From: Curvularia clavata
Taxonomy: Eukaryota
Length of the DNA stretch: 64,000 nt
Direction: 5' to 3'
Assembly: GCA_023920165.1 (NCBI GenBank)
Contig: CP089276.1
Span: forward strand, 2,418,001 to 2,482,000
Of the stretch, positions 1 to 64,000 are shown piece after piece. The stretch's first letter is position 1, and each line of letters starts with the position of its first letter. The position numbers were made by a program, and so were the translations under genes. The notes beneath the pieces were generated by a model, which was not told the origin of the DNA, searched no databases, and saw only the letters and a list, made by a program, of their open reading frames with translations.

Positions 1-1766
1 ACTTTGATGAGTCTAGTCTAACTGGAGAATCACGTCCGGTCAAGAAATTTGAAGGCGACACAGTCTACTCTGGCACGATGAACAAGGGCGCCCCTGTCAA
101 GATTAGAATCACGACCATCTCTGGGACGTCGATGCTGGATCAGATCATCAATGCCGTGCGGGAAGGCCAATCGCGTCGTGCCCCTGTCGAACGAGCTGCC
201 GATGTCATCACCTCCCACTTCGTACCATTTGTCATCGCCGTTGCAATCACCACTTGGCTGGTCTGGCTCATTCTCGGTACAACTGGCGGTATTCCAAGCG
301 ACTGGAAGAGTGATGCTGCTGGGAGCTGGGAACTTTGGTCCCTTCGCTTTGCTATTGCCGTCTTCGTCATCGCTTGTCCATGCGGTATTGGCCTCGCAGC
401 GCCAACTGCACTTTTTGTTGGAGGGGGTTTGGCAGCGAAGTACGGCATACTCGTTCGAGGCGGAGGCGAGGCATTCCAAGAGGCAAGCTCCCTGGACTGC
501 ATAGTTTTCGACAAGACCGGTACTCTTACTCAAGGCGGTGATCCAGCAGTGACGAACCACAAGTTCTTTGGAGATCAAAATAGCTCCCTTGTAGCAGGCA
601 TCGTAAAGGCTCTGGAGGAGAACAGTAATCATCCCATTGCACGTGCGCTGGTCTCATTCTGCAACAAGGAAAAACACATTACTCTGACTGTGGTCAACAT
701 CGATGAAGTACCTGGCAAGGGCCTGAAAGGTACCCTTCGATTTGAAGGACAGGAAATCATAGCCATTGTGGGCAACGAAAGTTTTATGGCAGACTACCGC
801 GTTCCTATGCTGGCTGAAGATGCCACACTGCTACAAAAGTGGAAGTCTCAGGGAGATTCTATTGCTCTCGTCGCACTATTCATGCCACAGCGAACTCACG
901 AGTCGATCCATCCATCACAGTCGTCTGATGTTACGGAGACTCTCTCAACAGCCATCACTGAAGTCCGGCCATCATCGACCTGGCGCCTCGCGGGCAGCTT
1001 CTCCATTGCTGATGCACTCCGTCCAGAGGCTCCAGGTGTAATCAAAGCCCTACAAGCTCGTGGCATAGATGTCTGGATGCTTTCTGGCGACAACCCTACA
1101 ACTGCCAACGCTGTAGGCGTGCAAGTCGGTATTCCAAGTTCCAACATCATCGCGGGTGTACTTCCCGACCAAAAAGCCGAAAAGATAAAGTATCTCCAGC
1201 AGACACTGAGCAAGCCGCAAAAAGCTTTCTCCCGCATCCCCTTTTTCGGTCAAAGCAATAAGGTATCCCCGAAACGCGCGACTGTGGCCATGGTAGGCGA
1301 CGGCATCAACGACGCACCCGCCCTCTCCACGGCTGACTTATCCATCGCCATCGGCTCAGGCTCCGACATTGCACTCAGCTCTTCCTCTTTCATCCTCATC
1401 AACAGCCGTCTAACCACCATTCTCACCCTACTTGACCTCTCGCGCGTCGTGTTCCGCCGCGTGTATTTCAATTTTGGTTGGGCCCTAGTTTACAACTTGA
1501 TCGCCATGCCTATTGCCGCTGGCGTCCTGTTCCCTATTACTACCGGCGGCACCAGCAAGCCAATGGACATGCATCATGAAGGTATCGGAATGAAGGGCGG
1601 CATGTCTATGGAGCAAACGGGCAAGACGCATGTGCGGCTGGATCCTGTGTGGGCTAGTTTGGCCATGGCGTTGAGTAGTGTCAGTGTGGTATGTAGTTCG
1701 CTTTCGCTGAGGAGCAATTTGCCGGGTGTGGGGTTTAGAGTCAAGCGTGAGAAGGAGGGTGAGTGA
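1..1766 (+). CDS. Cu(+)-transporting P1B-type ATPase (CCC2/CrpA family), 3' part; gene starts upstream of the window
   Basis: TGES actuator motif in frame at about 19-36, intramembrane CPC, DKTGTLT phosphorylation site, SNHPIA, GDGINDAP, and YN plus MxxSS Cu(+) ligands in the last helices. Confidence 0.95.
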   Translation, partial: FDESSLTGESRPVKKFEGDTVYSGTMNKGAPVKIRITTISGTSMLDQIINAVREGQSRRAPVERAADVITSHFVPFVIAVAITTWLVWLILGTTGGIPSDWKSDAAGSWELWSLRFAIAVFVIACPCGIGLAAPTALFVGGGLAAKYGILVRGGGEAFQEASSLDCIVFDKTGTLTQGGDPAVTNHKFFGDQNSSLVAGIVKALEENSNHPIARALVSFCNKEKHITLTVVNIDEVPGKGLKGTLRFEGQEIIAIVGNESFMADYRVPMLAEDATLLQKWKSQGDSIALVALFMPQRTHESIHPSQSSDVTETLSTAITEVRPSSTWRLAGSFSIADALRPEAPGVIKALQARGIDVWMLSGDNPTTANAVGVQVGIPSSNIIAGVLPDQKAEKIKYLQQTLSKPQKAFSRIPFFGQSNKVSPKRATVAMVGDGINDAPALSTADLSIAIGSGSDIALSSSSFILINSRLTTILTLLDLSRVVFRRVYFNFGWALVYNLIAMPIAAGVLFPITTGGTSKPMDMHHEGIGMKGGMSMEQTGKTHVRLDPVWASLAMALSSVSVVCSSLSLRSNLPGVGFRVKREKEGE

Positions 1767-2091
1767 TGGGGATATAGTCGAGGGGCGGTATGTAAGGTTG
1801 GAGGCCTCGGTATAAAGCATCACTCTGTACTCGATAGGGTAACTCATTTCATGAAATTACCATATTCTAAAGTCTTGTAAAATCGCTAGTGAAGGATAAA
1901 CTGTTTATTATGGGGGAGGGAGAAACATGGAGTTGTCGGAGAAAGAAGAAAAACATTACGCAAGTTACACATTCGCATGATTGAAGGTCAAAACTAAACA
2001 AAAGGTGATTACCACATCTATCAGTCTGCTAAACTTCTTCGTTCTCAAACGCCCAGTTCCCTCTCCCACCTAAAGTGTGAAGATGATCACT

Positions 2092-2724
2092 TCACTGCTC
2101 AGACCACCGCAGCGGGCTAGCAAGCACCTCCTTTGCCCTATTTGTCGACGTTACAGTTCCCAAGGTCTTGGTGCGCAGCTCGCCGCCATTCAGCAGCGGG
2201 CTGCTACTGTGCTTGCGGTTGGAAGTCTGGATCTGCTGCATGAGCTCAGGGGTGATCATGGTAGTCTTACGGTGCTGGCGGGACTTTGAAGCCGTGGCGC
2301 GAGTGCTGTTCTTAGCGGGCACGGATAGGGAAGCTGAAGTTTCTGGAACACTCGGGGAAGCGGTGTCCTCGGGGACAGAGGCCAGGGCCTGGTGTAGGGG
2401 CTCGAATGATGGGACGGGGAGTGTTGGCTTGGCCTTTGGAGTAGTAGTGGGTGAGGGGCAGTGGGATCCAGTGGGCTCTTTGGGGTCTTCGGCTTCGGTC
2501 TGAGGGGACTCCGGTTCACCTTCGGTTGTGCTGGGTTCAGGGGTGCAAGGAGCAGAGTCGCGGTGGGGTTTGATCTTCAAGGAGTCTGTGTCGTTTTGAC
2601 GATTCTTCAAGGTGGCATGCTTGAAGACGTGGAACCAGCGGCGAACAGAGCTACCGCTCTTGGGCTTTTTGATGTCGAAGACCGTGGGTTCCTGCTTGTT
2701 GCTGGACATAGTGGCGCTGGCCAT
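2092..2724 (-). CDS. Hypothetical Pro/Ser/Thr-rich, probably disordered protein
   Basis: ORF of about 210 aa from acaATGG at 2724 (alternative ATG at 2772); no recognisable domain; 3' end may be spliced. Confidence 0.55.
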   Translation of the reverse strand: MASATMSSNKQEPTVFDIKKPKSGSSVRRWFHVFKHATLKNRQNDTDSLKIKPHRDSAPCTPEPSTTEGEPESPQTEAEDPKEPTGSHCPSPTTTPKAKPTLPVPSFEPLHQALASVPEDTASPSVPETSASLSVPAKNSTRATASKSRQHRKTTMITPELMQQIQTSNRKHSSSPLLNGGELRTKTLGTVTSTNRAKEVLASPLRWSEQ

Positions 2725-3467
2725 TGTGTCAGTTATGTAGACTTTGCTTTGTCCAGTGTGTAGGTCAGTCATAGTATATAGGATGACAGATACATGGGCT
2801 GAATTTGTTCACATACTGATCTCTAAATCCTTGGCTACCGTGCAATAAATGTGTTTTGGGGGAGAGCAGTGAGATATGGGTTTGAGTGCACTATGAATAA
2901 ATACAATAGAAGTGCACAGGACGCAGAAAAAAATATCTTACTATATTCCTCTGGGCTACTGCAGCTGTAATGGTCATACGGCGGGGACATCTATGAGAGC
3001 CATAGAATTGCAACCGGTCTACGAAGGTGCATGACTAAGCGGGAAGCATGATAGGGTCTGTGTTTTGTCGGTCCAAAGGATGGATACGGATTGCGAACAT
3101 TCTGGTCCGCCAAGACTGGTTGACTGGAGACGGTTGAATCCGTCTAAACTGTTTGTGAGGGGGAGAGCAGCAGAGGCACAGAATGTTCCATGGTCCTCGT
3201 GGAAGACTTGATGTAGCATACAGATGTCCGGGATAGTGCACGGCTGCCTACCGTGGCTATCGGCCAATGGCGTTTATGCCGAGTCTACAATGTCGAATAG
3301 AGCAAGTTTTCGTTCCTTGTCTCAAACGACGTGCAAATCAAATAGGGAACGTCTGGAGCACAAGGTGATTGCAAATGGCGAAAAAAGTGGTATTTCCCGA
3401 ATGATATCCGTAGCGCCAACCCAATGCATACATATCTTTTACACCAATATACAGGCAGTTAATTTCT

Positions 3468-3842
3468 TTACTTGCGCGCATCCATGGCCTGCTGAAGGGC
3501 TTGTGTGGTGGGCTGAGCGGACTTGTTCAGCGGCTTGTCTGGTACAATGACATCTTCAAACTCGTCCTGGGAGATGGCGTTGATGGTGTACGTGTCTGGG
3601 ACGACAGAGTCAGTACTTGTAACTAAGAGCCAGGAGAGCGGACGTACATATGCCAATGACCAGCGAGCAGATGGCGAAGCCGGTAATGGTGTTCTTGATC
3701 AGGTACGGTGCGCGGGCTCGCAGCAGGGCCGGCGAAGCCCGCATGCGGTCGTCATAGTAGGTCGAGCGGAAGGGCTTGCTGTTGGATTCAATGTCAGTGC
3801 GACACAGGAAATTGATAGCAGGCAGCAGACTTACTATCCCAT
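3468..3842 (-). CDS. COA3: Cytochrome c oxidase assembly factor 3 (3 exons, about 88 aa)
   Basis: Hand-spliced product MGYKPFRSTYYDDRMRASPALLRARAPYLIKNTITGFAICSLVIGIYTYTINAISQDEFEDVIVP...; ccaccATGG start; GT-AG introns with CTGAC branch points; SPALLRAR.PY..KN and YTI.A.SQD.FEDV motifs. Mostly missed by the ORF track. Confidence 0.88.
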
Positions 3843-4249
3843 GGTGGCGGATTCTCGAGGCTCGCAGACAATGCTTGCGGGGAAGAAATGTCCCTTGGCC
3901 GCGGTGGTGAGATGCATGGCGCTAGCGGGCAGGCTTGGCGGGCAGGGCGCACATCATCACTTGCACCCTCGCAACCATCTCCCTGCGCCACTCACCTCAC
4001 GTCCTCACGCCCGTGGCTGTAGTCAACACCATTGTCAACCCCATCCCCCTTTCCTTCTCCACGCTCTCTACAGCCTTTTTTTAATTGCTAGTATTGTGGG
4101 GAATGGGAAGTCCTTTGACCGCACGCTCCCAGTCTTTGTCGCGCTCTTAGTTTAACTGTTGCGTCGCGCGCGTGAGCAAGCCTCAGCAACCACTACTTCT
4201 ACGCATCACTTCCAGGCGCGCAAGCAGCTTGCTGCGCATCCACATCGTC

Positions 4250-6903
4250 ATGACTTCGCAAACGATACAGCAGATGGAGTCGGCCCGCTCGCTCGCGTTA
4301 GGCGACGGTAGATACTATCCAACCATCATACCGGGCGTGCTCCCTATCATCGGCTATAGTGAAGACCAGAGCATCGAGATACAGCGGTGGGGTGCCGACT
4401 TTCTTGCAGAAGCATTTGCGTCGCCAGCATGGCCCCAGGAGGCCAAACAGAGCAGCGCGCCCTCGGTGCTGGCGACGTTGAAGGCCTACCTGGAGAACGT
4501 CGACGACAAGAGCGTCATCAAGAGCGCCATCCAAGCCGCTGCCAGCGTCTACCCTCTGGTGTACAAGCACACGTAAGTGAACCCCCCTTCCGGCATCAGA
4601 TAGAGCCCCTTGCATGCCAACAATGCCCTGCGCATCCTTGAAGTCCCTTTATGCTCGCATGCTCCTTGACTGTCTTCACCCGAACACGCTCTTATTCTTG
4701 AATGTGCCCAGTGTTTCCGACCCTAGCGATTCGCAGAATTGGGGCCTCATGTTTGGCATCAAGTCCAATATTTTGCGCCGAATGGACTCGGCCGCCCCTG
4801 GCGTGCGTATATGCTGCATCAAGTTCCTCCAGCAAGTCATTCTGGTGCAGACACCAGGCGTAGCAGATCCCAGGGTAGATACTTCCCCCAACCCCCAACG
4901 TATACACATAGAATCTCATGCCTCGCAGCGCGCCGATCATAACGACATTTCTCTCTCAATCGTACCCCGCGACCACCCGCTCATTCCGTACGCAAGCCTC
5001 GAGGCTGAAGGACATGGACTGCTGGACAGGCTATTGGATATCATACACGGTGATCACAGGTTAGATAGACAGTCACAGACTGCTGAGACACATCTAACTC
5101 AAACCAGTGACGGATTGCTTGTGACTGCAACACTAAACAGCTTGGGCATGTTAATTCATCGCCGACCAAATGCTGCAAATAAAATTTTGAACAGTGTCTT
5201 CAACTTCAACCCCTTGAAGCTTGCCAATTCGCCCATGACACCTAAGAACAAGGTCATCATCAAGTCGATTGAGCGCACAACGAGGGCACTGCTCGTGAAT
5301 ATCATGAAGAGGTATGTTGCCCTATATTGTACAACACTATGTTGGGTGCTCACCAGTACAGAAACCCCGACAATCCAATCAACGGTCGCATACAGCAGTT
5401 CCTCGAACGCATGCACCGTACGCGTATTGAGGTCTTTGATGAATCTAACCGTAAACGACCAGCGCCCAGTGAGCCGACGGATGGCCTTGATCAAGCCAAG
5501 AGACAACGACTTGTGGCTGAGCCTCCCAGTCGGACGCCCTCTGTTCAACCCTTGCCACCTGGCCCAATAAGTTGGCGACAACTATACACACTTAATTCTG
5601 AGGGAAGCACTGCAAACTTTGATGTGCAGGCTTTCAAAGACCCTGAGCAATTGGTCAGGATTGTGGTGCCTGTTCTGCAGTCGGTTAACCCCGCAAAGCT
5701 TGAGCAAGCGATCAATGTATGTGAATTCTCCAAATGTTGCACTGCCGTGTCTTGTGCCCTTGTCTCGAACAAATATATAACTGAGGTATGGAAATACTAA
5801 CACATATGTAGGCTGTGCGTGCACGATACCAAACACTACGCCAAAATGCCGCAGCCCAGCCTGCCCAACCGTCAATTGCTCCTGCTGCAGAAGATGAAGA
5901 GGAATACGAACCAGATTTCGAACCTGAGGATGCGGAGCAGATCATGAACAAGCTTGACGGCATCCCTTCAAATCCTTTCCCATCTCAACAGGATCCATCC
6001 ACTGCTCTAGCGCCCTACAAGTTACCTGAGGCACCCCCATTGTCCGAACAGGATGTTCAGAAGTACGGTGATATCACCGTACAACGAGCCTTCGGTATGC
6101 TGAGCAGTGTAGATGAGACCCAGAAGAGCAAGGCCGCAAAGGGCGGCTTCAACCGCTTAGCCGCAAGCGATTACAGCAGAGACGCCTGGGTCACCATACT
6201 GTCAAGATTGGCTACACGGGCCAGTGCGGGACTCGACGACCCTGATGACAACATCAAGGACGAATATGCAGTCAAGGGCGCAAGGGGTAATACAAGACTT
6301 AGCGACTCGATACGTGACGGACTATATCAGTACATTCTGTACGACTGGAAGCGACGCATCGACGTTGCTATTTCCTGGTTAAACGAAGAATGGTACAACG
6401 ACATGATCCTTACTCAGGTCGAGGAGGCCCCCCTTACAAACGGCACTGTCAACGGTGTTCCCCCAAGCAAGCCACCAAAAGGAAACTACCACCGCTGTGT
6501 GCTCCGTCTCATTGACGGTATCCTCCCATACATTGAGCACACAGATAAAATCCTCCTCCGCTTCCTATCCGAGATCCCATCGATCGACTACACCGTCCTC
6601 ACCCGCCTAAAGAAGATGGCCGAAGACCCAGAGCGCATCGATCTCGCATGCAACGCACTACACTATCTCTACATGTTCCGTCCCCCCGTTCGCAAGATCG
6701 TCGTCGATATCCTGGCAGAAATGTGGCATGAGAACGACAGGGCTAAGCCGAGTGCGCGCAAGCTGCTGGTCAGATGGCGACCCGAGGTCCTGGGTGACGA
6801 GAAGGTCGGCACACCCCTGGTAGTCAAGACGGAGAGTACGGGTGACGGACAGGTCGCTAGGGAGAGCGCAAACGGCGCGCTGGAAGTTAAGGCTGCTTCG
6901 TAA
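4250..6903 (+). CDS. PTA1: mRNA cleavage/polyadenylation factor Pta1 (symplekin N-terminal family), multi-exon
   Basis: GVRICCIKFLQQVILVQTPG, SLEAEGHGLLDRLL, KSIERTTRALL and WLNEEWYND motifs across GT-AG introns. Confidence 0.85.
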
Positions 6904-7066
6904 TAGTCGAGTCTTGCTAGGAAGAGAAAGAAAGAAAATGATAGAAGGAGCCTCTTCACCGCACACATGCGAAGGAAAGGGGAAAAAAAAACGCCAGTTA
7001 TCGAGACAGGCATGCGGCCATTGTCATTCTCCAACCAACAATTGTCTCCTTTTGAATACTTCTTTC

Positions 7067-7090
7067 CTCTCTCTCTCTCTCTCTCTCTCT
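7067..7090. repeat. (CT)12 microsatellite
   Basis: Perfect CT dinucleotide run between the convergent PTA1 and VAS1 3' ends. Confidence 0.9.
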
Positions 7091-7510
7091 ATTGCTACAC
7101 TTGTCCATTTCTTTCACTTGTTCTTCTCCTTCTTTTTAACAGCTGTATACCTATTCTGGGATTCTTCACGTTGTGTTGCATGCCATATAGATGGAGAAAT
7201 GAGGCTTGATATCCGAATGAGAGGCGGTGGGCGAGGGAAACTACAAATACATCATCAGGGGGGAAAGGCCTTTTCAGTGTACAATCTGTGAACTTTGCGG
7301 CAGCTCGAACCAAATCAAAATCCGATTGCAAGTGAGATGAAGCCGCTACGTGTCGCTATACGTCAACTTTCTTTTCCTCCACAGTTTGTAGTGCTCATTC
7401 TCTTAAATGCATGTATTCTAGTACATAAAGAAGCAACTTGAAAATTTTTGCGTTTGGAATCTAATCCGATGTTCTATTTAGACATCCCATCCCATAGGCA
7501 ATCCATCCAC

Positions 7511-10500
7511 CTACTCAATCTTCATCCTCTCAAACTGCGCAATACTCGCCTCCCAGTTCTTGGCCTCAAGCTCCGCAGTCTTGAGCTTCTCCTGCTCCTG
7601 CTCCTTGACGGCATCACTGACCTTTTGCCCCCACGCCTCATCCATAATCTTCTTCTGGCGCGCAATCGTCTCGTTGGCTTTTGTGAGGCGGTCCTGGGCC
7701 TTTGTGATTTCCTTGTCAGGCTCAATCCGGCCCTTGACGTCGAGGTACGCGGTCGCTGACGTGCCAATCGTGTAAACGGCGCAGCCTGAGGGTGCAGTCT
7801 CCGAGGGCGACAGGATCTTGATGTCGGACACGGTTTTGCCGGCCAGCGAGCGGATGGAGGGGAGAGAGGTGGGCGAAGCAAGAGTCGAGTGTGTAGCATC
7901 CTGGAGGGCCTGGATATATGTGGATGCGCCCTCCTTGATGCCATACTCAGCTGTAAGAGAGCGGAGAGCCTTTGCGCTGTCGACAAGAAGCTCGTACTCG
8001 TTGTTTGCAGCCTCGTCTTCCATCTCTTGCGAGTATTGTGGGAAAGGTGCAATGGTGATAGAAGGTGTCTTGTCACCCTGCCTTCGGGGCAGTCGCTGCC
8101 AGAGCTCTTCGGTCAGGAAGGGCATGAATGGGTGAATCATGTTCAGACCACCCTCAATAGCAGTGTAAAGTGTTTGCTTGGCGCTCTCCTTTTGCTCTTC
8201 GCTTCCCTCGTCAAAGATGGCTTTGCTGTTCTCAATGTATGTGTCGCAGAGGTAGTTGTAGAAGTACTTGTAGGCAACCTGGGTGGCAAGACTGAACTCG
8301 CGTGCCTCCAGGTGGTCGTTGATCTTCCTGGCTGCGGCATTGAGCTGGTGTAGGATGTAGCGCTCAGGCAGAGACTCCTTTCCGCTCTTTGCGACCTTCT
8401 CCCGAGGTGTGAAAGAATCTCCCAGGCGTCCAATGACATACTTGGTGGCCTGGTAGATCTTGTTACAGAACCTTCTGTATCCGTGGATGACGTTGACGTC
8501 GAATGAGATGTCCTTCCAGACTGTTAGCATCGTATGCATTATATAAGATGATCATAAACTTACTCCACCACCGGTGGTGTATCCGACAAGCGCCATGCGC
8601 AGAGCATCGGCACCACACTCAGGAATGCCCTGAGGGAAGGCTGTCTTTTGATACTTCTCGGCCTTGGTCAACTCTTTAGGGTCCAGGTTACCTGCACGAA
8701 GCTGGTCATGAAGCTTCTGCAGAGTAATACCATCCATGATGTCAACAGGGTCAACGACGTTACCCAATGACTTTGACATCTTCCTGCCCTCGGAGTCACG
8801 AATGAGAGAGTGGCAGTAAACCTCCTTGAAAGGAACCTTTCCTGTCAAGTAGAGGGACAGGAAAATCATCCTGGCAACCCAGAAGAAGAGAATGTCCCAA
8901 CCAGTCTCGAGGACGGAAGTAGGGAAGAGCTTCTCCAAGTCGGCAGTCTGGTTTGGCCAGCCTAGAGTAGAGAATGGCCACAGACCAGAGGAGAACCATG
9001 TATCGAGGACATCCTCGTCTCGCGACAGTGTGAACTTCTTGCCAGGGAATTTCTTCTCGGCCTTTGCTCTTGCCTCTTCTTCTGTGCGGCCAGTGATCCA
9101 AAGCTCGTCTTCACTTCGGTCGCCCTCGCCGCCTTCCATCTGGACAAAATAAGCGGGGATTTGGTGACCCCACCAGAGCTGACGCGACAAACACCAATCC
9201 TGGACGTTGTTCATCCAGTGCATGTAGATCTTCTCAGAGGTAGCAGGCCTGATCTTGATGTCGCCTTTCTCGACGGCTTCGATAGCAGGCTTGGCCAAGC
9301 CCTCCATCTTCATCCACCATTGTGGCTTCATGATGGGCTCGATGACGTCGCCAGATCTCGAGCACATAGGTACCTTCATTGGATTTGGCTCAGTCTTGAC
9401 GAAAAGACCCTCCTTCTTCAGTGCATCTACAACGCCGTAACGAACATCGAAGCGCTTCTGGCCCTCGAAGGGGCCAGCATTCTTGTTCAGAGTTCCATTG
9501 TCGTTCTGCACACATTAGCACTATGTAGGAAGGCTGTCAGAAAAGGAAAAACTTACAAGAATGTTGATGAACTCGAGATTGTGCTTCTTGCCCAGGTTGA
9601 AATCGTTGGGGTCGTGTGCAGGTGTCAGCTTCACAGCTCCAGTACCAAACTCAGGATCCACGTATTCGTCGGCAACAATGGGCATGAGGCGGTCAATGAA
9701 TGGGTGCTTAGCCTTCTTTCCGACCAGGTGCTTGTAGCGGTCGTCTTTGGGGTGAACGGCGATACCTGAATCACCAAGCATGGTTTCGGGACGTGTGGTA
9801 GCAATCTCGATGAACTGGTCGGTGCCATCAATGGCGTACTGCAGTGGTTGTTAGCGACTTTTTGATCTTGTTTTCTTTTCAAGACCCTGCTCCTCATACC
9901 TTGAAGTGAGTAAGAACACCGAACTCGACCATTCTCTCGTATCCCGGAACGGAAAGCTTAGTTGGGCCTGGCAAATCCTTGTTGTCGACCTCAAGGGCGC
10001 TCAGGGCTGTGTTCAAGGCTGTGCACCAGTTCACCAGTCTGTTGCTCCTGTAGATCAGGCCATCTTCATGAAGACGGACGAATGTCTCTGTTACAGCCTT
10101 TGATAGGTTTTCATCCATGGTGAAGGCCTCACGCGACCAATCGAAGGATCCACCCATCCGACGCAGGGTGTTGGTAAGATGTTGGTGGTACTCTTCTTTC
10201 CACTCCATAGTTCTCTCCAGGAACTTCTGACGGCCCAGGTCGTATCTTGTCTTGTTCTCTCTCCGCTTCAACATCTTCTCGACAACGGACTGAGTGGCAA
10301 TACCTGCGTGATCACAACCAGGGAGGTAGAGTGTAGTGTAACCCTTCATCCTGTGCCATCTTATGAGAACGTCCTGAAGACTGGTCGCGAGGGCATGTCC
10401 ACAGTGCAGCTTGCCGGTGACGTTGGGTGGAGGAATGGGAATGACGAAGTGACCGGCTGGTTTGACATTGCCATCCTCTGCGAACTGAGGCTTGAAGAAA

Positions 10501-11141
10501 CCCTGAGCGTCCCACCAAGCGTCCCATGCGGACTCTACGACTTTGGGAATGTATGCCTTAGTGTACGGACCATCCAAACTCTGAAGACGCTTCTTCTCGC
10601 CCTTGGGTGTCTCCTCGACGTACTCGGGGAGTTGCTCCTCCTCTTTGCCCTTCTTCTTCTTCTCCTTGCCTGAAGCGGCACCACCATCCTTGGCTGCACC
10701 AGCAGCAGCCGCCGCTTTCTTAGCCTTGAACTTGGCGTCCTTTTCAGCCTTTTTCCTCTCCTTCTCCAGCTCCTTAGCAGTCTTCTCCTTCTTCTCTACA
10801 CCCTTCTCATTCTCACGGCCAGGCGCACTTTGGCCAGTAGCTTCTTGACTGGCTGCATTGAGAATGTCTTTCTTGGCTTCCTGGCTCAGCTCAGGCGGTG
10901 GGGCGGTGTTGGGGGCCGTCTTATCACCGGTCGTGTTGTGGGAGGAGGCATTGAGCGCCATGGTGGGAGTTGAGTAGTAGTGTTGGTGTGTGAGCACGCG
11001 CTCAGCGTGAGCCGAAGTGTGAGGGTGGAGTGCAGTGTAGATGCGGGATGGCAGTTGTAACCTGTGCCGGGAGGGATTGATATATGTTCGATTTGGTCTG
11101 CAAGCAGCGCGCAGTGTAGTGGGCGCGGAGCGGGGCAACAT
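7511..11141 (-). CDS. VAS1: Valyl-tRNA synthetase, 4 exons; likely mitochondrial (ATG 11141) and cytosolic (ATG 10961) isoforms
   Basis: [13 protein letters not shown] (HIGH-type), [34 protein letters not shown] and a C-terminal coiled coil. Confidence 0.97.
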
Positions 11142-11162
11142 TAACAAAAAAGTGACTGGGTG

Positions 11163-11499
11163 TGAGTCTTCAAAGTCCGGCGTGCGTCACCCCCACATTG
11201 AGTCCGAGCGTCTGATCTGACCCCGCCAATGCATCTAGGGCGAACGGTTCCGTAGACCTCAGGACGTGCATTCCACTGAGATGAACTATTCTCCAAACAA
11301 CTATTAGTCCAATACATATACGGTTAGCATCACGAAGGCATTGAAGCAACGATGTGCTCATTTCATAGCAACATATGCATAGCTGAGAGCATTCAAGGAA
11401 CACTCCATCCAGTATTCAGGTGACTCCATTCAGCATCCGAGTGATTCCAGTCACATTCCAGTCAACATTCAATGACTCCAATCGATATTCCAATGACTC
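11163..11499. promoter_or_regulatory. Cluster of TGACTC/GAGTCA-type Gcn4/CpcA-like elements upstream of VAS1
   Basis: TGAGTC at 11163 and 11199; TGACTC at 11421, 11473 and 11494; TGCGTCA at 11183. Confidence 0.55.
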
Positions 11500-11824
11500 C
11501 ATTCAACATTTGGATAAATCTAATAACACCTGGGCTATGCATTGTTCTGCTGACCGCCAGCCTTGGAGCCTTTTGCCGCAACCATACGCCTGCGCTGGAC
11601 CCTTGCTTTTCGACATTGCTTATTCCAGAAAAGCACCCGGTGCCTTGCCCTACTACATATATGTCACTCGGTTATTCATGCACCGTGTGCACGCCGGCAC
11701 GCCGGTTAGTCCTCCAACGCTTCAAGGGGACTGCGAGTAGAATGGACAGATTTGAGTGAAAGTTTCGTCGCTTGTGCTTTTATGGCATTACATAACGTCT
11801 AATCACGTAAATTGGGTATCTCAA

Positions 11825-13058
11825 TCATGCCGCTGTGCTGTTCTGCTGCGCAGCCTGTCGGACGGGAGCAAAGTAGGGATGTGCCATTGCCTCCTGGGCA
11901 GTGAGTCGTTCCTTGGTGGTGAGTCAGTAAAAGAAAAAGTGAAAAAAAAGCGATGGAGTCAAAGCTTACCTGGTGATCATATCGGAGCAGCTTATCGAGG
12001 AAGTCAATGGCATCGTTGCTGACAAAGCGCTGGTTCTCGGCATTGATGAATGAATGCCAAGGTTTCTTGGGATACCGACTAAGTATATCGTCATATTGAG
12101 CATCCAGTTCAATGTCGTACTTGTCAAGGTAGTCGAAGAGGTCCTCTGTGCCGAGAACCTTTGCAATCTTGACGAGCTGGTCCGAGTTGCTGTTGCCGTG
12201 GAAGAAAGGTTCTCGCCTAAAGATCATGGAGGCAAACATGGCACCCAGGGACCACATGTCGAGGGAGTAGTCGTACTCCTGGAAGTCGACGAGCAGTTCG
12301 GGACCCTTGAAATAACGAGAGGCAACGCGGACATTGTATTCGGTTCCTGCGTGATAGAATTCGGCTAGACCCCAATCAATCAAACGCAACTAGGCTGGGT
12401 TAGCGGGGGGGACGTCTGGGCCAGTTTATTACAGCTTTGCCCACCTTTCGTTTCTCGTGGTCAATCATGACGTTGTGAGGCTTGACATCACGGTGCATGA
12501 TGCCCTTGCTGTGGCAGAAGTCGAGGGCCTTGAGCAGCTCGAAGATGTAGTATCGCACATCGTAGTCCTGGAACTTTGGGTAGAGGCTGCGGAAGTCGGT
12601 GTTGTTGACGTATTCGAAGATGAGCGAGGGAGTTTTGCTCTGGAAGGGGCATGTTAGCACAAGTCGGCAGGCAGACAGCAGTGCGCGAGACGCAGTACCC
12701 AGTCGCCCAGCCAGTCGGAGCCGTCACTAACCTGGTTATCGCGCACCACGTCGAGCAGCGAGACGATGTTGGGGCCGCCCGACAGATTTTGCAGGATCTT
12801 GATTTCGCGCTTTATCTTCTTCTTCTTAACGGGCTTGAGGACCTTGATGACGCACTTCTGGTAGTTGACGACGTTGATGCCCTCAAAGACCTCGGAGTAC
12901 TTTCCGCGGCCAATTTTGCGGACGACCTCGTAGTTTTCCAGCACGCCCCACGAGATGTTGACCGAGTCGTAGTCCCAGTAGGAGCGGGGCATGTTTGCGT
13001 TGACGTCTGCGTAGACGCGGGCGACGCTGGTGGCGCCGCTCGAGTTGTTGAGCGCCAT
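11825..13058 (-). CDS. CKA1: Casein kinase II catalytic subunit alpha, 4 exons
   Basis: [59 protein letters not shown]; spliced C-terminus [28 protein letters not shown]. Confidence 0.98.
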
Positions 13059-13624
13059 GGCGGGCGGGTGGATAGAGGGCTTGTCGTTGTGGTGGTGGTA
13101 GTAGTAGTGATGGTGGGCTGCTGAGGGCGAGGCCGAGGGGTCGCGTGGTGGGGGGGAGAAGCGGAGGCTGGCGGGACCACACAGCAGACGGGCGAGGCCA
13201 AGGGCGAGGCCAGCAACAGCAAGCACGGCGAGGGCTCGTGCTGCCTTTGTCCAGGGAGACAGACGCCCAACGAGGCAGAGACGACGGGCACGACGAGCCG
13301 GGAGTGGCTGGTGCGGCCGGGGCAGTGGCGGCGCAAGAGGACGGGTTGGGTGGTGCGGCTCGTCCGGGGCGGTGTCCAAGTCGTGGTGGTGTTGGTGTTC
13401 TGCGTCGTCGTGGGCTTGTGGGCGTTAGTCTTAGTCCGAGCTTGGCTAAGGTTTTCGATGCCCTGCCCGCCCTGCCCGCCATACTCGTCACGGGCGGGCA
13501 TACATGCATGCGACTTGACTTACCCAGATTCTTTTGCTGATTGTTCCGCCGCCTACGACGTCGCGTCTCTCCTCGTCGTCCACTCTCCGCTGCGCGCCCC
13601 GACGACGCCATTGCAATTGCGCAA

Positions 13625-14655
13625 ATGTTCCACGACTTGCACGTTCCGTGGACTGATGCGACCCGCGAACTGCAGCGCACTGTCGCTTTTCTCGATGAAT
13701 GTGAGCAGCCGTGTCCCTGTAGGCTGCTGCCAGAGCTGAACTGATGCAATGCAGTAGGATATGATGTAGTTGCCCTTACCCACACATACTCCGGGCGGCT
13801 GCCTGCCGATATAGTAGGTACCCGATTAGTCGCCTTCACCTTCACTGCGCCGCCCCGCTCACCATTGACCACCAGACCTCGCCGGTGCCCTCCAAACTAC
13901 CCTTCCCCGTCCCCAGTCGCATGCGCATACTGCGCCGCTGCAACATCTTCCTAACCGACGCTGCTTCCAACTTCCGCATCCCCCAACTGCAGCAGCACTA
14001 TGACCTCGTAGCCGCGCGACCCACCGACGAGCGAACCCTTCAGCAGGCATGCCAGAGCCTCGACGTAGACATCATCTCGCTCGACTTGACCCGTCGCTTC
14101 GAGTCACATTTCAAGTTTCCCATGCTGGGCACCGCCATATCCCGCGGAATCAAGATTGAGATTGGCTACAGCCAGGGCATCATGTCCAACGATCCCGCCG
14201 CAAAGCGCAACCTGATCTCCAACGCCGTCCAGCTCATACGTGTAACACGGGGGCGCGGCCTGATATTCAGCTCAGAGGCAACCAGTGCGCTAGGCATAAG
14301 AGCACCTGGCGATGTCATCAACCTAGCTTCCGTATGGGGTCTCGGGACAGAAAAGGGCAAGGACGGCCTCACAAAAGAGGCAAGAAGCGTCGTCGAGTTT
14401 GCGCGACTGAAGCGCCAGAGCTTCAAAGGCATAGTCGACATTATCCACGGCGGCGAGAAGCCAGTGCACGAGACCAAGGACAAGCAAGCACAAAAGGGCA
14501 AAGCAAACAAGAACCAGAACGGCAAGCGGCCAGGAGAGAACCTGGATTCTTCTCTCGGGCCCGACACAAAAGCTGAGAAGCCCGTCTCGAAGCGCCAGCA
14601 AGCCAAGAATAAAAAGGCAAAGGTGCAGGGAGCTGGACAAGAGCAGTCCGCGTAG
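13625..14655 (+). CDS. RPP1: RNase P/MRP subunit p30 (Rpp1/RPP30), 3 exons
   Basis: Spliced N-terminus MFHDLHVPW...ELGYDVVALTH, YDLVAARP, DIISLDL, RGIKIEIGYS, GRGLIFSSEA...IRAPGDVINL and a Lys-rich tail; divergent from CK2 alpha. Confidence 0.9.
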
Positions 14656-14915
14656 AAGAGACAAGCTAGAGGCGCAATATACCCAGTAGATGCGGCGAAA
14701 AGCGCTCGCCGTAAAAGCAGATTTTCTCATGTCATTGAAATCCATTCTCATCAAACAATAATTGTAGAGACGAGCACTCAATGCTCAACTACCCCTACTG
14801 CTAACCAAAAGCTGAGTACCATAGATCCCACGTATCGGACAACAAACGAGAAATCTTCCTTGAAAAAAAAATAAACACTTATTAAAACTTCTACTACATG
14901 TCATTCATTCTACTA

Positions 14916-17382
14916 CTACCACCCAGTGCCCCCTTGCGTCGGCTTGGCCAGCCGCCGCCCCAAGTTAACAGTGACCCGACTCTGCAGGCTGACCGTGTTG
15001 ATATTGAACGGCAATCCCGTTGCCTGAGGTTCATTTCCGCCCACCGGTGTCGGTTGCGGTGGCGTATCAGCTGCAATCTGGCTCTGAGCTGCTAAGGGTG
15101 TAGCCGTCGAGGAAGCCGTAGCTGACGAGCTTGAGCTAGCGGCTTGAGCAGACGACGACGATAATGATGATGATGCTGATGCTGATGCCGACGAAGAAGA
15201 CAAAGAAGAAGAAGAGACGGCGGCTGAAGACGCGGAAGCAGATGCGCTACTACTTGAGCTCGAAGCCGCAGATGCGCTGCTTGCACTGACGGCCACAGAC
15301 GAGGCGACTACGGTTTGCATTGTGCTCGAGCTCGCGATGGCGGCTGGCGCACTGCTCATAGAGCCTAGCTGGAAGGCGGGAGCGGCTGGAGCTGCCATGG
15401 GGAATGTACCAGCAGGACACAAGCAGGAGCATTTGCAGCCACCGTTTGCAGCGGCTTGGTCGGCTGCTTGAGCAGAGCCAGCGTTGCCTGCACCTGCTAC
15501 GACAGTGACTGCAGGCGGGAGAGCGGTGGAATTGCCGTTTCCTCCCATGCCGCCCATGTTCATTGAGCCCTTGGTGGAAGAAGCTGAGGTTGTAGCAGCA
15601 TCGGCAGCGGCACCGCCGCCTCCTGCAACGACGGTGACTGCGGGCGAGGGAGCGGTGGAATTACCATTTCCCCCCATACCGCCCATGTTCATTGAGCCTT
15701 TGGTGGAAGAAGCTGAAGTTGTAGCAGCATCGGCAGCGGCACCACCGCCTCCTGCAACGACAGTGACGGGAGCGGGCGCGGACGCTGTACCGTTGTTTAC
15801 AGCAGCCGCTCCACCTCCCATCATACCGCCTTTTGATACGGTACTGTTTCCCGCCTCTGCGACAACTGTGACTGCTGGTGGTGGAGCACCACCGCTTGAG
15901 CTCATAGTACTGTTTCCTCCGGCCTGGACTGCGATCGGCTTTCCCACGGCCGTCGTGGTCGTTGCAGCAAGTCCGCCCGGTGTCAAAGTTGCAGAGTTGA
16001 TCGACTTGGTACTGGTAGTTGTTGAGTTGGAAGCAGCTTTGGCACCACCTCCTGAGCCACCGTCAGCGACTACAGTCACGGCTGGAGCAGTCCCATTGCT
16101 CGCCATTGAACCTGGTGAGGCTTTTTCTGCTGCTGCAGCCTAGTCACCGTTGTTAGCAAGCACTCGACTTGGAAAATCTGTCTTTGTCACTTACTATAGT
16201 GCTTGTACTTTTACCAGAAGTCTCGGCCGGCTTAGCAGCTTCCTTCGCTGAGCTTGTTCCGTTTTTCAATGCTTCAGGCATTCCAGTCGCTTTTGCAGGA
16301 GGGTTGGTCCAAGGAATAGGGGTTACTGCAGGCAAAGCAGACTTGCCTGGCGGAAACACGGTCTTGACTGGCTTCGAAGAGACCGATGGTGTTGAAGATG
16401 CTTCTTTGCCGACCGCGCCTGCTTCGGGTTCTGTTGATTTAGGTGCTGGACCTGAAGATGCAGTTGCGTTCAGATTCCCAGCTTGACCTTGTGGTGGCAT
16501 CGGAGGAGGCGGTGGTAGTTGACCCGATTGCATTGGAGGAGGTGGCGGTGGTGGTAGTTGGCCTACTGGTGGTGGCGGTGGTGGTGTTAGTTGACCTGAT
16601 GGCACTGGAGGAGGTGGTGGTAGTTGGCCTGCTGGGGGCGGTGGAGGTGGCGGCAGTTGAGCTGATGGCACTGGAGGTGGTGGTGGCAGTTGAGCTGTCG
16701 ATGGTTGCTGGCCCGCTTGTGGTGGCCCTTGTTCACCAGATGCCAACAGATTCGCAAGGTCTCCAGCCGGATCTTGGACACCAGTGTCGCTGGAACCACT
16801 CTTTGGCGCAGCCTGGTTTGCAAGCGCACCTGCGATGTCGTTTGGTTTGATGTCGCCTCCTGTGGCTTGACCACTGCTCGGTACTGTTCCTCCTGCAGCA
16901 CCCTGTCCTTGCTTCTGGGGTACACTCTGGTTTGCTGATCCACCCTGCTTCTGGCCTTCCAACCCTTTGATGATATCGTCAACACTGCCAGTACTTCCAC
17001 CAGCAATGATATTAGCAAGATCCCCACCGACATCGTTGGTACCAGTGCGCCCGTTGCTGCTACCTTGGCCCTGACCTTGCGCGATGCCGTTCAGTAAAGC
17101 GTTCGCGTCGAGACCGCTCTGCGCAGATCTGGCGACGATGTTGGCGTTGTCCAGAGCACTGGCCTGTTCAACAATGTTCTCTCCAGACCGGTCCGCTCCA
17201 GCGACGAGGTCCTCGATTCGCCTACCGGCGACATTGGTTCGTACATGAGTGTTGTGAAGATCAAATGCTGCATGAGTGAGAGGCTTTGTGCACTTAGCAT
17301 CAGCAACGTTGAATCTCTGGGCCGTACATACTGCGCTGATTAGCAGCAAGGCTGACGCCAGGGACAGTCCGGTCCTTTTCAT
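14916..17382 (-). CDS. Secreted low-complexity repeat protein (about 790 aa; polyPro, Gly/Ala/Ser-rich, CKCSCLCP motif)
   Basis: Signal peptide MKRTGLSLASALLLISA; intron 16140-16194 (gtaagt...ctaac...tag) joins two long ORFs in frame; probable intron 17284-17331. Confidence 0.8.
15500..15775. repeat. Intragenic tandem duplication, period 129 bp (43 aa), about 2 copies
   Basis: gagcggtggaatt... at 15521 and 15650; the copies differ mostly at third codon positions of the minus-strand ORF. Confidence 0.9.
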
Positions 17383-18479
17383 GGCTAACGTTTAGTGAAT
17401 TCGTGACGGTGATACGCTCAAATGTCGTTACAAGTGTATAATCATTAACCAAAACATCAACAGCCCGGCTGGAGGAGAATCGAAGAGTATGTCCCAGACA
17501 TGCAGACTCGCTCAGGAGCTGCACAGCAGACCGACCGAGGAGTTAAGAACAGAACCAGACAAACGGAAACGTGGAGACACACAACAGAAACAGCGTGTGT
17601 GAGTCGCAAACGGGCACAAGCTTCCGGCGAGTGTGAGGAGCGTGCCCAAACCTTTCAAAAGGCAAAAACTGAGGTTGAAATCATGCTACTTAACAGTCCC
17701 GACAGAGCTATCCACTTATCTTGTTTCTAGACGCAGTACCGGGTTTCGAGCGTTTGCAGTTGCCCATACAGTGACTGACTACGTCTCAAGGTTCGGGAAC
17801 GGGTACGTCCTCGTAATGGGAGGACTGGCGCCCCGGCACTGGTGCCGCCCACGGCAGTATCGAACAACCTTGCACGATAGGGCTTGACGCAGGAATGGAC
17901 GGTTCACGATAGATGATCGACAGGGCCTCGAGCAACGGTTGTGGTGGTGGCCAAGCTTCACGTTGGTCTGGCCAGCCGCTGTGGTGGTGATGTCTGACGC
18001 ACTCCGTGCCTGAGACGCCATGTCCTCACACACGCCTGGTTTCAGTCGCGCTGATATACACGACCTTTTCATCCCGCTTATGCAAGCCATGGAGCCAATC
18101 TTCCGAAGCCGACTTATTCTCGCCTTGTCAAGTCCTGCGCCTCGTGCCCTATGTGGTCTCGCGCACACGCAAGGCGCGGCCATGGAAGCTGACGTTGTGT
18201 CGTGTTTTTGCGGAGGATGCGCACCGGGCTGGTGATCGCGGGAGAGAGTCGTGGCCGGCAATCGTGGCTTGGCCTCGATGGCATGCGTCATAAGCTGCTG
18301 CCGGACCGACCTTCTGGAGCGCAAGCAGTACATTCTGCGCTCAAATGTCGCCGCTGCAGCATATGTCGCCGTAAGCAACGAGTGCGAGACCACATGGTTA
18401 TGCAATATATGTAGAGGGACGCCTGCTCTTCTCCTCAGGAGCGTGTCTGTACAGAAGTTGTTCCCTTACTGCAGCAGCC

Positions 18480-19590
18480 ATGGCAGCCGTTCACGTGCTC
18501 GACAACTACTATCTCGCCATTACTTTCCTCATCACAGTCGCATACCAGCTGTTCTTCTTCTCCATCGCCTTTTCGCTCAAATTCGACAAGCTCACCGATT
18601 TCGCTGGCGGCACCAACTTTATCCTCCTCGCGATCCTCACCCTCTCCTTCAGCGAAAACAGGGGCGATGCACGCAATATCGTAGTCTCGCTATTCATCAT
18701 ACTATGGGCAGCAAGACTCAGTGGCTTCTTACTCTTCCGCATCTTGAAAACGGGCAAAGATGACCGTTTTGACGACAAGCGCGACAAGTTTTGGTCGTTT
18801 CTTGGTTTCTGGGTGTTGTGAGTAGATCCCTGTCATTTCTATCAAGAATGCATTTCTGACAAAAAGTAGCCAAATGTTCTGGGTCTGGACCGTTTCCTTG
18901 CCAGTAACGTTGTTGAATTCGCCAAACGTCACAAAGTTCAACCAGCCCAGCTTTGGGACTGGTTGCGATATCGCGGGCGTGATCCTTTGGAGCATTGGCT
19001 TCATCATGGAGAGCGTGTCGGATGCCCAAAAGTACCGATTCCGGACTGTGCATGGCAGTGATGGCGCAATCTGCGACGTTGGATTCTTTGCATGGACCAG
19101 ACACCCGAATTATTTTGGAGAAATCATTATCCAGTTCGGTGGGTTCTCACAGCAGATGTATTGTTTCGGCAGAGGCTAATCGTGTCAAGGTATCTTCACT
19201 ATTGCTGTATCGCCCGCAGCATACAACTACGTCTCGGGAGGGGCATACAAAGCTCTCTATGCATCGATTCTCGGTCCCTTCTTCCTGACCATACTTCTCA
19301 TGTTTGTGTCAGGTCTGACACTGCAAGAGCGTCCAGCTGCTAAGAAGAGGTACGAGAAAGGCAGTCATTGGCCGGAGTACGAAAGATACCTCCAACGCAC
19401 CAGCATCCTCATTCCTTTCCCACCAGCACTGTACGCAAGAATGCCGGTGTTCTTGAAGCGAACAATTTTTCTGGAATTCCCCATCTACGTATTCGATCCT
19501 GCGAAGCATGCGGACCAGGGCAAGATGCAAGCTAGGTCTGCAGAGGAGGGCCAGAGTAGGCACAGCGAGGAACAAACCCTCACATCTTAG
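18480..19590 (+). CDS. DUF1295 family membrane protein (steroid 5-alpha-reductase-like C-terminal domain), 3 exons
   Basis: FDKLTDFAGGTNF, GKDDRFD, ESVSDAQKYRF, WTRHPNYFGEI, YLQRTSILIP. Confidence 0.9.
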
Positions 19591-20667
19591 GCTGTATAGT
19601 GCCCAACACGTTTGTTGCATCTTACGATACCCCATTTGCTTGTTTCTCATGAGTTTTATCTAAATCCTATACCTTTGTATCGCATTATAAAAGCTTAATA
19701 AGAATTACACATCAGTTTCTAAACGACCTCTGCGCCAAGTCGAGACATGATCGTGAAGATGGCACATCCGCACACTCAAAACATACGACCATGACAGGTG
19801 TGTTTGAAACAGGTATGTGGAGAGAGCACAAGTTCTAGGAGGATGCGACGCCACGATGTTACACGCGTTGTATGGCTGATGGGTCTGTACCTATACGTTC
19901 CAAGTCAACGGGCTTATGGCTATTCCTAGATAACATACACACCACTTGCGTCCTGAAAGATCCACCGGCCCGCAATACTGAAGCTAGCATTGGTGTCCCT
20001 CTCACGTGATATCACTCTTCGTTCCTGCATGGTTGATCACATCAGAGTGCCTGCGTCAGGATCGCCGACCACATCAGCATTGGCGAAACGTCAGCGGGCC
20101 TCGTGCTTTGCAAATTTGACCAAACTCTGCAGCCAAATCTGCACATCAGCCACTATCTTTTTCCGGAATGTCGCGTAAGGGTTCAGCCATCAGTGGGATG
20201 TAGCCCGCTTAGTCACATGGTGGGCGAATCAATTCACTCCGACTTATCGCGCGGGCGATCACATATCACCTCACGCCATCGCATAAACCGCATACACGGT
20301 ACAATGAGAGCACTCTATCCGCACGCAACCCATACTTCGTTCTCGCGACTTTGCTTGGCGTAGCAAACTTGGTCGAACGACTTGCAGCCGTAGACACGCC
20401 GACGCCTGTTTTCCATGCCCAAGCCTATTACATCCCGCGCCGCCAATGGGTTGGAGTGTCTTGGGACGAGATTGCGTCATTGCGTCACTTGAAGGTTGCC
20501 TCGTTTGCAGGACCGGGAGGAATCACTATAAGGGCATTTTGCTCGCGTTTAACCTGGTCGTTTACATACTCCATTTACTTCATAACTCTGACACCAGCTC
20601 GTTGCGACTTCGAACACATATATTCTGAACCCCAGACAAGCTCAAGCCAGCAACAAAAGACAAAAAT

Positions 20668-21203
20668 ATGACTAGCACACCAATTCATTCCACCGGACGT
20701 GGAGGTTAGATGCACTCTCCCAGAAAGCACATTTCACATCTTCCAAGCGTAGAAGTTGACTGTCGACGCAGGCGCGGGCAACATTGGCCATGACGACACT
20801 GTTTACACCGATGGAGGCCTTGTCCGCGAGGGTGTTCAGGGCGAATCCAACGAACCTGAATTCTCAACTGGCCGTGGTGGAGCAGGCAACATTGGCAGGT
20901 CGCCTCGTGTTGGACCGCAGTCTGATGAAGGTCGCCCTGTCGACATGGTGCCTGAGATCAACCAGCGCAATCCGCAAGAGGAATTTCACACTGGAGTACG
21001 CATGCCCACGACATATCGCCAAAGAGTAACGCTGACAAATATAGCGAGGTGGTGCCGGCAACGTTTACAAGGAAAAGCACGGCGGTCACTCTCAGTCTCC
21101 AGACCGCCAGGGCTTCGGCGACAAGCTCAAGCATGCGCTCCATCTCGACAAGAAGAAGGAGCATGAGCACTCTCCTTTGGCGCATAATGAGACCGCTAAC
21201 TAG
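20668..21203 (+). CDS. Small GRGGAGN-repeat protein (DUF3602 / Par32-like), 3 exons
   Basis: Spliced product MTSTPIHSTGRGGAGNIG...FSTGRGGAGNIG...HTGRGGAGNVY... has three copies of the motif. Confidence 0.8.
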
Positions 21204-21586
21204 ATGTGATACCCCGGGTCGTGCGACCCTCGCAGAGGATAGGTAGTGTAGTAAGCGTTTTGGGCGTCTATGATACCTCAGCCGTTGTCTCGGTGTATGA
21301 GCCGGCCGTTTCTTTTCTCAAGTAAATCCCGTAGAGCTAATTTAACCAATCCGCTCCTTTGCATACGCTCGAAGAACACATGGCCCTGACTGTGACGGAG
21401 CCTCGCACCGAGGGGCCTGACTCGAATAGTGGGGTTGACGACCAACAGCCCGGACCACGTGGGGTAGCTTTCGCGGTCGCCCAACGCGTCATTTGGGCTT
21501 TGGGGGCGTCAGTAAAAAAATCCCACCAAACTTGGATTGCGGTTTGAGGAGAGAAATTTCCTTTACATACCATCAAGTCCCTGAAA

Positions 21587-22436
21587 ATGAGTTCCCACGA
21601 GCAAGATCCCGAGGCCCTTGTGCACTCTGAAGACCCAAACCACCCGGCAAACCACATTTGCACGCTCTGCGCAAAGTTCTACAACTTGGGCTGGGTACGA
21701 GGAAACTCCCCCTCCCTCGCCAATTGGGGATGGCAGGCGAAGAGATGTCGTTTGAGTGAGTGCTAACATGGGCATTGCGCCAGGTGACAGGCACAGGTGG
21801 AGGAACGAGCATTCGCCATGAGGACAAGATATACATTGCGCCGAGTGGGGTGCAGAAGGAGCTCATGAAGCCTACTGATATGTTTGTTATGGATTTCAAC
21901 AGCAAAGAATACCTGAGGAAGCCACAGGTATGAATTACAGAGCCGCCCTGTTTCTACAACAGTGCAGTGTAGCCGACTTCTCATTCCAGGTCCTCAAGCC
22001 CTCGGCTTGCACCCCACTCTTCATGGCAGCTTTCGAACGCGGCGCCGGGTGCTGCATCCACACGCATTCGCAATGGGCCGTACTCGTAACCCTCCTTGTC
22101 GAGCGCGACTTCGGCAAGGACGGCTGCTTCGAGATTGAAGAGATTGAGCAGATCAAGGGCATACCAAAGGGACGGGGGAAGCAAGGAAACCTTGGCTACT
22201 ACGACCGTCTACGCATCCCCATTATCGAGAATACGGCGCACGAAGAGGACTTGCGCGAGAGCTTGGAAGAGGCCATGGAGAAGTACCCAGACTCGTATGC
22301 TATTCTGGTTAGGAGACATGGCATTTATGTCTGGGGCGACAATGTGCACAAGGCTAAGACGCAATGTGAGAGTATCGACTACATCTTGCAGCTGGCAGTG
22401 GAGATGCACAAGTTAGGGCTGCCGTGGACAAAGTAG
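21587..22436 (+). CDS. MDE1: Methylthioribulose-1-phosphate dehydratase (methionine salvage), 3 exons
   Basis: [55 protein letters not shown]. Confidence 0.95.
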
Positions 22437-23082
22437 AGAGAGATGGTGTTGTTTTGGGGCTTCTGGACGTTTGACAGCGAGGATAGTACGAAACCTGGCT
22501 CGTGGGGACGGGAGAAGTTTCCATGTGTCGTCTTGGACTGGTTTAGGCGTCTCACATCGAAAGCTTCTTATTCTTCTTCTCAAATCCCAGACTCTGCAAC
22601 ACTCCTTCTAGTATTGACTTGCTTGTTGCCAAACGGTGACTGGTCACGATACCATGCTTTACCCAGCGGTTGTATAGACATGTGAAGGAACGGTCCGCAG
22701 GCTGGAGTGGTTGGGGGCGAGGACTAGCAGGGATCCAAGTGCGGGACAGCAGCCGCGGACGTCCGCCCACGCGCGACTGGCTCCCCAGCTACCATCTGTC
22801 CATTAACTGTTGGCGCTATCTGGCCTCGCATCGTAATCCTTCCATTGTTGTACATACTACACTATTTCCGCTGTCGCTCAGACTGTTGCCTGGACCTCGA
22901 CTCTGGACGCCGCGTTTCCATCATACCCTACGCCATCACGGCGCATCTACCTGCCCTGCGTTTCAGATCCGTCAGCGTCATCGGGGGCTAGGCTGTGAAT
23001 TGTGCGAACAGCCAGTTGTTCTTCAACATTCGCGCCTCCGCTCCACATCCACACACGCGTTTTACCGTCGCCTCTATGCACA

Positions 23083-26000
23083 ATGAAATACATTAAGGGC
23101 CTTCTGCTGCCCGCCCTGCTGGCATTAGCACCCACGACCACCGCCAAAGACGGGCCGCTCGTCGAGCCGACACCGTTCAAGAATGAGCTCGTCAATCTCA
23201 TGTACTTTGATGACTCTGGAGTCGCCTTGGTACAGGAACTTGACACAGGCAACATATGGAGGTCGCACGATGCCGGTAAGGGCTGGAAACGAATCAAAGA
23301 TCTCCAGGGACTAGGCATAATCAAGAATCCGTTTGATAACAAGGTGGCGTTGGTGCTGAGCGAGAAGAAGCACTGGATCACCTATGATCAGGGAGAGACA
23401 TGGGATAGCTTCGAGACTGAGCTCCCGCCTTCGCCAGGAGGACCGGTGGGCTGGCACGCGCACGATAACAAGAAGATCCTTATCAACGAGATTGAGAATT
23501 GCTTCACTGCGCCATGTCTTGGAAGAGTACGTGTTCCTTCGAGGCTGCTGCAGGCCGCATGGCTAACGTCTGGCAGACATACTACACCACGGATGGCTTC
23601 AAGACCGAGCCCAAGACGCTGATCGAGGACCGTCGAATGTGCCAATGGGCCAAATCTTCCGAAAGATTCCTCGAAGGAATCGACAAGCATAACGATCGCA
23701 TATTGTGTATCACAAGAGGAAAATACTCGGACAGGTCCAAAGACTTCAGGCTCATGGTATCTGATGAGTAGGTGGCGACTGGCTAAGGATGATAGCTATT
23801 GCTAACAGGACACAGCTACTTCAAGAATGCGGAAGAGGCCACCATGTCGTCTGGACGCACAGTACAGGGCATGGCCAACATGGCTGTCGCAAAGGGCTAT
23901 ATCGTTGCCGCTGCAAAGGCCGACCACTCGAGCGAACTCGCCCTCTACGTAACCCAAGACACCGACTCGTGGCATCATGCCCAATTTGGCGATCACAAGA
24001 TCGAAGAAGACGCATACACGATTCTCGAATCTACAAACTACAGCATTCAAGTCGATGTCATGACATCCAAGTATGTGGCGATGGGCAACCTGTACACCAG
24101 CAACTCCAACGGCACGTACTTCACCAAGAATGTCGAGCACACCAACCGTAATGATAACGGCTACGTCGATTTTGAAAAGATTGCGAATATTCAGGGTGTA
24201 GTGCTGGTGAACACGGTCGACAACTACAAGGAGGTTGAAAGGGGCCAAGGCAAGAAGCTCAAGTCACGCATTAGTTTTGATGACGGCAGAACATTTGAGA
24301 AGCTCACCGTCAAGGGCAAAAACGAGGAGCTCCATCTGCATTCTGTTACTAATCTGCACAACAGCGGACGTGTCTTTTCTAGCCCGGCACCAGGAATCGT
24401 CATGGGCGTTGGAAATACAGGCGAATTCCTAGGCAAATACAGCGACGGCGACCTGTACGTTTCCGACGACGCGGGTCTCACGTGGGAACTGGCGCTCGAG
24501 GAGGCGCACAAGTACGAATTCGGTGATCAAGGCTCGGTCTTGGTTGCAGTCTTCGACGAAGGTGACACCGACGAAATCCGATACTCATTCAAGCATGGAC
24601 GAAAGGATACCTGGAAAAAGATCAAACTAGACTACAAGATCCGAGCACGCGAATTGACAACCCTGCCTGACTCGACAAGCCTGAAGTTTATGCTGTACGC
24701 ATCGAAGAAGAAAGAGGGCGGTGGTCGCGAGCACATCATCCTCCACCTTGATTTCAGCGACATGCTCAAGAAGTGTGGGGACGGCGACTTTGATCCTGAA
24801 TGGTCTGTACGAAAAGACGCAGATGGCGATCCAAGCTGTGTTATGGGCCACAAGCAGCTGTTCCGAAGGCGAAAGTGGGATGCCGAGTGTTTCGTTGGCG
24901 AAGTCTTCAAAGACCCGGTCCCGACTTTTAAGCCTTGCGACTGCGACAAGTTCAGGGATTACGAGTGCGACTTTGGCTTTTCCCCGGTTGGAGAAGGAAA
25001 AGACAAGAAATGTGAGCCCGACGATTCCTTCACTCTGCCAAAAGGCGCTTGCGAGGGAGATGCCAAGACGTACAAGGGCAGCTCTGGTTGGCGAAAGATC
25101 CCTGGAAACCAGTGCAAAGGCGAAACAGAGAGGGACAAGGAGGTGGAGCGCGAATGCAAAGATGCTGAGAAGCGGCCGCCTCAAAGCAACGAGATCACCA
25201 AGGAGATTACCAAGTTCAAGGGTAGCGAATTTGTGGAGCAGTACTACCTTGAGCGCAACACTCAGGGTGAAAACACTGGCAATGAGCGAAGCAAAGACGA
25301 GACAGTCGTCATGCTTACCGACGAGCGGACGGCCTGGATCACGCACGATCACGGAAAGAAGTGGAAGAAGGCTATTGACGACGAGATTGTTCGAATCTAT
25401 CCTCACCAATATGAGAATAACAACGTCTACTTCTTGACGGCAGGGAAAAAGGTCTACTACTCCGAAGATCGCGGACTCCACGACAGTATCCACTCGTTCA
25501 ACGCGCCCGCTGTACCCAACAAGGAAATGCTACAGATTATGCAGTTCCATCCCAAACAAAAGGGTTGGATCATCTGGATGGGCGGCAAGAACTGCGAGAA
25601 GGCTGGCAACAAGGACTGCCACACGGTAGCCTATGTCTCTCAGAAGAATGGCGAGGATGATAGCTGGGAGTCTCTCGTGCCGTACGTCAAGAAGTGCATG
25701 TTCGTATGGCGCGAAGCTGGACGTAGTGTCAAAGAGGAGCAGGTCTTTTGCGAACAACACGCGAACGAGGAAATGAATGCGCCCTTGGAGCTCATTTCCA
25801 GTGACGACTGGTTCAAGAAGAAGGACGTCAAGTTCAAGTCGGTTGTCGAATTCGCAACCATGTCGGAGTTCATTGTTGTTGCGACCAAAGGCGAGGATAA
25901 GAGCCTCCGTCTGGACGCCAGCCTGGACGCCAACACCTTCGCCGAGGCCAAGTTCCCTCCAAAGTTTTTCGACGTCCATCAGACTGCATATACGGTCCTC

Positions 26001-27689
26001 GACAGCTCGACACATGCAGTGTTTTTGCACGTGACGGTAAACCCAGCACGAGACCAGGAGTATGGTTCCATCATCAAGAGCAACAGCAACGGTACTTCTT
26101 ATGTCATGAGCTTGAGCGGTGTCAACCGGAACACTGAAGGCTATGTCGACTTTGAGAAGATGCAGGGTCTTGAAGGTGTTGCTGTCGCCAACGTGATTAT
26201 CAACATTCCCGAAGTGGACAAGGGCAGCAAGAAGAAGAAGCAGAGTCGTATCACGCACAACGATGGCGCGGACTGGGAGCCTCTCCAAGCGCCTGCGAAA
26301 GACTCAGACGGCAAGCCGTACGGCTGTGATGTTTCGGACAAGAACAAGTGTGCTCTGCACATTCATGGTTACACCGAGCGCGCCGATCCTCGCGAGATGT
26401 ACTCGTCTCCGACTGCGGTAGGATTGATGCTTGCGGTCGGCAACGTCGGATCAGAGCTGACGACGTTTGGCGAGGCCAACACCTTCATGACCACCGACGC
26501 GGGTATCACATGGAAGGAGATCAAGAAGGGCACCTACGCCTGGGAGTTTGGCGACCAAGGCTCTGTCATCGTCATTGTTCGTCGAGGCGAAGACACCGAC
26601 CATGTGTACTACTCTCTTGACAGCGGCGAAAACTGGAACCTGTACAAGTTCTCGGACCATAAGATTCGGATCGACGCCATCACGACGGTTCCTAGCGATA
26701 CGTCGCTCAACTTCCTTCTCTGGGGCAAGGACAGCAAGGAGCTTGTTGCCGTGAACCTGGACTTCTCGGGTCTGCCAGAGTTCAGCAAGGAGTGCAAGCT
26801 CGACGAGCATGATCCTACTCGGGGTGACTATGATCTCTGGAGCCCACAGCACCCTCTCCAGCAAGAACAACCCGAATGTCTATTTGGCCATGTCGCGCAG
26901 TACCACCGCAAGAAGCGAGGCGTCAAGTGCCGCAACGCACAGCGCATTGATCAGATGCACGACATTGCACGCAACTGCTCCTGCACTCGGCGTGACTATG
27001 AATGGTAAGTTTATTATTTCGGGAGAGGAGCTCATGTGCAAAGATACTAATTGCCTTTTAATAGTGCATACAACTACGAACGCGACGCCAGCGGCGACTG
27101 CGTACTGGTCCCTGGCCTTGAACTCCCGGACGCCTCTGCCGTGTGCAAGAACAAAGGCGTCAAGGAATACTGGTCCAACAGCCGATTCCGCAAGATCCCA
27201 CTGTCTACATGCGAGGGCGGGACTGAGTTCGACAAGACCGGTGATGTGCACCCTTGCCCCGGATTCGAAGAGGATTTCCAGAAGAAGCACGGCATTGGAG
27301 GCTTCTCGCTCTTCTTGGCTATTGTGCTGCCCTTTGCAGCGGCGGGAGGAATCGGATACTATGTCTGGCGCAACTGGGACGGCAAGTTTGGCCGGATCCG
27401 GTTGGGTGAGGGCGGCGGTGGCAGTGGCGTGTTTGACAGCGATGCGCCGTGGGTCCGGTGGTCGATTGCAGCCATCTCTGGGGTTGTGGCCGTTGTGGCT
27501 GCGCTGCCGCTGCTGGTTGGCAGTGTGTGGAGGTGGGCGGCGGGCCGGATGGGCGGCGGTGGTGGCTACGGCGGTTACGGCCGGACGTACACATCCCGCA
27601 GCAGTTTTGCCAGAGGAAGAGGCGACTATGCCATAGTGGATGCTGACGAGGGGGAGCTGCTGGGTGATGAGAGTGACGAGGATGTTTAA
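23083..27689 (+). CDS. VPS10: Vacuolar sorting receptor Vps10/Pep1, 4 exons
   Basis: Signal peptide, two VPS10 domains with Asp-box repeats (SxDxGxTW), Cys-rich 10CC modules, transmembrane helix and acidic tail. Confidence 0.96.
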
Positions 27690-30131
27690 AGTGAATTAGG
27701 GGTTTGTTTGCTACGTATGTTCTCTTTTACCTAGGCAAGGCAGGGTGGGTGGATGGATATGAGGAAGAGAAATGGGATTGTCTGGTTTGCTTTGGTCAAC
27801 GGACGGGCGGGCAGACACGGATGATGTCAATGAGGCAGGAGGGTGGTGTGGTATGGTGTTGGGCAGAAACAATGGAATGCTAGATCGATTGTACAATTAC
27901 AACATGTACAATTCTTGTCTGTATGAGTATGTAGGCCATGTTGATATGATTGGTTTGGTTCTTCTTCTACCGTTCTTTCTAGAAGCTCATGGATGTATGA
28001 TGCCTGTCTATATTCGAGTGTCTATTCAAGGCTACCTTTCCGATGGTGGCGATGACGGACAGGGGCGGTCCAGGGAAATAGGTTTCACGACAAGGGTTCT
28101 ACGATTGCTTTCTTGTTCGTCAAGTTGTTTTTTTTTCAACTTCTGGTTCTTTTCCGCATTGGACCCTGGCACGGTTTCAACGGCGATGAGATCGGCGGCT
28201 TGTGTTTCTCTGCGGTACGTGTGAATGTCTTGGAGATACGCAGATCGATCGAACGCAGTGAGTCAGTCAGCTAGATAGCCTTTGTATTTAAAAACAAGCC
28301 TGTAGATGATCGGAAAGCATATCTTGTAGTGGACTTGTTTTTGTGAGGTTTACTGAGCCGAATGTTCTCTTGTTCTTCACTACTAGAACAAAGCAGAGTC
28401 GCACTCCAGGATGCCAAGTCCCGAGGCCGCGCGTAACGGGAGAAGAAAAGAATGGTCATGGAATAAGTAAGCAGCCGAACATGACCAAAAGATGTATCTG
28501 TAACCACACAAGAACCGGGGGCGGCGCAAAAGGAAGAACAAGCTCTGGGCGTCAAAGTCTTGTAATGGTGTCTGCCGGAAAACTGGAGCAATATTGTACA
28601 AACGTACTATAATTTTTTGGGGCTCCATCGGGATCCATTGGCTCGGGGAAATACATTTTGGCCCATGCTGATCTCTATTTAGTGGCGACAATTAGGAGGA
28701 TTTTTTTCCTTTGGCCCTTTATTACTTGATGGATAGCTGCGTTAGATTTGCTAGCGGAGTGTGGTTTCACGCGCCGCCACTTTAGCCCAGTTGGGCACTG
28801 TGGTGCGGGTGTACTAGCCATGATTGGGCGCAGATAGATTGGGGGGCCAGGGTAATGCGGCTAGAGGGAAGGGCGAGAGCACCGGGCCTGGTGGGTGGGT
28901 GAGGCGCAGGCTTGGTTAGCAACACTGGGGTGTTCACGCATGCAGGTCGTATATCCGAAGAAAGGCATAGACGAAGGAAGATTAGGCATATAGTGGGTTG
29001 TTCTGCGCGTTTATGCCGGAGTGCCGAGGTGAACGGATCGAAGGGCATGGGTTGGACCAGGCGCAGTGGATGTGAGTTATGCGCCGGATGAGTTTGTTGG
29101 GGGACTGAGGCTGGCCAAAGGGGTTGATTGGCGCTGGTGTGCGCACAGCGTTTCTAATGCGTGCTATTTTACGCCTCGAAACCGGTCTACGGGTAGCATG
29201 AGTCGGGCATGAAACGACAGGGAAGACGAGCGACGGAGATGCGGCTACGGGCAGGGCCACGCACCGCGAGAATGTGGTGCCATGTCAGGACAGACTGGAG
29301 TTATACATAGTGTACACGACTGATTGACATTGTGCAGTAGCACAAATTCGAGTCGCTGGATGCGGAGACGTCTAGTGGCAACGGCTGGTAGGACGAGTAG
29401 GGGTGTTGTGGCCCACTGAGGGTGAAACGGTGGACGAACATGTGTGGCCCTGTGCGTGTTTGGTTTTGTGCCGGTGCGAGTGCCAACGACTGGAGAGGCG
29501 GTGCCGACATGTCAGACGGAAGAGGCAGAGGGACGCCTGCATTGGGCAGTGTAGAGCCGGAGGAGAGGCGTTGCAGGCATTGACGGTGGCCGAGTGCATG
29601 AATCTGAGCATGGCGGGCCAGGCGCGCGCAGAGGCGAGATGAAGGCATGGATGGGGGCTAGTCCCGATTGGGCGTGGCGGCGGCTGCCCCACGCCGTTTC
29701 AGGCACTGCAGCCAACGGGAGCCAACACGGCTCGCTGCAAAGAGACAGCGTGCTGCTCGCCGTCAGGGCGGCATCGTGTCGTGCTCACCAATGTCAGGCT
29801 TGGCCAAGCTCCACGCCGTGTTTCAGACCCTCCCGCCTGTACGCTGCGCTTGGTCGCCATGGCCTCGCTGCTGCGACGCGCCAGCGACTACATCAAGTCT
29901 CGCCCGCCACAGCCAGTCTGCCTCCCATTCACTCTTTTCTCTGCATCGGCCTGGGTCCTTCCTTCCTCTCGCTTCTATTCATTAGCTCTTCACCCTCTCT
30001 TGCTTCGGCACTCCCTTCTTTCGCTCCCCTCGCTTCACTTTACAACTCACCTTCTTTCCCCGCGTGCTGGCACACGTCTTGGCCGATACGTCAATCCCTT
30101 CAGACTTGTTGCCTGACACACGCCTTGCTCG

Positions 30132-30337
30132 GTAAGCTCTTATATCCTCCTCGCCCAGCCATAATTCCACACCATCCCAGTAGGGCTTGACAATTCCTAC
30201 TACGCACCACTGGGCTGGCCTCCAAGGCCACTCTCTCCCTCATTATCCTTTGTCTCCTCACAACACTGCCTCCTCTTGCTCTAGTGTTTCACCCATCGTT
30301 TGTCCACAGCAGAGCTGCCACTAACCCGCCACCACAG
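30132..30337 (+). other. Probable 5'-UTR intron of the subtilisin gene
   Basis: gtaagc donor at 30132, CTAAC branch at 30321, cag acceptor ending 30337, downstream of a pyrimidine-rich TSS-like region. Confidence 0.65.
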
Positions 30338-30430
30338 TGCTCTTCCATTCACTTGGAGTCCGCAAGTCTTCCCTTCTACTCTCATTCATACAACCCTTTT
30401 TTCCAGGACAGGATCCATTCTGTAATCACC

Positions 30431-31843
30431 ATGAAGTCTTTCTTCGCCGTTGCAACCGGCCTCTTGGCCACATGCTCCTCTGTGCTTGCTGCCCCCTCCA
30501 ACCAGGGCTTCATCAACAAGTACACTCTCCCCGCCAACCACTCGACTGAACTCAAGGAGTACATTGTCACCTGGTGGCGCAATGAGACAGTCCCAGAGCC
30601 CATTGAAAAGTACATGGATGCCCTCGAGCTTAACAAGGACGGCGACACCATCCTCTTCGAGTCGAGTCCAGGCGTCAACCCCCGTGTCGTTGTTCTCAAG
30701 ATGTGTGACGACCATGCCCGCATCTTCCAGAGCATGGCTGAGATTAACGTTGTCGAAGAGAAGGCCCAGGTCAAGTCATTCGTCACCGAGCGTGATGGTT
30801 CTCCATGGGGTCTCCAGCGCATCTCCAGCGCCGCTGGCGCCCGCGGATCTCCCCAGGGCCAGGACTTTACCTACTCTTTCGACGACTCCAAGCTTGGTGC
30901 TGGTGTCGACATCTACATTGTTGATACCGGTGTCCGCACCTCCCACGCTGTCTTCACTGGTCGTGCCACCCAGGGTTTTACTGCCACTGGCTCGTTTGTC
31001 GACGGTGACGGCCACGGTACTCACGTTGCTGGTACCGCTGGTGGCGCCAAGTTCGGTGTCGCCCAGGGCGCCAACATTATTGAAGTCAAGGTCCTCGGAG
31101 ACGACGGATCTGGTGCTTCTTCCGACACGATCCGTGGTATGGACTGGGTCATCGCCAGGCACAACAAGCGCAAGACCGAGCCTGGCTTCGTTGGCTCCAT
31201 CATGAGCATGTCTTGGGGTCTGCAGGGTACCGCCAACTCCGTCGACGAGGTCATTGCTGGTGCTTCCGAGGCTGGCATCCATGTTTCGGTCGCTGCTGGA
31301 AACGATGGCCAGGACGCCTGCGGTAGCACTCCTGCTCACCTCGGTGGTGCCAACTCCAACGTTGTCACCGTCGGCTCCGTCAACATTAACAACAAGATCT
31401 CCTCCTTCTCCAACATTGGAAAGTGCGTTGACATCTACGCCCCCGGTGAGCAGATTCTCAGCTCCTGGTCTACTGGCGACAACGTCATCAACTTCCTTTC
31501 CGGCACCTCCATGGCCTGCCCCCACACCACTGGTGTCATGGCTTACCTCATGACTGAGGATGTTGCCGGTCTTGGTCAGAACCCTGCTGCGCTCAAGGCC
31601 AAGCTTCTCCAGACTGCTCGCCAGGGTCTGATCTCTGGTAACACCGGAGGAAGCGCCAACCTGCTCCTCAGCAATGGCGTTAGCGGTAACGTCGCCAAGC
31701 GTCTCGTCAAGAACTACGTCGTCCCAGACCACAGCGGTCTCAACGGCAGCCCCGCAGCCCGCGCTGCTGCCGCCATGGCCAACGATGTGACCATCGACAA
31801 GCGCTTCCAGCTTCACTCGCGAGACGTCCAGCTCCGTTTCTAA
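30431..31843 (+). CDS. Secreted subtilisin-like (S8A, proteinase K-like) serine protease; coding region has no intron
   Basis: Signal peptide MKSFFAVATGLLATCSSVLA, prodomain, PWGLQRIS, catalytic IVDTG / HGTHVAGT / GTSMACPH, AAGN oxyanion motif; strong C-ending codon bias. Confidence 0.95.
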   Translation: MKSFFAVATGLLATCSSVLAAPSNQGFINKYTLPANHSTELKEYIVTWWRNETVPEPIEKYMDALELNKDGDTILFESSPGVNPRVVVLKMCDDHARIFQSMAEINVVEEKAQVKSFVTERDGSPWGLQRISSAAGARGSPQGQDFTYSFDDSKLGAGVDIYIVDTGVRTSHAVFTGRATQGFTATGSFVDGDGHGTHVAGTAGGAKFGVAQGANIIEVKVLGDDGSGASSDTIRGMDWVIARHNKRKTEPGFVGSIMSMSWGLQGTANSVDEVIAGASEAGIHVSVAAGNDGQDACGSTPAHLGGANSNVVTVGSVNINNKISSFSNIGKCVDIYAPGEQILSSWSTGDNVINFLSGTSMACPHTTGVMAYLMTEDVAGLGQNPAALKAKLLQTARQGLISGNTGGSANLLLSNGVSGNVAKRLVKNYVVPDHSGLNGSPAARAAAAMANDVTIDKRFQLHSRDVQLRF

Positions 31844-32822
31844 ACGCCAGATCACACACATGAGAGCATAGCAGTTGGCATAATACCCCCAGTTTCATTC
31901 TTGGAGTCTTGCCTCCAACCCAAAAATATAAAATCACGGCCAGCTCTGCCTCATTTCTGCGCCTCTTTTTTCCTCTAATAATTCAAGAAATCTACCTGCA
32001 TCAGCGTGGAACATGCATAGCCTGTTTTTCCTCTTGTTTTGCCTGACATGGCTAAAACAAAAGTCTGTCAGACAATCTAATTTCATTGTCAATACTTTTT
32101 TCTTAACCTCGATTGTATCACACCTTGCCGATCCGCGCGGTTTGTGAAAACAAACAAATACGTACAAAAAAAAAGGCTTGGGGCTGACAAAGAGAATCCC
32201 TGAGACAAACGCCCTTTGTTTTTTTCTTCTCGGAACTTAACGTCTCCAATGTGTAGTAGCCAAGCCCTTTAGAGGTTTTAGGATGCAAATGTATGAATTT
32301 ACCATCTCCATCGACTTTGCCACTTGCCAAATCTCCTGTGATTACTGCTACTACCCTTGTCCTGGCCCCCGAGTGCACATACATCCCTCGCTTATCGTAG
32401 TCGTCGTCTTGTGAAGTATTGGCGCCATGGAAAAAGCGCCCGACCATGGCGCTTACGAGTACGACACGGCACTTGAGGGTAGCGCTTACTCCAAGCTTTC
32501 GGATAGATACGAATAACTTCACCCTTAATGCTACTTCCAATCATTATCTGTTTGTACTAGGTACTTTAATAATCTGACCACGGTTTATCCCAGCAAAAAA
32601 AAAAAAAGTCGAGACATAGAATCCAGAATGTGACGTTGACTTGAGGATAATAATTTGATTCTGATTTTCCAACAACTAGAACTAACTACCTTTCAAACAT
32701 GCTAAAACATGCACCGCCAATCCCCGATTGATTGGCAAAATGTACATAAAATACAAAACATCTTTCTCTTGCTATGCTTGTTATTGCTACGGCTCAAACA
32801 CTTTGTTTCTCTCTTTCTGAAT

Positions 32823-35072
32823 CTAGTAGGTACGCTTGAATGGTGGGACAGCCTTGCACTCGGCCTCGTCAAGCGTGGTACCAGTAACCGCCCTGTAGCC
32901 AAGCTTCGTCTCGCCGTGTGGCTGCTTCTGCCATGACAGTGTGTGCTTCATCCATTGCTCGTCGTCACGCTCGGGGTAATCCTCACGGGCGTGCGCACCT
33001 CTCGACTCCTTGCGGTTGGCAGCAGACTCGGCCGTCTGGACGGCGCAGGTGAGCAGGTTTCGCAGTTCAAGCGTCTCGACAAGGTCAGAGTTCCAGATCA
33101 TGCTGCGGTCCTTGATACCGACGTTGGCAAAGTCAGCATCAACCTCACGAATCTTCTTGACACCCTCGTCAAGCGACTCTTGAGTTCGGAACACAGCAAC
33201 GTCAGTCTGCATGACCTTTTGCATTTGTAGGCGGACCTCGGCGGTGGACTTGGGACCATCCGAATTGCGGATCTGGTCCAAGACGGAGATAGAGTCGGCA
33301 CCAGCATCAGCAGATACTGGGTCAGCAGTCTGGCCAGGGCTGAAGTTGTCGCGGATGGTGTGGGAAACAGCACGGCCAAAGACGACAAGATCGAGCAGAG
33401 AGTTGGCACCAAGACGGTTGGCACCGTGGACGGATACACAAGCAGCTTCACCGCAAGCGAACAGACCAGGAACAACTTTGTCGTTGCCTTGGGCGTCCTG
33501 GGTGAGAACTTCACCAGTGTACTTGGTTGGGATACCACCCATGTTGTAGTGCACAGTAGGAAGGACGGGAATGGGCTGCTTAGTGACGTCGACACCAGCG
33601 AAAATGGCGGCTGTCTCGGAGATACCAGGAAGACGCTCGTGGAGGACCTCAGGAGGCAGGTGGCTGAGTTGGAGGTAGATATGGTCCTTCTCAGGACCGA
33701 CACCACGACCTTCACGGATTTCAAGGGTCATAGAACGGGAAACAACGTCACGGGAGGCAAGATCCTTGGCGGTGGGTGCATAACGCTCCATGAATCGCTC
33801 ACCCTCGGAGTTGAGAAGGTAACCACCTTCTCCGCGGGATCCCTCGGTGATCAAGCAACCGGCACCGTAGATACCAGTGGGGTGGAACTGAACGAACTCC
33901 ATGTCCTGGTTGGGAAGACCTGCGCGAGCAACCATGGCCATACCGTCACCAGTGCAAGTGTGAGCCGATGTGCAGCTGAAGTAGGCACGTCCGTAACCAC
34001 CAGTGGCCAAAACAGTGTTCTTAGCGATGAAACGGTGAATGGTTCCGTCCTCCTGGTTGTAGGCAACAACGCCCTTGCAGACGCCATCCTCCATGATCAG
34101 GTCAGTGGCGAAGAATTCGATGAAGTACTTGGTGTTGTGGCGCAGAGATTGTCCGTAGAGCGTGTGCAGAAGGGCGTGGCCCGTTCGGTCGGCAGCAGCA
34201 CAGCAGCGGTATGCTTGTCCTCCCTTTCCATATTTCTGCGACTGTCCACCGAAAGCACGCTGGTAACTGAAAAACAAGGTCAGCATGCCACCATAGTCTG
34301 GAACTCTGAAAAAACATACATCTTTCCGTCATCGGTTCTTGAGAATGGGCAACCGTAGTTCTCAAGCTCAATGACTGACTGGGGCGCCTCTCGTGTCATG
34401 TAGTGAATGGCATCCTGGTCACCAAGCCAATCTGAGCCCTTGACAGTATCGTACATGTGCCACCTCCAGTCGTCCTCGTGCATGCTACACATGTATTTTA
34501 GCCCTCTCGTACTTGTCTTTCATCTACTGCTTGTACCTACTTTCCAAGCGCTGCGTTGATACCACCCTGGGCAGCTACCGTGTGCGATCGAGTGGGGAAA
34601 AGCTTTGATATACAAGCCGTGTTGAAGCCCGCCTCGGCGAGACCAAATGCTGCTCGCAGACCAGCTCCTCCAGCACCGACAACAATGGCATCGTATTGGT
34701 GATCAATGACAGGGTACTTGCTGGAAATGAAGCCTGACGCTTCCTTTGCTCGCAGGTTCTCGGTAGCGATCACACGCTGGAAGGGTCGGGTCGAAGAGAA
34801 AGCTCGTGTGCTTGGGCGGAAACTCCTCGCGAGCTGTCGTGGAAGACATTAGCCATTGGACTATCTAGGGGATTGTAGAGCGTGTAATGGCGCCGCTTGG
34901 GACTGGTGGTGTTGCAGCCCGCTATGCGACTGTCTGCCAACGCCATGTGGGATGTGGCACACGCCTCGGTGCGGCGGATGCTGGTCGTCGGCCGGCAACA
35001 GGTGATCGAGGGGGCTGGCAGGAGACTTACCTGGCTTGCAAGCTGCGTGCGACGCATCCTGAGACAACTCAT
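32823..35072 (-). CDS. SDH1: Succinate dehydrogenase flavoprotein subunit, 4 exons
   Basis: Mitochondrial presequence, [22 protein letters not shown] (FAD-His), [27 protein letters not shown]. Confidence 0.98.
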
Positions 35073-36102
35073 ATTGGCGGTAGCCGAAGAGCGAAGGACA
35101 GGCGGAATGGCGAGAGGTCCTGGGGGTTTGATGTTGGAGGTCGATGATGGCAGTTGCGACCGACGCTCTACTTACAAACTAAAATCGGGCAGCGCCTATT
35201 GGATCGGTAAGCCTCGGTTGCATCGCCGTCCAGCTACCTCTCATCCCGGCTTTTCTTCTTGATGAACGTTTACCCTCTCTATGTACCTAAGGGTCGTGTG
35301 TACACACACCACTCACCGTCTTGCTGAATTGCTTCGAGTTGTTTTGTACTTGTCATTGAGCATCAGGAACGCCTACACCGCGTGTGGACAGGTGGCATAA
35401 CGGTCGGTTTTTGGCAACATGTGCAAATCTGGCACCCTATCCTAGTACTCTCCCAAGGCCGCCTCAAGGGACGATTGCTGGCAAAGAGGCATGTGGTGGC
35501 CACTGTGTTAGCCGGGATAAGTCGCAATTGTCTGGCCCGACAACTGTTGCCGCTGGCACTCAAGATATGGGGCTTAATTCGTCCGCGTCATAGACGTTCT
35601 CGAATGATCACATGGCCAGTCCCCAGCCATTAAATATGGAAATTTCCCCCGAATGTCAAATTTCTCGTATAGCCGGCACCAACTAACGGGATCAAACATG
35701 ATTTCTCCAATGTCAAAATGCAACCTCAGCAGCAAGCACGAGATACGCTCTTACTATCGCTTTGTTGAGGTTCTCTTGTTATGTGTAACTACTAGAAACT
35801 CTCTCGTAATCATTGTTTTGCCACTTTCTTTGATTTCGAACGGCACATATGCTTCGGTAAAGGGCCAACAACTACACACTTCCAATGGTGCAAAAATCAG
35901 CTCACGAGAGTGGCTGCACCACCAAAAACGACTAAAGTATCACGCAAAATACAAACAAGTGACATGAATTTTGAATTGGGGAATCGTTGAATTTTTGTTC
36001 AATCGCTCATGACTGGCATCCATGTTATAGACCTATCCCGTGCGCCAAAGCCCATGAGAACAAATGCATGCACTCCGAACCACCACAATAACCTCAAGCC
36101 TC

Positions 36103-37467
<1,365 letters not shown>

Positions 37468-38009
37468 TTAGTAGAATCGAAGTTGTCGAAGAAGTTCGAT
37501 TGAGAGGACAGACGAATATTGTTGTGGGCAGAGCGAGCGGACGGCGCTAGCCACAAGCGGCATGGGCGGCTTTCCGTCGCCCGGGTCTTGGCAGTTTGGA
37601 GGTTGGACAGCCCCCCACTAAGCAGTGAATCGAGGTATCACCCAACACGCTCTGTTTCTGTACCTGCGCTGCTGTTGCTTGCCTTGTCGCCCGCCGCCGT
37701 TACTTCGCTGTCCTGTCGAGTCGAGTCTCCCCACGTCTCAGATACACGTCTGCCACCCGCTAGCCCCCGCCATTGCCCACGCACGCACACATACCCCCCA
37801 GCAGACACCGCTCCCACCACTACATCATCTGCCATCACCCACCACCCTCGCCCATCGACGCCGGCAGCGCTGTCGCATCCCCCGGCCTCCGCACAAGCTT
37901 GACGACCTACCTGATTGCTCATCGAGCATCTCCACCCCACACGACACTCCAAAGCGCTCGCTATACCTGATCGCACTCCGCTGGCGTTCGGCGACCCTTG
38001 TCAAGAATC

Positions 38010-39828
38010 ATGGTAGAAGCAGAAGGCAACCCCACGACGTGGAAATTCACCCAGTAGGTACCACACACCCCGTCAGCTGTGTAGCCAGACAGCTCCAGCT
38101 CGTCTTTTCGCCGTCCTTACGAGTTCGTGTCAAAGCGCTCTGCAACCGCCACTGACTGGAATAGATGCTTTGGTGATAAAGGCGATGTTGAGGATATAAC
38201 CGAAGGTACGTACCTCTGCTTGACCACTTCGTGATCTGCAAACCTTCACTTCCTCCTTGCGTCGTCTCAATTTCTGCGTCCAATGACTAACGGCGGGCGC
38301 AGCTGACATCATCTCCACCGTCGAATTCGACCAAACGGGCAACTACCTTGCAACTGGCGACAAGGGTGGTCGTGTGGTCTTGTTCGAGAGAAACGAGACG
38401 GTAAGACACTCTCATTGGCCTCCCCGCCGCCACAGCATCTAACAAGCAACAGAAAAAAACTTGCGAATACAAATTCCACACCGAGTTCCAATCGCACGAG
38501 CCCGAGTTCGATTACCTAAAATCTCTCGAGATTGAAGAAAAGATCAACAAGATCAAGTGGTGCCGTCGACAAAACGCCTCACACTATCTGCTTTCCACAA
38601 ATGACAAGACTATCAAATTATGGAAGGTGTTTGAAAAGTCGCTGAAGGTAGTGGCGGAGAACAATCTGTCGCACGAGTTGACGCCCGGAGGCGGGGTTGC
38701 TGGCGGTGGCGGTCCCGTCAGGAACCCAAATGCACAATTCCGCAGTGCCTCGGACCTGAAGCTCCCCAGACTCACACATCACGATACCGTTGTCGCGGCA
38801 GTACCCCGGAAGACGTATGCCAATGCACACGCATACCACATCAATAGCATATCTGTCAACAGTGATGGAGAAACATTCATCAGTAGCGACGATCTGCGGA
38901 TTAACCTGTGGAACCTCAACATCCAAGACCAGAGCTTCAACATCGTCGATATCAAGCCAGCGAACATGGAAGAACTGACAGAGGTTATTACAGCTGCTGA
39001 ATTCCACCCCATCAGCTGCAACTGGTTCATGTACGCGAGCTCCAAGGGAACGATCAAACTTGCCGACATGCGTGAAAGTGCTCTGTGCGACCAGCACGCA
39101 AAGCGTAAGTTACATACGGCTCCCTGCACAAAGTATTGCTCTGACGCGTGAGCCACAGAATTTGAACAGGAAGAGGACCCCTCATCAAGGTCGTTCTTCT
39201 CTGAAATCATTTCATCAATCTCCGATGTACGGTTCTCACACGATGGACGATACATTCTGTCTCGCGACTACCTGACCGTCAAGATCTGGGACGTGAATAT
39301 GGAGAAGACCCCGGTTAAGACGATTCCTATTCATGAACATCTGCGACCCAGACTATGCGACACATACGAAAATGACAGTATTTTTGACAAGTTCGAGGTC
39401 GTCTTCTCTGGAGACGCCAAGAATGTCATGACTGGAAGCTACAACAACAACTTTATGATCTACCCGTCAGACAATGACAAGGACACTGAGGTCGTATTGC
39501 AGGCTGACAAGTCTGCGTTCAAGGCGAAGAAGGTGGGAATCCCCACACCAATGAACTCTTCGGGCAGTCCGACGGGCAACGCCGGCAAGAAGGGTGGATC
39601 AAGAGCCGGCAGTCCTGCCGCTGGTGCTGTTGGACAAGGGCAACGAATGAGGAAGGAGACAGATGCGGATCAAATCGACTTTAACAAGAAGATTCTGCAT
39701 ATGAGCTGGCATCCATTTGAGGATAGCATTGCTATAGCAGCGACAAACAATGTGAGTTGGGCGCGCACGTGCCGAAAGTTGCAACACAAGCTAACAGACC
39801 TCAGCTTTTTGTCTTCTCCGCATTGTAA
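38010..39828 (+). CDS. CDC55: Protein phosphatase 2A regulatory B55 subunit, 6 exons
   Basis: [56 protein letters not shown]-type [13 protein letters not shown]; spliced end ATNNLFVFSAL*. Confidence 0.97.
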
Positions 39829-40678
39829 TGGCATTCTACGTTCATGAGCATCGCCAAGGAATTTCTGCAAGCGGGAATGTACACTTGTTGGGTTCTTGGC
39901 CATCCTTACCCTCTCATCTTCCTTTCAGTTGGCAACGATCTGCCTGGTGGCGCTAGGATGATAGAACAGGAGCATTTATGGCGAAAGGGCGCGGGAACGG
40001 AGATGATGAACGATGCAATGCGGCCAACGAACAGAGAGCTGTTGAGTAGTGTAGATTGCAACACCACGATAATGACTTTGAGTGGTGCAAAGGAATGACA
40101 AGAGAAATGTTAATGAATGATTTCTGGCGCTGGTTCATGGGTTGCAGCAGTAGTAGTAGTAGCAGTAATGTCGTGTCATGTAGGTGGTAGCTCCGAGCAC
40201 ATGGATTGATCCACATTTACCATCGGACCGCTGAGTGCATATATATGCAAACGAAGACTAAACATAGCCTTTGGACCCAGCATCGGTGTAAATAGGTTCT
40301 GGTCCCAGGTTCTCGGAAAATGCTCAGTTTGGTAAGACTGGCGGCGAATCTACGTTAGCGCCCGTGAGGCTCATTCTCATCCCGGACTAACACGTTGCGT
40401 CTCACACACACCCGTATACAACCGACTGCAGCATTAGTGCAAGTCATGACAAGGCTGTAGATAAACAACCACAATCCTTCATTCTTTGTGAGTGCTCTCC
40501 ATGAAAAGCGCTCGCGGGCTCTGGCAAGAAGCAGCGATCCGTGGGTGGCTGCTAACCACTCACGTTACGTGGCTAATCATTGCCGGTTTCCTAGTATTGC
40601 TTTCGCTTGGTCGATCCTGATTATTGCCTTCCAAACGTTTTAGCCATAAAACAATCTTTGAATAAATACTTGGCCACC

Positions 40679-41884
40679 ATGGCGGCCATCGTACCCATTG
40701 TCAGCAGCTTCTCGCTCATCTTTGGAGGATGCTGCGCCAACGTAAGAAAACAACTCCCACTACATCTGATGTTCTTAGTACTGACACATTTAAGGTGTAT
40801 TGCCTAGAAGCAATAGTAAAGTAAAAAGAACATGCCCGTTGCAAACCCAAGTACTAATATCACATCAGACAAGAACCTGACAGCGGTCTGCTGATCACGC
40901 TCTTTCAATTCGTGTTTACTTGTCTCTCGACATTACACTACCAGTTCGATCCAAATGGCCGTTACTTCATGAGGAGCTCACCAGTGCCGTTTCGAAAGTG
41001 GTGCGTGAGCGCGGCTTTGTTTTTCACCGTTAACATGATGAACAATTGGGCTTTCGCTTTCAACATCTCGGTCCCGGTCCATATCATTCTCAGGAGTTTT
41101 GGTAGTGTGACTACTATGATAGCTGGCTGGCTACGTGGCAAAAAGTACACGCCTTTGCAGATATTCTCGGTTGCAATCTTAACATTGGGCGTCATGGTTT
41201 CTGCGTGGGCGGATGCTCAGTCAAAGGTACGGTGGCCATATTTTACTGCTTGAGCTCGTAAGTGCTAACGATTTATAGGGCAAGAAAATGGACACATCAA
41301 GTTCTGACATGTCAAGAGCGTCGCTCCAGGCAGGCCTTTTGGTTCTGCTTGTCGCACAGCTGCTTTCAGCATGGATGGGAGCGTACGTTGAAGACATCTA
41401 CAAGGACCACGGAAACGACTGGCAGGCCAACCTTTTCTACTCGCACCTACTGTCCATTCCGTTTTTCGCCGGATTTGCCCCAGTCCTGAGCCAACAGTTC
41501 AAGCGTCTACAGGCATCGCAGTCATTCCAAGTGCCGCCTAAAGTTGCGACCACGCTGCCGCCTCTGGTCACCACAATTCTGGCCTCGACGTCACAACACA
41601 TTGTATACTTGACCGCCAACGCAGTCACCCAATTGCTGTGCATTACTGGAGTTAGTATGCTTAGCGCAAACACTTCTGCCGTGACGGTCACCATTGTGTT
41701 GAACATCAGGAAGCTAGTAAGTTTCTTGCTAAGCATCTGGATATTCGGAAACCAAATGAGCGGGCTGATGAAGGTCGGTGCTGCCATGGTATTTGGAGCC
41801 GGGGCTCTGTACGGATGGGAGACATCGTACCGCATACCACAGCAGAGGAAGCTTGAGGCAGAAAAGCAGAAGAAGGGCCAGTGA
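40679..41884 (+). CDS. YEA4: UAA-family nucleotide-sugar (UDP-GlcNAc) transporter, Yea4/SLC35B4-like, 4 exons
   Basis: IFGGCCANVYCLE, NNWAFAFNISVPVHIILRS, LFYSHLLSIP, LNIRKLVS; C-terminal KKGQ (KKxx ER retrieval signal). Confidence 0.88.
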
Positions 41885-42363
41885 TGCACACAGGGGGCCA
41901 GGGACTCGGCGCCAGTTCACTCGCGTCAGGGGGGTGGCCATATGTATACGGGCTAGCTGGATGGGACGGCATTTGGTGTAGATTAGAACGAGGTAGCACC
42001 GGGCGCGCCGGTCCGCACCAGGACTTGTGCCAAGAATAGACATTGCAAAAGGCTTGACCAAACCTTCGGAGCCTCGTCTCTGCGCCTCGCTGGAGGCTTT
42101 ACCGTGGTGGGTGGGCCAATGGAGTCAATGCAGGGGTACGCAAGCTGTAAGCGAGATGCCCATTGGGGACTGGTCCTCTCGGACCCTGAACTCGCCATTA
42201 GGTGTCGTGTCTCTTGCGAAGCAGCCCCCGACTCTCTTTCTAATTCCATCAACCAATTCTTCTTCTTGCGGGAGGTGAGTCCATGCCATCGCGCCAACCA
42301 ATGCTCTAGTGCTAGGAATTAACGTGCAGACCAACAGGTAGCTTCACAGAGCCGCAGCCCACC

Positions 42364-44857
42364 ATGTCGTCACCTGCTGGGAGCATCCGCCAGCGAGCAG
42401 GCAAGGACAAGAAGCGACCCGTCTCGCCCAACCCAGAAGCGCTGGCCGAGAAGGTTGCCAATGTTGTCGAGAAGGGCAAGCCGTACAAACCTGCGCAGCA
42501 GGGCAATGAATGGGACTACAAGCTTGCCATTACCATCATGACCGCCCTCGCCTTTGTCACTCGCTTTTGGGGCATCAGGCATCCTGATCAGGTTGTTTTT
42601 GACGAGGTCCATTTTGGCAAGGTATGTGTATCCATATCCAGACGCTGCGTCGCGTCTCTTCTGGGCGCTGCGGACGCGGTCTGTACTTTGACCGCAAGGC
42701 TAATTGCACCCACAGTTCGCTTCGTACTACCTGCAACGTACCTACTTCTTCGACGTCCACCCTCCTCTCGGGAAACTCCTTTTTGCTCTTGCTGGCTGGC
42801 TCGTCGGATACAAGGGTGACTTCTTGTTCGAGAACATTGGCGACTCGTACATTGCCAACAAGGTTCCGTATGTCGCATACCGTGCCATGCCAGCCTCGCT
42901 TGGCGCCCTTACTGTTCCCATTGTCTTCATGATCATGTGGGAGTCTGGATATTCGCTGCCTGCCTGCATCACCGCTGCCGGACTTATGCTGTTCGACAAT
43001 GCCCACATCGGTCAGACACGCCTCATTCTCTTGGACGCCTCCCTCATCTTTTTCATGGCTCTCTCCGTGCTATCCTACATTCGCTTTTACAAGGAAAGGC
43101 ACGTGCCTTTTGGTCAAAAATGGTGGAAATGGCTCCTTTTGACCGGCATCAACCTGAGCTGCGTCATCTCCATTAAATACGTTGGTGTCTTCACTTTCTT
43201 CTCTATTGGTGTCCCAGTCTTGTTCGATCTCTGGGACTTGATGGACATTAACCGACGACAAGGCGCATTGACTCTTGTTGAGTTCGGTAAGCACTTCGCT
43301 GCTCGCGCTGTCGGCCTGGTCATTGTTCCTTTCTTCCTCTACCTTTTCTGGTTCCAGGTGCACTTTTCTATTCTGACTCGCTCTGGACCTGGCGATGACT
43401 TCATGACCCCAGAGTTCCAGGAAACCTTGAGCGACAACATTATGAGCCTTCAGTCTGTTGGTATTAACTACTACGACTCCATTACCATTCGCCACAAGGA
43501 AACCAAGGTGTACCTTCACAGCCACCCAGACCGCTACCCGCTACGATACGAGGATGGACGTGTCTCTTCTCAAGGACAGCAGGTTACTGGTTACCCCCAC
43601 AACGACACCAACAACCACTGGCAGATTCTTCCTTCAACTCCTCTCCCGAGCGAGGTTGGTCAGCGCGTTAAGCTCGGTGACACCATTCGCCTCCGCCATT
43701 TGATTACGGATACTATTCTTTTGACCCACGATGTTGCATCGCCTTACTACCCCACTAACCAGGAATTCACAACCGTGAGCAAGGAGGACGCCGCCGGTGC
43801 ACGTTATAACGATACCCTTTTCCAGATCAAGGTTGATAAAGGCAAGGGCGATTTCAAGACTATGTCAACTCACTTCAAGCTTGTGCACGTACCAACCAAG
43901 GTCGCCATGTGGACTCATACCAAGCCATTGCCAGACTGGGCTTATAAGCAGGCTGAAATTAACGGAAACAAGGCGGTCCAGCAATCCAGCAACCTCTGGT
44001 ATGTCGATGACATTCCTTCGCTCCCAGCCGAAGATCCACGCAACAAGAAGGAGCCCAAGCAGGTCAAGCACCTTGGCTTCCTCAGGAAGTGGGTTGAGCT
44101 TCAACGCGCCATGTTCCATCACAACAATGCCTTGACCAGCTCCCACCCCTATGCGTCGCAGCCCATTTCATGGCCTTTCCTTCTGCGTGGTGTATCTTTC
44201 TGGACCAAGAACGACACTCGCCAGCAGATCTATTTTCTGGGTAATCCCATTGGATGGTGGCTTGCCTCTTCGCTTCTTGCCGTCTTTGTCGGTGTCATTG
44301 GCGCCGACCAGCTGGCTCTCCGCCGTGGCATGGACGCCCTCGATGAGCGTAAGTTGTTTCTCTCATATAAGACGCCCAAGCTCTTGCATTTGGTCAAGTC
44401 GTTTGTCTTTGATGGGGATGTTCTAACATTCTTACCTGTAGGCACCCGCGCTCGTCTTTACAACTCCACCGGTTTCTTCTTCCTCACTTGGGCCGCTCAT
44501 TATATCCCCTTCTACATTATGGGACGACAGCTTTTCCTTCACCATTATCTCCCCGCTCACCTAGCCTCCTGTCTCGTCACCGGAGCCCTGGTCGAGTTTG
44601 TCTTCTGCATTGAGCCTCAGGAACCCGAAATGCCAGGTGCTGTCAAGGGCCATCGCCGAACTCGCTCACGCCCGGTCCGCGAGCGTGTTGCCTCGTCGAG
44701 CCTCATCGGTAGCTGGATTGCCACTGGCGTTATCCTTGCCGCAGTCTTCTGGTGCTTCCTGTTCTTTGCACCGCTCACATACGGTAACCCTGGCCTTGAC
44801 GTTGCTCAGGTCAACGCGAGGAAGTGGCTCGGATACGATCTTCACTTTGCCAAATAA
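42364..44857 (+). CDS. PMT4: Dolichyl-phosphate-mannose:protein O-mannosyltransferase, Pmt4 subfamily, 3 exons
   Basis: VVFDEVHFGKFASYY, FFDVHPPLGKL, MIR domains (YLHSH, QQVTGY), HPYASQP, RQLFLHHYLPA, C-terminal YDLHFAK. Confidence 0.92.
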
Positions 44858-45427
44858 GCTTTGGATGACTTGGAGCTGTGAGGTTTTGGGTTTGGGTACA
44901 AGACTTCTTTTTTCTCTTCATATTGTTTTCACTAGGGAAAAATGGTGCACAGCGTGGAGGCTGGGGTGCTAGTAGGGGTGCAGTTCAGGTTCATGTATTT
45001 TATCATATTTTGTGCCTTTTAGGCCGTGGGTGGGGCTCAAGGGCTGCCATCAAACCCGCAAAGCTTTTCCTATGTCTAGTCATATTAGAAGTAGGATGGT
45101 GAAAGAAGATTTCGCCGCCTAAAATACCAATGCGAACGCAAATTGGTAGCAACATGTGTCTTTTGAAATTCCCCTGTTTATCTGTACTGCCGGTTTGAGC
45201 CAGATTTAATCTATATCTAAACGCCTCCATGCAGGTTCCAAAGGCAATCCTTCCCGACTTGTACCGTCCTGGTCCCAAAGCAGCAACTATCGCCCAATTC
45301 TTCAGTCCATTCGTCTACGCGTGGTATCTTGACCTTACGTTGCAGGAGCCAGTCGTCGTCTCCTTGGGGAGATTGATCCTCTTTTTCTTGGGGCTGACCA
45401 ATAACGCTCGAAGCACTATGCTCACCC

Positions 45428-47426
45428 TCAAAACTCAAACTCGCCCCGAAAACGCTCCACATCCATGCCAGGACCCACAATGTCCGACAAGTCTCTCCGT
45501 CCCATCTGTCCAAATACTCTTCTTAGCGTATCGTACAAGTTGGTGCTTTGGTTTTGGTGAATCATGTTGTCCAATTGGCTGTCAGACACGCCGTCTCCCA
45601 CGACTTCTCTGGCCTTCTCTTTGCCTTCTCGCTCTACCACCTTGTGCATGGCCAGAGCACCAAGCAAGTGTTGGGCTGCCTCAGTATAGCAGCCAATGTT
45701 GATACAAGACACACCCAGGTTGTAGCGGGCGCGTACAAAGTTTGGGCGGAGGGCAAGGGCGCGCGAGTACGCATCAATGGCTTCCTCGCTGCGGCCTGAG
45801 TTTGCAAGCGTGGCACCGAGGCGGTTCCAGAGGAGGTGAACCTGCGATGATGAGTTTGAGACGCCCGATTCTGTAGATGCGAGTGCGGCGCCGAAACAAT
45901 CGACAGCCTTGTCGTATTCTTCCACACCGTAGAACAAAACACCTAAACCGACTTGTACGTCGGGGTCCATTTGCTCCCCACTAGGCGATAATTGCGCGGC
46001 TTGGATGAACAGGTTGGTGACCTTCTCGTGGAGTAAATGTCGGTCTGTGAAGCCCATCTCGGCATCAGAGGAGAGGGGTTCCTTGATTAGGGAAGGGTAT
46101 TTTGTTGCTAGCCAACGTTCTAGCGTCCGGTATGCTGTGCTCTCGTAGCCTTCGTTCGTGTACGATACGGCCAGGCCCATCAAGGCTTCCAGATTCGAGG
46201 GATCCTGCTTCAACGCGTGCTCCAACGCCCGAATGGCGGGTGTTTCCTTCTCGTTCTGTGCCTGAGCCTCGCCCAATCTCACCCAAGCCGCAATGTGGTT
46301 TGGATCCTTCTGCACTGCCGCCTCAAATGCCAGAGCAGCTAGCGACAAATTTCCGCCTTCTTCCATGATCTTGACACCCTCCTCAAAAGGGTTTGTGACG
46401 TTCTTGAAAAGATTCTCCTGCTCGAATAGATAGTCACCCATGGACGGGTCGCGGACCGAATGCGTGTTCAAACCGTCGAAACCCTCCCACTGATCGAGGT
46501 CGCCCATGTGTCCCTCGGCGAATCTTTCCTCGTTGGCAAGTTGCCTAGCGTATTCAGTCTCAGCTTGGATTCCCTTCCAGACGGACTCGAAATCGTCAAA
46601 GTTAACGCCGTCTTTCTCTACTGACCTGTCCATTTCGTTCAGCTCAGCCTCCATGGCCTTGTTGGCTTCCTCGTCAAGCGCATTCAGGTCTTGTTGATCG
46701 CTCTGTTCTAACTGTGCAAACTGAGCCTCCCAGTCATGATCGTCGAGCTCCACCATTCGCCCTTTGCCCTTGCCGGAGTCTTGTACGGGCTGCTGAAAGT
46801 TTTGGGGTGCATATGGTTGCTGCATCATGCCCATTCCCATTCCCATACCGCCCATACCCATACCCATGCCCATGCCATACATTGGTTGCTGGTATGCCGT
46901 CATGGAAGGTTGCGACGCGGTTGTAGGGCTTGCGGTCCGAGCGGCGGGGTTCATTTGCTGGAACTTTGCGAATTCAGCAGGGCTGAAGCCTGCTGGTCGT
47001 TCTTGCATGGCTGGGCCCATTTGAGGAGCCTGCATGCCTGGGTCGAACTCGGCTGCCCATGCTGGCGATCCGCTGTGTTGGGCTCGCTCCAGTTCTCTGC
47101 GCATCTGCTCCATAGCGAAAGGTGAGGCAGGCCCTGGTCCTTGGGGGAGCTGCACATTCTGGTTCATGAACTCGTTCATCATCTGCCAGCCCTCTTGTTA
47201 GTCATGATGTCCCTTCACCGCTGTGAACTCGATGGATATGTTGTCGCTGACTTACGCCATCGGAAGGACCACCCATCTGCTGGCTTCGCATACCCTCCTG
47301 CATTCCCCCGGGCCCGCGCCCGACCAGGCGGTCTCGCTGTAGAGACTTGTCATCTTGTACATGCTTGGTAAACTGGCTGAGCGGGTTGGCCCCTGTGGAG
47401 CATTCCGCGCCACCGAGGAAAGACAT
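45428..47426 (-). CDS. PEX5: Peroxisomal PTS1 receptor Pex5, 2 exons
   Basis: N-terminal MSFLGGAECSTGANPL with the conserved Cys, WxxxF motifs (WAAEF, WEAQF), TPRs (LWNRLGATLANSGRSEEAI, RARYNLGVSCINIG), end FRGEFEF. Confidence 0.97.
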
Positions 47427-47996
47427 GGCGAGATGTGCGATGAGGGGACGTGTCGACAAGCGGGTGTAGCGCGATTGGAAGAGGGTGGAAGAAGAAAGGT
47501 ACAAGCAAGCAAGCAAGTTGGGGTGGTAAGTCGGCGGAACCACGCGCGTTGAGTATTGATCAGCAGCAGATGGCGGGTGGAGAAGGTAGGTACGCGGGGC
47601 AAGCCGAGGTCGCAGTGGGCGTCGCGCTTGCCGAACTGTGATCCACCTTGACCGCGGCCCTGCATGGACTCACAACAGTGGCGTAATCCTCATGTACTCA
47701 TGTATGAATAGATATTTCATTACAAACTATCCAAGACGTTTCGTTTTTTTGGACCCTATATCATATACAACAGGAGAAGGGAATCACAACGCCAGACGCT
47801 CTCCACTATGGTACAACAGATGGCTTCTATATGGATCAACATGGGGGCATAACCAGCAATTCGTACGGTTCAGTCGTCCAAATCCTACAACAGTGAGGAC
47901 AATCATCTTTGCAGTCGTCATTCAGCCACCGCGGAAGCGCAAGGGAGCCCTCCAATTTTTTGTTCCAGAACCCATCTCAAGTTATTCGCCTCTCGT

Positions 47997-49073
47997 CTAT
48001 GCTTGGGTCGAGTCCTGACGCTTCTGTCGCTGTGATGCGGTACCGGATGTACTAAAGTCTACGCGAAGCTGTCTTCCGTAAATCACCTTCTCCTTAAGAA
48101 TTTCTTTGGCTCGGGTGGCGCTAGCCACATCCACGAAATCGGCATGGGCAAAGCCTCGTGGTTGGCCGGTTCTCCTGTCAATGGCAACACGGACGTCGAT
48201 GACGTTGCGAATGTCACGGAATAGATCGTTCAGGTCTTTGTCTGACATCTCGAAGGACATGTTGCCAATGAATAGAGTATCGGATGGAGGGTTGGGTTCG
48301 CCGTTGCCGTTGGGGCTACGGGTTTTGGCCTGGTACCTGGGCTTGTGGAATTGAACGACAAGGTTGCGGCCCTCGAAGACCTGCATGTCAAGATTGTCGA
48401 TGGCAGCTTGTGCATCAGAGATGTTCTTGAACTCAACATAGGCGAACCTAAACACAGCTGTTAGCCAATCTTTTGCCAGGTTGGTCCAAGACATATTACC
48501 CTCTGCTAAGACCCCGGTTATCATAGACGATTTTGATGCTATCGACGTCGCCGAACCGAGAGAAGACGCGCTTCAGCTGTTCTGGGGTAACTTCGTAGTA
48601 CAAGTTGCCTACATAAAGCACCTTATTTGGCTCAGCAGCGGTTGTAGACCGTTCCCTCTTCGGCCGTGGGGAGGTCTCGGTAGCTTTGGCGGCAGCCTCC
48701 AATGCGCTCGAGCCAACAGTCGCAGACTTGTTGGTGGGCTCTGCCTGTACCTCTTGCTGTGCGGGCGTCAAGTTTTCCTCAATTGGTGCCTCTGCTGCTG
48801 TCTGGGCAAAGTTCTCAGAGGCGACTGCGGCAGCAGCCTCAGCGGACTCGGTTTTTGGCGTTTCATCGCTGGCAAACCTCCGCTGGAAAGAAGCAATCGA
48901 CCACTGCTGGTGCCGTAGGCGGAGCGCCGAGGATGTGAGAGTGTTAATGGAGCGCGGCTGTGTGCACGCCTTGGAAGGCGAGGCACTGATGGCACGGGCT
49001 GCAGCACGGCGGAGGAGGAACCTGCATGGCGATAAGTATGTTTGGTCAATTGGCCCCAAGGGAGGGCTTACAT
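47997..49073 (-). CDS. Mitochondrially targeted 2xRRM RNA-binding protein, 3 exons (first coding exon is only AT)
   Basis: Presequence MFLLRRAAARAISAS...FQRRFAS; RNP motifs LYVGNL/RGFAYVEF and LFIGNM/RGFAHADF. Confidence 0.85.
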
Positions 49074-49573
49074 GATGGCGACTAAGCAACAATATGGCGG
49101 TATTCACTCGACTTCCGGCCGTCGAGATGCGGTAAATTTTTGGCCATGCATCCTCGACTCGCGCTAGGCCTCGAGCACGTGACGGCTCGGGGATTGTTAC
49201 GTTACTGTTAGATTACGTTACTGCGACAGACTGGGTATGGCTCATTACCCCCGCCGACAGCATCACCAGCCGAGGGTGGGAGGGGAGGACTAGCTAGCTC
49301 GGTAGCATTGCTCTGGTAGGCTCTACACAGAGTGAACATGACGGCCAGCAGCCTCCCTTCCTCGTTCGCCTGCTCTTGCTTTTTTTTTCGCAAAAACGCG
49401 CTAGGAGACCGGCCTGTTATGAATGGTAGTAGTCATCGAGTCCATATTTTTTGCAGCGATATGGCACGGGGCAAGCCGACTGGCCGGCGGGGTCCGATGC
49501 GCAGTGCTGGCTGAGTCTTGTTCGCAGGCTCTCATTCGCTCCAGCATTCACTACTTCCACCTCCCAAAGCGCC

Positions 49574-52500
49574 ATGTTGAAAGGTAACCCTCGCCATTCC
49601 CCTCGATTCCACACATTGCCATACTCATGTGTCCTGCAGGAGCATTTTCCGCTGACGCAGATGCGTCGCCAGACTTTGGCCCCACCCGTGACGACCAAAT
49701 CACTTCGTCAGAGGAAGACGAACTCGCTCTAGACGACTCTGACACAGATCCCAGCGGCAGCGGGCGTACAAAAAACAATCATGGTGCAACTTCAGCAGGG
49801 CAGAGAGGTGCCGGTCCCACCATGGAAGATGACGACGACGACAGTGGCATGCTCCCTCGCGACAAGCAGCGTCGAACCGCCTACTACGACTACACTACGG
49901 AGAAGCAGATGAGCCATACCGAAGCCAAGCAATTCTACCAAAGACATCAGCTCGAGACACAATACGGCGGTGCCATGGGGGACATGCAAAGCCCCGCCAT
50001 GCGCGCGAAAACGTTCCCCACCAACCTTGGTGGCAATGACGGTGTCGACTTCTTCAGCAGGGCCGAGAGTACTCGCTCGCGGAAGAGCAATATTAGCCAT
50101 GCGAATCAAGTCCCACGGCCCTACCTCCCCATCGGGACATTGCAAGCAGAGCAATCACAGGAGCCCCGTCGACATATGACGCAACAATCCCCCTACGCTT
50201 CAGGGGCCTACGACGAAACCGAAAAGCTTCTCCAGGCTGATCAGCAGGCTCGGTCGCACGGCCTGCATCCCGAACTGCCTCACGAGCATAAGCCACTCCT
50301 GGCTGAGCAAGGAATTCATGGTGCTGGTGCTGGCATAGGAGTTGGAGGAGGGGCAGGAGGATTCGCCATGTCCGATTCCAGTATCACTGCTGAGCTCAGT
50401 TCCATCTATGCAAACATCCAAAAGGTCCTTGATTTGCGCCACAAGTACATTCGTCTATCATTGCAACGCGCCTTCGACAACCCCAAAGACGACCCAGCCT
50501 GGCGCATTTACCCGTCGCCTCCAGAACCCGTGTGGAATGATACTTCCAAAGAACGTCGCAATGCAGCCAGTAGCATGCAAAACAGTGGCATTCTGGAGCC
50601 CAATGAACCACCCAAGCCACCCCGCAAAATGGGCACTAATATCGGCGAAGATTTCATCTTGGAAGAGTGCCTCCCAGTGCCTGGTCCCGTAGAAATGTCG
50701 TTCCGGCTCGATAATAGTGGCGTGTTTCAAGTGTATGAGACTGCCAAATCTGCTGAGCTCGATACGCCCATTGTGGCTATCCCCACATTGCGCGAGTTCT
50801 ACATCGATCTCGACGCCATTCTGGACATATCATCTGATGGACCCAGTAAAAGTTTTGCATTTCGCCGTCTCCAATACTTGGAGGGAAAGTTCAATCTCTA
50901 CTATTTGCTGAATGAGTACCAAGAGACAGCCGATACCAAGAAGGTGCCTCATCGAGACTTCTACAATGTGCGAAAGGTTGACACGCACGTACATCACTCG
51001 GCATGCATGAACCAGAAACATCTGTTGCGATTCATCAAGTCGAAGATGAAGAAGTCGCCTGATGAAGTAGTGCTGTACCGTGATGGCAAGCACCTCACGC
51101 TGAGGGAAGTATTCGAGTCCATCAATTTGACGGCGTATGATCTGAGTATTGACACGTTGGATATGCATGTAAGTGCCCGAATTTTATTTGGCGTAGACGA
51201 CGCTAACCAGCTAGGCCCATACCGACTCTTTCCATCGCTTTGACAAATTCAATCTCAAGTACAACCCGATTGGAGAATCACGTTTGCGAACCATCTTCTT
51301 GAAGACAGACAATTTCATCAAGGGTCGGTATCTGGCTGAAATCACGAAAGAAGTCATATCAGATCTCGAGGCGAGCAAATATCAGTTCGTGGAATGGCGC
51401 CTGTCCATCTATGGCCGAGAAATTGACGAGTGGGACAAACTCGCGGCTTGGGTTGTTGACAATAAACTCTTCTCGCCTAACGTCAGATGGCTGATTCAAG
51501 TTCCGCGCTTGTATGATGTGTACAAAGCGACTGGCCTGATGGATAACTTCCAACAGGTTGTCGTTAATGTGTTCCAGCCTTTATTTGAGGTGACCAAAGA
51601 TCCTTCAAGCCACCCCAAGCTTCACATTTTTCTGCAGAGGGTTGTTGGCTTTGACTGTGTCGATGACGAAAGCAAGGTCGAGCGACGTGTGCACAAGAAA
51701 TTCCCACTTCCAAGTGAGTGGTCTACAAAGCAGAACCCGCCGTACAGTTACTGGATTTACTACTTGTTTGCAAACATATCGTCGCTTAATGTCTGGAGAA
51801 AGCAGAGAGGTTTCAACACATTCCTCCTTCGCCCGCACTCTGGTGAGGCTGGTGATACCGATCATTTAGCCGCAGCCGCTCTGTGCAGTCACAGCATTAG
51901 TCACGGCATTTTGCTCCGAAAACTGCCATTCCTCCAATACATCTTCTACCTTGAGCAGATTGGTATTGCAATGTCACCTCTCAGCAACAATGCCCTCTTC
52001 TTGGCGTATGAGCGAAACCCGTTCATGAGCTACTTCAGGCGCGGTCTGAACGTCTCACTCTCGACAGACGACCCTCTCCAGTTTGCTTTCACCAAGGAGC
52101 CTCTGATTGAAGAGTACTCTGTCGCGGCGCAAATCTATAAGCTGAGTGCTGTAGATATGTGTGAATTGGCCAAACATTCAGTGGAGCAGAGTGGCTTTGA
52201 GCATGTAATCAAGCAGAAGTGGTTGGGTAGCAACTACCATCTTCCTGGTGTTGCAGGCAACGATATGGCAAGGTCCAATGTACCTAGCATTCGCGAGGCC
52301 TTCCGACACGAGACGCTTATGGCGGAACTAGCCATGTAAGTTGTGTAGCGGTTGGACGCAATGACGTCCAGATACGAAACTCTCATCAGCAGGTTATACT
52401 GACACGACATAGGATTGATCGATACACACGTGCGGCCCAGGCCGGTGGTAACCACGACCTCACCAGCACCAACTTGCAGTCAGAGGTACCACAGACGCCG

Positions 52501-53001
52501 AAATCATTCCAGGGAGCACCGCAGCCTGGATCACCAACGCATGCCTCTGCGGCCGGCAACAAGCAGGTTTTCTCAATGCTGCCGCCAGCCCAGGTTGCTC
52601 GTCTCAAGCCTACAGCGTCTGCTGCTGATGTACCCAATGTGCCAACTCAGCCGGCCTCACCAACTAGTGCTTACGACGGTAGCAATGCAGAGCGGCCACA
52701 ACGCAATACCAGTGTGACGGTTGGCTCCAATGCGGTGTCTTCAGCGCAGCAACCCGGAGAGGCTAATGGCCAGTACCCACTGGATGAACCCGACACGGAT
52801 CTGAAACGTTCGATGAGCAGTGTTACGCTCGACGGGGAGCCTAGGCTATTCCCTGGTATCGTTAGCAGCAGGAGCAGGAGGCGGAGCAACAAGACTAACC
52901 AGGCTGAAGATGGTGACGCGACCAGCTCGCGTCTGAAGAGGTATCCGACGGGTGAGACAGAGAGTGTTGTGGAGGAGCGAAACACTGATGACGAGGAATA
53001 A
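49574..53001 (+). CDS. AMD1: AMP deaminase, 4 exons
   Basis: [49 protein letters not shown]; start inferred as gccATG TTG AAA G|gtaacc. Confidence 0.96.
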
Positions 53002-53462
53002 AGACAAGTTATGATGGTAGTGTTGATAGACTATGTATATGATCCATTCATTGCTACGATAGAGAATGTCAACATTGAACTTGGTTTTTGTATTCTCCCA
53101 TTTTCCTACCCACTCCTCATTGCTATTCGTATTTACATTTCCCCGCTCATCTTATGTCCAACATGTAGTTTAGTTTGGTCCGTGGAAAGATCCCTTCCTG
53201 CCCTTGGTTCGTCATTTAAAAAAAAAGTAAAGGGATGCGAGGGCCGTTCCACCAAAAATTATCGCATGAACAAGGGATGCTACTGAATCCAACGCCGTAT
53301 GATAGAAAATGCACGCTCGCTGTACGGGAATTCAAACCAAGAAAAGTAGCCAAAAAGAAAAAAAAAACAAGTAAGAAAAAAAAAACCCCCCTACTTATAA
53401 CAGAACGAGCAAAAGGAAAGGCGACGGGAGAGATCTGATCCCAAAAAATCCAGATTTCCTCC

Positions 53463-54146
53463 TCACGAGTTAATGTTTCGTGAATAGCAATCCAAGCACC
53501 AAGCGTCACCATCTTCCCCAACCTCGACTATACATTTTTTGCAAATAGCTTTGCTGCAACCCACGCATTGTCTGGCGCAGATGAAGCAAGTCCGGCCTTC
53601 GCACCGTCGGCAATCCATGTAGTTTTCGAGGTCCTTCTTGCGTTTTGGTGCCTTTTGACAGGCATGACATGAGCGCAGGTCTGATACGGCATGGGACGGT
53701 TGTGGTGGTGTGTCGAGGTCAACATCCATCAGATGGGAGGTTGACTTGACCAAAGAGGCTTTTGGGCTGACGCGCTTGAGTTGTTTGACAGGCCGTCGGT
53801 CTAGAGAGTGTTCGTGGGATTTTGATGGTAAGAAGGCGTACGAGAGGTTATTGTTGTGTTCGAAAGGCGGGGTACTGGGGTGATGGAGGCGGGTGGAGTC
53901 GCGGCTGAGTGACGATCGATGCTGACGCGAGAGACCCTTTGAGGGGGTATCAACGCCAGCGGTATGTGCGGTACATGTTCGTTCGTAGGTTTGTGGTCTG
54001 TCATCGGCGACCTGTCGCTTTCTCTTGCCAAGACCGGCAGCGTGTTGATCGTGGGTCGTCATCGTCTGCCAGTGACTCGGTGTGTTGTCTTGTTGCCATT
54101 CGTGTGCAACATTGGGCCCGAAGAGGTCAGAGGTGATGTAGACCAT
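53463..54146 (-). CDS. Hypothetical protein with C-terminal Cys-rich Zn-finger-like domain and basic NLS-like motif
   Basis: gccgccATGG at 54146 (a further in-frame ATG lies at 54425); GKRKR; five CxxC pairs plus CLDC at the C-terminus. Confidence 0.75.
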   Translation of the reverse strand: MVYITSDLFGPNVAHEWQQDNTPSHWQTMTTHDQHAAGLGKRKRQVADDRPQTYERTCTAHTAGVDTPSKGLSRQHRSSLSRDSTRLHHPSTPPFEHNNNLSYAFLPSKSHEHSLDRRPVKQLKRVSPKASLVKSTSHLMDVDLDTPPQPSHAVSDLRSCHACQKAPKRKKDLENYMDCRRCEGRTCFICARQCVGCSKAICKKCIVEVGEDGDAWCLDCYSRNINS

Positions 54147-54758
54147 GGCGGCGTTGGTTGTGAGGTGGAAGAGCAGTGCAATGGGCAGCAGTCGTGAAGG
54201 CGAAGAGAGGTGGAGCGTGCAGCGCAGACGACGATGTGAGGAAGGAAAACCGAGACCAGGGTAGCACACAGAGCGCCTCTGACAAGGCAGCACTGCAGCG
54301 AGGACACACGGCGAGGCCTGACTCAGACGAGATGACGCGGAGGTTGAGAGGTTGTCGGATACGGCGTTGAGTACGAGAAAGAGGACGACGGGTTGTTGTC
54401 GGGGCCTAGAAACAAGGCAGGACATGGGCACATGGTCGGCGTATGTACCTGACTAGCGGCCGAATCCAGGCATCCGACAGGGGGCCGGCTGACCCCCACG
54501 ACACGCTTCACGTGCTGCCAAGCCTCCCCCCTCGCGCGCTCGACCAGACGCGACGGACTTGAGTAGGAGAACCGCAGCAATTTTTTGTGGCGTGTATATA
54601 CTCTGGTCCTGGCACGTCCCGTCTGTGTCATGTTTGCCGTCTCTGGGTGATTGGCATGACTTCGCCATCTCCACAATACTACTATTCCTACCCCACACTC
54701 GCATCCCCCTGCCCTCTTAACGCTCAACCCCCATCGCTGGACGCGGTCCGCGGGTGCC

Positions 54759-57089
54759 ATGGACAGCGTCAATGTCTCTGAACTGGTCGCGCGCCTCGGC
54801 GCAGAGGAGGAATCGGTGCGTAAAATGGCCGTCTTCAAACTGCAGAGTGCCATTGGCGACCCTTCGTTTGCCGATGTCTTCATCTACGAAGGCGGGCTAC
54901 CCAAGCTGCGATTCCTGGCGCTGCACTCGAATGGAAACACACTGGCCTACTGTCTCACCTCTCTGGCTCGTCTCTTGGAGCTGGACAAGGGATGGGATCA
55001 TGTCACCGACGATTTGGTCGCGAGAGTAAGTCAGGGGAGGAGGGTCTGTCTTGTACGGAGGCTCTGTCTAACTGTTGCGCAATAGATAGTCGACCTGGTG
55101 GTCGCCCAGCCGCTCGTCAACGTCAACCGAGGCGCCATGTCAGTCCTCGCCGTCATTGTTGGTAATCCCTCGCACCGAAACTCCCAGTCTGGCTCCACAG
55201 GCTTCCAGCGCCTCAAGCCAGCCGTCGATGCCCAACCTCAGTTTCTGTCATCGCTCGTGGAGAAGATTACGTCGGCCGACCATGCCCTCTGTGCAAACTC
55301 GCTGCAGCTCATCAATGCGCTCATGCGCGATGCGATCGCAAACGACGCCGCCTTTGAGTGGCCCAAGTTTATAAAACAGCTTCAGGAGCTAGGGGTGATC
55401 AAGAGTGTGTATGGGCTCATGCAGAGCACCGCCATACAAGACCTGGCTCATCCGCTCTTGGACTTCCAGACGTTAACCAAGACGCTACTAAGGAATTGGA
55501 AAGAAGAGAAGGTTGACCTGGAAAACCCGGACCATCGAAGAGCCATACGGGGCCTGCACACTGCAAGTCAACCAGAGAAGTCATCCTCGGATACCAAGGG
55601 AAGCAAGAGGCATCATCCAGAAAAGTGGAACCGACTGGGCTTCGAGACAGATTCACCTGTGTGGGAGTTCAATCAGACTGGGTTCCTGGGCCTCATGGAT
55701 ATTACCGACTTTGTCTACAAGAATGAGGACGGGTTTCAGAAGCTGTTGCTTGAGCAATCGGCGGAGCCAGCTGAGCAGCGGTGCCCAATTGCCCGGGCAA
55801 GTCTTTCTGTCACACAGACCCTGTATGAGCACTTTGAGGTTGATAAATTCGACGATGTGGAGTTACTTCGTCACACCGACTCGCGGGCCAACTTTGACCG
55901 AGCATTCAAACCTCTATTGCTCCATTGGTCTAGATTGCACACGAGCGGACTGAATGCGTTTATCCGACTATGGAAAGCAGCAGGCGCACAGACAGAAGAC
56001 TTTGAAAAGATTGAGGAGCTGATCCGCATCTTGATTGAGCAGGTCGTCGGGCAGGCACCGCGCATGAAGGATGTCAAGGAAATTGAAGAGGAGTTAGCAG
56101 AGTTTGAGCTCAAGCGGCTCCGAGAGCTGCAGATGGAGGTGTTGGAGTTAACCTATGAAGACGCATGGGGTCATCATCTGCGGTGAGTATGCAGTATCCC
56201 TGTTTTACACAGCATCGGGCTAACACTTGACAGCCAAGTTCGCGACGAGCTCAATCACGAGGCACTCCAGTTTGTCAAGGAGCAACGTATCAGATGCTTG
56301 CTCCAAGGCGCCTGGTTCCCCATGGGCACGGATTTTGGCACAAACACGGGTCCGGCGACGAGCAACCGCGCTGTGCCTTCGTCGTGGCGCTTTGTTCGAC
56401 TGTCACACAACCGACGATATCTGCACTATGCTGACTTTGAAGAAAAGACGGCGACGGAGCCGAAGTTAGACGCCCTACCAGAGAAGAGTAAGTGTTATGC
56501 ACCCCGTCGGTGGGGGATTTGTTTGTTTTTCTTTTGACCCCGGGTATGTTTTGCATGGTGACCGGAGCTGACACACCCATCACCAGTTGATCTGTCGATT
56601 GTGTCATCGGTCGTGAGCAATGTCTCGGCTTCGGCCCCATCGACAGCATCGTCTGACAGCACAGTGAGAACACTGCCAGGGCACGAGCGGGTATCGACGT
56701 CTACCAAGATCACAATCCACGGCTACGTGCCTGTGTCCAATCATTCACGGCAGGCATCAAGTGGATCGGGAGCAGGACGCAAGGAATCGGTCCTGTTGCA
56801 TCTGCATCCGCAGAGCCATACCCTTGCTTCCGAGTGGCTTGATGGATTGCTGATGCTGCTGAATCAACAACCAATTACAGCCAATACGAACAAGCTGGTG
56901 ACGTTTATCGGGGGATACGGCCTCAAGATCCGGCTGCTGAATGTTCGGTATGAGGATGTAGGACTGGAGGAGCCAGTGCTTCCGAGCCGCGAAGGGCTGG
57001 ACGACGAATATTACTGTGAGTGTTGGCCGTGCGAGTAGCATGGACGCTTTGCTGACCTGTCACGTGTAGACGATATTGCGGGAGCGTGA
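54759..57089 (+). CDS. ELMO/CED-12 family protein with PH domain, 5 exons
   Basis: N-terminal ARM-like region, WNRLGFETDSP...TGFLGLMD, CPIARAS, FVKEQRIRCLLQGAWF, RLSHNRRYLHY, LKIRLLNV. Confidence 0.92.
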
Positions 57090-57882
57090 AAATACCGCGA
57101 AATAGATGGTTACCGACAACGGTGTTTGACAAGGACGGTGGACGTGCACCGTGGTATACATGGAGAGCAAGAGCAAAAGGAAATTGTATGGGTCTGGACC
57201 AAAGTAGGGTGCAGGATGTTGGGTAGGCTAAGTACAAGCGCCAGAAGCCTAATGGTGATGGACGCGCGACTATGCAGCGGCGGGGTAGGCCCCGGTGGAT
57301 TTGATTGCTGAAGACACTGTTGGAGTTTGGGACGGTAGATATGTCGGGTTGAGGCTGCGTAGGTTGGCTGGCTGGCTGGCAGTTGGGGGTGGCGGCGGGT
57401 AGTAGATGCGCTTCTCTTGAGATACCCTTTCTTGGCTGTAGAGCAGAGTACCTTTGTGTTGCAATTGGATCCGGTGGTAGTATGTATGTTGTGCATGTAT
57501 GTTGTGCACGGAGCAGGGGCTGGGACGGCGGCAAGCCTATTGGCCTGTGGTTGGTTTTTGTTTTGCGTCGAGTTGCACGGCGCATGTGTTGCAACGTTGT
57601 ACCAGCGGACGTGCTGCGGTCATGGCCATGTTTGCCGGTGAAGAGGCAATGTTCCAGAAGCAAATACGGGACGGCAATCGATGACGGGGTAGGTGCTCGA
57701 TCCCACGGACCGGGTTTGTAGTGGGTATTGCGGTGTGTCGCACGCTAAGCGCGCCGGAGAGACGCGGTGGGCGGTCTGAGGGTGGAGAAGACCGTCTTGA
57801 AACAGCGGACGCCATGGTGGAGAGCAGCGGGGAGAAGATGGGCTGGCTGTGGAACCATACTATCATGTACGACCATGTAGCC

Positions 57883-57925
57883 ATGTATGTACGTATGTAT
57901 GTATGTACGTACTGTCTGTATGTAA
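57883..57925. repeat. Imperfect (GTAT)n microsatellite
   Basis: atgtatgtacgtatgtatgtatgtacgtac. Confidence 0.7.
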
Positions 57926-58591
57926 CGTGTACTATGCACATCCACCCCCGGTCAGCCTCGAGGTGCCAGTCGCAATTCACCGCTCGGCTCGACGGCCATG
58001 ATTCAAGGGTATCTGACTGGGCCAGGTGGATTGACTCTCGGATCAACCGCCACGGCTCTACAAAGGCCCGTGGTGAGGTGGAGAGGAGGCTGCTGCACCT
58101 TTGGCTTAGCTGCACATGTGGCATTCCGTCAACGAATATGCACTGCACCCGCCGACCCGGCGCATCGGTGGTAGTCTGCCTGTGCCCTACCTCACTAAAG
58201 CCCACACGTTCGTCGCTGTCTGTACCGGCTGTCGCTCTGCTCGGCTTCCCGTCCGTCGTAGAATTCCTTCTTCTTCTTCTTCTTTTGCTTTGCCCGGCTC
58301 TGCTGCCCTGTTTCCCACGCCCGACACGCTGCCTGTGCTTCATTGATATCGACAAGACTTGCCATCGCATTATTGCTTTACCACCATCCACACCTGGCCC
58401 CGCGCACTCTCCGGCCACCGCGTCGAGGGCGGCCTTGCAGAATCCCTCGTCGTAGTGCCATTCACACGCATCCCCACACACCCACCACGACCACGACCAC
58501 GACACTCCCCTCTCTTCGTTGCATGCCTCTTGTGCCCGGCTCGGATCTGACCGACAGCGTCTTTGCTGATTTCGACTATTGAGCCGACGCC

Positions 58592-60199
58592 ATGAGGACC
58601 AAACCCAGGAGCGCTACACTGCCTCTACAACAGGCGGAGTTCGAGGCTCTGCCCGATTCGGTCCAGTAAGTCCGTTTCCGCCCTTGTCATTGGCCCGTTG
58701 GTGTGATAGGGGCGCATCCATCACGTGCAGATAGCGACACCACCCCCACCACCAATGGCTGTACCTTGCAGTAGGAGCAAAACATCCTGGAGCATGTCGT
58801 CGCTAATTAGTCCGCTTGTAGGAGAAAGTACTTTTCGTCCCTGGAGCGCCTGCAGATCCAGCAGCAGGCCTTGACCGAGCCAGCTACATCAGGCCGCTCC
58901 TCCCAGGCCAGCTCCTCCAGACTCCGGCCTTCCATCTCCCTCGGCACTGGACGACGCAGACGCAAATCCGAAAAGACTGTGCACGACCTCGACTTTTCGT
59001 TTTCCGACGTTGAGTTTTTCTTTTCTCTACCAGACAAGGCCCAAAAACAGCTCTTTTCGCGAGACGAGCAGCTGGCTCTCCACACTTGGCGTGAACACGC
59101 GTTCCTCGCCGACAACCAAGAAGAAGAAGAGTGGGCGCAACAGCGCTTCGACGACTTTCACTTTGACTTTACCGATTCTTCCGCCTTTGCAATTTCTGAC
59201 GCCCATCGCTCGCAAAGACCGTTGTCGGACTCGTCAGCAAACAATCATCTGTGCACACCGAGCGGCCTCTTTACGGCCGACGAAACGGACCCGCATAACT
59301 CGACCGCTCCTTCATTCCTCGACACCATGGCTACCCCATTCTTCACCTCGAAGGAAGTTCCTTCAGCAAACATGAGACGAACAATGTCCCTTACCACTTA
59401 TCCTCTCCGCCGTGGATCTTCCCCTTCTGCCTTTGACTTTGCTGGCGGCGCACCGGCTCGGTCACACCAACGCTCACTTTCCTCTTCCCTCACCGGCCGC
59501 ACCTCTTCGTTCCACACGCCTACTTCTCCCATATTCGACCCCGAGGCCACCCACTACCAGGACCCTGAGGCGAGGAAAAAGCTGCGCATGTATCTTGCAT
59601 CACCTCAAAAATTCGACGAAGCCATAGAATTCGGCTTCCCATCATCCACAGTACAGGACACCGCTACGCCGCACTACCACCTACCGAAAATCGACACCCA
59701 TTCTTGCAAGTTCAGCCGAGACATGCAGACATTTCTCAAAGATGGACAGCTATCCTTCTTCGACGACGATTGCCACGAAAATCAAGGCCTAGAATCTGAC
59801 GCTGATTCCGTGGCCGACATGGATTCCCCCGCTACACCCTCGAGCACCGGCGTGTCTTTTCGTTTACACTCTCGCCAACCCTCACGCCGAAACACATCGG
59901 TTGATTCACCAACTCGCTCCCCCGTACATGCAGCGAATTGGCAACTGAACCGAGAAATGACTCTACGAATGACCTTGACCCGCCCCGATCTCCGCGCCGA
60001 TGAAGATCAGTTGTATGGCTGGCAAAGCACTGCACCTAGTCCCAACACTAAGCCCCCCAAAGACGATCCTTTGGCGCTGGAAGATCTCGTCTTCACCGAC
60101 GACATGACTGGCACCAAGGGCGCATTCTATGTCAAGCCCAAACCGCGCGGAAACCTAGTCAGCCGCCTACTGAAGCGCGCCAGTCTAAAGTCTCGCTAA
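58592..60199 (+). CDS. Conserved-looking fungal hypothetical protein (Ser-rich, disordered, with motif islands), 2 exons
   Basis: gacgccATG at 58592; intron 58666-58821 gives ...LPDSVQ|RKYFSSLERL; motif-like segments HYQDPEARKKLRMYLASPQKFDEAIEFGFPS and REMTLRMTLTRPDLRADE. Confidence 0.8.
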
Positions 60200-61906
60200 T
60201 CACCACTACCCGCCCGTCACGCGAAGCCTATCTCCTTCGCCAGCCTCAAACTTTACATTAGTATAACTTTTTATTGTTTTTCACTTTTAATAGACCCAGA
60301 GGGTCTGCTGCGTTTAAGCGGGCGTTTGGTTTGTTCTTCTTTCAGGGTTGACAAATGGATCCGGGCTTTAGATTGTACGATTACCACGATGCACGATACG
60401 ATTCCGATGCATGGACGAGGCGCTTCTTTTCATCCCACCACTCAGGTATCCCTGCGGTCTTAGCTAGACAATATTTATCAACAATGGTTCTTCGACAGCC
60501 ATGTAAAATTGGTGTATCGCCGCAAAACACTACTAAACCGGATTTTCTTCCGCCCAGTGAACGCATTATGGAGTGGCCCTATTGGCAATAAACTTACTCG
60601 ACACACCTAACTATGTGTGTCTCGTCAAGGACGCATCTGTTGTTTTGTTTTTCTTCCAAATAGTCTCCACCCGGCGGCGACCATGACTAGTCCTTGTCTC
60701 CACGGAACACAGCACAGCCGTGCGGGATGGAGAACAACTTCAGGGACACCGCACAGGCCCCCCTGCCTTGCGCCCCAGGGGATCTGTGTGTTTCCGCCAG
60801 AAAAAAAAAGGCCCCTTACATACACACACGTGTATGTATGTATGCACATAAACAAGCCATAGCAGAAATCACACGCAAATGTATAGTGACTTATACTGCA
60901 TAAATATACCCAGGCGGCGGTGATACGGGTAACCTATAGTATCAACACGCGTCAATGCGCGGGTTTATATCCTTGTTGCAGGTAAAGATCAGCACATCAG
61001 CATCAGCATAAACAGCATCTCACATGCAGTAGGTAATTTGTGTCTTCGTGTTCCCTGGTGATGTGAATAGGGTAGGTACGGAGTGGAGCTAGCACGCGGT
61101 GTGATGGCACGAGTTTCTTACATTGGCTGATAATAGGCGAAGGAAAAGTAGAAGCACTTCAAATAATGGCCATTATCAACGAAAGGATTTGTAAAGGGAA
61201 CGTGTCATGGTGCGTGGTCGGCGAGCAGCTGGGGGACCAAGAGTCATGTAGCTTTGTTGGCTGTGCAAGGATCGAGATGGAGTAAACAATGTGGGGCTGA
61301 CTGGGGGTTGTTTCTCTCATTTTTGTTACAATCTGTGACTTGAAAGTGAGTAGGTTCGACGTCTTTACAAGTCTTACACTGGAGACGATACACGAGATGG
61401 ATGGAGAAAGAGAAAACCACTCGAAACTTCTCTTACTTCTTACCTCGTCCTCATACTATTTTCAATTCACATCAATTGCTGTTATGAACTATATCAACAT
61501 TGCTCATCTACAATCAGCTTTCTCCAAGCTCAAACGCATATACGCTTCCATCTACAACATGCCTGTATAGCCTGGCAAATAACAGATGACTAGATGACAC
61601 AATCTACCCTACTCCACACACATCTCACTGTGAATCGTATCACATCTACACCCCATGATCACCAGACAATCACAATGGCCTCCCACCTTCCAGCGCCGGC
61701 CACGACCGGCCCGGTCCTCATAAGCGCTACTCACCACTTCCTACTACCAAGCATAACGGAGCCATCCCACCGAAACCCAAAACTAGTCCCATGAGCACAA
61801 GTGACATATAGTGTAACATGTAAATAGAATTATACAGGCATCAACCTAGATAAAGTACATATCCCGGCGGTGTGGTACTGTACCTGCCTAGTGTGTTTAC
61901 ATATAT

Positions 61907-61920
61907 GTGTGTGTGTGTGT
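61907..61920. repeat. (GT)7 microsatellite
   Basis: Perfect GT run. Confidence 0.75.
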
Positions 61921-62982
61921 TGTCCCACTAGCGTACAACATGTAACGTGAAAACAACACGGGGGGAAAGGAGACATGCCCAAGTCCATGAGCAGGAGAGA
62001 TAAAACAAGAGACCAAGAGGAGGTGAGGCGTTGTCTGGCCAAGTAGAAGAAACAGAGCGGAGAGTGATGAGGTTAGAAATTTTGGGTGTTCTTGGGTATG
62101 TACAGTACCGGAGTTGGGTCCGTCAGATGAGCAACTGGTGGGGGAGTATTGGGGTATGAGATGGGCTTGGCCTTGAGTTTAGGTTTGGGGTTGGGTTTGG
62201 GGATTGAGGTAGCGGAATAGTGTATGTGTTGGATGTAAGCGATGCTACTATGTTCACATGTGCGCGTGTGTGAGTGAGATGTCTTGGTACATCTATTGTT
62301 AGATTGCATGCGTAGTTGCCACAGTATAGCAGACTCGCTTAGAAGCAAAGAAGATCCCACAAGCAAAGGTTACTGTAAACGATCAAGTCGTTGTTGTAAT
62401 AGCCTAAAGTCGGGAAATTAACCTCTTCGCTATCATGGTAGTGGGGGTCGTGGTGGGGTGCTGCGGCGTCGTCGTAGATACTTCGCCGCACACGTCTGGC
62501 ACACGGTTCCACAATATAAATTGTATTCATCGCTCGTTGCCTAGCCATTGGTTGCCTAAATCACCCAGTGTGCAGATGCAATATGCAGGAGTCGACAGAC
62601 AGACGCAGGAGTTGATAGACACAGAAACGAAAACATACGCAAACACCTGCAAAACGTAAGTAGCTACGCTAGGATACACGGCATTGTCTCTAAATCTGGG
62701 TAGCAGAATCATTACTCAGGCGCCCATGCATGCAGCGAGCTTCTCGGACTTTTGGGCTACCTGCAGAGAATGTCAAGCCCGCTACTGCAGTTTCTCGCTT
62801 CTTCACATGCAGGGTTTGATTGTGACATTTATGCGCTAGATGCACTAGGACGCTTGTGGTTCACGATGTCAAATCACACCACTGGGCAAACGCGATTGGT
62901 TCTGAGGGTTCTTGGAATCTTTTCATTGCTCGTGGTATCCTCTTTCGTAAAGAACCAAGGTCATGCTAATGCTACCTTTTCT

Positions 62983-64000
62983 CTATCTTGACAATGCAAT
63001 GTCATCAATTCGGAGAATCATCTTGACTGTTTCGGCTGCCAGCTCGATGGCGCTGGTGCTGACCAGCAGCGGCTGCAGTACGTTCTCCTCGCTAATGTCA
63101 TTCTTAACACCCCCGCTCTTGATGCTGATGCCTGCGTTCTTTTGATCTTGAGCATGCCTATGTCTTAGCTCTGTGACGACCTTGATGCTGTTGAGACCCG
63201 CATTCTCCGCCAGCGTAGTGGGAATCACCTCCATGGCCTCGGCGAAAGCTTTCCAGCAGATGGATTCTGTACCAGAGAGTTCACGAGCCTTGAGGGACAG
63301 CTGGTGTGCAATCTCAATTTCAGGAGCGCCTCCACCAGCAAGGAGTGCCTTCTTTTTCACCAATGAGCGGATGGCGCAGTGCGCATCGTGAAGCGATCGC
63401 TCCGTCTCGTCCAGAATGAGGCTGTTGGCGCCCCGGCAGACAATCGAGACGGTGTTGGCCGCTGTCTTGACACCGGAGACCTTGACGTAGCGAGCGCCTG
63501 ATGCCTGAACTTCTTCTACAAGATCAGCCGAGCCGAGCTTGTCTTCTGTGAAGGAATCAATATCAGCAATAGGCTTGCAACCAGTGCTCTGCTGTATGTC
63601 AGTACAATGTCTACGAACAGCTATAAATTTTACGCACCTTGCAGATGAACTCAATCTCATCGCGCTCAATATCCTTGACGACCATGATTTTGAGCTTCGA
63701 CAGGAAATGCAGACTGAGGTCATTGACGGCATCGCGCAAAATTGACTTCTGGATGAAGAGAACATTGCACTTGGCTTTCTGAATCTTCTTAACCATGTTC
63801 AACAGGTACGTCCGCTCCTCCTTGAGGATCTTGTCCATCTGTCTGTAGTCGTTGACAACAATCTGGTTCTCCATGTCCGGCTTCGGTGGGCTCAATTGGA
63901 ATTGAATGAGACCTATCCGTGCCTTCTCCTTCAGTGTGGGACCACCAGCGCTCTTCACTACTGGCTGGTTCAGGACCAGTCCGTCAATCATCTCACTGTC
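62983..64000 (-). CDS. CCT4: T-complex protein 1 subunit delta (chaperonin), 3' part; gene starts beyond the window
   Basis: [62 protein letters not shown]. Confidence 0.96.

Follow-up and report, generated by a model that had tools for sequence, protein, structure and literature searches.

The minus-strand segment 13059-13414 of the window, the 64,000-nucleotide stretch of Curvularia clavata DNA that was analysed, probably encodes most of a conserved N-terminal extension of CK2 alpha that starts at an AUG, with alternative transcription starts yielding a soluble and a membrane-tethered form of the kinase. The anatomy of the sequence, its conservation in relatives and the transcription of the leader were observed directly.

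The CK2 alpha gene and its open leader

The gene and its soluble product were delimited by the following features.

11825-13058, minus strand: CK2 alpha coding region, 342 aa (assembled CDS, Pkinase match, homology)
13056-13058, minus strand: AUG of the 342-aa soluble CK2 alpha (MALNN..), context gccATGg

PF00069 was matched by the first CK2 coding exon of the window (E 3.7e-11) and by the full-length relative P0122 (E 9.6e-64). The 109 residues of that exon are 96-99% identical to proteins annotated as casein kinase II subunit alpha from P. nodorum, Ophiobolus and others, and the C-terminal end of the assembled 342-aa CDS resembles that of named CK2 alpha proteins. Introns at 12640-12731 and 12390-12444 were both visible as junctions in RNA contigs, and by homology we infer another at 11912-11969. 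The Met of MALNN is kept in 45/45 Pleosporales-type sequences compiled; 21 of the best 120 database proteins start exactly there, as do the newer P. nodorum models in GenBank and most models from Pleosporales (P0051; P0064, 484 members). The canonical MARVY Met is lost in Pleosporales, with V, I or L in its place. CK2 is usually regarded as a soluble kinase of the nucleus and cytosol. In the rice blast fungus, excerpts of one study report CK2 at nuclei, nucleoli, septal pores and the appressorial ring (PMC6478894).

Translation of the minus strand bore out the anatomy given in the preliminary description. A TAA at 13427-13425 is followed by 122 sense codons (13424-13059) that include no Met, and then by MALNNSSG at the ATG at 13058-13056. 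Within this frame lie the basic patch RRARR..R..K..R, the 15-residue uncharged hydrophobic run at 13235-13191 followed by RLLCG, and, at 13379-13377, the UUG proposed as a start codon, in the context cacgacTTGg.

13059-13414, minus strand: extension-coding part of exon 2, 118 codons plus a split Ala codon (open frame, in-frame alignment, RNA contigs)
13191-13235, minus strand: hydrophobic core, 15 residues, bordered on both sides by R, with a K three residues upstream of the first R
13377-13379, minus strand: UUG candidate start; no in-frame near-cognate precedes it in exon 2, and L001, a relative's metagenome contig, has CTC for the corresponding Leu

The preliminary description had warned that openness alone is weak evidence, and this caution was well placed: the other two minus-strand frames have 0 stops over the same 366 nt, and 25% of 3000 dinucleotide-preserving shuffles lacked an in-frame stop (P 0.25). 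The plus-strand frames carry 1, 4 and 1 stops, and the leader is 69% G+C and 48% C. The hydrophobic segment is more distinctive, as its best 19-residue Kyte-Doolittle mean of 2.26 was matched by 0/3000 shuffles, and a mean of 1.6 was attained by just 0.4% of them. At the position of the helix, hydrophobicity is also high in the +1 frame (1.87) and in one antisense frame (2.47), so the single sequence alone is not decisive. ATG is absent in every frame from the exon 2 leader of both the window (356 nt, P 0.17) and L001 (326 nt, P 0.09). The sole SNP in the leader relative to organism A, at 13335, changes CTT to CTC at a third codon position. The predicted RNA fold of the leader showed no unusual structure (z -0.82). 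Searches with the extensions returned 0 families from Pfam and no usable match from the ESM Atlas. A search for longer proteins bearing the window's extension matched none, the query words being low in complexity, and a profile of the window and L001 extensions run against 1.84 billion representatives gave one match, of 1745 aa, which was spurious.

Conservation of the extension and its helix

Among the best 120 database matches, 44 Pleosporales-type frames continue in frame for at least 45 residues ahead of the Met, and all 44 align with the window around the consensus ..GLFGR..PWNKAAALGVLAGLALLLLRPA.LRFFTPP.DPS... In every one of the 28 sequences with at least 100 residues of extension (window included), the 19-residue Kyte-Doolittle maximum is at least 1.72, the helix ends 30-48 residues ahead of the Met, and the hydrophobicity exceeds that of residue shuffles (p <=0.028). 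The conserved hydrophobic helix for which the preliminary description had proposed to look is thus kept throughout the Pleosporales-type extensions of this length. Residues within the helix turn over (for example in P0053, P0067 and P0037) while hydrophobicity persists, indicating that nucleotide conservation alone is not a sufficient cause. In the listed frames no N-terminal end falls in the interval from helix to Met, and 21 begin exactly at the Met; P0034, which carries 40 extension residues, and P0025, a relative's spliced frame from a metatranscriptome, both begin inside the helix. The frames of relatives come from gene callers, which report open frames only, so that their in-frame openness was partly selected for.

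For comparison at the DNA level, a metagenome scan yielded, among the 80 loci listed, only two of Pleosporales type: L001, a 160-kb contig with one full locus, and L002, which covers 37 codons. Identity between the window and L001 was 0.56, 0.58 and 0.45 at the three codon positions, and the pair is too diverged for a codon-substitution test to be informative. Taken from its sequence and that of its relatives, the leader looks like a real protein extension of CK2 alpha. CK2 alpha extensions that are hydrophobic and AUG-started in their own right also occur in Chaetomiaceae, Aureobasidium and Coniocarpon.

A predicted upstream exon with a conserved AUG

The preliminary description called the extension AUG-less and initiated at a non-AUG codon. 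This part of its account did not hold, as a conserved upstream exon provides an AUG at 13611 through a 109-nt intron that preserves the frame, and two GenBank models carry this exon already spliced.

13609-13611, minus strand: AUG of proposed exon 1, context gcaATGg, aligned with a Met start in 8/8 relatives
13524-13611, minus strand: proposed exon 1, 88 nt, 29 codons plus 1 base (phase 1), encoding an Arg-rich peptide ending ..QKNL
13415-13523, minus strand: proposed 5' intron, 109 nt, phase 1, with GTAAGT donor, CTAAC branch point at 13428-13424 and acceptor acaAG

The layout in the window is ATG..CTGG|GTAAGT..CTAAC..acaAG|CC, and the TAA that bounds the CK2 frame at 13427-13425 falls within the CTAAC branch point. 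L001 has the same splice signals, layout and phase, with an exon of 52 nt and an intron of 91 nt; the two intron lengths are not divisible by 3, and splicing restores the CK2 frame in each genome. When N-termini were aligned from the Met, 7/8 had the motif [LIVT]R.R just ahead of the donor. Exon 1 is spliced onto the extension in OAL07672.1 (472 aa) and in SNOG_04516 of Parastagonospora nodorum SN15 (474 aa), and the model KAH7086821.1 (508 aa) reads through the 5' intron. Conservation is also seen upstream of the UUG, in an HDD.. stretch, and runs on into exon 1. The UUG itself was not the conserved near-cognate start that the preliminary description had sought, its counterpart being CTC in L001, the sole relative represented by DNA. 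An alternative acceptor, ttAG near 13452, was rejected, as a splice there lands in another frame.

Exon 1 lies antisense to the 5'UTR of a divergent neighbour, whose product matches PF01876 (E 2.3e-49) and whose mRNA contig runs from 13491.

13491-14655, plus strand: RNase P/MRP subunit p30 gene, mRNA contig start 13491/13493, ATG 13626, introns 13701-13754 and 13814-13875 (GT..AG)

Because of this overlap, a long CK2 mRNA would need to start inside the RNase P p30 gene.

Transcription of the leader

RNA evidence was drawn from contigs of four runs from four studies, all with the two CK2 introns removed. The extension is crossed by three of these contigs, which reach 13415 (X1), 13394 (X2) and 13380 (X9), and a fourth, X10, ends at 13076. 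The leader, including the UUG, is therefore present in RNA contigs, well upstream of about 13235; a transcription start downstream of that position, which the preliminary description had named as refuting its model, is thereby discounted. X2 and X9 stop without loose ends, like coverage near a true 5' end, as far as contigs, which cannot map start sites, can indicate one. The match of X1 ends exactly at the acceptor, at 13415, and is followed by 28 further letters with no match in the window at up to 3 mismatches, no 11-mer shared with the window and no 12-mer shared with L001-L080. These letters reflect either use of the acceptor with another exon or an assembly tip. The junction from 13524 to 13414 was found in none of the contigs of the four runs, which is an absence of support and not a disproof, since contigs drop rare forms; likewise, no contig of the four runs covers 13416-13490.

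The following mechanism is proposed for the two forms. In the long form, exon 1 (13611-13524, AUG 13611) would be joined to 13414 by removal of the phase-1 intron, giving a product of 490 aa and about 56 kDa in which a head of 148 residues precedes the normal kinase. This head would comprise, in order, the Arg-rich start, a His/Pro/acidic stretch, the basic cluster, the hydrophobic helix (15-23 uncharged residues), LRF(F)(T)PP.DPS and a variable Pro/Ser/Thr linker. For the short form, the abundant mRNA would start near the acceptor (about 13395-13415) and hence be without AUG 13611, and ribosomes would scan its AUG-free leader of 356-357 nt to AUG 13058, making the 342-aa, 40-kDa soluble enzyme. 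Alternative transcription start, and not leaky non-AUG initiation, would then set the choice of isoform. We infer the long mRNA, its translation, and the membrane insertion and topology of its product.

Predicted membrane-anchor architecture

The signal-anchor architecture described earlier, in which a hydrophobic helix flanked by basic residues leads into a Pro/Ser/Thr stem, is conserved. The uncharged core has 15 residues in the window and a median of 17 overall (range 15-23, except for the run-on case P0037), and with a core this short in the window membrane spanning is not certain. Net charge is higher in the N-flank than in the C-flank in 25/30 sequences, equal in 3 and reversed in 2; in the window it is +3 on the N side versus +2 on the C side. 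This charge balance predicts a cytosolic N-terminus; the kinase would then lie on the luminal or external face of the membrane. Of the 45 linkers, 17 contain an N-x-S/T sequon versus 8.1 expected, a mild enrichment over an expectation that ignores kinship, and the window linker has 0. Directly after the MALNN Met, a sequon is present in 39/45 sequences.

Alternative explanations

In the model of the preliminary description, ribosomes on the abundant mRNA start partly at the UUG at 13379, or at another near-cognate, to make a form about 11.6 kDa larger, and the rest reach AUG 13058. We consider this unlikely. The transcripts are compatible with it, as the abundant contigs include the UUG plus up to 36 nt upstream, but this also places the codon just ~15-36 nt from the apparent 5' end, and UUG is one of the weaker near-cognate start codons. 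It is the first in-frame near-cognate in exon 2, with G at -3 and +4, and the exon 2 leader has no AUG in any frame; the replacement of the codon by CTC in L001 argues against its use. Ahead of the helix, L001 offers just two in-frame near-cognates, an ATC on the border of the exon and a CTG whose context is poor. The leader has no unusual RNA structure to help such a start, and the conservation of the extension at the protein level, which this model shares with the upstream-exon reading, continues past the UUG through HDD.. into an exon with a conserved AUG. Conserved near-cognate-initiated extensions are known in Pezizomycotina from cpc-1 and, going by excerpts of that paper, the cpc-1 leader resembles that of CK2 in its length, its lack of AUG, its uninterrupted main frame and its protein-level conservation; its near-cognates and their strong contexts are conserved, whereas the CK2 candidate codon is not and an AUG exon is present (PMC5487733). 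Casein kinase is not mentioned in the main text of that paper.

That the leader is a mere long, C-rich 5'UTR is very unlikely. Its frame and hydrophobic run would then be compositional, and the frames of relatives would stem from nucleotide conservation and from gene callers extending open frames. Openness at the chance level, three open sense frames and the hydrophobicity of the +1 and one antisense frame all agree with this, as do the apparent start of the abundant mRNA downstream of exon 1, the MALNN start in most annotations, and an extension with neither a Pfam family nor a usable Atlas match. Composition would hardly account for a hydrophobicity seen in 0/3000 shuffles, for a helix kept at a fixed distance in all 28 full-length relatives despite sequence turnover, for the conserved K/R flank pattern and charge asymmetry, for an exon and intron of differing lengths that keep the frame in two genomes, or for the conserved peptide motif in exon 1. 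It is highly improbable that the fungus makes its CK2 alpha mainly or solely as the long protein, with an internal MALNN Met and 5' ends near 13415 that are assembly breaks. The loss of the canonical MARVY Met, and the end of the X1 match exactly at the acceptor AG with a tip of about k-1 letters, as at a graph branch, would be in keeping with such an arrangement; the extra letters of X1 differ from exon 1, X2 and X9 end without loose ends, the MALNN Met is universal in the compiled sequences and stands in a strong context, and the leader is AUG-free, as expected of one that is scanned.

Comparison with known systems

Three long models from Pleosporales, SNOG_04516, OAL07672.1 (Phaeosphaeriaceae sp.) and KAH7086821.1 (Paraphoma chrysanthemicola), have in common with the window the exon 1 motif, HDD.., the basic cluster, the helix, LRFF.PP, the linker and the kinase, and the first two splice at the position predicted for the window. 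All three come from automated annotation, under the names 'hypothetical protein' or 'Pkinase-domain-containing protein', and their extension is only partly like that of the window. A full-text literature search for SNOG_04516 found no paper.

Invertase of yeast offers a precedent for the proposed pair of transcripts: a longer SUC2 mRNA includes an AUG further upstream together with a hydrophobic targeting sequence, and a shorter mRNA, starting downstream, gives the cytosolic enzyme. CK2 alpha would similarly be made as a targeted and a soluble form from two transcripts, the long mRNA here being predicted from sequence; unlike in SUC2, the upstream AUG of CK2 is in a separate small exon that overlaps the 5'UTR of a divergent gene. 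Fam20C, the animal Golgi casein kinase, is an acidophilic Ser/Thr kinase that faces the lumen behind an N-terminal hydrophobic segment. If the N-in topology holds, long CK2 alpha would resemble it as an acidophilic Ser/Thr kinase facing the secretory lumen, but Fam20C belongs to an unrelated kinase family, and the luminal orientation of CK2 alpha is suggested by flanking charges only.

The preliminary description had also mentioned some plant CK2 alpha proteins with hydrophobic N-terminal extensions. Plant CK2 alpha with an N-terminal extension does exist, but, in excerpts of the studies concerned, the extension of the plastid form (cpCK2/pCKII), which retargets an ordinary CK2 catalytic subunit, is a plastid transit peptide and not a hydrophobic anchor (PMC2679645, PMC2988416). 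According to the same excerpts cpCK2 is a separate paralogue, whereas the Curvularia proposal involves a basic-flanked helix and an alternative first exon of a single gene. Our literature search turned up no report of a fungal CK2 alpha with a transmembrane segment or signal; the 'signal anchor' of PMC1266030 concerns Leishmania CK1, not CK2.

Implications

A missed short 5' intron can make an ordinary AUG-started isoform look non-AUG, and database models of this same CK2 gene differ by ~130 residues according to whether exon 1 and the extension were included or missed. A wider proposal, unlikely as a whole, is that Pleosporales, and perhaps other filamentous ascomycetes, have a type II-anchored CK2 alpha whose catalytic domain is turned toward the ER/Golgi lumen or exposed at the cell surface, and which is made from an alternative promoter in the neighbouring RNase P gene. 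If true, the gene for the nuclear/cytosolic enzyme would also give rise to a fungal secretory-pathway or ecto 'casein kinase', and, if the topology holds, CK2 activity would be brought inside the secretory pathway. A conserved helix-bearing isoform would add a second, tethered pool of CK2, a pleiotropic enzyme, in a large fungal order with many plant-associated species.

Open frame and hydrophobic segment upstream of CK2 alpha

On the minus strand, translation of the CK2 alpha frame runs from a TAA at 13427-13425 through 122 sense codons, with zero Met, to MALNNSSG at ATG 13058, and the first in-frame near-cognate codon is TTG 13379 (context cacgacTTGg). The preliminary description of these elements was accurate, including a segment found by translation:

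13235-13191, minus strand, uncharged hydrophobic run of 15 residues

Its warning that openness is weak evidence was also justified, as all three sense frames of the leader (69% G+C, 48% C) contain 0 stops and 25% of 3000 dinucleotide-preserving shuffles were likewise open, making the openness unremarkable. The hydrophobic segment, unlike the openness, stands out: none of the 3000 shuffles matched its hydropathy of 2.26 over 19 residues, though the same spot is hydrophobic in two further frames. Within the extension, a His/Tyr-coding CAC/TAC repeat (13077-13123) is polymorphic in length: the contigs of RNA runs X1 and X2, both from organism A, have 6 nt (2 codons) fewer than the window.

Conservation of the extension in relatives

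A 231-residue frame, comprising the extension and the first kinase exon, was compared with a protein collection, giving 5062 matches among 8000 candidates scored. The gene belongs to the Pleosporales type, with Parastagonospora nodorum and Ophiobolus disseminans as best named matches; in this type V, I or L replaces the Met of MARVY, the canonical start in other fungi, and the protein starts at a conserved MALN(N)[ST][ST]G 11-13 residues upstream of the MARVY position (13023-13058, minus strand). Among the best 120 of the 5062 matches, 44, which are frames predicted on contigs left unspliced or only partly spliced, carry at least 45 residues upstream of this Met, 21 start exactly at it and one has 40 residues upstream, with frame persistence being partly selected for since gene callers report open frames only.

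The relatives' extensions align to that of the window in the order basic cluster, (F/S)PWNK, hydrophobic run, R, LRF(F)(T)PP.DPS and, last, a variable Pro/Ser/Thr linker of ~20-30 residues. Among the matches listed, all 28 extensions of at least 100 residues, the window's among them, peak at a hydropathy of at least 1.72, and the peak ends 30-48 residues ahead of the Met (residue-shuffle p ≤ 0.028); most of the remaining 17 shorter extensions begin within the helix. The helix sequence differs greatly among lineages (database proteins P0053, P0067, P0037 and P0054) while its hydrophobicity is kept, and K or R borders it on both sides across diverged lineages. This pattern resembles selection on a protein segment and not a conserved nucleotide element. 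No Pfam family was matched in the head (the residues preceding the MALNN Met), and the kinase part is an ordinary CK2 alpha. Part of the first kinase intron (12640-12731), 13 residues reading VSDGSDWIGDW.., is retained in several Pleosporales GenBank models (P0049, P0051, P0121); the RNA contigs splice this intron out in full.

A proposed upstream exon with an ordinary AUG

The preliminary description had proposed an AUG-less extension initiated at UUG 13379. The bounding TAA is part of a CTAAC branch point in a proposed intron, and a proposed exon further upstream offers an AUG:

13611-13524, minus strand, proposed exon 1, 88 nt from ATG 13611, ending in phase 1 (sequence, translation)
13523-13415, minus strand, proposed intron, 109 nt, GTAAGT donor and CTAAC branch point

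With slashes at the splice sites, the minus-strand layout is ATG (13611) .. CTGG / GTAAGT .. GACTAAC GCCCACAAG / CC CAC GAC, and the Ala codon that spans the junction takes its last two bases from exon 2, in the CK2 frame. The same arrangement recurs in L001, a metagenome contig of 160 kb from a relative: its exon is 52 nt when counted from the later of two in-frame ATGs, its intron is 91 nt, and its GTAAGT, CTAAC and acaAG signals are identical to those of the window. The two intron lengths are not divisible by three, each intron has in-frame stops, and splicing restores the CK2 frame in both.

In an alignment of eight N-termini (window, L001 and database entries P0122, P0121, P0003, P0035, P0002 and P0015), which begins at a Met, seven show [LIVT]R.R just before the donor, and four read-on prokaryote-style frames show 'GE', the reading expected of G/GTGAG. 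The whole head was found in two GenBank proteins by a region-restricted search with P0003 and in a third by a cluster look-up.

GenBank proteins carrying the whole head
OAL07672.1, Phaeosphaeriaceae sp., 472 aa, exon 1 spliced
SNOG_04516 / XP_001794932.1, P. nodorum SN15, 474 aa, exon 1 spliced
KAH7086821.1, Paraphoma chrysanthemicola, 508 aa, intron read through

Exon 1 (..DTKK / ..CTKN) runs straight into S(T)SS(S)LHDD.. in both spliced models, which, with the aligned N-termini, indicates that conservation runs upstream past the UUG and that an ordinary AUG is available. The codon aligned to the UUG is CTC in L001, the one relative compared at the DNA level, and the proposed UUG start is not supported. 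Since long GenBank models exist, the coding potential is not new to databases.

Transcripts and neighboring genes

Contigs of four RNA runs from four studies were aligned to 12300-14300 and skip CK2 introns 12390-12444 and 12640-12731, indicating that they are transcripts. Their upstream ends on CK2 are:

13415, minus strand, run X1, depth 446
13394, minus strand, run X2
13380, minus strand, run X9
13076, minus strand, run X10

A transcription start downstream of 13235 would have spoken against the preliminary description, and contigs of three runs extend to 13380-13415, placing the helix-coding part and the UUG within mRNA. No contig of the four runs covers 13416-13490 or contains a 13524-13414 junction. 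The X1 match ends exactly at the acceptor AG and is followed by 28 letters that match neither the 64-kb window nor any retrieved locus, have an in-frame TAG at their end in mRNA sense, and are nearly as long as one assembler word, as a tip at a branch of the assembly graph would be. These letters may come from an exon that lies beyond the window and is joined here, or they may be a chimeric tip at a true 5′ end; the X2 and X9 ends, which have no loose letters, are consistent with a cap site at about 13400-13420. In the exon 2 leader (13414-13059), all frames lack ATG, both in the window (P 0.17) and in L001 (P 0.09), and no unusual RNA structure was found, consistent with scanning.

The opposite strand carries a divergent gene:

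13626, plus strand, ATG of the RNase P p30 gene (PF01876, E 2.3e-49)

Its contigs start at 13491/13493 and have plus-strand GT..AG junctions, so that its 5′UTR is antisense to CK2 exon 1; it is also antisense to part of the CK2 5′ intron. The start codons at 13626 and 13611 are arranged head to head with 14 nt between them, a layout also found in L001. Downstream on the CK2 strand, the next gene is a class I tRNA synthetase (9897-11186, minus strand; PF00133, E 1e-69), and two GenBank valine-tRNA ligase models in a CK2 alpha cluster, P0127 and P0128 (1593 and 1099 aa), are probably merged models of CK2 alpha and the adjoining synthetase.

Proposed isoforms and topology

An abundant mRNA would begin at about the intron/exon 2 boundary and yield, from AUG 13058 in its strong context (gccATGg), a soluble enzyme of 342 aa and 39.9 kDa. 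A long mRNA, rarer or condition-specific, would begin inside the RNase P gene, include exon 1 and, once spliced, yield a 490-aa, 56.3-kDa protein with a head of 148 residues (16.4 kDa). We infer this long mRNA, its translation, and the membrane insertion and topology of its product; yeast SUC2, a two-transcript gene, offers a parallel to such an alternative N-terminal targeting isoform.

Non-AUG initiation on the abundant mRNA, as a minor route, is unlikely, as it lacks a conserved codon and is made unnecessary by the AUG exon. It is distinctly unlikely that the leader is plain UTR, which would leave the conserved helix, the charge pattern and the frame-preserving intron unexplained, and a long form as sole product is highly improbable given its conflict with the contig ends and with the conserved, well-placed internal Met.

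In the predicted long product, a highly charged stretch of ~90 residues precedes the helix, and the N side of the helix is more positive in net charge than the C side in 25 of 30 sequences. By the positive-inside rule, this predicts an N-in, C-out orientation with the kinase luminal or external. Of 45 sequences, 17 have a glycosylation sequon in the linker, where 8.1 would be expected (relatedness among sequences uncorrected), with none in the window's own linker, and an N-x-S/T sequon lies just past the MALNN Met in 39 of 45, counts that are no more than suggestive. The short uncharged core (15 residues in the window, median 17) would suit an ER/Golgi anchor, a peripheral or cleaved segment also being possible.

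Related systems and distribution

Full-text searches of the open-access literature found no paper describing or discussing a membrane-type head on fungal CK2 alpha. The nearest parallel for the non-AUG idea is cpc-1, described in a paper (PMC5487733) whose main text does not mention casein kinase, and plant plastid CK2 alpha, with its transit peptide, is among the closest known parallels to the fungal head.

An in-frame AUG lies 46 codons before MARVY in the Chaetomiaceae-like loci L074 (~300-440) and L076 (~2870-3010) and in the Corynascus similis model P0071; its context is AAAAA[A/C]GATGC, and a signal-like hydrophobic run (..VCPSLALLTSLALSP..) follows it. Between L074 and L076, 27 codons are identical, 7 synonymous and 8 non-synonymous in the CK2 frame; the other frames give synonymous/non-synonymous counts of 2/12 and 3/17, and identity falls upstream of the AUG. 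Annotated models from Aureobasidium (P0079-P0083, locus L018) and Coniocarpon (P0075) have AUG-started extensions of 74 and 87 residues that open with hydrophobic runs. Judging from these heads, hydrophobic CK2 alpha extensions may be more widespread than the Pleosporales.
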